From Candidatus Hydrogenedentota bacterium (GTDB lineage Bacteria; Hydrogenedentota; Hydrogenedentia; Hydrogenedentales; CAITNO01), in NCBI GenBank assembly GCA_903822375.1, contig CAIJOU010000590.1:1-36599 (forward strand): a stretch of 36,599 nt of DNA, read 5' to 3'. This document shows, piece by piece, positions 1-36,599 of the stretch (position 1 is its first letter; each line of letters opens with the position of its first letter). The notes under the pieces were generated by a model, which saw nothing but the letters and a program-made list of their open reading frames with translations, was not told the origin of the DNA and made no database searches. The position numbers were made by a program, and so were the translations under genes.

Positions 1-1054
1 CGTCACCGTTGGCATCTGCCTGCGTGAAAGTATCTGCCAAGAGTTGCTGCACTGTGGCGGCATCAACTGTCGGCCCGCCTTCGCCCTCCACCGGTGGCTC
101 ACCGTCACCCGTCACCTGCGGCTCACCTTCAATCGGCGACTCGCCTTCCACCGGTCCTTCGCCTTCAACCGACGACTCTCCCTCGCCTTCCACCACCGTC
201 ACCTCGCCAGCAGGACGGATTGCCATACTGCAGGCACCCACGACGTTGTCGCCGTTGGAATAGGAGACACTGCGTGAGGTGGTGTCGTCTGTTGGTGTCA
301 TTACGTCCATGCGCACGGAGATGGAGTAGGCAAGTGTCGAACCCAACTGGCCCGTCTCGCCTGCAACGGGGAGCAGACCCGAAAGCGCGGGGGCGGGGAA
401 GGGAACCGGTCCGCCGGAATTTGCCCTGCACACGGCGCCGGTCACGAAGAAACAGCCCATGGGCAACTGCGCCGCAGTTTGCTCCAGACTGGCTGGGCTG
501 GCGGGCTGCGCCTCATTGGTAAAACTGGCGACGGGGGACTCCATGTCCACACCCGCCATTGCAAAATACGCCGCGGACCTATACCAGCTGTTGGGAATGG
601 GGTTACTGCCTGTGCCCTGTATGGTAAACATGGCTCCCGCCTGGGTTCCGTCAATGACGCCCGGAGTCGGGTTCTCGAGATACCAGATGGAAACCATCTC
701 GTTGCCGCTTTTGCGCGGAATGGTCTGTACCCGTGTGAGGTCTTGGGCGGCGGCGAAACTGCCGGCCCTGTAGGAAAAAACGGCGGTGGCGTTGGCTGCG
801 CCCGAACTTGCAGCGACCACGACGAGCAGTTTGGTCCCCACCGGCACGCCGGGGCCTGACATGGCACCGGTGTTGCCCTCGTCCGGCATATGCCAGCAAC
901 CCAGGGGGGTGGTGTCTTGAAGAGCGTTTCCTCTTGTGCTGCTGCCCTTTGCGAGTATTGAAATGGCGGCGCCTGCCGTTTCCGCAACCGTCAGCATTCC
1001 AAACAATGACGCGAGCAGCAACACCGTGAAAATGTGCGTCTTCATGATTCTCAT
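1..1054 (-). CDS. Exported protein with EG-repeat linker and EF-hand-like motif, running off the left edge
   Basis: Not in the ORF track because its stop lies outside the window. ATG at 1054 with GGAG upstream; translates MRIMKTHIFTVLLLASLFGMLTVAETAGA (signal peptide) ... VEGEGESSVEGEGPVEGESPIEGEPQVTGDGEPPVEGEGG ... FTQADANGD (start of an EF-hand-like loop). Confidence 0.85.
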   Translation of the reverse strand, partial: MRIMKTHIFTVLLLASLFGMLTVAETAGAAISILAKGSSTRGNALQDTTPLGCWHMPDEGNTGAMSGPGVPVGTKLLVVVAASSGAANATAVFSYRAGSFAAAQDLTRVQTIPRKSGNEMVSIWYLENPTPGVIDGTQAGAMFTIQGTGSNPIPNSWYRSAAYFAMAGVDMESPVASFTNEAQPASPASLEQTAAQLPMGCFFVTGAVCRANSGGPVPFPAPALSGLLPVAGETGQLGSTLAYSISVRMDVMTPTDDTTSRSVSYSNGDNVVGACSMAIRPAGEVTVVEGEGESSVEGEGPVEGESPIEGEPQVTGDGEPPVEGEGGPTVDAATVQQLLADTFTQADANGD

Positions 1055-1188
1055 GACTTTCCAGCTCCGGGCACCCAAACCATCCCATGCGCGGTTCCGA
1101 ACCGTTGTCGCCGGTCCGACGATTGCGTTATCAATTGCCCGGCAGCCAACGCGCGCATTGCAGCGCCGCCCAATGCGGGTTTGGCAAA

Positions 1189-1217
1189 AAGCTAGCACGG
1201 CGGACGGCCTTTGTCAA
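1189..1217 (-). promoter_or_regulatory. Sigma70-type promoter of the EG-repeat gene
   Basis: Minus strand TTGACA (1217-1212), 17 bp, TAGCTT (1194-1189) with a TGn extended -10. Confidence 0.6.
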
Positions 1218-1263
1218 GCGCAGTGCGTGGGGCTTCCACAGACCGGGTCGGATGTCCCGCAGG

Positions 1264-2493
1264 TCACAACGAAGGTGGCATTGTCTTCTGCGGGTTTGCA
1301 GTTGTCTGATAGGGGCCGCTATCCCCTATCGGCGCCGCCTTCGCTCCCTTGGGCCGGTACATCGTCCCCAGCCATGCCAGTGTCCCATAGAATGCGCACA
1401 GGCCCCACAGCGTGAACCACTCATGCCGCACTTCGTAGAGGGTCGCGCCCATCTGGTTGATGCGGACAAAGCCCAGCGCGCCGGCCGTGCAGGGGATGAG
1501 CCGGGACAGCGCCTGCAGCACGCCGGGGATGGCCTCGTGCGGCCAGGAATAGCCCATGAGGAAGATAGCGGGGATCGAGGTGAACAGGATCACCGGGATG
1601 GAGGTTTCACGGGCGCGGAACAGCATGTTCAGCGCAAGGCCGAGCAGCGTCACGGCGAGTATGAAGGGGGCGAGAAAGACCGGAATGGTCACCAGGCCCT
1701 GCTGGTAGGGCAGGCTGTAGGTGCGGAAGATGACCGCCAGATAGAACAATGGGAAAAGCATGTAGATTGAGAAATAGGCCAGCGTCCGGCCCAGTAGCAC
1801 CGCCAGTGCGCTGTCCCTTTCTCCGGGCGGCGGCGGCGGGGCTTTGGTGAATTCCTCGTTGCGGGTCCCGCCAAGCGTTCCAATGCCGATCAGCAGCGTC
1901 TGCTGCATGATGAGCACGAGCACGGCCGGGGTGACGTAGGTGGCGTAGCCGCCTCCCGGATTGAACAGCGCCCGGGTCACAATGGGCAGGGGGTCCCGCG
2001 CCTGCCGGGCATGCTGTTCGCCCATTCCCGCCGCAGTGAACCGTTTTATTTCGATGCCCGCCGACAGCGTCGCAGTGGCCTTGTACAGCCCCGACACGAT
2101 TTGCCGGAAGATCATGAAGTAACTGCCGTCGGCATAGACCGAAACCGTGGCCTGTTCGCCGCGCAGCACCTTGCGCTCAAACCCCTCGGGGATCAGGAAA
2201 ATGCCGCGGGCCCTGCCATTCATAACCTCCTGCCGGGCCTCCTGCATGTCCGCCGCCTCTTCGGCGAGCGTCACCTCTTCCGTCGCGTCGGCCCAGCGCA
2301 TCAGCTTCTGGCTGAGCATGGTGCGGTCCTGGTCGACCGGCACGACCGGCACATTGCGGAGCACTTCGGCGGAATAGGGATAGGGGTACATCATCGAATA
2401 GAGCAGCAGCCCCGCCAGAAACACCATCAACACCGCCGCGTCACTTACTATCGCTTTGTATTCAATGCATGTCACGCGCAGGATGTATCTCAT
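1264..2493 (-). CDS. ABC-2 type permease (YhhJ/YbhR-like)
   Basis: True start MRYILRVT at 2493 overlaps the upstream stop (ATGA). N-terminal TM, VVPVDQDRT extracytoplasmic domain, FNPGGGYATYVTPA, multiple C-terminal TMs. Confidence 0.9.
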   Translation of the reverse strand: MRYILRVTCIEYKAIVSDAAVLMVFLAGLLLYSMMYPYPYSAEVLRNVPVVPVDQDRTMLSQKLMRWADATEEVTLAEEAADMQEARQEVMNGRARGIFLIPEGFERKVLRGEQATVSVYADGSYFMIFRQIVSGLYKATATLSAGIEIKRFTAAGMGEQHARQARDPLPIVTRALFNPGGGYATYVTPAVLVLIMQQTLLIGIGTLGGTRNEEFTKAPPPPPGERDSALAVLLGRTLAYFSIYMLFPLFYLAVIFRTYSLPYQQGLVTIPVFLAPFILAVTLLGLALNMLFRARETSIPVILFTSIPAIFLMGYSWPHEAIPGVLQALSRLIPCTAGALGFVRINQMGATLYEVRHEWFTLWGLCAFYGTLAWLGTMYRPKGAKAAPIGDSGPYQTTANPQKTMPPSL

Positions 2494-3695
2494 AGCCGCC
2501 CCCAGGTGGACGCGTCGCGCATGAACCGCCCCATTCGCGGGATGAATATCAGCGGCGGAACAAAGGCGAACGCCATAAGCGCGAACAGCGGCGGGCCGGA
2601 AGCTTGGGGCGGCGCGCCCTGCATTGCCTGCTGCATGAGGATGAGCACGAAATGCTTGAGCGGAAGCAGGTTGCTCCAGACCTGCGCGGGTATCGGGAGC
2701 GCAATTACCGGAAAGGTGATGCCGGCAAACGCGAATGCCGGGCCGCAGTAGAATCCCGCGGCGGTGTTGGCAAAGCGCAGATTGGCGCCCAGTGCCACAA
2801 GCAGGCAGCCCATCGACTGGTAGGCCAGAATGAATGCGGCGGTGCCCGCGAGCAGCACGGGCAGGCTTCCATGCAGCGGCACATTGCAGAAGCGGATCAG
2901 CAGCGACCACATAAATATGCCCAGCACGAAGAAAGCGACTGTGTACGGAAGTGCCTTGCCCAGAATCGCCAGCCACGGCCGCCCGCCCGCCGCCGCCAGC
3001 CAGCCGCCTGCCGTGCCGTAGCGGAATTCACCGCCCGTCGCCCGCACCATGACCAGCACGACAAAGATCTGAAACAGCACGGGAAGAAGTGCGGGAAGAA
3101 GAAAATAGCGGTAGTTCATGTTCGGATTGAACAGCAGATGCTGGTCCATCCTGATCGGCTCATAATGTTCCAGCGCCTGGGCGGGGCTTTCCCCCCTGGC
3201 CATGCGCATGCGCACATCCGCTCCGGCCGAGGCGTACCCAATGACGTCGCGCACCGCGCGGTTGATCACGCCGCTGGTAAGCAGCCACTGGTTGTTGAAA
3301 TACACCGTAACCGCCGGTGCCTCGCCCCGCAGCGCGTCATGCTCCAGTCCGGCGGGCAGGTGGATAATCGCGTAGGCCCTGCCCTGCCGTATCAGCGACG
3401 CACCCTCCTCCACATCCTGCACGCGGCTGGTCACCGCAAGCGCGGGCGAAGCGTCCATGAACCGCGCCAGGCGGCGGGACAGGGCGCTGTTGTCGCGGTC
3501 GCACACGGCCACCGGCAGATCGCGCGGGATTTCCTGCCAAAAAATCGCCGTGAGAAGGGCAAACATGCACAGGGGAAGGATGAACACAAACAGCATCATG
3601 AAGGGGCTGTGGGCGATCATCCCCAATTCCCGGACGATCACAGTCCACAGGCCGCCGTGCGGTGCGGATGCGGCGTTTGGAGCCGGCGCGGTCAT
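2490..3695 (-). CDS. ABC-2 type permease (YbhS/YhhJ-like)
   Basis: DLPVAVCDRDNSALSRRL, FNPNMNYRYFLLP and a TM-rich C-terminus. Confidence 0.9.
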   Translation of the reverse strand: MTAPAPNAASAPHGGLWTVIVRELGMIAHSPFMMLFVFILPLCMFALLTAIFWQEIPRDLPVAVCDRDNSALSRRLARFMDASPALAVTSRVQDVEEGASLIRQGRAYAIIHLPAGLEHDALRGEAPAVTVYFNNQWLLTSGVINRAVRDVIGYASAGADVRMRMARGESPAQALEHYEPIRMDQHLLFNPNMNYRYFLLPALLPVLFQIFVVLVMVRATGGEFRYGTAGGWLAAAGGRPWLAILGKALPYTVAFFVLGIFMWSLLIRFCNVPLHGSLPVLLAGTAAFILAYQSMGCLLVALGANLRFANTAAGFYCGPAFAFAGITFPVIALPIPAQVWSNLLPLKHFVLILMQQAMQGAPPQASGPPLFALMAFAFVPPLIFIPRMGRFMRDASTWGRL

Positions 3696-3698
3696 GGT

Positions 3699-4733
3699 TC
3701 AGTTCCGCGCTACGAGGTCCCGGACCCACTTCAGCGGGTCGGGGTGCGGTTCCTTGTCCCATGGAACGATGACGCTCATCCCCGGCCGCAGCCCGTCCAC
3801 CGGCTTGGTTGGTTTGCCGCGCACTTCAAAGGTTTTCAGGTCAAACCCGCCCGCGATGCTCGTGGCGCGCCACGTGGCGAAATCGCCCAACGGCGCGATG
3901 TAGGTGATTTCCAAATCCACCGCCTGCTGGTTCAGCGCGGGGATGGTGCCCTGGAGATGGTCGCCCATCTTCATGCTGGCAAGATGGTCCTCGCGCAGAT
4001 TGAACGTCACCCAGACGTCGTTTAGGTCCACCATCGTCACGATGGGCATGCCCGCCGACGCCAGTTCACCCAGGTTGACGACATGTTCCACAATTTCACC
4101 ATTGATAGGCACGTGGACCTTTGCCTCATCGATCAGCGAATCCACCTCCGACACGGCTCCTGCCGCCTGGTCCACCAGCGCCTGCGCTGCGGCCTTGTCC
4201 TCAACCCGCGCGCCGTTCATGGCCATGTCATACTGGGCCTTTGCGGCGGCCTGCAGTTTGAGCGCCATGTCCCGCTGCGCCTGCACCTCGTCGCGGCGCT
4301 GCGCCGGCAGCACCCCGTCCTCAAAGAGCCGTTGCACGCGCTTGAAACTCTTTTCCGCCAGTTCGGCGCCCGCCGACGCCTGCAGCCACTGGTTCTGCGC
4401 CATGCGGATCTGCTCTTCCCGCGCGCCGTTTTCCGCCTTGTCCCGCTGCGCGCTGGCCGCATTCTCCGCCGACTGCGCCTGCGTGCGCTTGGCCTGGAGC
4501 TGCGGGCTGTCCAGCACCGCGATTACATCGCCCTGCTTTACGGACTGTCCCTCTTCCGCCAGGAACTGCTCCACGCGCCCGGGAATCTTGGCGGAGACGT
4601 TCACCTTGCGCGACTCGACTTCGCCCTGGATGAACTTTGGCTGTGGTTGAATCATCATCCAGCCTGCCGCCGACACGGCGGCCAGCACGACCAGGATGAT
4701 GAAGAAGGCTATCAGGCGTGGATGGCGGATCAT
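3699..4733 (-). CDS. HlyD-family membrane fusion (periplasmic adaptor) protein
   Basis: N-terminal TM, lipoyl-like motif VSAKIPGRVEQFLAEEGQSVKQGD, coiled coil, DFATWRAT...DLKTFEV...LRPGMSV. Confidence 0.92.
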   Translation of the reverse strand: MIRHPRLIAFFIILVVLAAVSAAGWMMIQPQPKFIQGEVESRKVNVSAKIPGRVEQFLAEEGQSVKQGDVIAVLDSPQLQAKRTQAQSAENAASAQRDKAENGAREEQIRMAQNQWLQASAGAELAEKSFKRVQRLFEDGVLPAQRRDEVQAQRDMALKLQAAAKAQYDMAMNGARVEDKAAAQALVDQAAGAVSEVDSLIDEAKVHVPINGEIVEHVVNLGELASAGMPIVTMVDLNDVWVTFNLREDHLASMKMGDHLQGTIPALNQQAVDLEITYIAPLGDFATWRATSIAGGFDLKTFEVRGKPTKPVDGLRPGMSVIVPWDKEPHPDPLKWVRDLVARN

Positions 4734-6226
4734 TTTGATTTGGGCTCCGCGGGTTTCTTTTCCAGGGGTTCAATAAGGGAAGGATCGGTCAGGCCGGGAA
4801 ATGAATCGTTTTCAGGCACCGGTATCGCCCGTGCCAGGTACTCCTGGCACCGTCCGGTTTGGCCGCTCGATTCGAGCAGTTGGAAGAAGGCGGTGTCGAA
4901 ATCATAGGCGGCTTTCAGCCGTCCAAGCTGCGCACGCGCATGGGTAAGCGTCGCGTCCACCACCTCCAGCGACGTTGCCACACCCTCCTCGAAGGCCCGT
5001 GTGCGCACGCGCAGATTTTCCGCCGTCAGCGCCAGCGTCGTGTCCAGCGTGTCATACTGCTCCCGTGCCTTTTCCATTTCCTCGTACCGCTTGACGGTGA
5101 GGCTGCGCAGGTCGCGCTGGTATTTTTGCCGCAGATGCGCCACGCGTTCTTCCTGCGCCTTGGCCGCGGACACCTTGTTGCGGACCTGATCCCCGTCAAA
5201 CAGGGTGTACTGGCCGCCAAAACCGAAGGCCCACTTGGGGTCCACGACGCTGCACCCTTCGGGCAGGAGTTCGTACATGCCGAACACGTACGCCGTGGGC
5301 AGGCCCGCACCCTGCTCGGCCCGGACACCCTGGTGCGCCTGTTCGTGCTTGGCGCCCAGCATCGCCAGCACCGGATGCTTGTCGTCCACCGAATCCTGGA
5401 AATACTCCTTTGCCTCCAGGCCCCGCAGGAGAAACAGCGCCGTGGCGGGTTCCACGGGATCGTTCCAGGCCATCGTGTTGGCCAGCCCTTCCGAGGCAAT
5501 CGTCACATCGCGCTCCGCCGCCTCAAGTTCCGCCTTCGCGTTGGCCAGCGCCACTTCCGCATTCAGCGTTTCCGCTTTCGAAATGATACCCTCGTCCATC
5601 AATCGGTGCGCGCGGTGCGCCTGCTGCTCCATCGTGGTTACCTTCAGCGCGGTCACCTCGCGTGCGCGGCGGGCCAGGCACACGCCAAAGTAACGCTGCG
5701 CCAGCTCGGTGACCAACTGGTCCCCCGTGAAACGCAGTTGCGCCTCGGCCTCGTTCTGTTTGGCCGTGGCGGCGCGGTTGGCCGCGTTGATGCGGCCGCC
5801 CGTGTAGACGGGCCAGGTGACCGAAAACTCGGCCTTGGTGAAGTTCTTGTTTTGCATTTTGTAGGCGATTGGAAGCGGGTCAAAAGGGGTGGTGACATCG
5901 GCGTCCAGAAAAGTTGTCCGCAAGTCCAACTCGGCTTTCGGTACTTTGAGCCCCGACACGGCCGCCTTTTCCGCCTCGCGCTGGCGCAGCTCATCGTGGC
6001 CCGCCATGAGGGCCTCATTGCGCTGCTGCACCCGCTGCAGGGCGTCCCCAAAACTCAGGCGCTCCTGCGCCGGGGCTGGGAGGCACAGGAGTGACAGCGC
6101 CACCAACAATCCCATAAGCGCGGCCTTTGCGGCACATGTCCGCCGCGTCCTTGGTTTCATTTCATGCATGATGGTCCGTTTCGAATCTGTCTGCCACACG
6201 AGTTCACCCTGCTTTGCGGGGCTCAA
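4730..6226 (-). CDS. TolC-family outer membrane efflux protein
   Basis: Signal peptide, WPVYTGGR, AFEEGVATSLEVVDA. Start is uncertain (TTG 6226 coupled to the TetR stop, or ATG 6169/6160). Confidence 0.9.
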   Translation of the reverse strand: MSPAKQGELVWQTDSKRTIMHEMKPRTRRTCAAKAALMGLLVALSLLCLPAPAQERLSFGDALQRVQQRNEALMAGHDELRQREAEKAAVSGLKVPKAELDLRTTFLDADVTTPFDPLPIAYKMQNKNFTKAEFSVTWPVYTGGRINAANRAATAKQNEAEAQLRFTGDQLVTELAQRYFGVCLARRAREVTALKVTTMEQQAHRAHRLMDEGIISKAETLNAEVALANAKAELEAAERDVTIASEGLANTMAWNDPVEPATALFLLRGLEAKEYFQDSVDDKHPVLAMLGAKHEQAHQGVRAEQGAGLPTAYVFGMYELLPEGCSVVDPKWAFGFGGQYTLFDGDQVRNKVSAAKAQEERVAHLRQKYQRDLRSLTVKRYEEMEKAREQYDTLDTTLALTAENLRVRTRAFEEGVATSLEVVDATLTHARAQLGRLKAAYDFDTAFFQLLESSGQTGRCQEYLARAIPVPENDSFPGLTDPSLIEPLEKKPAEPKSK

Positions 6227-6852
6227 GCCTCTGAACCCTGATAAGGACCCGACAAGCGCAGACGGGTCAAGGTTTCAATCACACTGTCTGCTGTTGCAAT
6301 GCCAGGATTGCGCGTCCACCAGTCCAATACCTGCAGCAGCATTCCCACAACACCGTGCGCCGCCACCACGGGATCAATACCGGGAACGATGATGCCGTCG
6401 GCGATTCCCTCGCGCACCCGCAATTCCAGCATGGCGGCCAGGTGTTCCGTGATTTCTGTGCTGACGTTCTTGCGGACCGATTCGGGGTCAAAGAGAATCC
6501 GGCAGAGTCCGGTGTGCGACTCTGCAAAACGCACCAGCACCTCCGTGTGCGCCCGTACGGCTGCCGCCGGGTCCGGTGCGGGGGAGAGCGCCATACGTTG
6601 CAGCGCGCCCATGAGTTCTTCAACGCCCTCGCGCATGATGGCGCGCAGCAGCCCCTGCTTGTCCTTGAAATGAAGATAGAGAGTGCCCACGGCGACCCCG
6701 GCCGCCGTGGCAACATCGGAAGCGCGCGTGTCCGCGACCCCCTGCCTGGCAAAAAGCTCCAGACCCGTCTCCAGCAGGCGCCGCCGGGTTTCAATCCGGC
6801 TACGGTCGCGGGCATTTAGGGCCAGCGCAGCATTTGGATGAATTGAGTTCAC
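6223..6852 (-). CDS. TetR/AcrR family transcriptional regulator
   Basis: HTH: LLETGLELFARQG...DVATAAGVAVGTLYLHFKDKQGL. GTG start at 6852. Confidence 0.93.
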   Translation of the reverse strand: MNSIHPNAALALNARDRSRIETRRRLLETGLELFARQGVADTRASDVATAAGVAVGTLYLHFKDKQGLLRAIMREGVEELMGALQRMALSPAPDPAAAVRAHTEVLVRFAESHTGLCRILFDPESVRKNVSTEITEHLAAMLELRVREGIADGIIVPGIDPVVAAHGVVGMLLQVLDWWTRNPGIATADSVIETLTRLRLSGPYQGSEA

Positions 6853-6887
6853 TGAATAATTATATATTCAGTGGCGCCGGATTGCAA
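6851..6887 (-). promoter_or_regulatory. Sigma70 promoter with overlapping palindromic operator, likely bound by the TetR
   Basis: TTGCAA (6887-6882), 17 bp, TATAAT (6864-6859), 6 bp, GTG. Inverted repeat ACTGAATA-N6-TATTCAGT at 6851-6872. Confidence 0.8.
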
Positions 6888-6998
6888 ATGCGTTTTGTGA
6901 AGTGGATTGGGGGCATGAACGCCCGGCCGGGTGTCAACCTGCTCATTCCGAGGTTCAGGAACTCGCGAAACCACGGCCGTTTCGCGAAGTGTGAAGTG

Positions 6999-7053
6999 CT
7001 TTGCCAAAGCTTTACCAAGCCATTGCCGGAACTTCGTATGCGATTGGCACAAT
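6999..7053 (+). promoter_or_regulatory. Regulated promoter copy A (4 heptamers at 11-bp period plus extended -10)
   Basis: CTTTGCC 6999, CTTTACC 7010, CATTGCC 7021, CTTCGTA 7032, 9 bp ending TGG, CACAAT 7048-7053. Confidence 0.7.
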
Positions 7054-7134
7054 GAGGCTCACGAACTGGCCGGCGTTGACCATGACGTTTGCGGCTAACT
7101 TCCCGGGACAGTATCCAGAAAGGACTTCTTTTCC

Positions 7135-7326
7135 ATGAGTACGGTCATCGAATCTTACCCAGGCACGATAAACGCCTGCAGCACCGTGACGGAGGGTGAT
7201 GAACTGGCCCGGAAGTTGGAGAAGGTATTCCAGATATTCCGCCGCGCACAGGAAGACTGGGCCATGAAACACGACCCGGGACAGTCAGCCGGAGGCATGG
7301 AGAAGGATTCCGGCTGTTCTGCCTGA
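7135..7326 (+). CDS. Small hypothetical protein (63 aa)
   Basis: AAAGGA upstream of the ATG; first ORF after promoter A; no recognisable motif. Confidence 0.5.
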   Translation: MSTVIESYPGTINACSTVTEGDELARKLEKVFQIFRRAQEDWAMKHDPGQSAGGMEKDSGCSA

Positions 7327-7422
7327 ATTGACCGGGGAGCGGAGGACTGCGACCAACTTGGGCCGCTTATGGAACCCGGCAGTCAACCACCGCTGCCAAA
7401 CAGCGGGAGCGAGGTGACGAAC

Positions 7423-7713
7423 ATGAACCACGCGATGATGACCAGGGACCATGATTCTGAACAACTGCTTCTGTCGCATCTTGAACTGTGCTATTCGGTG
7501 GCGCTTGCGCTGACCCGCAATGTAAATCTGGCGCTTGCGCTGACGAAAGACACGCTGCTGTGGGCCTGGCAGCGCAACGACGGCTCGTGGGATGAGGATA
7601 TCATGAAAAAATCGCTCTTGCGCGAGTTGCGCGACAGGTATTTGCGCGACTACCAGCTTGCGGGCGGCCGGGGCGCAGCCGGTGAACAACGTCTTCCGAA
7701 AGTGGAAGAGTGA
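7423..7713 (+). CDS. Degenerate ECF sigma factor-like protein, region 2 only (96 aa)
   Basis: RBS GAGGTG before ATG 7423. EQLLLSHLELCYSVALALTRNVNLALALTKDTLLWAW...MKKSLLRELRDRYL aligns by eye with ECF sigma region 2; there is no region 4. Confidence 0.65.
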   Translation: MNHAMMTRDHDSEQLLLSHLELCYSVALALTRNVNLALALTKDTLLWAWQRNDGSWDEDIMKKSLLRELRDRYLRDYQLAGGRGAAGEQRLPKVEE

Positions 7714-8018
7714 AGGACTACGCGGAAGGTCCCGTCGGCGGCAGGCTCGGCGTGCGCATTGGACCCGAATGGACAGAGGTGCGTATTCCACGCGCAGAGA
7801 CGGAAGAGCAGCATTCTTCCCTGGAAGAGGAACTCCTGTCATACCTTGACCGCCATTCCGCAACCACGTGGGCCATAGACCTGTCCGAACATGTGGGCGG
7901 CGTGACTCTCGCACTTGCCGGAATGCTTGCCCGCTTCCGGGAAGAGGCGCGGCGACGGGGTTGCGAGGTGAGGTACTCGGGGCTGAGGCAGGACTGCGTA
8001 TCCTGCCTGGCCGAATAG
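7710..8018 (+). CDS. STAS-like (anti-anti-sigma/MlaB-like) small protein
   Basis: GTGA overlap with the upstream gene. WAIDLSEHVGGVTLALAGMLARFREEARRRGCEVRYSGL resembles the STAS core. Confidence 0.55.
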   Translation: MKDYAEGPVGGRLGVRIGPEWTEVRIPRAETEEQHSSLEEELLSYLDRHSATTWAIDLSEHVGGVTLALAGMLARFREEARRRGCEVRYSGLRQDCVSCLAE

Positions 8019-8169
8019 GAGGGGGAACAGCACGGCATCTTTCGCCTGAACGGCAGCGCCTTGGGGGGCTGCATCGGCAGTGCTGGCGGATTGGCCTTGA
8101 TTTTGCATGCGCGAATCTTCAGGTTGCCGCGGCTTCACGGTTCTGAAATGCGAAAATCACCCCATTCTC

Positions 8170-10029
8170 TCACCGCGCAACGCCGCATCCACCCACGATG
8201 GTGATTGACGAATAGAATTCACTGCGCATTATAAAGTTGTAGTACAGGGGGCCGAGGTTCCGGCCAAAAACAATCAGGGGGAGATTGCCCAGCTTCAGGG
8301 CAATCGTATCCTCGACGTCGCCAAAGGGGCATGCGCCCGTGTCGGCCACAAAATCGGAAAGGCGCCCCCTTACAGGCGTGACGCTGAACGACGAGGTCCC
8401 AAAAACGCTGACAAAAGCCTTCCCGGGTATAAAGGACTGGGGGGCGATCCTCTGCGCATTGGGCGATATCCCCGGGAGCAGGAAGAGGTCTTCAAGAGCC
8501 TCGTAGCTGTACAACCAGCCGGTTGCATAGGCCATGTAATAATGCGTTGTCTTGTCGTTCAGGGAGTGGTCGACCGCCGTCAGTTTCCAGCATTGGCACC
8601 CGTTGATTATGAACTCCTCCGAAACCTCCGCGCTGATCCCATCGTTTCCATGGGTTCCCGGCGTCACCCATCTATTGCCGACCGCAAGCGGGTAATAGTC
8701 ACAGATTGAGATGCTCCTCGTGGAGAGCACCAGATTCACCGGAGTGCCCGGAGGCACCAGCGTTCCTTTTGCCGGATCCTGGCCTGTCACGCTGCCTTCT
8801 GGAACGGTGTCACTGTACTGCTCTGTTATCGTGCCCACAGTCAGGCCCGCGCTGGTTACGGTTGCCTGTGCATCCGTCTGGGTTCTTCCTGCCGCATTGG
8901 GCACGGCCACCGGTTGCGGACCCTGTGAAAAAACAAGACTGACCGCAGTACCCGGAATCATGATTATGCCGGCGGCCGGGTCCTGGCCAATCACGCGGCC
9001 TGCAGGCACGGTCACGCTCCACACCTGGTTCACACTGCCCAAGGAAAAACCCGCACCCGTAACCGTCGCCTCCGCATCGGACCGGGTTTTCCCGGCGACA
9101 TCCGGGACGGCCACCGACTGCGGTCCCTGGGAAACAGCCAGGTCAACTGCCGTACCCGGAACTGTCATCGCGTCGGCGGCAGGATTCTGACTTATTACGC
9201 AGCCCGCCGGCACTGTTGCACTGGACCCCGGCACCACACTGCCAATGGTGAAACCCGCGGACACCATTGCGGTTTCGGCATCTGCCTCAGTCCTGCCCAC
9301 CACGTTGGGCACAGCCACCGGTTGCGGCCCCTGCGATACGGTCAGACTAACCGTCGCACCGGGCAACGTGAGCGTTGCCGCTGCCGGATCCTGGCTGATA
9401 ACGTTACCCGCCGCAGTCAACGGGTTGTGGAGTTGTGTCACGGTGCCCACGGTCAGGCCCGCTTCCGTGATAACGGTTTGCGCCTCGGCCCGCACCCGGC
9501 CCACCACGTCGGGCACGACTGCCGGCTGCGGCCCGAGGGAACACAACAGGTCCACACCCGCGCCGGAGGACACGCCCGTCCCCGCTGCCGGGTCTTGGCT
9601 AATCAGGTTGCCCGCGGGAACCGTTGCGCTGTATGCCCACCGGATATTCCCCGGCTTGAGCCCTTCCGGGAGCAGAGTCGCCTGCGCTTGGGACAGCGTG
9701 ATGCCCGTGACGTCGGGAACCGTCATGGAACCCGTCTTGGTGCATCCGCCAACCGTACCGGAAGCAAATGCGTTCAGCAAAGACAAGAACCGTATCACAG
9801 GATTCTGGCTGGTCACGTTGCCGGCGCTTGCCGTCGCCCTGTCCGGCCACCGGATACTTCCCGGCATCAGCCCCTCCAGGAGCAGGGGCATTCCCCCCTG
9901 TGTCTGCGTGATGTTCGTGGGAACGGGAACGAGCATGAAGGCCGGCTGGGAGCATCCTCCAACCACAAAGTATGCAGCCAGTACCATCAGCACCAAGCCC
10001 AAATACCGACACCTGACGAGAATGCACAT
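8170..10029 (-). CDS. Multi-PASTA domain putative lipoprotein (5 PASTA repeats plus an unknown C-terminal domain)
   Basis: ATG 10029 after GAGGAG; hydrophobic stretch ending VGGC; five repeats of about 68 aa (VPDVTG/VPDVVG/VPNVVG/VPDVAG/VPNAAG...SQDPAAG); C-terminal domain begins DYYPLAVGNRW. Confidence 0.9.
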   Translation of the reverse strand: MCILVRCRYLGLVLMVLAAYFVVGGCSQPAFMLVPVPTNITQTQGGMPLLLEGLMPGSIRWPDRATASAGNVTSQNPVIRFLSLLNAFASGTVGGCTKTGSMTVPDVTGITLSQAQATLLPEGLKPGNIRWAYSATVPAGNLISQDPAAGTGVSSGAGVDLLCSLGPQPAVVPDVVGRVRAEAQTVITEAGLTVGTVTQLHNPLTAAGNVISQDPAAATLTLPGATVSLTVSQGPQPVAVPNVVGRTEADAETAMVSAGFTIGSVVPGSSATVPAGCVISQNPAADAMTVPGTAVDLAVSQGPQSVAVPDVAGKTRSDAEATVTGAGFSLGSVNQVWSVTVPAGRVIGQDPAAGIIMIPGTAVSLVFSQGPQPVAVPNAAGRTQTDAQATVTSAGLTVGTITEQYSDTVPEGSVTGQDPAKGTLVPPGTPVNLVLSTRSISICDYYPLAVGNRWVTPGTHGNDGISAEVSEEFIINGCQCWKLTAVDHSLNDKTTHYYMAYATGWLYSYEALEDLFLLPGISPNAQRIAPQSFIPGKAFVSVFGTSSFSVTPVRGRLSDFVADTGACPFGDVEDTIALKLGNLPLIVFGRNLGPLYYNFIMRSEFYSSITIVGGCGVAR

Positions 10030-10190
10030 GCCGTTCTCCTCAGAAAAGCTGTCCCGGCACCTCCACCACAGACACCTTGTTAAGCATGAACGTTCCTTTC
10101 TCGAAGCCTTGGGGCTCACAGTTTAACCTTGGATCCGTGAAGGCTGTCGTAATGACCGCGGCAGCCGCCTGCGGCCGTTTCGCCAGCTTT

Positions 10191-10245
10191 ATTGTGGCAA
10201 AGGCAGGTAAAATTCATGCAAAGGTTTGGCAAATTTTAGGTAAAG
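10191..10245 (-). promoter_or_regulatory. Regulated promoter copy B (PASTA gene)
   Basis: Minus strand: CTTTACC, ATTTGCC, CTTTGCA, TTTTACC at 11-bp period, 9 bp ending TGC, CACAAT (10196-10191). Confidence 0.7.
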
Positions 10246-10300
10246 AAATCCCCTTTCGCAATCAGACGGGCACGGATTGTCGGCCTGAGCGAAGTCCCGC

Positions 10301-10489
10301 TTACTGTCTCAGCCTTTGCACAAACTCGTTGAGAAGTTCCTCGTGCGCCTGATGACCCTTCACACAGCCATAGCGGTCTTGGAGCTTGTCGACAACACTG
10401 CGATGCTTGAAGTAAATGGTCGCCGCGGCGGCAACACAAAGTCGTCCCACGTTCTCCCTGAACTTTCCTAAGGGCTGTTCCCTGTTCAT
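10301..10489 (-). CDS. CsbD/YjbJ-like small stress protein, divergent
   Basis: Strong RBS AGGAGA. MNREQPLGKFRENVG...VVDKLQDRYG...AHEELLNEF resembles YjbJ (MNKDEAGGNWKQFKG...LVGKIQERYG...AEKEVVDW). Confidence 0.6.
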   Translation of the reverse strand: MNREQPLGKFRENVGRLCVAAAATIYFKHRSVVDKLQDRYGCVKGHQAHEELLNEFVQRLRQ

Positions 10490-10584
10490 GGTTTGTCTCC
10501 TATAAGACTGAACTTCATCTATCCACGCCCGTAAAGGCTGGTACCGTGACTGCCACGGTCACCCGGGGGCATTTCTTCAACCTC

Positions 10585-10639
10585 ATTGTGCCAAACGCAG
10601 GTAAAGTCCCGGCAAAGGTGCGGCAACGATTGGGCAAAG
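10585..10639 (-). promoter_or_regulatory. Regulated promoter copy C (CsbD-like gene)
   Basis: Minus strand: CTTTGCC, CGTTGCC, CTTTGCC, CTTTACC at 11-bp period, 9 bp ending TGG, CACAAT (10590-10585). Confidence 0.72.
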
Positions 10640-10665
10640 AATTCCGCTTTGCGAAGGGTGTGATT

Positions 10666-10720
10666 CTTTGCCAAAGCTTTACGCGCATTTTGCCCACGCT
10701 TCATGTCCCCCTGCTAACCT
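10666..10720 (+). promoter_or_regulatory. Regulated promoter copy D (BON gene)
   Basis: CTTTGCC 10666, CTTTACG 10677, TTTTGCC 10688, CTTCATG 10699, 9 bp ending TGC, TAACCT 10715-10720. Confidence 0.68.
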
Positions 10721-10830
10721 CCATGCGTGGCCGGCTTGTCGCCGACGCATGGATGTTGGCGCGCCCGCCCGGACGCGCCACTGGAACCGGGGCAATTCCC
10801 CACAAACCAAGAATGAATCGAGGAAACACA

Positions 10831-11610
10831 ATGACACTGAAAGCAATGTATCCCCTGGCGTTTGCGGCGGCTGTGGCCGCACTGTTCGTGGTCTGCATGC
10901 CCGCGCGCGCGTCGGGTGCCGATGACGGGATCAAGTCGTCGTTCACGCAGAGCTACGTCTATAAGACCTATCTCAAGGACGACGCGGTCAAGATCGAGGC
11001 CAAAGACGGCGTCGTCACGCTGACCGGAACGGTGGCCGAGGAATCCCACAAGAACCTGGCGCAGGAGACCGCCGCGAACCTGGCCGGGGTCAGCCGCGTG
11101 GACAATCAACTCACGACCAAAACCCCGGTCTCCGCCGAACTCTCGGATGCCTGGGTCACGGGAAAAGTGAAACTCGCGCTGCTGTTCCATCGCAGTGTCA
11201 ACGTCGTCAAGACCAACGTCGACGTGAAAGACAGAATCGTGACGCTGAAAGGCGAAGCGTCAAGCGTCGCCCAGAAGGAACTGACCACGGAATATGTGAA
11301 GGATGTCGCAGGCGTGAAAGGGGTGAAGAACGAAATGACGGTGGCGGCGACTCCGGAACCGCAGACGAGAACCGCAGGCGAGAAAATCGATGACGCTTCC
11401 ATCAGCGCACAGGTCAAGTTGGCACTGCTGACCCATCAATCGACCAGTGCCGCCAAGACCAAGGTTCAGACACGGGACGGCGTGGTCACGTTGACGGGCA
11501 TTGCAAAGAATGCGGCCGAGAAGACCCTTGTCACCAAGCTGGTCGAAGACATTCAGGGGGTGACCAGCGTGAAGAACGAAATGACCGTCGAAGAAGTCAA
11601 AACCAAGTAG
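10831..11610 (+). CDS. OsmY-like periplasmic protein with three BON domains
   Basis: ATG 10831 after GAGGAA; signal peptide; three repeats (KDGVVTLTGTV..GVSRVDNQL; KDRIVTLKG..GVKGVKNEM; RDGVVTLTG..GVTSVKNEM). Confidence 0.92.
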   Translation: MTLKAMYPLAFAAAVAALFVVCMPARASGADDGIKSSFTQSYVYKTYLKDDAVKIEAKDGVVTLTGTVAEESHKNLAQETAANLAGVSRVDNQLTTKTPVSAELSDAWVTGKVKLALLFHRSVNVVKTNVDVKDRIVTLKGEASSVAQKELTTEYVKDVAGVKGVKNEMTVAATPEPQTRTAGEKIDDASISAQVKLALLTHQSTSAAKTKVQTRDGVVTLTGIAKNAAEKTLVTKLVEDIQGVTSVKNEMTVEEVKTK

Positions 11611-11621
11611 ACTGACCAATA

Positions 11622-11689
11622 GCCTCCGGCTGGCACGAGGGTGCCAGCCGGAGGCAAAGGATACCTGTCCGAAACATGGGTCGGACAGG
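11622..11689. terminator. Two hairpins between the convergent BON and ADH genes, probable terminator region
   Basis: Perfect 15-bp stem GCCTCCGGCTGGCAC-gagg-GTGCCAGCCGGAGGC (11622-11655) and 9-bp stem CCTGTCCGA/TCGGACAGG (11664-11689). U-tracts are weak. Confidence 0.55.
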
Positions 11690-11815
11690 GGTTTGGCAAA
11701 GGCGCTGTCGTCTGGAGAACCCAAGGCCCGTGTCCATTGCGCCGCTGCCACCGGGGCATGTTCGCGCACATACTGCGGGCGGCCGCCGATGTTTCTGGCA
11801 GGGTGTGGTTCCCCT

Positions 11816-12865
11816 CTATTCAGCCTTCAGAGAAGCCATGTCGATGGAGAAGCGGTATTTCACGTCCGACTTGAGCAGCCGCTCGTAGGCTTCATTGGCC
11901 TTCTGGATGGGGATGACTTCGACATCGGCGGTGATGTTGTGCGTGCCGCAAAAGTCGAGCATCTCCTGGGTTTCGGCGATGCCGCCTATGGGTGAGCCGG
12001 AAAGGCTGCGACGGCCGAGAATGAGGCTGAAGGCGGAGACGGCGAGAGGTTTCTCCGGTGCGCCGACGAGGGTGATGTTGCCGTCGCGGCGCAGCAGGCT
12101 GATATAGGCGCTGATGTCGTGATCGGCGGCGACGGTGTCGAGGATGAAGTCGAAACTGCCGGCGTGTCCGGCCATCTCGTCGGTATTTCGGGAGATGACG
12201 ACTTCATCGGCGCCGAGGCGGTGCGCGTCATCCTTCTTGCCCGGAGAGGTGGTGAAGACGACGACATGGGCACCGAAAGCATGGGCAAATTTAACACCCA
12301 TGTGGCCCAACCCGCCGAGACCGACCACGCCGACTTTCTTGCCCTCGGTGACATCCCAGTGGCGCATGGGCGAGTAGGTTGTGATCCCGGCGCAGAGCAG
12401 CGGCGCGGCTCCGGCGAGATCGAGGTTGGGAGGGAGGCGCAGGACAAAGCTTTCATCGACGACGATGCTGTCGGAATAGCCCCCGTAGGTCATGCCGCCG
12501 AGTTGCTTATCCGGAGAGTTGAAGGTGAGCGTCATGTTCGGGCAGAACTGTTCAAGACCGGCTTTGCACTCGGGGCAGGTGTGGTCGGAGTCCACCATGC
12601 AGCCGACCGCGGCGAGATCGCCGACCTTGTACTTGGTGACCGCCGCGCCGACTTTGGTTACACGGCCGACGATCTCGTGGCCGGGCACAATTGGGTAGAC
12701 AGTACCGCCCCATTCGTTGCGCACCATGTGCAGGTCGGAGTGGCAGATGCCGCAATACAGGATTTCGATCTGAACGTCGTGTTCATTCGTGTCACGGCGC
12801 GCGATGGTGCTGGAGGCCAGCGGCGATGTCGCACTGCCAGCGGAGTAGGCTTTGGTATTGTACAT
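11816..12865 (-). CDS. Zn-dependent NAD(P)H alcohol dehydrogenase (cinnamyl-ADH/YahK-like)
   Basis: CGICHSDLH, GHEIVG, APLLCAGITTYSP, GLGGLGHMG, DVKYRFSID. Confidence 0.95.
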   Translation of the reverse strand: MYNTKAYSAGSATSPLASSTIARRDTNEHDVQIEILYCGICHSDLHMVRNEWGGTVYPIVPGHEIVGRVTKVGAAVTKYKVGDLAAVGCMVDSDHTCPECKAGLEQFCPNMTLTFNSPDKQLGGMTYGGYSDSIVVDESFVLRLPPNLDLAGAAPLLCAGITTYSPMRHWDVTEGKKVGVVGLGGLGHMGVKFAHAFGAHVVVFTTSPGKKDDAHRLGADEVVISRNTDEMAGHAGSFDFILDTVAADHDISAYISLLRRDGNITLVGAPEKPLAVSAFSLILGRRSLSGSPIGGIAETQEMLDFCGTHNITADVEVIPIQKANEAYERLLKSDVKYRFSIDMASLKAE

Positions 12866-12945
12866 GATATTTATCCTCTTGTTGGATTAGTTGTTGGTTG
12901 AATCGCCATGAATCTCGCGAACGCTCCTGTTCGGCGACCGATTCA

Positions 12946-13710
12946 TCACTGCTGTTCTTCTTCGGGAATTATCTCATTCAAGCAAGCAATCGCGTTCAAT
13001 GTTCTCGGATAGCCGATATATGGTAACAGTTGCGTAACAACGTTCAGTAGTGTCTGCTTGTCGTTTCCGACATTGATGTTGCCCTGAATATGGCCCTTCA
13101 GCTGCGTGTCACACCCGCCGAGCGACAAGAGCATCGAGAATGTCAGAAGTTCTCTTGCTCCAATGTCAAGCCCTGTTCTGGTGTAGTAGTCGCCAAAGCA
13201 GTTCGCCGACAGATACTTTTGAATATGGATTTGATTCTCCGGAGACCGTTCATACATATTGTCAATCATATCGCCAAAAACCGACTTTGACAACGCCAGT
13301 CCCCTTTCGAATCGTGTTTCAGGAGTGGTTGTGGATTGACCTTCAATCGGTAGTGTCACGCCTCGGCTATCCAGAATTTCGTTTGTGGCGTGAATGAAGT
13401 CAAAAGCCTTTGCAATGCCCACATACGGTACAGACTGATAAACAATCTCTTTTACTTCGATTGGTGTAACACCGACGTTCAGCGCACCATTGAGCATGAA
13501 CTTGTACTCACTCAATGCCTGCTGAGCAATGAGTGAAGCCAGAATGACCATAAGCCTCGTTCTGGCATCAAGGTTCCCGTACGAGATCACTTCGTCGAAG
13601 GCAAAATTGTCGAACACTTCGATGAATTCGGGATCGGTGACCTTGAGCGTTGATTTGTGATTCGGGAAAAGTTCGTCATGATTTCTCTGTGCTGTTTCGC
13701 TGATAGCCAT
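12946..13710 (-). CDS. Carboxymuconolactone decarboxylase (CMD) family protein, tandem domains
   Basis: DPEFIEVFDNFAFDEV, NCFGDYYTRTGLD...RELLT, PYIGYPRTLNA. Confidence 0.9.
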   Translation of the reverse strand: MAISETAQRNHDELFPNHKSTLKVTDPEFIEVFDNFAFDEVISYGNLDARTRLMVILASLIAQQALSEYKFMLNGALNVGVTPIEVKEIVYQSVPYVGIAKAFDFIHATNEILDSRGVTLPIEGQSTTTPETRFERGLALSKSVFGDMIDNMYERSPENQIHIQKYLSANCFGDYYTRTGLDIGARELLTFSMLLSLGGCDTQLKGHIQGNINVGNDKQTLLNVVTQLLPYIGYPRTLNAIACLNEIIPEEEQQ

Positions 13711-13722
13711 TGCAACGCCTCC

Positions 13723-14133
13723 TTACTTTAACGGGTTGTAAGCTTCGTCTGATACCGGCTCCAGCCATGTGGCCGGACCTTTTTCCGAGTTGACCTCAAT
13801 GGCAAGGTGGACGAACCAGCTGTCCTTTGCGGCGCCGTGCCAGTGCTTGACATCGGCAGGAATATTGACAACGTCTCCGGCGTGAAGTTCGCGTGCAGGC
13901 TTGCCCCATTCCTGATAGTAGCCTCTGCCGCCCGTCACAAGGAGAATCTGCCCGCCCGCATGTTTGTGCCAATTGTTTCGGCATCCCGGCTCAAAGGTCA
14001 CGTTTCCGATGGGACAGGCCGTGCCGAAAGGCGTCAGCATATTGAGCCAAACCGTTCCGTTGAAATTGTCGCTCTTAAATCTGTCTCCGAGGGGAGAGAT
14101 CACGCTGTTGCTAAGATCATTCGAACTCATCAT
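13723..14133 (-). CDS. Cupin domain protein
   Basis: NVTFEPGCRNNWHKHAGGQIL and HWHGAAKDSWFVHLAI. Confidence 0.92.
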   Translation of the reverse strand: MMSSNDLSNSVISPLGDRFKSDNFNGTVWLNMLTPFGTACPIGNVTFEPGCRNNWHKHAGGQILLVTGGRGYYQEWGKPARELHAGDVVNIPADVKHWHGAAKDSWFVHLAIEVNSEKGPATWLEPVSDEAYNPLK

Positions 14134-14147
14134 TTACTCCCTTATTT

Positions 14148-14990
14148 CTACTCGCCGGGTGGGAAGTCGGTTGAGGCAGCAAGTTCCGTTTGTGCTTCGA
14201 AGTCGGCAATGCGTTTGCGCAGCACTCCCAGGGTGCTGGCCAGTGCGGCTGAGCCGAGCGCCATGCGCAGGGGTGCCGGTTCGATGTCAACGCTTTCGAT
14301 TATGCGGGCGGCCATCCGGGCAGGGTCACCGGGGGCGAGACCGTTGGCCGGGTCCAACATTTTAAGAAAGGCATGTGCCGGGTTGTTGTCATAAGCGGGC
14401 AGCAGGTCGGCGACTTGGGCCGAGCCGTACCGAAATTCGGTGCGCGCACCACCCGGTTCCACAATCGTCATCCCGATCCCGAAGGGGGCGACTTCCTGCG
14501 CAACCGATTCCACAAAACCCTCAATACCCCACTTTGTGGCGTGATACATTGAGTTGCCGGGGAACGCGACCTGCCCACCGTAAGTGGATATCTGGATGAT
14601 GCGGCCGTGCCCGGCGGCACGCATATGAGGCAGCACCGCACGGATAAGCTGAATCGAACCGGTTAGGTTCGTGGCAATCATCGCATCAACCTGCGCGTCG
14701 CTCAGTTCCTCCGAGGCGCCGAACAGGCCATAACCGGCGTTACTGACCACGACATCGATCCGACCGAGTTCAGTTGCCGCGCGGTTCACGACCTCGCGCA
14801 TTCTTTCTGTGTCGCGAACATCCAGCAACTCCATGCGGAACCTTACAGGGTATTGTTCGACAAGGTCTGCAACCGCTTCCGGTTTGCGCACCGTGCCCAC
14901 CACCTGATCGCCGCGCTGCAGTAGCAGCTCGGTGATGTTCCGGCCAAAACCGCTGCTCACTCCCGTGACCAACCATATGCGTTCAGACAT
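14148..14990 (-). CDS. Short-chain dehydrogenase/reductase (SDR)
   Basis: TGVSSGFG, SNAGYG, catalytic YHATK. Confidence 0.95.
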   Translation of the reverse strand: MSERIWLVTGVSSGFGRNITELLLQRGDQVVGTVRKPEAVADLVEQYPVRFRMELLDVRDTERMREVVNRAATELGRIDVVVSNAGYGLFGASEELSDAQVDAMIATNLTGSIQLIRAVLPHMRAAGHGRIIQISTYGGQVAFPGNSMYHATKWGIEGFVESVAQEVAPFGIGMTIVEPGGARTEFRYGSAQVADLLPAYDNNPAHAFLKMLDPANGLAPGDPARMAARIIESVDIEPAPLRMALGSAALASTLGVLRKRIADFEAQTELAASTDFPPGE

Positions 14991-15028
14991 GACGTTTCTC
15001 CTCCTTGATTGTTCCGGTAGCTTTGTTT

Positions 15029-16030
<1,002 letters not shown>

Positions 16031-16151
16031 TTAATCTCCTGTCTATGGGTTAATCGGCGCCACTCCCGCGGGGGACGCCCGTAATGCACCATACTTTGCC
16101 GGGGGTTACCCGGCTCCTTATGAAGAAATTGTACCCATGCCCATGGAAAAA

Positions 16152-16192
16152 GCAATAGACCAATTCTGCCTGATTCTTGCCTGATTGTCCGA
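16152..16192. promoter_or_regulatory. Putative AraC operator (direct repeat) between the divergent AKR operon and araC
   Basis: TGCCTGATT at 16167-16175 and 16178-16186, 11-bp period, in an AT-richer divergent spacer. Confidence 0.45.
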
Positions 16193-16265
16193 GATTTTGG
16201 ACGAATGTGTCGGGCAACATTCGTCTCATGGTAAGATAAACAAAGTTAAGAACGGGAGAATTGCA

Positions 16266-17210
16266 ATGCATAAAAACAAGGCCGATTTTGCGCAGAAAGC
16301 CGCCGCCCTGGAACTTGGGCGCGCGGCGCTGGTGGAAAGAATTGCCCGATGGACCGGGAAGGCGGACAAGCCGGACACTGCGATCCCGGCCCTGTCGCTT
16401 CGCCGGTATGAGGCACCCACAGCGCCGACGAACTACATGCACGAACCGAGCATTTGCCTGTCCGTCCAGGGGGCCAAGCGCGTGCTGCTCGGAGAGGAAG
16501 TGTATGTGTATGACGCGCACCACTTCCTGATCACGTCCGTGGACCTGCCCGTTGTGGCGCAGGTCCTTGAGGCGAGCAATGAAAAACCCTACCTGGGACT
16601 GATGCTGAAGCTTGACCCTCGCTCGATTGCGCAACTGATGGTGGACAGTAACCTTCCGCTACCCCCGGCACGGCAGGCAAGCCGGGGAATGGCCGTCAGC
16701 GAGGTTTCGTTGACTTTGCTCAATGCTTTCCAGAGGCTGATTGATTTGCTTGATTCGCCCGGGGACATCCCGGTCCTTGCGCCGCTTATCCAGCGGGAAA
16801 TCCTTTATCGACTGCTTATGGGCGAACAGGGTCCGCGTCTGCGGCAAATCGGGGCGGCGGGAAGCCAGAGCCATCAGATCGCGCGGGCGATCGACTGGCT
16901 GAAGGGAAACTTTACCCGGCCGCTCCGTGTCGACGACCTGGCGGCCCACGCCCGGATGAGCACCTCAACCTTCCATCATCACTTCCGTGCATTGACGGCC
17001 ATGAGCCCGCTCCAGTTCCAGAAGTGGCTGCGGTTGCATGAAGCGAGACGGCTGATGCTTATTGAGCACCAGGATGCGGCCACCGCGGCATTCCAGGTCG
17101 GCTACGAGAGTCCATCCCAATTCAGCCGGGAGTATGGCCGCCTTTTCGGGGCGCCGCCGCTGCGCGACATCACGAACTTGCGCCAAATTGCCTCCGGTGA
17201 CCGGGCCTAG
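16266..17210 (+). CDS. AraC family regulator (YqhC-like)
   Basis: ATG 16266 after GGGAGA; PSICLSVQGAKRV N-domain; double HTH MSTSTFHHHFR...SPLQFQKWLRL...VGYESPSQFSREY. Confidence 0.94.
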   Translation: MHKNKADFAQKAAALELGRAALVERIARWTGKADKPDTAIPALSLRRYEAPTAPTNYMHEPSICLSVQGAKRVLLGEEVYVYDAHHFLITSVDLPVVAQVLEASNEKPYLGLMLKLDPRSIAQLMVDSNLPLPPARQASRGMAVSEVSLTLLNAFQRLIDLLDSPGDIPVLAPLIQREILYRLLMGEQGPRLRQIGAAGSQSHQIARAIDWLKGNFTRPLRVDDLAAHARMSTSTFHHHFRALTAMSPLQFQKWLRLHEARRLMLIEHQDAATAAFQVGYESPSQFSREYGRLFGAPPLRDITNLRQIASGDRA

Positions 17211-17531
17211 CGTCCAGCATATTCATGTGAGGGATACTGCGAAGTTTTCAACCGGTGGCAACCGCGACTTGAGCGCTCCGTTGCGAAGAGACCGGGCATC
17301 AGCGAGAGGTCAACGAACTTCTCGATGGCAGGGCGTGCACATTTGGCTTGACAGGCGATAACGCCATATAGAGCAAGGCGACGCGTGTGGTGAAAAGAGT
17401 AGGGGCGATAGACGGGATATGGACCGGGGCGGCATCCCAAAGTCCGTTGACCTAACGGTGCCCCAACGAAAGTCGTTGTACAGCATGGAAACAGTGGTGG
17501 GCGGGGATAATCTTTTGTCGCGCTTGCGCCG

Positions 17532-19475
17532 CTACTTCAGCTTTTCCTGCAACTGCCGCGCCTCCGCGTCGTCCGGGTGCAGGTTGATATACCGTTCAAG
17601 CGCCGGTCGGGCTTCATCCACCCGGCCCAAGTCAGCCAGCACTTTGGCTTCTCCCCACCAGGCGGCGGCGAGTTTCGGGTCCTTCTCGCGGGCACCCTTG
17701 AAATCAGCCAGCGCGGGCTCGGCCCGGCCCATGGTCTGCTGCAAGGTGCCCCGCCGCAGGAGGAAGCGTTCCGGTTCCTGTTTGGCGCATTCCACGGCGT
17801 GGTTCATCGAATCCAGGGCGTCATCCATACGGTTGGCCTTGGCGAGCGCGTCCGCCTGGGCGGCCCAGCAGTCGTCAAACTTGGGTTTTTGAACCAGCGC
17901 CTTGGCGTATTGGGCCAGCGCCCGCTCTGTGTCGCCCACGCCCAGGTAGATGTTTCCAAGGTTGTACGCGATTTCCGGATTGTCCGGGTGAAGTTCCTCG
18001 GCGAACAGCAGGTCGCTGATGGCCTCCTGCGGTTTTCCCGTCTTTTCCAGCACCTTGGCCTTGCGGATGTACAGCTCATAGTCGGCGGGGTCCAGGTCGA
18101 GCGCTTTCCCGTAATCGTCCAGCGCCGCATCCCATTGCTGCATTTCGGCGTTCACAATGCCCCGCCATTTCAGCAGCCGCAGGGACGTTTCGTTAATGGC
18201 CAGGCCCTTGTCAAAATAGGATTTGGCGGTTTCGTAGCGGTCCTGGTAGCCGTAGACCATTCCCAAACCGTAATAGGCCTGGACGCAGTTGGGGTCGGTC
18301 CCCAGGGCCTGCAGAAAGTCTTCCTTTGCCTTGGTGAGGTCTTTCTTCTCGTCCTTGAGCCATGCCATGCCGCGGCTCGACAGCGCGAGCGAAAAGCCGG
18401 GATCGCATTGCAGCGCCTCGGTGTAGTACTCGCGGGCTTTGGCGAAGTTCCTGCGGTGCTCCGCCTCCAGAATGCCCTTCCAGAGAAGGATCATCTTGTC
18501 CAGATGCGCCGTCGCTTCGGCGCTGTCCGAACCTATGAATGGCAGTGTGACCAGCGAGGTCCACGACGTGACATGCGAACTCGAGCGCGACTTGGGCTTG
18601 CGGCTCAGATCCAGTGCTGCGTCCAGTTCCTTTTCCGCCTCCGCCAGCAGTGCGGCATGGTCAAGCAGTTTCTTGGGGTCGTTCGTGACCTTTTCCATAA
18701 GCAGCGCAGCATGGCGCCACCGCACCAGCGGATTGTCCGTGGCAAGCGACAACGCCTTCTTAATCTCGCTTTCGGCCGCATCGAACTTCTTCAAAGCTGT
18801 GTAGATTTGCGAGGAAAGAATGTGCGACTCGGGATTCTTGGGGCGCAGCCGCTGAAGCATGTGCGCCTGGGCCAATGCCCCGTGCGCGCGGTCGAGTTCC
18901 TCCCGGTTGATTGGCCGGTCGAGGTTGAGAAGGTCGCGAACCGTGGCCATGCCGCCGATGAAGGCCCGCTGAAACCGTATCTCCGAATCGTTGCCGTTCA
19001 GTTCCACCGCCTTGTCCAGCAGTTCCAGCGCGACGGTGGCGTTTTCCTCCTCCTCATACACCTGCACGGCGGTGTCGCAGTAGGTTTGCGCCATGCGCAC
19101 GATTTCAACTCGATCAATGTACCAGCCCATGAAACTCCAGAAAGCGGAGATGCCCATCACCACCGCCACCACGCGTACAGTCAGTTGTACCAGCCACAGC
19201 CGCCATCCCGCCTCCCGGTCCATTACGAACCGCGTCAGCCAGGTGGTCCAGGCCTCCCGGCTTTCCTCCTGCTTTTCCTGGGTCTGTTCGATTTGCTCTT
19301 CGATGCGCTCAAGCGATTCGCTTTGCTCCGTTTCCCGGTGCACAAGGCTGTTGAGCGCTTCGACCAATTTGGAAAGCATCTCGTTGGAGATTTGGCTCTG
19401 GCCGGACTGGTTCCCCGATGCGGCCGTCGGACCGCTTTCCGGTGCTGCGGGCGTGTTCTGTTCGTTTTCAGGCAC
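17532..19475 (-). CDS. Membrane-anchored TPR repeat protein
   Basis: Probable GTG start at 19475 after AAGGA; N-terminal coiled coil, one TM (VRVVAVVMGISAFWSFMGWY), many TPR motifs (AYYGLGMVY, AYNLGNIY, YGKALDLDP). Confidence 0.88.
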   Translation of the reverse strand: MPENEQNTPAAPESGPTAASGNQSGQSQISNEMLSKLVEALNSLVHRETEQSESLERIEEQIEQTQEKQEESREAWTTWLTRFVMDREAGWRLWLVQLTVRVVAVVMGISAFWSFMGWYIDRVEIVRMAQTYCDTAVQVYEEEENATVALELLDKAVELNGNDSEIRFQRAFIGGMATVRDLLNLDRPINREELDRAHGALAQAHMLQRLRPKNPESHILSSQIYTALKKFDAAESEIKKALSLATDNPLVRWRHAALLMEKVTNDPKKLLDHAALLAEAEKELDAALDLSRKPKSRSSSHVTSWTSLVTLPFIGSDSAEATAHLDKMILLWKGILEAEHRRNFAKAREYYTEALQCDPGFSLALSSRGMAWLKDEKKDLTKAKEDFLQALGTDPNCVQAYYGLGMVYGYQDRYETAKSYFDKGLAINETSLRLLKWRGIVNAEMQQWDAALDDYGKALDLDPADYELYIRKAKVLEKTGKPQEAISDLLFAEELHPDNPEIAYNLGNIYLGVGDTERALAQYAKALVQKPKFDDCWAAQADALAKANRMDDALDSMNHAVECAKQEPERFLLRRGTLQQTMGRAEPALADFKGAREKDPKLAAAWWGEAKVLADLGRVDEARPALERYINLHPDDAEARQLQEKLK

Positions 19476-19540
19476 GGTGTTGGTTTCCTTGAGGATTAAG
19501 AAACTGTCGGGCAAGTTGGCGTGGGCTGCCTGGTTCCTCT

Positions 19541-19680
19541 TTCCTGCTCTCGCTCCTGCTCTTGCTCTTAATCTCGTTTGAAATCAAGAGGAATTAGCGA
19601 AAGTCACGCGCGTTTCTTTCAAGAGGCCGTCGCTTATTATTTCCATAGTTTGCGAACTGGAGCAAGAGCAAGATCAAGAG
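19541..19680. repeat. Inverted pair of degenerate hexamer tandem arrays
   Basis: TTCCTG-CTCTCG-CTCCTG-CTCTTG-CTCTTA-ATCTCG (19541-19576) faces GAGCAA-GAGCAA-GATCAA-GAG (19660-19680). Confidence 0.7.
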
Positions 19681-19682
19681 GC

Positions 19683-20594
19683 TTAAGGAAGTCTAGAAAG
19701 CGCGTCGGCAAAGCGGCCGACCCGGTCCGGAACCGGCGCGGGAATGGGATACTGGGCCTGCTGAATTTTTCCGGCATAAATCTGGGCGCGCTGTTCGGGA
19801 TAGCCGGCCCCGCCGTAGTTGCCCTTGTAGGCGCGGAAGCGTTCGAGCACGCCCAGCAGTGCGGACGGGTCATAGCCCAGCTTTGCGCAAATCTCTGCAG
19901 ACCGCGCGTCGGCCTCCGCCTCAAGGTCGCTGCTGTACCCGTTTGCCACGGACTTGTAGACTTCATCCGACAGGGGCCCGAGCACCTGGCCGAGGTCCTT
20001 GCCCACCGAGGTGTCCGAGGCCAGGTCCTGCAGGAGACCGCCCACCGCCTTGTTCTGGGCGCCTTCCTGAATGGCGCGCATGCCGTGGTGCAGTTCCACA
20101 TGCCCCACTTCGTGGCCCAGAATGGCCGCAAGCTCGTCTTCATTCCGGAGGAACTTGATCATGCCCGTCGTGACAAAGACGAATCCGCCGGGCGTGGCGA
20201 AGGCGTTTACGGTCGGGTTGTCCAGCACCACGAAATAGAATCCGCGGTACGGATAGGGGAGACCCGAACCAAGCGCGACAGTCTGCCCGACCTGGTCCAC
20301 GTACTTGGCCACCGGGCTGTCCACCGGCAGCGTCTTGCCGTTGCCCAGAAGACGTGCCGCCACACGGTAGCCGACCAGGTACTCATAGCGCGGCCCGGCC
20401 TGGGAGACACTGCTTGCCTCGCCGAGTTTCTGCGCCGCGCCTGTGGTTTGGTTGAAGATCTGGCCGCCCCTTCCCCCGATGGCATTGCCAATTGCGGAAA
20501 GGGGATTCTGCGCCGATGCGTCCTGCGCGAGGGCCAGTGCAGCCGCCGCGAACAGTGCCGCGGCAATCAGGCAATGAAGGCTTGGCTTGCTCAT
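19683..20594 (-). CDS. M48 family metallopeptidase, exported
   Basis: Signal peptide, VNAFATPGGFVFVTTG, ELAAILGHEVGH (HExxH), YSSDLEAEAD. Confidence 0.92.
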   Translation of the reverse strand: MSKPSLHCLIAAALFAAAALALAQDASAQNPLSAIGNAIGGRGGQIFNQTTGAAQKLGEASSVSQAGPRYEYLVGYRVAARLLGNGKTLPVDSPVAKYVDQVGQTVALGSGLPYPYRGFYFVVLDNPTVNAFATPGGFVFVTTGMIKFLRNEDELAAILGHEVGHVELHHGMRAIQEGAQNKAVGGLLQDLASDTSVGKDLGQVLGPLSDEVYKSVANGYSSDLEAEADARSAEICAKLGYDPSALLGVLERFRAYKGNYGGAGYPEQRAQIYAGKIQQAQYPIPAPVPDRVGRFADALSRLP

Positions 20595-21208
20595 TGGTGT
20601 GGTGCCTCCGCCTGTTTGTACTCCCCGAGTTTGCCGGTCTGCCGGAAATCACGGTGCTTGGCCTGTTCATCCTCCAGCGGTTTCGCGGCGATGATCTTGT
20701 CCAATGCGGGGTAGTTGGCCGCGCCGGCCTCGGCGCTGCCGCCGGCCCCCTTCACCGCGGCAAGGTCGGGATCTTCGCTTTCGCTGAACCCCTTGCCTGC
20801 TGCCTGGGTGTCGCCGATTTGCGGCGCCCCTGACGCCTGCTTGTTAAACTGGGCCTCCGTAACAGTTGCCCCCTCGGGCACGTAACCTTGTCCGCCGCCC
20901 GCCGCTGTCACACGCAACCATTGCGGGGTGTGCACCGACGGGGCCGCTTTGGCCTTGCCGGATTTCGCGCCCTTGCCGCCCGTGTTTTGCACCGGCGCCG
21001 AGGAATCGGCAAGCACCGCGCCGATCACCGTCACCGGGTCTCCGTACTTGAGCATGGTTACCGTGGTGGACAGGCCGTCCGGCGCGCCCTTCAAGGGCAG
21101 ATTCACCACGGAAATGCGCCTGAGTTCGCCTTTGGGTTCACCCCACGCCGTGACACACAGTCCTGCCAGCATCAGCAGGACGCACATAAAGCAAATCCTG
21201 GTATGCAC
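20591..21208 (-). CDS. Exported SH3b-like domain protein
   Basis: GTG 21208 after AGGAGG; signal peptide; LPLKGAP...LKYGDPVTVI...WLRVTAAGGGQGYVP is an SH3b-like pattern; stop overlaps the M48 start (ATGA). Confidence 0.7.
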   Translation of the reverse strand: MHTRICFMCVLLMLAGLCVTAWGEPKGELRRISVVNLPLKGAPDGLSTTVTMLKYGDPVTVIGAVLADSSAPVQNTGGKGAKSGKAKAAPSVHTPQWLRVTAAGGGQGYVPEGATVTEAQFNKQASGAPQIGDTQAAGKGFSESEDPDLAAVKGAGGSAEAGAANYPALDKIIAAKPLEDEQAKHRDFRQTGKLGEYKQAEAPHQ

Positions 21209-21300
21209 TGGAAAACCTCCTGGCCGGTCGGCCAAGACCGCCGCCCTTGTTTGTCCGTGTGGTCCGAGTCCGTCAGAGTGCTTCCAACGGGCACAGTTTA

Positions 21301-23127
21301 TTACTTCTTGCTGAGCACGTACAACGCCTCGTCAGCGCGCAGATTCGGCAGGAAATACACGGTTCCGTCGCCGCTCAGCGGAATCTCCCGGTCAATCCGG
21401 ATGCCAAGCTGATTACAGAACGCTCGGAAGTCCCAGATGGTTACCACGTGCCGGTTGGGCGTGTCGTACCATTTATAGGGCAGATGCTTCGTGACCGGCG
21501 TCTTGCCGGTGAAGAAGGTGAAGAAACGGGGCCGCCAGTGGCCGAAGTTGGGAAAGCTCACAATGCACTTCCGGCCAACGCGCAGCATTTCCTGAAGGGC
21601 AAGGTCCGTCTTGTGCAGGACCTGCAGCGTCATGCTCAAGAGCACGTAATCAAACGACTGGTCCGGGAGCGCGGGAAGCCCCTTTTCAATGTCGGCGTGG
21701 ATTACGGAAATGCCGCTTTCCACGCAGCGAACCACGGCGTTCTCGTCCACCTCCATGCCAACGGCGCGGACATTTCTTTTCTGCATCAACTGGCAGAGCA
21801 ATTCACCCCGTCCGCAGCCGATGTCGAGCACCCTGCTGCCTTCATCCACAAGGTCGACTATCATCTCGTAGTCCACGCGCCGCTGGGCGTGGAAGATGCT
21901 GCTGACAGCGGTCGGAGACGGCGCGTCCGGGGTGTCGGCGCAGGGGGAATTGCAGGTGCAGCAGCACCGTCCGGGGGTGGTGGCGGCGGCAAGCGCCCCC
22001 GACACCATTCGCGAAAGGGTTTCCACCTCCAAAAGAAACGCGTCATGGCCGTAGTCGCTGTGCACGTTGCAGAAGGACACGTCGCGGCCCGCGCGCGCCA
22101 GCGCGTACACGATCTTCTCGGACTCGTACGGCGGGAAGAGCCAGTCGGAGGTGAACGACACCACCAGCGCCCGCCCTGTCATGCGTCCAAGGGACGCATC
22201 CATCGAGGGCGTTCCCGCACTGATGTCGAAGTAGTCCATCGCCTTGGTCACATAGAGGTAACTGTTGGCGTCGAAGCGCTCGACAAACTGCTCGCCCTGG
22301 TAGTCAAGATAGGTTTCGACGTTGAACTCGCTGTCAAAACTGAATCCGAGATGGTCCGTGTTGCGCAGCGTGCGCCCGAATTTCCGGCTCATGGAAACGT
22401 CCGACAGGTACGTGATGTGGGCCATCATGCGCGCGATCGCGAGCCCCTTGCGCGGCCCGCCGGTCGGCCCATACTCTCCTTCAAGAAAGTCGGGGTCGGC
22501 CTGAATCGCGCTGCGGCCCACGGCGTCGAAGGCGATCTGCTGCGCGCCCGTGACCGGACTGGTCGCGATGAATATCGCGCTCGCGACCTCGTCGGGATAG
22601 CGCACCGCCCAGTCCAGCGCCTGCATGCCTCCCAGAGAACCGCCCAGGACACACAGCAGCCGGTTGATGCCCAGGTGCCGTATCAGCGCATGCTGTACCC
22701 GGACCATGTCGCCGACCGTGATGATGGGGAAATCGAGGCCGTACGGTTTGCCCGTCGCCGGGTTGACCGAACTGGGTCCCGTGGTTCCCTTGCAGCCGCC
22801 CAGAAAATTGGAGCAGATCACAAAATGCTTGTCGGTGTCTATGCCCTTGCCGGGACCGATCATCACGTCCCACCAGCCCGGTTTAGCGTCGTTGGGGGAA
22901 TACTTTCCCGCGGCGTGCGCGTCCCCGGAAAGGGCATGGCACACCAGCACCGCATTGGACCGATCGGCGTTCAGCGTGCCGTAGGTCTCATAGGCAACGG
23001 TGATTGGTCCCAGCCGTTCGCCGCTGTCCAGTTCCAGCATGTGCGGAGGCTCGGCAAAGGTGAAGTATTGGGTCTCGACGATGCCCACGGAACGGGAATC
23101 GCCGCTCTTGTTGCTGTTCTTTTCCAT
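21301..23127 (-). CDS. metX: Homoserine O-acyltransferase MetX fused to MetW (SAM-dependent methyltransferase-like)
   Basis: HALSGD, GGSLGG (Ser), SDWLFP (Asp), GHDAFL (His), then a MetW domain: RVLDIGCGRG, VSFPNFGHW, LPYKWYDTPN. Confidence 0.93.
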   Translation of the reverse strand: MEKNSNKSGDSRSVGIVETQYFTFAEPPHMLELDSGERLGPITVAYETYGTLNADRSNAVLVCHALSGDAHAAGKYSPNDAKPGWWDVMIGPGKGIDTDKHFVICSNFLGGCKGTTGPSSVNPATGKPYGLDFPIITVGDMVRVQHALIRHLGINRLLCVLGGSLGGMQALDWAVRYPDEVASAIFIATSPVTGAQQIAFDAVGRSAIQADPDFLEGEYGPTGGPRKGLAIARMMAHITYLSDVSMSRKFGRTLRNTDHLGFSFDSEFNVETYLDYQGEQFVERFDANSYLYVTKAMDYFDISAGTPSMDASLGRMTGRALVVSFTSDWLFPPYESEKIVYALARAGRDVSFCNVHSDYGHDAFLLEVETLSRMVSGALAAATTPGRCCCTCNSPCADTPDAPSPTAVSSIFHAQRRVDYEMIVDLVDEGSRVLDIGCGRGELLCQLMQKRNVRAVGMEVDENAVVRCVESGISVIHADIEKGLPALPDQSFDYVLLSMTLQVLHKTDLALQEMLRVGRKCIVSFPNFGHWRPRFFTFFTGKTPVTKHLPYKWYDTPNRHVVTIWDFRAFCNQLGIRIDREIPLSGDGTVYFLPNLRADEALYVLSKK

Positions 23128-23154
23128 CAATTACCGCAGTCAGTTGGGAAGCCC

Positions 23155-23197
23155 AAAAAAGCAGAAGCGCACGTTGCCAACCATCGACAACGTGCGC
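23155..23197 (-). terminator. Intrinsic terminator downstream of metY
   Basis: Minus-strand RNA stem GCGCACGUUGUCGA/UUGGCAACGUGCGC (14 bp including G-U pairs) followed by UUCUGCUUUUUU. Confidence 0.7.
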
Positions 23198-23211
23198 CCT
23201 TTATCATAGCA

Positions 23212-24531
<1,320 letters not shown>

Positions 24532-24662
24532 TTATGCTTCTACCCGGCAAGTTTGTCTGCTCTTATGGATTCTCGGGCCAAACAGGAGACCCCAGGGCAC
24601 AGTGCCCGTCTTTCTCCTCCTGGCTCCCGACTTCTTGGGTCGCGGACAAGCCGCAACCGGCG

Positions 24663-25589
24663 TCAGCTTTGGAAAAGCGGGGTCGACAGGTAGCGCTCGC
24701 CGGAATCCGGCAGCACCACCACGATTGTCTTGCCCGCATATTCGTCCAGGTGCGCAAGGCGTACCGCAACCGCGGCCGCCGCGCCGCAGCTGATGCCGCT
24801 GATGATGCCTTCTTCCTTGGCCAGCCGCCGCGCCGTATCAAAAGCCTCGTCGTCGGTCGCGGTTTCTATGCGGTCCACCACGCTCAGGTCGAGAATGTCG
24901 GGTTTGAAGCCCGCGCCGATGCCCTGAATCTTGTGCTTGCCCGGCGCTCCGCCGCTCAGCACCGGCGACGCCGCCGGTTCCACGGCCACGCTCGTGATCG
25001 CGCGGCCTTTTGATTTCAGGTAGCGCGAAACGCCCGTGATGGTCCCGCCTGTGCCCACGCCGGCCACAAACACGTCCACCTGGCCGTCCGTGTCATCCCA
25101 GATCTCGGGGCCGGTTGTCTTAAGATGTATTTCCGGATTGGCCGGGTTTTTGAACTGCTGCGGCAGGAAGTAATCCGGATTCTCCGCGGCAATCTTTTCC
25201 GCTTCAGCTATGGCACCCGGCATGCCCAATGCCCCCGGCGTGAGCACCAGATCCGCGCCGAATGCCTTAAGCATCTGGCGGCGTTCCAGACTCATTGTCT
25301 CGGGCATGGTCAGCACCAGTTTGTAGCCCCGGGCGGCGGACACAAAGGCCAGCGCGATGCCCGTGTTGCCCGAGGTGGGTTCCACGATCGTTCCGCCCGG
25401 TTTCAGCACGCCCCGCTTTTCCGCGTCCCAGATCATGTTCGCGCCGATGCGGCATTTCACTGAATACGCCGGATTGCGCCCCTCCACCTTCGCCAGCACC
25501 CGTGCCGCCCTGATGCCCTGCGTCAGCTTGGTCAACTGAACCAGCGGCGTGCGGCCTATCGAGAAACTGTTGTCTGCGTACACGCTCAT
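24663..25589 (-). CDS. cysK: Cysteine synthase A
   Basis: ATG 25589 after GGGAGG; [17 protein letters not shown] (PLP lysine), [32 protein letters not shown]. Confidence 0.96.
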
Positions 25590-25756
25590 CTTAAGAACCT
25601 CCCTGGGTTGGGGAGCCATGCTCCCATCGACGCGTCCTGTGTTCCATACCCGGCGGATACCATCCGTGCTAAACACGAACTGCCTTGGGAATCATCCCGG
25701 TCGCGTCCGCCGCTGTTGGTGAAACATTCACACTCATGCGCATATTCCAGCAACAT
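25586..25756 (-). CDS. Putative leaderless upstream ORF (56 aa, 3 Cys) coupled to cysK
   Basis: [32 protein letters not shown]...RFLR*. ATG is 7 nt after the -10 and the TGA overlaps the cysK ATG. Confidence 0.4.
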
Positions 25757-25763
25757 GATAACA

Positions 25764-25793
25764 ATTGTAATGTATGAAGCCCGGTCGTGTCAA
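25764..25793 (-). promoter_or_regulatory. Sigma70 promoter of the cysK-metY operon
   Basis: TTGACA (25793-25788), 18 bp, TACAAT (25769-25764). Confidence 0.65.
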
Positions 25794-25939
25794 GTATGCT
25801 GTGCGCTGGGAGACCTGGTGGCGCTGGAACCCATCCGGCAGGGATTCTATAATCTATATCGTTGGGCAAATTACTTCTGCGAATGAAGGCGCCAAACACA
25901 ATGCACTGGCGAAAAGGAATAGTATGGAGTGGGGAAGGC

Positions 25940-28819
25940 ATGAAACGCGCGCATACTGTATTCCTTTTGGCGGTCCTAATCCTGGTGTCCAGCGCCGCGC
26001 TGCTTTCACCTCCCATGATCGCCCCGGCGCATGCCGGGATCATGGATTACATGTTCAACGCTTTCAGGGACCTCACCACCCCCGTCGAAACGGTGACGCC
26101 GTCTGAGGAGACCGTAACGCCCATACCCCATCCCGACCCGCAAGTATCCGCGTCGGCGCCCGCGCCCGCCCGCACCTTCGTATTCGACGTGCGCGATGCG
26201 CAGACGGGGACGGTCATATCCGGAGCGACGTGTTCGTACTATCGGTACGGTGAAGAAGGTGTCGCAGAAAGGGGCAGTGTTACGCTCAAGGACCCACCTG
26301 AATTTGTGGTGCCGGCCGGGACCGGCGGCATAAGGGTATGGATATGGGCTTCGGGATATGCATCTATTTCTCCCGACATACCGTTCAAACCCGACTCGGA
26401 AAGGATAGACGTTCCCGTTCGTCTCGAAAAGGGCACGACGGCTGACGGGTCCGTGGTGAACGAGGAAGGGCAGCCGATTGAAGGTGCCCATGTAGACCTG
26501 AGTGCGGTAATGCCACCCCGGGGTGGCATGTTCTTGGGTGAACTCGTCACCGATGCGCAGGGGCGGTGGGCTGTGCAAAACGTCCCGGCGGAATCGGAAA
26601 ACCTGATGCTGCGTGTTGCCCATCCGGCGTATGTTCCCTCCTGCAAAGTAGACTCGAGAGCGGGCATGCTCACGGTGCCCACGAACCGGCATGCGGAAGT
26701 CAAACTCATCCGCGGCGTACTCGTGTCGGGCCGCGTGGTTGATGAGCAGGGTAATCCCGTGTCGGGCGCCTGTTTGTTTCTGGATTACCACCATGACAAT
26801 CCCCCCTACGCCGTTCGCGCCGAAGGCGACATGGACGGGCGCTTTCGCTTGGAACACTGCCCGCTCCGGCAGGCCGCAGTGGTGGCGTTGGCCCCCGGAT
26901 TCGCGCCTAATGCGGTGTCGCTAAATATTGTACAGGACACGCCCGAAGTGGTGGTTGTGCTGCCGCCGGCGCGTCCTGTGGTCTTCCAGATCGTCGATCC
27001 ACAGGGGGTGCCTTTGGCCAACGCCCGTATGCAGGTTAGCGCCTCGCGTGAAAACCAAGAACTTTATTGGGGGGCAAAGAACCTCAAAACGGATGCCCAG
27101 GGGATGCTCACATTGGCGGATGCACCCCGTGGTGCGGACTATTTCTTGGATGTTATCGATTGGGGGAGCATCGATCACGTTGCGGTTGGGACGTCGGACA
27201 AACCGGTCAAGGTCGAGGTGCCCGCCAGGGGATGCATTGTTTTGCGGGCCGCAGACGTCTCCACGGGGAAGCCGATTCAGGACTTTCAAGTGTCGAGTAA
27301 TCCATTTGGCGCCGGTGTTCCGCAATCGTGGGCAGTTTCCGGAAAATCGGAAGATGGAGAATACAAGAAGGAGTTCTATGGACCCAGCGGCAAGGTGCGT
27401 TACCGCATTGAGGCTTCGGGATACCGACAGGGAATCACTCGATGGATAGAGACGGACGAGGGCAGGGTCCAGATAAAACTGTCGCTTCGGTCGGCACCCA
27501 TGCGGGAAGGGCACGTTTTCGACGACAGCGGCCATCCCGCGCCGATGCCGGTGGTGCAATGGATCGAGGGACCCTATTTCCACCTCGGCGACAACACGCC
27601 GTTGGAAGGACCTTCGCCCATCAAGGGAGACCAACGGGGAATCTTTTCCATTACCTCGCGGGATTGGGAAAAGGGGCTGCTGCTGGTCACGACGGATACG
27701 GACGCCGCCCTGATCAGCGGCATCGACTTCGAGGCCGTATCCAGGGTTCACTTGAAGCCGTGGGGCCGCGTTGTTTGTGAAATGCCTTCCACTCCCAATG
27801 CTGAGGTAAGTATATCCGGGGTCGTCACAGAGCGGTTGAAGCTTCAGTTGTTCTACAGATGTACACTCGACGGGGAGGGTCATGGCGTTATCGGCAAGGT
27901 TCTGCCGGGCGCGTATTCCATTTCCCGAAGCGACGCCTCGACAACCTTGTCGTACAGACGCCTACCGGCGGGGAATGTCACCGTGGCTGCGGGACAAACG
28001 GCACAAATATCGGTGGCCCCCGGAAGAAAAGTGGTTCTGCAGGTGGCGGTTCCCGAAGAGGCGCAACCCTGGTTGGCCGGGCCGCAACCCTCCAGCCTTT
28101 CCTTTCGGCTTCAGGATTCAGCAAATACCTGGCGTAATGAAAGCGCTTCCACGTGGCTAAATGCCGACAGTTCCGGCCGCGCGGAAATGAGTGAGCTTGC
28201 ACCGGGCGCCTACGTGCTGGAGGCGGAACCCTTCTATGACCGCGAACGGTACAAGGGCGGCCCCATCAAGCGCTTCTTCACCACTGACAAGGTTCCATTT
28301 GTGGTGCAACCCTCCAAACCGGGCGATGATTCTCCGCTGGACTTGGGTACGCTCCAGATGCATGCCGAAGGAGAGGATGCCCCGCCCGAGGCGAAAGCGC
28401 CGCCGCCGGGCTTCATCATCGACAGACTGGAGGGTGGCACGTTGTCGCTGCAGGAATTGCGCGGCCGCTATGTGCTGATTGACTTCTGGGCGGTCTGGTG
28501 CAAACCCTGTGAGGCGCAGTTACCCCATTTGAACCAGGTGTGGCAGGAATTTGGCCAGCGCAACGACTTTGTCCTGCTGGGATTGTGCTTGGGGGAGGAT
28601 TTGGAAATCATTCGCAAGTTTGTTGCCGAACACGGGTCCTCATGGCCGCAAGGGGTTTTGCCAGAAGGATTTGGCGACCCGGTCGCCAAGCAATATGGTG
28701 TCACTTCGCTTCCCCATATTCTGCTAATTGGTCCGGATGGCAAGGTTGTGGCGGACAACCTGCTGGACGATGGGATTGAATCCGCGGTGCGCACGGCGCT
28801 GGGTGCCGCGCATTCATAG
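25940..28819 (+). CDS. Exported protein with carboxypeptidase-regulatory-like beta-sandwich repeats and a C-terminal TlpA-like thioredoxin domain
   Basis: Signal peptide MKRAHTVFLLAV; repeats GSVVNEEGQPIEGA / GRVVDEQGNPVSGA / VDPQGVPLANA with TDAQG motifs; C-terminal LIDFWAVWCKPC...YGVTSLPHILLIGPDGKV. Confidence 0.88.
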   Translation: MKRAHTVFLLAVLILVSSAALLSPPMIAPAHAGIMDYMFNAFRDLTTPVETVTPSEETVTPIPHPDPQVSASAPAPARTFVFDVRDAQTGTVISGATCSYYRYGEEGVAERGSVTLKDPPEFVVPAGTGGIRVWIWASGYASISPDIPFKPDSERIDVPVRLEKGTTADGSVVNEEGQPIEGAHVDLSAVMPPRGGMFLGELVTDAQGRWAVQNVPAESENLMLRVAHPAYVPSCKVDSRAGMLTVPTNRHAEVKLIRGVLVSGRVVDEQGNPVSGACLFLDYHHDNPPYAVRAEGDMDGRFRLEHCPLRQAAVVALAPGFAPNAVSLNIVQDTPEVVVVLPPARPVVFQIVDPQGVPLANARMQVSASRENQELYWGAKNLKTDAQGMLTLADAPRGADYFLDVIDWGSIDHVAVGTSDKPVKVEVPARGCIVLRAADVSTGKPIQDFQVSSNPFGAGVPQSWAVSGKSEDGEYKKEFYGPSGKVRYRIEASGYRQGITRWIETDEGRVQIKLSLRSAPMREGHVFDDSGHPAPMPVVQWIEGPYFHLGDNTPLEGPSPIKGDQRGIFSITSRDWEKGLLLVTTDTDAALISGIDFEAVSRVHLKPWGRVVCEMPSTPNAEVSISGVVTERLKLQLFYRCTLDGEGHGVIGKVLPGAYSISRSDASTTLSYRRLPAGNVTVAAGQTAQISVAPGRKVVLQVAVPEEAQPWLAGPQPSSLSFRLQDSANTWRNESASTWLNADSSGRAEMSELAPGAYVLEAEPFYDRERYKGGPIKRFFTTDKVPFVVQPSKPGDDSPLDLGTLQMHAEGEDAPPEAKAPPPGFIIDRLEGGTLSLQELRGRYVLIDFWAVWCKPCEAQLPHLNQVWQEFGQRNDFVLLGLCLGEDLEIIRKFVAEHGSSWPQGVLPEGFGDPVAKQYGVTSLPHILLIGPDGKVVADNLLDDGIESAVRTALGAAHS

Positions 28820-28921
28820 GAATGTGGTCATGCACGGGCCCGGCGGGCTGTGCTAGACTCCCCGGGCTTTCACACCGGAACCGGGCGCCGCTGGTGGCGC
28901 AGTCTTGAGGTCAGAGTGGAC

Positions 28922-29509
28922 ATGACACGCAATATCGTGCACCGCGCAATTCGGCCCTGCGGCCCCGCACTGCTTGTGCTGCTGGCCGTGCTGGCCGGCT
29001 GTGCCCCCAGTCCCCATGACCTGGTTGCCCGCGGCAAGAACGACGAACTGCGCCGCGCACTGGAGAAGGACGCCGCCAGGACGGTCTCCGCCCGTGACCG
29101 AAAAGAAAAGACGCCGTTGCACGCCGCCGTGAGTTGTGAAAACAGCGCCGCCATGGACCTGTTGGCGGCGCACGGCGCCGACCTCAACGCAGTGGATATC
29201 ACCGGCATGACCCCCCTTCACGTGGCGGCCATGCTCGGGCGTGCCACGGAGGCGGAATGGCTGCTGGACCACGGGGCGCGCATGGATGCGCGCGACACTT
29301 TCGGGGACACACCGGTGCATACCGCGGCCGTGTTTGGCCAGGGCGGCGTTCTGCAGATACTGGCCCAGCGCGGTGCCGCGCTGGAAACGCCCAACAACGC
29401 CGGCAAGACCCCCGTCATGCTCGCCCGGGACAACCGGCAGCCGCGCGTGGTGTCTCTCATCGAAAGCCTGCTGGCCGACCGGGCGTCAGCCCCCGCGGGA
29501 GGCAGCTGA
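28922..29509 (+). CDS. Ankyrin repeat lipoprotein
   Basis: Lipobox LAGC; repeats [30 protein letters not shown]. Confidence 0.9.
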
Positions 29510-29510
29510 C

Positions 29511-30029
29511 ATGCCTGCCAAGCCTGTGCCGCAGGAAACGGCGGTGGTCATATACACCGATGGCGGTTGCGAGCCCAATCCCGGCGTCGGTGGCTGGGGA
29601 GCCGTGCTGCTCTACGGGGGGCACGTCAAGGAGATGTCCGGCGGCGCGCCCGACACCACCAACAACCGCATGGAACTGACCGCCGCCATTGAGGCGCTGT
29701 CTGCCCTGAAGCGGCCCTGCCGGATTCAGCTGTACACCGACTCGGAGTATGTCAAAAGGGGTATCACCGAGTGGATAACGGCCTGGAAGAAGAAGAAATG
29801 GATTCGCCGCGAGGGTCCCGTCAAGAATGTTGATTTGTGGCAGCGTCTGGACGCCCTGGTCGAAAAACATGACGTCGAATGGCGATGGGTGAGGGGCCAC
29901 ACCGGAAACACGTATAATGAACGCTGTGATGAACTTGCCGCCGCAGCCATACAGGTCGTGCGGCGCGAGGGTGCGGCTCCCGTTCCGGGAAACCGCGCCG
30001 GGACCCGCCAGGGTGTGGAGAAGACCTGA
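29511..30029 (+). CDS. rnhA: Ribonuclease HI
   Basis: [49 protein letters not shown]. Confidence 0.96.
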
Positions 30030-30035
30030 TTCAGG

Positions 30036-32810
30036 ATGAAAGCGCATCATGCCAGCCTGACGAGCGCGCGCCGCGCCGACATGCAGCGGCGGCTGACTCT
30101 TTTTGTCATTCCCGTGCTGATCGGGTTTGGCGGAGTGGTGTTTTCACAGCAGTTTGAGAACCCGCTGTGGCGCTGGCTGACGGTTGCCGTTTCCATGGCG
30201 CTGCCCGTTTATGCCGGCGGCAACCTGCTGGCCCGGTTTCACACCAGCCGCCTCGAGCGTCTGGCCATGCTCTCCGGCGTTCTCCTGCTCATCCTCGGCG
30301 CGATCTTCAGCGTTTCCGGTCTGGCCGGCGCGGTGTTCGGCGATTTCATGGCATTTGAGCGCGTGGCCGGCGCGTCCCGCGGCATCGGCCTGGGCAGCCT
30401 GTTTCTCGGGCTTTTCGTCGTGCTCTTCAGCGTTGCGCGCACCGGCGAGGACACCGCGGAGCTTGCCGAGCGGTTTCGCCTGCTTGCCGAGCAGATATCC
30501 GAGGGATTCATCCTGAGCACCCCCGACGGCACGGTGTGCCTGGTCAACCAGCGCTTTCTGGACATGTTCGGCATCACCCGCGACGAGGTTATCGGACGCA
30601 ACGCGCGGGAGCTTGCCGACCAGCGCAACATGATGCCCATCCAGGAGCAGCTCAAAAACCGCGCACTCGGCGTCGCCTCGGAATACGAGTTGCACATCCA
30701 GGTCGACGGGCGCGAAAAGGTGCTCATGTTCAACGGCGCCCCGGTGTTTAACCGCCAGGGGGGGCATACCGCCACCATCGCCACCGTCCGCGACATGACC
30801 GAACTGGTCATGCTGACCCGCCGCGTGGAGCAGTATGCCAAGGGGCTCCAGCAGCTTGTGGAGGAGCAGACCCGCAGGCTTCAGGCCTCTGAAGAGCGGT
30901 TCCGCGGCCTGCTGCTGACGATGAACGAGGGCTTCCTCACGGTCGACGCCAACTGCCGCATACGTTTCGTCAACCCGCGCATGGTCGACCTGCTGCAGTT
31001 GGCCGAAACCGACATGACCGGGCGGGAAATATTCACCTTTGTCGAGGACTCGAGCCGGTCCCGGCTGCTCGCCCTGCTCGCGCGCGCCTCGGAACAGGGC
31101 GAAAAGGCGCTGCGGCAGGAAATCGAGTTCATTGACGCCGGGGGACGGCTGGTGCCGACGGTCGTGGCCGCGGCGGCCCTGCCCGACGGCGGCGAGGAGG
31201 AAAGCGGGCATTCGCTTGTGGTGACCGGCATCGCCGACATCAAGCGCATGCAGCAGAAGCTTGCCCTCCGCGCCCGCGAACTTGAACGGGCCAACGAAGA
31301 ACTGCGCATGCACGACCGCGCCAAGGACGGCTTCCTGTCCAATGTCAGCCACGAACTGCGCACTCCTCTCAGCACCATTCAGGGTTACGTCGAGATGTTC
31401 GCCGCCGGTTCGCTCGGCCCCCTTGAGGAGGCGCAGGTGGGCGCCATCAAGGTGGTGGACCGCAATGTCGACCGGCTGCTCGGCCTGATCAACGAGATGA
31501 TCGAGTTCAGCCGCATGCAGATTCGCGGCATTCAAATCGTGCAGAACCTTTGGCGGCCCGACGCCGTTGCAAACGAGGCGGCGGCCGCCATCCACCCCGA
31601 CACGCTCGAAAAGCAGCTTGACGTGTCCGTTGACTGCGCCGGCGCTCCCGCGTTTGTTTGGGCCGACCGCGACAAGATCGTGCAGGTGTTCGGCATTCTG
31701 CTGAACAATGCCGTCAAGTTCACCCCCCGCGGCGGGCGCATTCGCGTGTGCGTGGAGCAGGCCGGTGAGCGGGACCTTGTCATTTCCGTTTCCGACTCCG
31801 GCATCGGCATCGATCCCGCCTTTCATCAGCGCATCTTCGACCGCTTCTTCCAGGTGGACAGTTCAAAGACGCGCCAGTACGAGGGAACCGGTATCGGCCT
31901 GTCCATCGCCAAGAATATTGTCGAGGCCCACGGCGGCTCCATTTCGGTCGCCAGCACCCACGGCGAGGGAAGCTGCTTTACGGTGTGCCTGCCCGGCGCC
32001 GTGGCCCGCCCGCTGGGCGGTGACGACCCGATGAAGGGTATTGAACATTTGCGCGTGCTGGCCGCCTCCGAAAACGAGGAGTTTGCGGAGGCGTTGCGCG
32101 TGCTTATCGGACGCGGCGTGGCCGAGATTGACTGGGTGCCCAGCGGTTACCAGTGCGTGCGAAGAGCCGCGGACGGGACCACCGACATGATTCTGCTCAA
32201 CGAAGCGCCATCCGACGTGCTCGGCAAAACCACCATGCGCCTTCTCCGTCAGAACCCCCTGACCCAGCACATCCCCACGCTGGTGCTCACCACGGAATCG
32301 GAGTCGGATATTGGAGAGGTCCGCGGACAGTGGCTCGCCACGGATTTCGTGGTCAAGCCCATAGCCGCCGACGCGCTTGTCGGGGCCATGCGCCGGCTGA
32401 TGGACGCCGCGGAGACGGGGGAAACGCCCGGATTGGGCGATGCCCATCCCGCGCACCCGTTGAAACGCTGTGTGCTGGTGGTCGATTCAGACCCGGGGCT
32501 GCTTGAATGGATGGCCACCGCCCTGAAGTACCGCGATATAGGCTGTTTCTGCACCACCACGCCGCACGCCGCCGCCGATATGGCGGAAACCCTCCGGCCC
32601 GATGCCATCCTGTTGGACGGCGACGTGCCCCGGGCACGCGTGAACGATGCGATTAAGGTCTTCCGCGACTGTCCGGCCACCCATGTCACCCCGGTCTACA
32701 TGATGACCGGCGTGAGCAAGTCCGAGTTCGAGCGGCTTGACGTGGCCGGCGTGCTCCATAAACCATTTAGTATCAATGAAATCACGGATGTTATCGGCGT
32801 CGTCCGCTGA
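30036..32810 (+). CDS. Membrane hybrid sensor histidine kinase (TMs, 2 PAS, HisKA, HATPase, 2 receiver-like domains)
   Basis: About 4 TMs, two PAS-like segments, SHELRTPL, NNAVKFT, DSGIGI, GTGIGL, then two REC-like domains. Start may be 30081. Confidence 0.92.
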   Translation: MKAHHASLTSARRADMQRRLTLFVIPVLIGFGGVVFSQQFENPLWRWLTVAVSMALPVYAGGNLLARFHTSRLERLAMLSGVLLLILGAIFSVSGLAGAVFGDFMAFERVAGASRGIGLGSLFLGLFVVLFSVARTGEDTAELAERFRLLAEQISEGFILSTPDGTVCLVNQRFLDMFGITRDEVIGRNARELADQRNMMPIQEQLKNRALGVASEYELHIQVDGREKVLMFNGAPVFNRQGGHTATIATVRDMTELVMLTRRVEQYAKGLQQLVEEQTRRLQASEERFRGLLLTMNEGFLTVDANCRIRFVNPRMVDLLQLAETDMTGREIFTFVEDSSRSRLLALLARASEQGEKALRQEIEFIDAGGRLVPTVVAAAALPDGGEEESGHSLVVTGIADIKRMQQKLALRARELERANEELRMHDRAKDGFLSNVSHELRTPLSTIQGYVEMFAAGSLGPLEEAQVGAIKVVDRNVDRLLGLINEMIEFSRMQIRGIQIVQNLWRPDAVANEAAAAIHPDTLEKQLDVSVDCAGAPAFVWADRDKIVQVFGILLNNAVKFTPRGGRIRVCVEQAGERDLVISVSDSGIGIDPAFHQRIFDRFFQVDSSKTRQYEGTGIGLSIAKNIVEAHGGSISVASTHGEGSCFTVCLPGAVARPLGGDDPMKGIEHLRVLAASENEEFAEALRVLIGRGVAEIDWVPSGYQCVRRAADGTTDMILLNEAPSDVLGKTTMRLLRQNPLTQHIPTLVLTTESESDIGEVRGQWLATDFVVKPIAADALVGAMRRLMDAAETGETPGLGDAHPAHPLKRCVLVVDSDPGLLEWMATALKYRDIGCFCTTTPHAAADMAETLRPDAILLDGDVPRARVNDAIKVFRDCPATHVTPVYMMTGVSKSEFERLDVAGVLHKPFSINEITDVIGVVR

Positions 32811-32843
32811 ACGGCACGCTGATGTTCGGGAAGGTGTCGAATT

Positions 32844-34109
32844 ATGACATTGTTTGTAGTACTGAACGCGCTCATGTATTCGCTTGCGGCGGCTCCCGCC
32901 GCGCACGGCCATGCGGCCCACGCTCCTCACGGCGCCCATGCTGCCCCCGCCGCTCCCGCCGCTCCGGCGCCCTCCGCCTCTCCGGTTGTCCCGTCCGCGC
33001 CCGCGGCGCCTGCGGCACCCACTGCCGCAGCAGGAACCGCGGACTATTTCGCCGCACTGCCCGAGAGTTATTTCTGCATTGAGGCCAGCAGCGGCGCCGT
33101 GCTGGACGAGAGCAACCCGGACATTCAGCGTCCGCCCGCCAGCATGATCAAGATGATGCTCATGCTGATGGTGGACGAGGGGGCGCAGGCCGGTCGCTGG
33201 AATTACGACACGGTGATAACGGTCTCAAAGAACGCCGAGGGCATGGGCGGCACGCAGGTATACGTTAAGACGGGCGAAACTTACCCGCTGAGCAAGCTCA
33301 TGCCCGCCGTGGCGGTCGCCTCCGCCAATGACGCCGCCATGGCCGTGGCGGAGGGGCTCTGGGGTTCCAAGGACGCCTATATCGAGGCGATGAACAAGCG
33401 CGCCCAGGAATTGGGCATGAAGCAGTCCAAGTTTAACAGTGTTCATGGGCTGCCCCCCGGGAAGGGCCAGGAATTTGACCTGACCACCGCCAGGGACATG
33501 GCCCGGCTGGGCCAGGAATGCGTCAAACATCCCCAGATTCTGGAATGGACCTCGCAGAAGGAACTTACCTTCCGCGAGAGTGACGGAACCAAGCAAAGCA
33601 CCAACAAACTGCTCGGGGTCGTTGCCGGTGTGGACGGTCTCAAGACCGGGTACATACGCGCCGCCGGGTTCTGCATCACGGTGACCGCCCAGCGCGAGGG
33701 CATCCGGCTGATCGTCGTGGTCATGGGTGACTCCAAGCACGAGCGTTCCGAGCGCGCGCAGGAAGTGCTCGAAGCCTCGTTCAAGAAGATGAAACGGGTC
33801 CGGCCCGTGGTGGCGGGCGCGTCCATCGGAAAGCCCATTCCGGTGACGAACGGGGTTGCCCCCAGCGTCGGCCTGGTGTCCAAAGGGTTTCTTGAGGCCG
33901 TGGTCCGCAATGATGACGTGAAAGACCTGAAGGTCGAGGTGTCCGTGCCGACCGAAATCAAAGCGCCCGTGCCGGCCGGGGCGACTGTTGGGAAAGTGAG
34001 CCTCAAACTGGGCGACACCCTTTTCGGCGAGACCGAACTGGTCACGGCCTCCGCCGTGGAGGCCAAGGGGCTTTGGCGCCGCATGGGTGAATGGACCGGA
34101 CTCAAGTGA
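32844..34109 (+). CDS. Serine D-alanyl-D-alanine carboxypeptidase (S11, PBP5/DacA-like)
   Basis: PASMIK (SxxK), SANDAA (SxN), DGLKTGY (KTG), PBP5 C-terminal domain. Confidence 0.93.
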   Translation: MTLFVVLNALMYSLAAAPAAHGHAAHAPHGAHAAPAAPAAPAPSASPVVPSAPAAPAAPTAAAGTADYFAALPESYFCIEASSGAVLDESNPDIQRPPASMIKMMLMLMVDEGAQAGRWNYDTVITVSKNAEGMGGTQVYVKTGETYPLSKLMPAVAVASANDAAMAVAEGLWGSKDAYIEAMNKRAQELGMKQSKFNSVHGLPPGKGQEFDLTTARDMARLGQECVKHPQILEWTSQKELTFRESDGTKQSTNKLLGVVAGVDGLKTGYIRAAGFCITVTAQREGIRLIVVVMGDSKHERSERAQEVLEASFKKMKRVRPVVAGASIGKPIPVTNGVAPSVGLVSKGFLEAVVRNDDVKDLKVEVSVPTEIKAPVPAGATVGKVSLKLGDTLFGETELVTASAVEAKGLWRRMGEWTGLK

Positions 34110-35323
34110 AGCGGCGCAGTACGGCGCTCATTATTGCCGCATTCGCGGCGTTCACCCTTGCCGGATGCGCAAGTGCCGGCAAGCGGCCGGCCTTCAACTA
34201 TTGCGTCGGCACCCAGACCTTCTCGCCCAAGTATCACCTCACCGACAAGACCCGGCTTGTGGAGACGGCGCAGGCTATGGCGGGCATGGGCTCGAACGTC
34301 ATCAAGTTCGAGGCCGGACCCGGTGCCATGGCGTCCTACCATCTTCCGGCCAATCCCGACATAAAGACCATGAAGGATCTCTTCACGCTTGAGCCGTCCT
34401 ACCAGGCCGTGCTGGGCATGCCCTTTGACTATTACCTGATTTGGGCCTATCCCCTGGGCACCGCAAAGTCCTGCCGAGAACCCTGGACCGAGGAGGACCG
34501 GCAGCGGGAATACCGGGAGATGTACGACCTCACCCGGTACCTGCTCGAGAAGTTCAGCGGAACGGACAAGACCTTCCTGCTGGGTCATTGGGAAGGGGAC
34601 TGGGTGCTTCTCGGCGGATATGACATCAACGCCGAACCCAAGCCCGAATCCGTGGCGGGCATGATCGAATGGCTTAACCTGCGGCAGAAGGCCGTGGATG
34701 ACGCGCGCCGCGACACGCCCCATCAGGGCGTGCACGTGTTTCACTACACCGAGGTGAACCTGGTGCACAAGGCCATTGCCGGCCGGACCACGGTTTGCAA
34801 CAGCGTGCTGCCCCACACCAATCTGGACATGGTCTCCTATTCGAGCTATGACTCACTCGACTTCACCAAGGGCTTTCCCGAGATGCGGAACCGCCTGAAG
34901 ACTGCGCTGAATTACATCGCGGCGAAGCTGCCCCCCAAGGAACTGGACTGGGATGCCCCCCGTGTATTCGTCGGCGAATACGGTTTTCCTCTCCGCCAGG
35001 TGTTCTCGCCCAAAACGCAGGAGGTGGCCTCCCGCGAGGTGATACGTGCCGGGCTGGAATGGGGTTGTCCGTTTCTCCTTTACTGGGAGATCTACGACAA
35101 CGAGATGGAGGAGGGAAGCGAGAAGACCAGCGGCTTCTGGATGATTGACAACCATGGCGTCATCCAGCCCGTCTACCGCATGCACCGGCAATGCATCGCC
35201 CGGGGCCGAGAATGGTGCGAACGGTTCCAGCGCGCCCATTCCCGGCCGCCGACCCATGTCGAATACTGTCAGGCCGCGCTTGGGTGGCTCGATGAGGCCG
35301 GCAAGGCCGCATACAAGGAGTAA
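34106..35323 (+). CDS. Hypothetical lipoprotein, possible clan-A-like glycoside hydrolase fold
   Basis: GTGA overlap with the carboxypeptidase stop; lipobox LAGC; motifs HWEGDW, YSSYD, FVGEYG, LYWEIYDNE. Confidence 0.7.
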   Translation: MKRRSTALIIAAFAAFTLAGCASAGKRPAFNYCVGTQTFSPKYHLTDKTRLVETAQAMAGMGSNVIKFEAGPGAMASYHLPANPDIKTMKDLFTLEPSYQAVLGMPFDYYLIWAYPLGTAKSCREPWTEEDRQREYREMYDLTRYLLEKFSGTDKTFLLGHWEGDWVLLGGYDINAEPKPESVAGMIEWLNLRQKAVDDARRDTPHQGVHVFHYTEVNLVHKAIAGRTTVCNSVLPHTNLDMVSYSSYDSLDFTKGFPEMRNRLKTALNYIAAKLPPKELDWDAPRVFVGEYGFPLRQVFSPKTQEVASREVIRAGLEWGCPFLLYWEIYDNEMEEGSEKTSGFWMIDNHGVIQPVYRMHRQCIARGREWCERFQRAHSRPPTHVEYCQAALGWLDEAGKAAYKE

Positions 35324-35331
35324 CTCTGCCC

Positions 35332-36411
35332 ATGTTTGCCTGCACCGCCCTGTGCATGATCTCCGCCTTGAGTGCGCCGGACGCAACCGTGCCCCCCAAG
35401 AAGGACATTCTTGTCGGCATCAACTACTTTGCCGGATGGTGGGAAGCGCCGCCCAACAAATGGCACGGCGCCGACGGCGCGGACTGGCGGCCCAAGTACC
35501 CGCAACGGGTGCCGCTGCTTGGCGAATTCAACAACCAGGCCACCATGGACCGCGAGATCAAGGCCGCCGCCGATTACGGCGTCGATTTCTTCGCCATCCT
35601 CTGGTACTACAACGGGAAGACGGGGGAGAGGGAACCCAACGCGCGCAATCTGGAACGGGGCGTCCTCGATTTCATGCATTCGAGCGAGAGCGGGCGCATG
35701 AAGTTCTACGTCGAGTTCTGCAATCATCCGCCCTATGATGTCGCCACCGACGAGGACTGGCAGGACTGCATTCAGTTCTGGCTCACCTGTTTCCGCCACC
35801 CCAGTTATCTGCGCGTCGACGGGAAACTGGTGTTCAAGGTGCACGGCGGCCACTACTTTGTCATGCAGAACGGCAAGGACCTCGCCAAGTGCAAGGCAAA
35901 GCTCGACCAACTGCGCACCGCCGTGCGCAATGCGGGGCTGGGGGAAATGCTCATCGGCTGCGGTGTGGGCGGTCCGGAACCCATCCCCGCCGAACACTGG
36001 GCGGCCAAGCTCTTCGACTTTACCGCAACCTACATGGACCTTCCGCAGCAGGAGCAGAGACCGGAGGACTACCCCTTCTCCGATTTGGAGAAGTTCACCG
36101 AAGAGGGACGCGCCAAACATTTCAACGACGCCGTGCCCTATCTGCCCTACGCGGCCGCCGGATGGAACCCGCGCCCCTGGCCGGACAAGCGGGCATGCTA
36201 CGCCTTCCCCAATAAGGATGAATGGACGGCCGCCTTGGAAAGCGTCAAGAAAGACCTGCTGGCCCAGTCTCAGTTGGGCCTGCCCGGCGGCGCCAAAGCC
36301 TTCACGATCTACGCTTGGAACGAGTTCGGCGAGGGTGGCATCGTCGCCCCCACCCAGGGCGACCAGTGCATGAAACTGGACGGGATTGAGAAAGTCTTTG
36401 GAGGGATGTAG
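35332..36411 (+). CDS. Glycoside hydrolase family 99-like (WbsX-type) protein
   Basis: PLLGEF, EIKAAADYGVDFFAILWY, FRHPSYLRVDGK, GWNPRPW, YAWNEFGEGG. Confidence 0.8.
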   Translation: MFACTALCMISALSAPDATVPPKKDILVGINYFAGWWEAPPNKWHGADGADWRPKYPQRVPLLGEFNNQATMDREIKAAADYGVDFFAILWYYNGKTGEREPNARNLERGVLDFMHSSESGRMKFYVEFCNHPPYDVATDEDWQDCIQFWLTCFRHPSYLRVDGKLVFKVHGGHYFVMQNGKDLAKCKAKLDQLRTAVRNAGLGEMLIGCGVGGPEPIPAEHWAAKLFDFTATYMDLPQQEQRPEDYPFSDLEKFTEEGRAKHFNDAVPYLPYAAAGWNPRPWPDKRACYAFPNKDEWTAALESVKKDLLAQSQLGLPGGAKAFTIYAWNEFGEGGIVAPTQGDQCMKLDGIEKVFGGM

Positions 36412-36431
36412 GACAGGCGCCCTCGCCTGTC
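36408..36431 (+). repeat. REP-like hairpin (GTAG plus 8-bp stem) at the gene end
   Basis: GTAG-GACAGGCG-ccct-CGCCTGTC; single copy in this window. Confidence 0.4.
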
Positions 36432-36434
36432 GAC

Positions 36435-36599
36435 TTATATCGGATGCACAAGGGACGACAGCCGGGTGCGGGCCTTGGCGCTGCGAAGAAGGCTCTTAAC
36501 CTTGGCCCACATCAGTTCTAGGGGTTGAAGTCGGGACTGTAGGGCGGCAGGTACCACAGGTCCATACCCGCGTTGCGCAACAACCGGGCTATGGCGGCA
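36435..36599 (-). pseudogene. IS630-family transposase C-terminal remnant, frameshifted, continues beyond the window
   Basis: LWYLPPYSPDFNP* (TAG 36520-36518), then ELMWAKVKSLLRSAKART in another frame. One base is missing from the NPIE motif. Confidence 0.85.

Follow-up and report, generated by a model that had tools for sequence, protein, structure and literature searches.

We find that a 36,599-nt stretch of Candidatus Hydrogenedentota DNA (hereafter the window) holds four elements of one build, arrays A to D, each with four CTTTRCC boxes that recur at exactly 11 bp, followed by 9 bp and then by a −10-like hexamer. Judging from how this layout recurs, from the genes that follow it and from the regulator gene that lies beside it, we consider it likely that the arrays are promoters that depend on an activator and control a phylum-wide regulon of the general-stress type, and that they are read by an OmpR/PhoB-family regulator encoded on contig C832 of the same genome. 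An earlier note on the window had proposed an OmpR-type regulator encoded outside it, a Pho-box-like geometry and a stress regulon; every computational test that we ran supports this scheme, whose regulatory steps we word as predictions below. The arrays and the motifs around them are the following (scores in bits are from a position weight matrix, PWM):

6999 to 7053, plus strand: array A, 66.4 bits (E 1.5e-11 with model R1)
6999-7005, 7010-7016, 7021-7027 and 7032-7038, plus strand: the four boxes of array A
7045-7046 and 7048-7053, plus strand: TG and −10-like CACAAT of array A, predicted start near 7060
10191 to 10245, minus strand: array B, 65.8 bits, CACAAT at 10196-10191, predicted start near 10184
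10585 to 10639, minus strand: array C, 63.7 bits, CACAAT at 10590-10585, predicted start near 10578
10666 to 10720, plus strand: array D, 46.7 bits, TAACCT at 10715-10720, predicted start near 10727
6981 to 6988, no strand assigned: TTCGCGAA upstream of A, a local feature outside the family consensus
10255-10261 (before B) and 10649-10655 (in the spacer common to C and D): TTGCGAA motifs resembling TTCGCGAA

The coordinates, strands and four-heptamer geometry first reported for these arrays are all borne out on re-reading the sequence, and in all four the 9 bp that separate the last heptamer from the hexamer end in TGG or TGC. Arrays C and D are divergent, with a 26-bp spacer between them. Compared pairwise, the 55-nt cores agree at 28 to 42 of 55 positions, where base composition predicts about 14.5; in the best ungapped window B and C match at 53 of 70 positions (an earlier hand count gave 52 of 70), and the strings said to be shared by A with D and by A with C are both found, at equal offsets. 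Array D scores lowest of the four in a genome whose sites span 43.6-75.6 bits, and its box 4 is degenerate, as it is in several other sites. A TTCGCGAA-like motif had been described before each array; a loose form is indeed present at all four, but it is not a general feature, TTCG[CG]GAA being present in 6 of 115 strong sites.

The E. coli pho box is a 7+4-bp direct repeat with an 11-bp period that ends about 10 bp before the −10 and has no −35. The arrays share this geometry: direct repeats at an 11-bp period, the last of them 9 bp before the −10, and no −35 consensus. Their hexamers are weak (CACAAT, TACCCT) and carry a TGn extension, a combination that would be typical of activator-dependent promoters. 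Running a matrix of the boxes only (columns 1-40) on loci of other Hydrogenedentota genomes yields 120 sites, in which bases that were never scanned are strongly biased (G48 in 111 of 120, T55 in 115, A51 in 82 and T50 in 73); their consensus is TGnTAnnnT, at an invariant distance from the boxes. This fixed register bears on the sign of regulation. A regulator of the C832 type could bind the arrays and repress, occluding the −35/spacer region until it is released under stress: the boxes span −61 to −22, where bound protein can block RNA polymerase, and PhoP also forms a repression complex (accessible text of PMC11825685). A repressor, however, could work at varying distances from the −10, yet 115 of 120 sites hold the register, and promoters without a −35 consensus that combine weak hexamers with TGn are typically dependent on activators. 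We regard repression as improbable.

The earlier note had suggested a fixed-spacing PWM scan of the genome and its relatives, and this gives 21 sites in the metagenome-assembled genome (MAG) and matches in 37 of 135 Hydrogenedentota genomes. With a matrix of seven columns built from the 16 window heptamers only and summed over four units, the genome has 29 matches of at least 24 bits at period 11, against 3, 3, 1, 2 and 0 matches at this threshold for control periods 8, 9, 10, 12 and 13; the 14 matches at period 14 are unrelated 7-bp tandem repeats, not arrays. The MAG holds 21 array promoters in total (43.6-75.6 bits), the next best site scoring 14.3 and five column-permuted control matrices reaching at most 14.0 bits; one of the 21, on contig C208, lay outside the training set. 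All 21 have four units, which is the rule, with five or six at some sites. Columns outside the scan are again conserved among 20 genome sites: A9 and A10 in 20 of 20, T41 and G48 in 18 each, T55 in all 20. Across the phylum the 37 genomes are those with array matches at E ≤ 0.01; of 136 genomes from a control phylum, two show a match, in each case a single, weak and partial one at 18-20 bits.

Copies oriented at random relative to genes would have pointed to a MITE/REP-type repeat, as had been remarked beforehand; we find the orientation toward genes to be consistent and the flanks unshared. At 19 of the 21 sites a same-strand ORF with a positive coding score starts no more than 350 nt downstream; in the two exceptions the ORF starts at +414 (C262) or the contig ends 255 nt downstream (C742). 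Flank similarity among sites is confined to divergent pairs and paralogous downstream genes, and the flank comparison of the genome's sites found no terminal repeats around the arrays. Since the arrays are directed at genes and their flanks lack shared homology, they are not a mobile repeat. A mobile element or REP/MITE-type repeat without promoter function could produce many copies per genome and, at times, divergent pairs, yet it would not account for the −10 element at fixed distance or for the retention of arrays, in several families, in front of orthologous genes for BON, receiver-only and DUF3309 proteins, and we give it next to no weight.

The arrays of the window face these genes:

7135 to 8018, plus strand: transcription unit behind A, three ORFs (63, 114 and 102 aa)
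7135-7326, plus strand: 63-aa ORF, with a homologue also behind an array in genome G082 (cluster T82/T124)
7369-7713, plus strand: 114-aa ORF, weak ECF-sigma region-2-like NCBIfam match (E 7e-5)
7710-8018, plus strand: 102-aa STAS protein (STAS_2, E 1.7e-5, under the Pfam cut-off)
8170 to 10029, minus strand: lipoprotein with five PASTA repeats, target of B (PASTA, E 4.2e-70, 5 stretches)
10301 to 10489, minus strand: 62-aa ORF, target of C, positive codon-usage score
10831 to 11610, plus strand: secreted protein with three BON domains, target of D (BON, E 3.4e-43, 3 stretches)

Pfam confirms the PASTA lipoprotein behind B and the BON gene behind D, both named before. The label 'CsbD-like' for the gene behind C falls away, as Pfam gives the 62-aa ORF neither a CsbD match nor any other (up to E 5). 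For the unit behind A, earlier called sigma-like/STAS, the STAS part holds, at a sub-cut-off match, and the sigma-like part comes down to the weak NCBIfam match. The leader of the PASTA lipoprotein is about 155 nt long, with start codon and lipobox taken from the translation. At all 4 orthologous loci of the BON gene, in 3 other genomes, a same-strand array lies upstream.

Beyond the window, the Pfam families downstream of arrays include DnaK/DnaJ, CsbD, BON, DUF3309, YflT, PRC-barrel, rubrerythrin and KaiC, together with Transgly_assoc, an OsmB-like lipoprotein, many receiver-only proteins and sensor kinases. This set resembles a general-stress regulon, and we infer co-regulation of its members from their common promoter only. 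A check of RNA runs found none in which this stretch is present. General-stress regulons elsewhere are run by alternative sigma factors, namely sigma-B in Bacillus, EcfG/PhyR in Alphaproteobacteria and sigma-S in E. coli. The array-driven set overlaps with these in CsbD, BON/OsmY-like, DUF3309, YflT, PRC-barrel, Transgly_assoc, the OsmB-like lipoprotein and chaperones, and in both cases there is input from numerous receiver-only proteins and sensor kinases. One might thus suppose that an alternative sigma factor reads the promoters and that the repeats are extended recognition or UP-like elements, the more so as a STAS protein and a fragment resembling sigma region 2 are encoded behind A. A row of four equal repeats with helical periodicity is nevertheless unlike sigma recognition, and the downstream TGnTAnnnT is of the housekeeping type, which makes an alternative sigma factor a very unlikely reader; array control instead appears to run via a DNA-binding response regulator that acts at a −10 of the housekeeping type.

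Could the arrays simply be Pho boxes of a phosphate-starvation regulon? The geometry agrees, but the PhoB heptamer is CTGTCAT, unlike the box found here. Tandem repeats are used by cyanobacterial PhoB/SphR as well, whose pho boxes have three with core TTAA (accessible text of PMC11126600), whereas the arrays usually have four units. Among downstream ORFs annotated by Pfam (a part) or read from their first residues (128 called) we find no phosphate-uptake or phosphatase genes, and the candidate regulator falls short of the PhoB equivalog cut-off (TIGR02154, 179.7 bits against 296.2; NF053854, 155.8 against 270), so that it is not a PhoB orthologue. We hold the Pho-box reading to be highly improbable.

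The regulator that we favour as the reader of the arrays is encoded as follows:

contig C832, locus L012, 2704 to 3429, minus strand: candidate regulator of the OmpR/PhoB family, 241 aa, Response_reg and Trans_reg_C

Its gene directly follows that of a histidine kinase, which in relatives is a PAS-HisKA-HATPase protein, and on C832 the kinase gene is followed by the regulator, then by a five-box array, in which one extra box lies upstream of the four scored units, and last by a receiver-only gene. A search for arrays beside an OmpR-family two-component operon had been proposed from the window, and it succeeds: an array of at least 20 bits is present in 16 of 30 loci of regulator orthologues (regulator ±1.5 kb, about 100 kb in total), in G100 an array precedes such an operon, and regulator loci from other phyla have an array in 0 of 76 cases, even at a threshold of at least 15 bits. 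Over the 135 genomes, with relatives not independent and the regulator scored present at no less than 50% identity, array and regulator are found together in 28, the array only in 9, the regulator only in 8 and neither in 90; in the eight, the regulator is 50-63% identical.

Against PDB the candidate matches PhoP (E 2.7e-36) and MtrA (E 1.2e-43). Its best NCBIfam match is RpaB (NF045944, 186.5 bits); because this lies far under the cut-off of 330, it is not an RpaB orthologue. The cyanobacterial RpaB half-site is TTTACA-like and resembles the TTTACC of the arrays. Streptomyces SARP sites are also similar in geometry: heptamers repeat directly with an 11-bp period, at some 8 bp from the −10. 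PF00486 has seven matches in the genome of the window (82.7% complete), namely five OmpR-type regulators, one fragment and one helicase tail; no SARP-like protein was found there, the sole large PF00486 protein being a DEAD-box helicase with no BTAD.

Adjacency to arrays would be expected equally of a mere regulon member, and a different tandem-binding regulator might occupy the arrays, with the OmpR-family neighbour as one gene of the regulon. Islands of co-regulated genes would put any member near arrays. A regulator orthologue was not found in 9 array-bearing genomes, five of which were rechecked (best matches 37-42% identical). Array-positive assemblies G026, G027 and G114 are among those with no orthologue: G026, with 4 arrays at 92% completeness, and G027, with 3 arrays at 82%, each have a single canonical regulator of the OmpR family, which shares 42% identity with the candidate, and in the orthologous kaiC-kaiB-kinase operon of G027 no regulator gene follows the kinase. 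The regulator may be absent from the genus of G026 and G027. Still, the missing orthologues belong to fragmented MAGs, and assembly gaps clearly contribute, because G026 lacks the kinase that G027 carries. The other Trans_reg_C match in those genomes is only weak and sits in the tail of a ~900-aa ORF, which in the genome of the window is a DEAD-box helicase; no other DNA-binding protein recurs near arrays in the annotated loci; and 11-bp direct repeats abutting a −10 are a signature of OmpR/PhoB winged-helix proteins (see also the accessible text of PMC11825685). A different binder is thus unlikely in our view, though less so than the alternatives above.

Each predicted promoter combines an extended −10 (TGnTAnnnT), with no usable −35, and a run of four units from about −61 to −22, all on one helix face and each 11 bp long (CTTTRCC and 4 further bp). 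The most likely occupant is four copies of one OmpR/PhoB-family regulator, arranged as two head-to-tail dimers, which in this genome would be supplied by the 241-aa protein and paired with the kinase encoded upstream. Phosphorylation, presumably on a stress signal, would let the promoter-proximal dimer replace the −35 contact and recruit RNA polymerase. The accessible text of PMC11825685 describes a close parallel: dimers of PhoP, bound in tandem to 2, 4 or 6 sites, displace the contact of sigma region 4 with the −35, and GlnR is said to form a similar complex. In the solved Mycobacterium tuberculosis complexes 4PhoP-TAC and GlnR-TAC, four direct-repeat sites hold two head-to-tail dimers, the proximal of which overlaps the −35 and replaces the sigma region 4 contact, as we propose here (PMC11825685). 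The present system, predicted from sequence in an uncultivated phylum, differs in its CTTTRCC box and in a regulon of stress type rather than of virulence or nitrogen. For stress genes under a two-component pair there is Hik34-Rre1, a PAS-type kinase with an OmpR-type regulator that controls stress genes, htpG being named (PMC3264485, whose accessible text gives no Rre1 binding site). What sets the arrays apart from RpaB/Rre1 is their 11-bp period with four units and a regulator that is not an RpaB orthologue.

Hydrogenedentota is a widespread uncultivated phylum, for which a targeted literature search found no study of gene regulation. The arrays give it a sharply defined cis-element, at about 20 promoters per genome, with a candidate regulator, a kinase and a coherent stress gene set that can be tested directly, and the motif can be used to annotate uncharacterised stress genes across the phylum. 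Stress genes such as CsbD, BON, DUF3309, YflT and chaperones are apparently wired to a two-component regulator, not to an alternative sigma factor. More speculatively, the general stress response might depend on a tetramer of response regulators bound at a housekeeping promoter, with KaiC-KaiB input through the PAS kinase, an extension that we find possible yet rather doubtful. It would mean that a clock-like or energy-state timer gates stress genes in a non-photosynthetic uncultivated phylum, and that the array-driven receiver-only proteins and hybrid kinases form a feedback phosphorelay. Two gene orders touch on it: one array in G100 precedes a tight kaiC-kaiB-kaiB-kinase-regulator operon, and G027 has an array-driven unit of receiver-only gene, kaiC, kaiB and kinase.

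Re-reading the sequence of array promoters A-D bears out the architecture that the earlier note had described: each carries four 11-bp units (a CTTTRCC box and the 4 bp that follow it), after which 9 bp ending in TGG or TGC lead to a -10-like hexamer, which is CACAAT in A, B and C and TAACCT in D. Any two of their 55-nt cores agree at 28-42 of 55 positions, where about 14.5 would be expected; B and C are as alike as had been reported (53 of 70 positions identical), and the two quoted shared strings are both present. C and D are divergent, with a 26-bp spacer between them. For A to D in turn, transcription is predicted to start near 7060 (+), 10184 (-), 10578 (-) and 10727 (+). The arrays and the genes behind them are:

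6999-7053, plus strand: array A; behind it two ORFs, of 63 aa and 114 aa, and a weak STAS protein
10191-10245, minus strand: array B; behind it a lipoprotein with five PASTA repeats (8170-10029)
10585-10639, minus strand: array C; behind it a 62-aa ORF without family match
10666-10720, plus strand: array D; behind it a protein with three BON domains (10831-11610)
upstream of A, opposite strand: genes for a TetR protein and an outer-membrane efflux protein

The target of C had been taken for a CsbD-like gene, a reading that we drop because the ORF matches no family. The PASTA lipoprotein has no kinase domain and no penicillin-binding domain, an unusual context for PASTA repeats. The 114-aa ORF, which weakly matches ECF sigma factor region 2 (E 7e-5), is translationally coupled to the small STAS protein (7369-8018), and the pair may represent an array-controlled partner-switching fragment. 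An Rfam search of the window at gathering thresholds returned no family, and among sequencing runs matching window 6800-11700 we found DNA runs only and none of RNA; lake water and peat are among the habitats in which this DNA occurs.

Does this architecture recur in the genome? The assembly (G000) comprises 6.25 Mb in 967 contigs, with 61.5% G+C and 82.7% completeness, and the window is on its contig C590. We scan it with a 7-column matrix built solely from the 16 window heptamers and summed over four units. At a period of 11 this gives 29 matches of at least 24 bits, compared with 3, 3, 1, 2 and 0 at periods 8, 9, 10, 12 and 13, and 16 loci outside the window share the full architecture. Fourteen matches at period 14 were rejected as arrays, being other 7-bp tandem repeats; such repeats (of CTTCACC, CTTCGTC and CATTGCC kinds) occupy several intergenic stretches on contigs C761, C319, C534, C791 and C549, often close to contig ends. 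In the 20 aligned sites, columns unused in the scan are also conserved (A9 and A10 20/20, T41 18/20, G48 18/20, T55 20/20; base and array column), and box 4 is the least conserved box. With a 55-column matrix built from these sites, 21 distinct sites score 43.6-75.6 bits, of which the one on C208 is new; the ranking then continues with two shifted registers of one site and drops to 14.3 bits, while five column-permuted control matrices give at most one match each (maximum 14.0 bits). The TTCGCGAA-like motif noted upstream of the window arrays does not extend to the family: 6 of 115 strong sites carry it, near -22.

Sequences repeated in this way could be mobile repeats of the MITE or REP type, in which case shared flanks would be expected. 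The 150-bp flanks are alike only between divergent neighbour arrays or where the downstream genes are paralogues, and for 19 of 21 arrays an ORF whose codon-usage score is positive starts within 350 nt on the same strand, by a heuristic choice of ORF in which some short calls are probably wrong. Both features argue that the arrays are promoters and not mobile repeats. Behind the C262 array a 675-aa secreted protein begins at +414, and the contig of the C742 array stops 255 nt downstream. Stop-free frames over some arrays are antisense mirrors or upstream extensions of real genes. One of these, a 589-aa minus-strand frame at locus L003 (G000:C627), matches nothing in Pfam and is the mirror of a receiver and kinase pair on the plus strand; we treat it as an artefact. 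The same locus (8134-9891) holds the best-scoring array of G000, ahead of a receiver-only gene of 116 aa that has an internal deletion and, after it, a membrane sensor kinase.

Now we consider the spread of the arrays. A sequence-only model built from the 21 G000 sites (threshold E <= 0.01) matches 37 of 135 Hydrogenedentota genomes, in 5 of 15 families and with up to 20 sites per genome, a count in which single marginal matches (E around 1e-3, a few genomes) may be false, since 136 control genomes from the phylum of a Tunturiibacter genome yield two with one partial match each (17.9 and 19.6 bits). Five genomes of other phyla gave no match. Within the matching Hydrogenedentota genomes, sites are often grouped in islands. 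A boxes-only matrix (columns 1-40), run on fetched loci of other genomes, gives 120 sites in which G48 (111), T55 (115), A51 (82), T50 (73) and TG at columns 47-48 (58) recur; from this column conservation the downstream element reads TGnTAnnnT at a fixed distance, by its sequence a housekeeping-type extended -10. It comes in two recurrent flavours, TCTGGnnnAAT and ACAGGTACCMT, the second mainly before receiver-only genes.

The genes behind the arrays point to a common function. In the fetched loci, a non-random sample of array-rich and regulator loci, a cut-off of at least 20 bits gives 144 distinct sites and 128 downstream ORFs. These cluster into receiver-only proteins of about 150-170 aa (28), DUF3309 peptides (15), Ig-like/ice-binding-like lipoproteins (5), other receiver-bearing proteins (5), YflT (3), DUF374 (3) and CsbD (3). 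Pfam confirms DnaK, DnaJ, CsbD, BON, DUF3309, YflT, PRC-barrel, KaiC, rubrerythrin, Band 7, OmpA, Transgly_assoc, a sugar nucleotidyltransferase, and hybrid PAS/GAF and MASE3 kinases; the C208 target is, by eye, a glycine-zipper lipoprotein. Judged by these families, the downstream genes are a general stress response set, in line with the envelope or general-stress regulon first proposed. BON orthologues of the D target turn up at 4 loci in 3 other genomes, too rarely for element D to be footprinted on more than a few sequences. All 4 have a same-strand array upstream, at 110, 405, 935 and 1,256 nt, with a CsbD or DUF3309 gene in between at the two largest distances, and the divergent C/D pair is repeated at one of them. 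At L175 (G089:C1006:1-2132) the same divergent pair accompanies a BON gene with 91% identity to that of the window. This genome belongs to another family, which suggests either that the island was transferred within the phylum or that there is a binning error.

Which protein would bind the arrays? In G000, PF00486 matches five OmpR-type regulators (one truncated, on C863), along with a helicase tail and, on C674, a short fragment. A SARP binder was discarded, as the large PF00486 match on C782 is a DEAD-box helicase. The minus strand of contig C832 carries, in this order, a kinase C-terminus, a 241-aa regulator (Response_reg and Trans_reg_C), a five-box array (four scored units and one extra upstream box) and a receiver-only gene. 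Convergent to this block lie dnaJ and the end of dnaK, and C150, with an array-driven dnaK start, probably joins C832. This regulator, with its adjoining array, is our candidate for the OmpR-type protein predicted to lie outside the window. Its orthologues (62-89% identity) occur in about 22 Hydrogenedentota genomes, the best match outside the phylum being 45% identical. An array of at least 20 bits lies within 1.5 kb on either side in 16 of 30 orthologue loci, in agreement with the expectation of arrays beside an OmpR-family two-component operon, and 76 regulator loci from other phyla have none, even at 15 bits or more. In larger islands (G091:C8, G082:C30, G100:C130 and G106:C1) the regulator sits amid many arrays. 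At least 22 of the 30 orthologue loci have the same kinase core beside it; the G091 kinase is a 582-aa PAS-HisKA-HATPase protein, and in G009, a possible case of autoregulation, about 350 bp separate an array-driven DUF11 gene from the kinase. Across 135 genomes, related ones not being independent, 28 have array and regulator (at least 50% identity), 9 array only, 8 regulator only and 90 neither. The regulator passes no NCBIfam equivalog cut-off (RpaB 186.5 against 330, MtrA 183.8 against 300, PhoB 179.7 against 296.2), and its best solved relative is MtrA. At L180 (G000:C863, 145-1636) a second kinase (372 aa) precedes a regulator copy of which only the DNA-binding half is present (residues 111-241, 85% identical); either a truncated paralogue or an assembly join could explain this.

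Together the boxes reach from about -61 to -22, with boxes 3 and 4 lying over the -35 and some of the spacer. PMC11825685 describes PhoP dimers bound head-to-tail on two, four or six sites, with the downstream dimer overlapping the -35 and the sigma region 4 contact displaced by it; for GlnR it describes a similar tetramer. Based on this precedent, the array would be a docking site for two regulator dimers, which would recruit RNA polymerase to the extended -10 promoter; the arrays of five and six boxes that adjoin the regulator gene would accommodate three dimers. What we infer here is the activation, the stoichiometry and the signal. Judged by titles and abstract openings, the literature listed on response or transcriptional regulators in Hydrogenedentes/Hydrogenedentota contained no study of regulation in the phylum, and that listed on general stress response, OmpR family, CsbD and DUF3309 dealt with S. 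aureus GraSR.

Against the assignment to the C832 regulator stand five genomes (G010, G026, G027, G107 and G114) with arrays and regulators only 37-42% identical to the candidate; G026 and G027 have one canonical OmpR-type gene each. The kinase is also absent from G026, and thus the gaps in the G026 and G027 MAGs are real; the regulator may have been lost in their genus. On the minus strand of G100:C130 (L156, 2471-8143), an array is followed by a tightly packed operon that encodes KaiC (581 aa), KaiB twice, a PAS kinase (749 aa) and the OmpR-family regulator. G027:C288 has kaiC, kaiB and the kinase, followed for about 1 kb by no regulator gene. This gene-free stretch holds a pair of inverted repeats of about 20 nt, about 190 bp apart (L186, about 1150-1340), which looks like the remnant of a small mobile element at the place where the regulator gene would be expected.

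Follow-up and report, generated by a model that had tools for sequence, protein, structure and literature searches.

The existence of a conserved family of proteins that comprise only a sigma-2 domain, found so far in the phylum Hydrogenedentes and derived from the SigH/SigR-like ECF sigma factor of that phylum, is established here by profile comparisons. In the window analyzed in this study, a stretch of DNA of 36,599 nucleotides, one member of this family (ORF2) is translationally coupled to a STAS-like protein (ORF3). The reading that we favor, with a probability of roughly 45%, is that ORF2 is a pseudo-sigma that does not itself transcribe and that works within a partner-switching module. 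The recurrence of the pair in an uncultured phylum points to an undescribed kind of regulatory switch.

Genomic context of the ORF2-ORF3 pair

The window corresponds to contig C590 in a metagenome-assembled genome of 6.25 Mb (967 contigs, completeness 82.7%); the DNA runs that contain sequence of this organism are lake-water and peat metagenomes. ORF1, ORF2, and ORF3 are co-oriented; on one side a TetR/efflux operon diverges from them, and on the other a PASTA-protein gene converges with them (Table 1). An earlier note on this DNA, made from the sequence alone, had described these ORFs, and all its sequence statements about them were borne out when they were checked again. A 209-aa frame on the opposite strand (7285-7914) belongs to no family and is taken as a by-product of the G+C-rich sequence. 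The sole Rfam match over 6500-11000 was a chance-level microRNA, and a scan of 6700-8300 revealed no terminator. Comparison of the locus with four DNA runs yielded near-identical short contigs and one short piece from a relative, which is too little material for a population test; the single difference was 7307 A>G within ORF1, in one run.

Table 1. Features of the ORF1-ORF3 locus and its flanks, in window coordinates
Feature	Position	Strand	Remark
TetR/efflux operon	6223-6852 and leftwards		divergent from ORF1-ORF3
Core of promoter/operator module, copy A	6999..7039	+	~95 nt upstream of the ORF1 ATG
ORF1, 63 aa, orphan	7135..7326	+	
ORF2, 96 aa, sigma-2-domain-only putative pseudo-sigma	7423..7713	+	
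GTGA overlap (GTG start of ORF3, TGA stop of ORF2)	7710..7713	+	translational coupling
ORF3, 102 aa, STAS_2-like putative partner protein	7710..8018	+	
PASTA-protein gene (five PASTA domains)	8170-10119		convergent

The three ORFs had been presented as a trio. ORF1 is indeed present upstream of the other two, but it is not a conserved member of the group: it matches no Pfam or NCBIfam family, and none of the five genus genomes contains a relative (best E 0.059). Its GC content by codon position is coding-like, which is not decisive. A kinship with the 62-aa ORF that follows another copy of the promoter module (see below) was considered and rejected, as similarity is absent. ORF1 may be a real leader gene or a mere open frame in the 5' region, and it is treated here as an orphan of uncertain reality outside any conserved trio.

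ORF2 resembles the sigma-2 half of an ECF sigma factor

The frame of ORF2 is open from an ATG at 7369 (114 aa), a start that lacks a ribosome-binding site. The ATG at 7423, which gives the 96-aa product described earlier, is preceded by the expected good site (GAGG at 7411-7414, 8-nt spacing), and the lengths of the relatives (91-128 aa) agree with it. The reported GTGA overlap is likewise present, with the ORF2 stop TGA (7711-7713) sharing bases with the ORF3 start GTG (7710-7712).

Taken alone, ORF2 has no match in Pfam at E<=1, and in NCBIfam it matches three ECF sigma models (best E 4.2e-5, residues 8-73), all far under their cut-offs. Family profiles gave a clearer picture. A profile built from 14 sequences matched 11 solved structures, with the sigma-2 domain of SigR (1h3l) at E 5.6e-7 and four more ECF sigma factors ranking next; the same 14-sequence alignment, used to search for related loci, retrieved four genome loci and two metagenome loci. 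When a profile of 115 short family members was compared with one of 24 full-length ECF sigma factors from the same order, hhalign returned a match of 99.8% (E 7e-29) that spans residues 6-96 of the 200-aa full-length sigma, which is exactly its sigma-2 half. In addition, the relatives P0106, P0092, and P0159 exceed the Pfam cut-off for Sigma70_r2. Thus, the ECF region-2 pattern that had been read by eye in ORF2 reflects a likeness to sigma-2 far above chance. The protein also stops, as had been stated, without a region 4: it ends 18 residues past region 2.4, and Pfam finds no r4 match in either ORF2 or ORF3.

The genome has a full-length sigma of its own on contig C872 (G000:C872, 200 aa), which carries both Sigma70_r2 and r4_2 and whose best NCBIfam model is SigH_actino (194 bits, under the model cut-off). 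In a language-model search, ORF2 fell close to a cluster of PhyR_sigma2-only proteins of 73 aa (score 0.91), which we treat as a lead only.

The short family is widespread in the phylum and under constraint

A word-indexed search returned 12 short relatives besides the query (96-165 aa), none of the 12 with a Pfam domain. An exhaustive profile search extended this to 241 cluster representatives at E<=1e-3 (98 at <=1e-10), and 137 of 150 among the matches listed (of 241) have no more than 170 aa. Of 41 related genomes, six have clearly short forms: the five of the window's genus, with 13 loci between them, and one outside it; phylum-wide (135 genomes), at least 11 further genomes have short forms. 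One full-length copy is found in 39 of the 41 related genomes and, among the matches listed, in 129 of the 135 genomes of the phylum.

The pairwise dN/dS comparison proposed in the earlier note gave 0.10-0.50 for a subgroup of 127-aa proteins, 0.16-0.63 for the window's subgroup, and 0.18-0.48 for the partner genes of the latter. The values are rough, with dS near or beyond saturation, and none is near 1, which speaks against a pseudogene.

Sigma functions kept and lost

The 115 short proteins were compared column by column with the 24 full-length ECF sigmas of the order. Both groups share the hydrophobic core and a set of surface residues in the first and last helix (F12, E13, H19, T31, R32, N/D33, K62, R70, and Y77), and the short family also keeps parts of helix 2 (A37, L40, T/A41, and A48). 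Three sets of residues that are 95-100% conserved in the full-length sigmas are variable in the short family. The first comprises D36, D39, Q42, and N43 of region 2.2; among the 115 short proteins, D36 is kept in 33% and D39 in 27%, and position 42 is Arg in 61%. The second is the loop K54-Y60, and the third comprises W64, I68, N71, and N75. The short family has in turn gained Cys23 (77%), Trp49 (91%), and the aforementioned Arg42. Both losses that had been noted in ORF2 itself are real: in place of the DAEDLVQE motif, ORF2 has LALALTKD where the full-length sigmas have D-A-x-D-L-T-Q-N, and a Ser occupies the position of their invariant Trp.

A study of Mycobacterium tuberculosis SigH reports that alanine changes at F72, T76, N77, W81, I85, N88, and I91 reduce or abolish transcription, and that sigma-2 contacts the beta-prime coiled-coil through extensive electrostatic interactions made by conserved residues (Li et al. 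2019, PMC6411747). We mapped SigH onto the family by HMMER alignment, using a chain index equal to the residue number + 2 that was checked on 13 named residues. At the seven positions, ORF2 has S, D, I, S, E, D, and L, so that 0 of 7 are identical (the SigH-to-ORF2 mapping is our own, and the register of the specificity loop is uncertain by ~1 position), whereas the 24 full-length Hydrogenedentes sigmas keep six of the seven SigH residues at 95-100%. Hence, ORF2 departs from ECF sigma factors both in the residues used for -10 reading and melting (the specificity loop, Trp, Ile, and the Asn wedge) and in the conserved residues of region 2.2 that face the beta-prime coiled-coil, the latter being scored as conserved residues rather than as exact contacts. 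Because region 4, the -10 residues, and the region-2.2 acidic patch are all lost, ORF2 is most likely unable to direct transcription.

ORF3 and its link to the short sigma-2 proteins

ORF3 had been called STAS-like. The likeness is there, since ORF3 matches Pfam STAS_2 (PF13466) with E 1.7e-5, but at 25.3 bits it lies under the 29.2 cut-off. A precomputed table assigns PF13466 to ORF3, and its relatives match STAS_2 more weakly. When the ORF3-family profile was compared with solved structures, the top matches were an MlaB-type "anti-sigma factor antagonist," RsbS, and RsbR; because STAS structures lead this list, yet at E 0.3-1.2, we consider a STAS fold likely but not proven. The sequence G-V-T-L-A, reported at the place of the usual phospho-loop, is present at residues 64-68, and all 11 of the family members share W54, D57-L58-S59, G64, T66, and L67. 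The loop Thr occupies what we take to be the position of the phosphorylated Ser in RsbV/SpoIIAA-type antagonists.

ORF3 relatives (E<=1e-16) occur at nine loci in the genus, eight of them directly after a short sigma-2 gene, so that eight of the 13 short sigma-2 loci adjoin an ORF3 relative; at the remaining 5 of 13, a STAS neighbor is absent. Four of the eight adjacent pairs have the 4-nt overlap (the window, G004:C391, G002:C524, and G002:C782), and the other four have gaps of 1-4 nt. At one locus in another genome (G084:C56), the order is reversed, with the STAS-like gene ahead of the sigma-2-only gene.

The two proteins also occur fused. Six cluster representatives of 222-362 aa are fusions of a STAS-like and a sigma-2 part. 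Toward the N-terminus, residues 4-87 of 258 match the ORF3 family (95.7%, E 9e-9); toward the C-terminus, residues 145-223 match that of ORF2 (99.0%, E 3.5e-18). Pfam reports Sigma70_r2 in every one of the six (E 2e-6 to 0.054), with the cut-off passed by P0159 only, and a weak STAS or STAS_2 match in four. All six fusions have Leu-Pro where ORF3 has Val-Thr, which places a Pro at the position of Thr66; phosphorylation at this site therefore cannot be general.

The coupling of ORF2 to a STAS-like partner, suggested earlier from the gene overlap, is thus found as neighborhood in both gene orders and as fusion, and we consider these two observations the strongest evidence for joint action. Together with the translational coupling, they make it most likely that ORF2 and ORF3 bind each other. 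A complex prediction for ORF2 and ORF3 (score 0.01, mark 0.32) counts neither way on binding.

RsbW-type kinases and other partners in relatives

RsbW-type kinases are the third component of partner-switching modules, and two cluster representatives consist of such a kinase (HATPase_c_2, E ~1e-12 to 1e-13) fused to sigma-2. Kinase-type genes also occur beside short sigma-2 genes. In the window's own genome, an ORF2 paralogue on contig C407 (G000:C407) is flanked by two of them: the downstream one is confirmed by Pfam, and the upstream one resembles it (E 3.8e-40) and has no Pfam family at E<=0.001. A further small RsbW-type protein is encoded on contig C266 of this genome. At G044:C129, a kinase-type gene lies two genes upstream of the sigma-2-only gene, and at G084:C56 the gene row reads kinase, 123-aa ORF, STAS-like, sigma-2-only. 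Judged by predicted gene content, G084:C56 and like loci are the parts list of an RsbV-RsbW-SigB type module in which the half-sigma stands as the sigma. A PP2C phosphatase was not seen. No conserved anti-sigma gene was found next to or downstream of the full-length sigma in 24 loci, and the target of a decoy is therefore only supposed.

Other neighbors have no obvious connection to this scheme. At seven loci, which span six genera and include one in the window's genome, the sigma-2-only gene comes right after a gene for a ~360-aa nucleotidyltransferase (NTP_transferase) that ends at or overlaps its start; the best NCBIfam match of the nucleotidyltransferase is to the mannose-1-phosphate guanylyltransferase part, under cut-off. 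The family may therefore serve partners that are unrelated to sigma factors. A DUF2007 protein adjoins the sigma-2-only gene at G084:C30, and receiver-domain genes lie near several sigma-2-only loci. At G131:C440 and G126:C218, the sigma-2 proteins have a long C-terminal extension, for which L050, the one compared (not L054), has no Pfam family; the Cys-rich start of the extension might hint at a zinc ribbon.

A repeated putative promoter element upstream of ORF1-ORF3

The "promoter copy A" described in the earlier note proved to be a real repeated element upstream of ORF1-ORF2-ORF3. Its core contains a near-palindrome and two hexamers, the first TTTACC-like and the other, 17 nt past it, TCGTAT-like, as well as a second repeat, TTTGCC; the assignment of -35 and -10 hexamers is our own reading. 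The similarity of copy A extends over 6977-7084, and the 41-nt core recurs at 10599-10639 (minus strand), at 10666-10706, and twice on contig C150, giving five aligned copies. A degenerate pattern of the module had four forward matches in the genome, compared with none for a reversed control. A looser pattern had one match, at an unrelated locus (L075) in another genome.

The genes that lie ~90-150 nt past the copies are ORF1-ORF2-ORF3, a 62-aa ORF with a weak match to PRK10428 (E 3.8e-4), a gene whose product has three BON domains, a lipoprotein-like gene that is followed by a WXXGXW-repeat gene, and dnaK. We infer that this set resembles a stress regulon. Because the module is common to dnaK and the BON-domain gene, this copy of ORF2-ORF3 is probably induced by stress. 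The module is confined to the window and contig C150, with none before the other sigma-2-only loci.

A possible mechanism and its alternatives

In the proposed mechanism, the pseudo-sigma, which keeps the helical core and the N-terminal helix of the SigH-like sigma, would take the place of a sigma. ORF3 would hold or free the pseudo-sigma depending on a signal, which could be the phosphorylation of Thr66 by an RsbW-type kinase like those fused to or encoded beside relatives. Once freed, the pseudo-sigma would occupy a regulator, most plausibly an RsbW-type anti-sigma, that otherwise holds a true ECF sigma. Overall, this would amount to PhyR-like sigma mimicry assembled from separate proteins, with a STAS protein in place of the receiver domain. 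A decoy sigma domain that forms a switch with a STAS partner had been suggested before. The region-2-only structure, its conservation, the STAS coupling, and the kinases beside or fused to relatives agree with that suggestion; what does not is the locus itself, since no kinase, phosphatase, or anti-sigma gene occurs near the ORF2-ORF3 pair in the window. The complete circuit, in which a STAS-held sigma-2 mimic titrates an RsbW-type anti-sigma upon release and so switches on a real sigma in Hydrogenedentes, is accordingly put forward as a tentative proposal whose chances are clearly poorer than those of the broader reading given at the outset.

A different reading, which we think unlikely yet the most serious of the alternatives, is that the sigma-2 fold now serves as a general adaptor for binding proteins, unconnected with the control of sigma factors. 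In that case, ORF2 would act as a regulator or scaffold of its co-encoded proteins, be they STAS proteins as in the window or nucleotidyltransferases, DUF2007 domains, or response regulators at other loci. The seven nucleotidyltransferase-adjacent loci fit such a role, as do the DUF2007 neighbor, the two proteins with C-terminal extensions, the nearby receiver-domain genes, and the freedom of the short family to vary those residues with which full-length sigmas face polymerase and DNA. However, the actual fusion partners, a STAS-like protein and an RsbW-type kinase, are two classic sigma-control proteins, and the surface residues F12, E13, H19, T31-R32-N/D33, K62, R70, and Y77 are conserved with the full-length sigma, which suggests a binding partner common to ORF2 and that sigma.

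In all sigma-70-family factors, it is the sigma-2 fold that binds the core. For this reason, and given the retained parts of helix 2, one might suppose that ORF2 binds the RNA polymerase core at the beta-prime coiled-coil and competes with sigma, with ORF3 as its antagonist. We consider this improbable: contacts with the coiled-coil use conserved residues (PMC6411747), and in region 2.2 the short family has conserved neither the acidic positions nor the Gln. Still less probable is that ORF2 is one half of a split sigma whose region-4 protein is encoded elsewhere. Separate sigma-2 polypeptides have precedents in split sigma factors (Tn916 preprint; PMC7826278), and the genome does contain one short frame (106 aa, contig C875) with a region-4 match. 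Against this, that frame is the only one among 27 region-4 matches in the genome to be short, it lies on another contig, no region-4 gene adjoins any examined locus, the partner is STAS-like and not a helix-turn-helix protein, and none of the seven SigH -10 residues is kept. Finally, a decaying remnant of a full-length ECF sigma gene would account for an end right past region 2.4 and for the missing motifs of working sigmas, but this pseudogene reading is refuted in practice by the conserved short family, in which length and ends are maintained in many relatives, dN/dS is below 1, the coupling to ORF3 is kept (the overlap recurs in further related pairs, as the earlier argument from coupling against decay would have it), a conserved STAS-like gene and no region-4 remnant lies downstream, and no full-length ECF sigma was found at the position of ORF2 in the close relatives compared (the genus genomes).

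Significance

The ~240 sequence clusters show that one phylum has kept, multiplied, and rewired a half-sigma in company with STAS proteins and RsbW-type kinases. Sigma-factor surveys generally require both sigma-2 and sigma-4, and sigma-2-only proteins therefore tend to go uncounted. A large re-classification of ECF sigma factors (PMC7826278) mentions split-domain ECFs, with SigO-RsoA as an example, among the matters that await exploration. Full-text searches of the literature outside subscription journals turned up neither a sigma-2-only + STAS module nor an account of how sigma factors are regulated in Hydrogenedentes.

If the Hydrogenedentes circuit outlined above is true, it would be the first sigma-mimicry switch outside Alphaproteobacteria, independent of PhyR, and a switch made of separate small proteins with several parallel copies per genome. 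A decoy function would mean that sigma mimicry arose more than once and is modular, which bears on the evolution of stress signaling, and synthetic circuits would gain a source of small orthogonal parts. If ORF2 is not a decoy, the sigma-2 fold would have taken on a new job. In either case, the ORF2-ORF3 pair is small, soluble-looking, and easily tested in vitro.

Comparison with known systems

The ORF2-ORF3 pair shares some properties with each of PhyR, RsbV/RsbW, SigO-RsoA, and SigSsdA and has the defining features of none of them.

PhyR-NepR-EcfG is the general stress switch of Alphaproteobacteria and works by sigma mimicry; in PhyR, which binds NepR, a receiver domain is fused to both a sigma-2-like and a sigma-4-like part (see also PMC4551977). 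The Hydrogenedentes proteins resemble PhyR in that an ECF-derived sigma-like domain, predicted not to transcribe, is joined to a signal-receiving domain, as in the STAS + sigma-2 fusions. Unlike PhyR, they have sigma-2 only, usually on a separate small protein, with a STAS-like partner and in a different phylum; Pfam detects a receiver domain in neither ORF2 nor ORF3, and nothing resembling a NepR gene was recognized.

With RsbV-RsbW-SigB and SpoIIAA-SpoIIAB-SigF, the family has in common that a STAS-type antagonist, a HATPase_c_2 anti-sigma, and a sigma-derived protein are co-encoded (G084:C56). It differs in that the "sigma" is a 96-aa sigma-2 domain predicted to lack promoter reading, and in that the window locus is without a kinase. 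Furthermore, by alignment, the loop G-V-T-L-A of ORF3 is closer to the MlaB type of STAS_2.

SigO-RsoA of Bacillus subtilis and Sig7-Sig8 of Tn916 likewise carry sigma-2 on a small polypeptide of its own. In those pairs, a second protein supplies region 4 and the two function as a sigma (Tn916 preprint; PMC7826278), whereas the partner here is STAS-like and the residues that read the -10 element are gone.

In SigSsdA-SipA of Actinoplanes missouriensis, too, a sigma polypeptide is joined to an anti-sigma-antagonist (STAS) domain, via which a kinase-type anti-sigma domain binds (PMC10733313). SigSsdA, however, has a complete functional sigma domain, while the Hydrogenedentes family pairs STAS with sigma-2 only and mostly keeps the two domains on separate proteins.

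A repeated promoter/operator-like module and the genes behind it

The promoter/operator-like module was found in five copies, three in the window and two on another contig of the same genome. It combines a near-palindrome, a hexamer resembling TTTACC and a second TTTGCC repeat. In each case, a gene follows approximately 90 to 150 nt downstream: the ORF1–3 operon, a 62-aa ORF, a BON-domain gene, a lipoprotein-like gene, and dnaK. These genes are a candidate stress or heat-shock regulon. Two of the window copies stand back-to-back ahead of the divergent pair formed by the 62-aa ORF and the BON-domain gene; the ATG listed for the latter is its likely start, the ORF-finder frame from 10546 probably being too long at the 5' end.

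Features of the window and of contigs C150 and C872 of the same genome (G000)
Feature	Sequence	Positions	Strand	Remark
Module copy	Window	6999–7039	+	Promoter/operator-like repeat
Module copy	Window	10599–10639	−	Promoter/operator-like repeat
Module copy	Window	10666–10706	+	Promoter/operator-like repeat
Module copy	G000:C150 (L031)	4442–4464		Promoter/operator-like repeat
Module copy	G000:C150 (L031)	7193–7215		Promoter/operator-like repeat
62-aa ORF	Window	10301–10489	−	Weak NCBIfam PRK10428 match (E 3.8e-4)
259-aa protein	Window	10831–11610	+	Three BON domains; likely ATG at 10831
649-aa protein	Window	8170–10119	−	Five PASTA domains; convergent to ORF2–ORF3
Divergent gene pair that includes the full-length SigH-like ECF sigma	G000:C872 (L005)	260–1093 and 1195–1797	− and +	

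On visual inspection, the gene divergent from the full-length sigma resembles one for an Fe/Mn superoxide dismutase. No recognizable anti-sigma gene lies downstream of the full-length sigma, either there or at 23 other loci of the order.

Neighbors of the sigma-2-only genes

A paralogous pair in another genome of the same genus (G001:C110) adjoins a 1002-aa Kelch/Ig-like/PASTA surface protein (L027, 335–3343), and the presence of PASTA proteins near both pairs could reflect either chance or a connection with the envelope. Elsewhere in that genome, L034 (G001:C20; 2267–2557, minus strand) is the sole ORF3-like gene without a recognizable sigma-2-only gene upstream, perhaps because this partner was lost or diverged past detection; a polysaccharide-synthesis gene precedes L034, as it does the complete pair of G004:C391.

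At seven loci in six genera (L082 on G000:C407, L081, L076, L079, L080, L078, and L077), a nucleotidyltransferase gene abuts or overlaps the 5' end of the sigma-2-only gene. The N-terminal part of its approximately 360-aa product is mannose-1-phosphate guanylyltransferase-like, and the isomerase part is absent. RsbW-type kinase genes flank two of these seven pairs.

C-terminal additions and cysteines

Two sigma-2-only domains (L050/L077 on G131:C440 and L054/L080 on G126:C218) are fused to a C-terminal extension of approximately 100 aa, whose Cys-rich start resembles a zinc ribbon by eye; a scan of L050 gave no Pfam family for the extension. In L051/L078 (G084:C30), a separate DUF2007 gene directly follows the sigma-2-only gene. 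The subfamily containing STAS + sigma-2 fusions closes with a conserved hydrophobic tail, Leu-Val/Ala-Ala-Ala-Leu (P0057, P0060, P0113, P0159, P0097, P0123, and L070 1534–1935), which could serve as a signal for docking or degradation and is absent from ORF2.

The STAS-like partners of the 127-aa subgroup (L027 4326–4694, L028, L004, and L029) carry His/Cys-x3-Cys-x6-Cys-x2-Cys near the C-terminal end, and in 77% of the short sigma-2 proteins a cysteine has been acquired in helix 1, where full-length sigmas have leucine. The window proteins contain Cys23 (ORF2) and Cys85, Cys96, and Cys99 (ORF3). Taken together, the partner motif and the helix-1 cysteine hint at metal or redox sensing, which would be reminiscent of zinc-binding anti-sigma factors.
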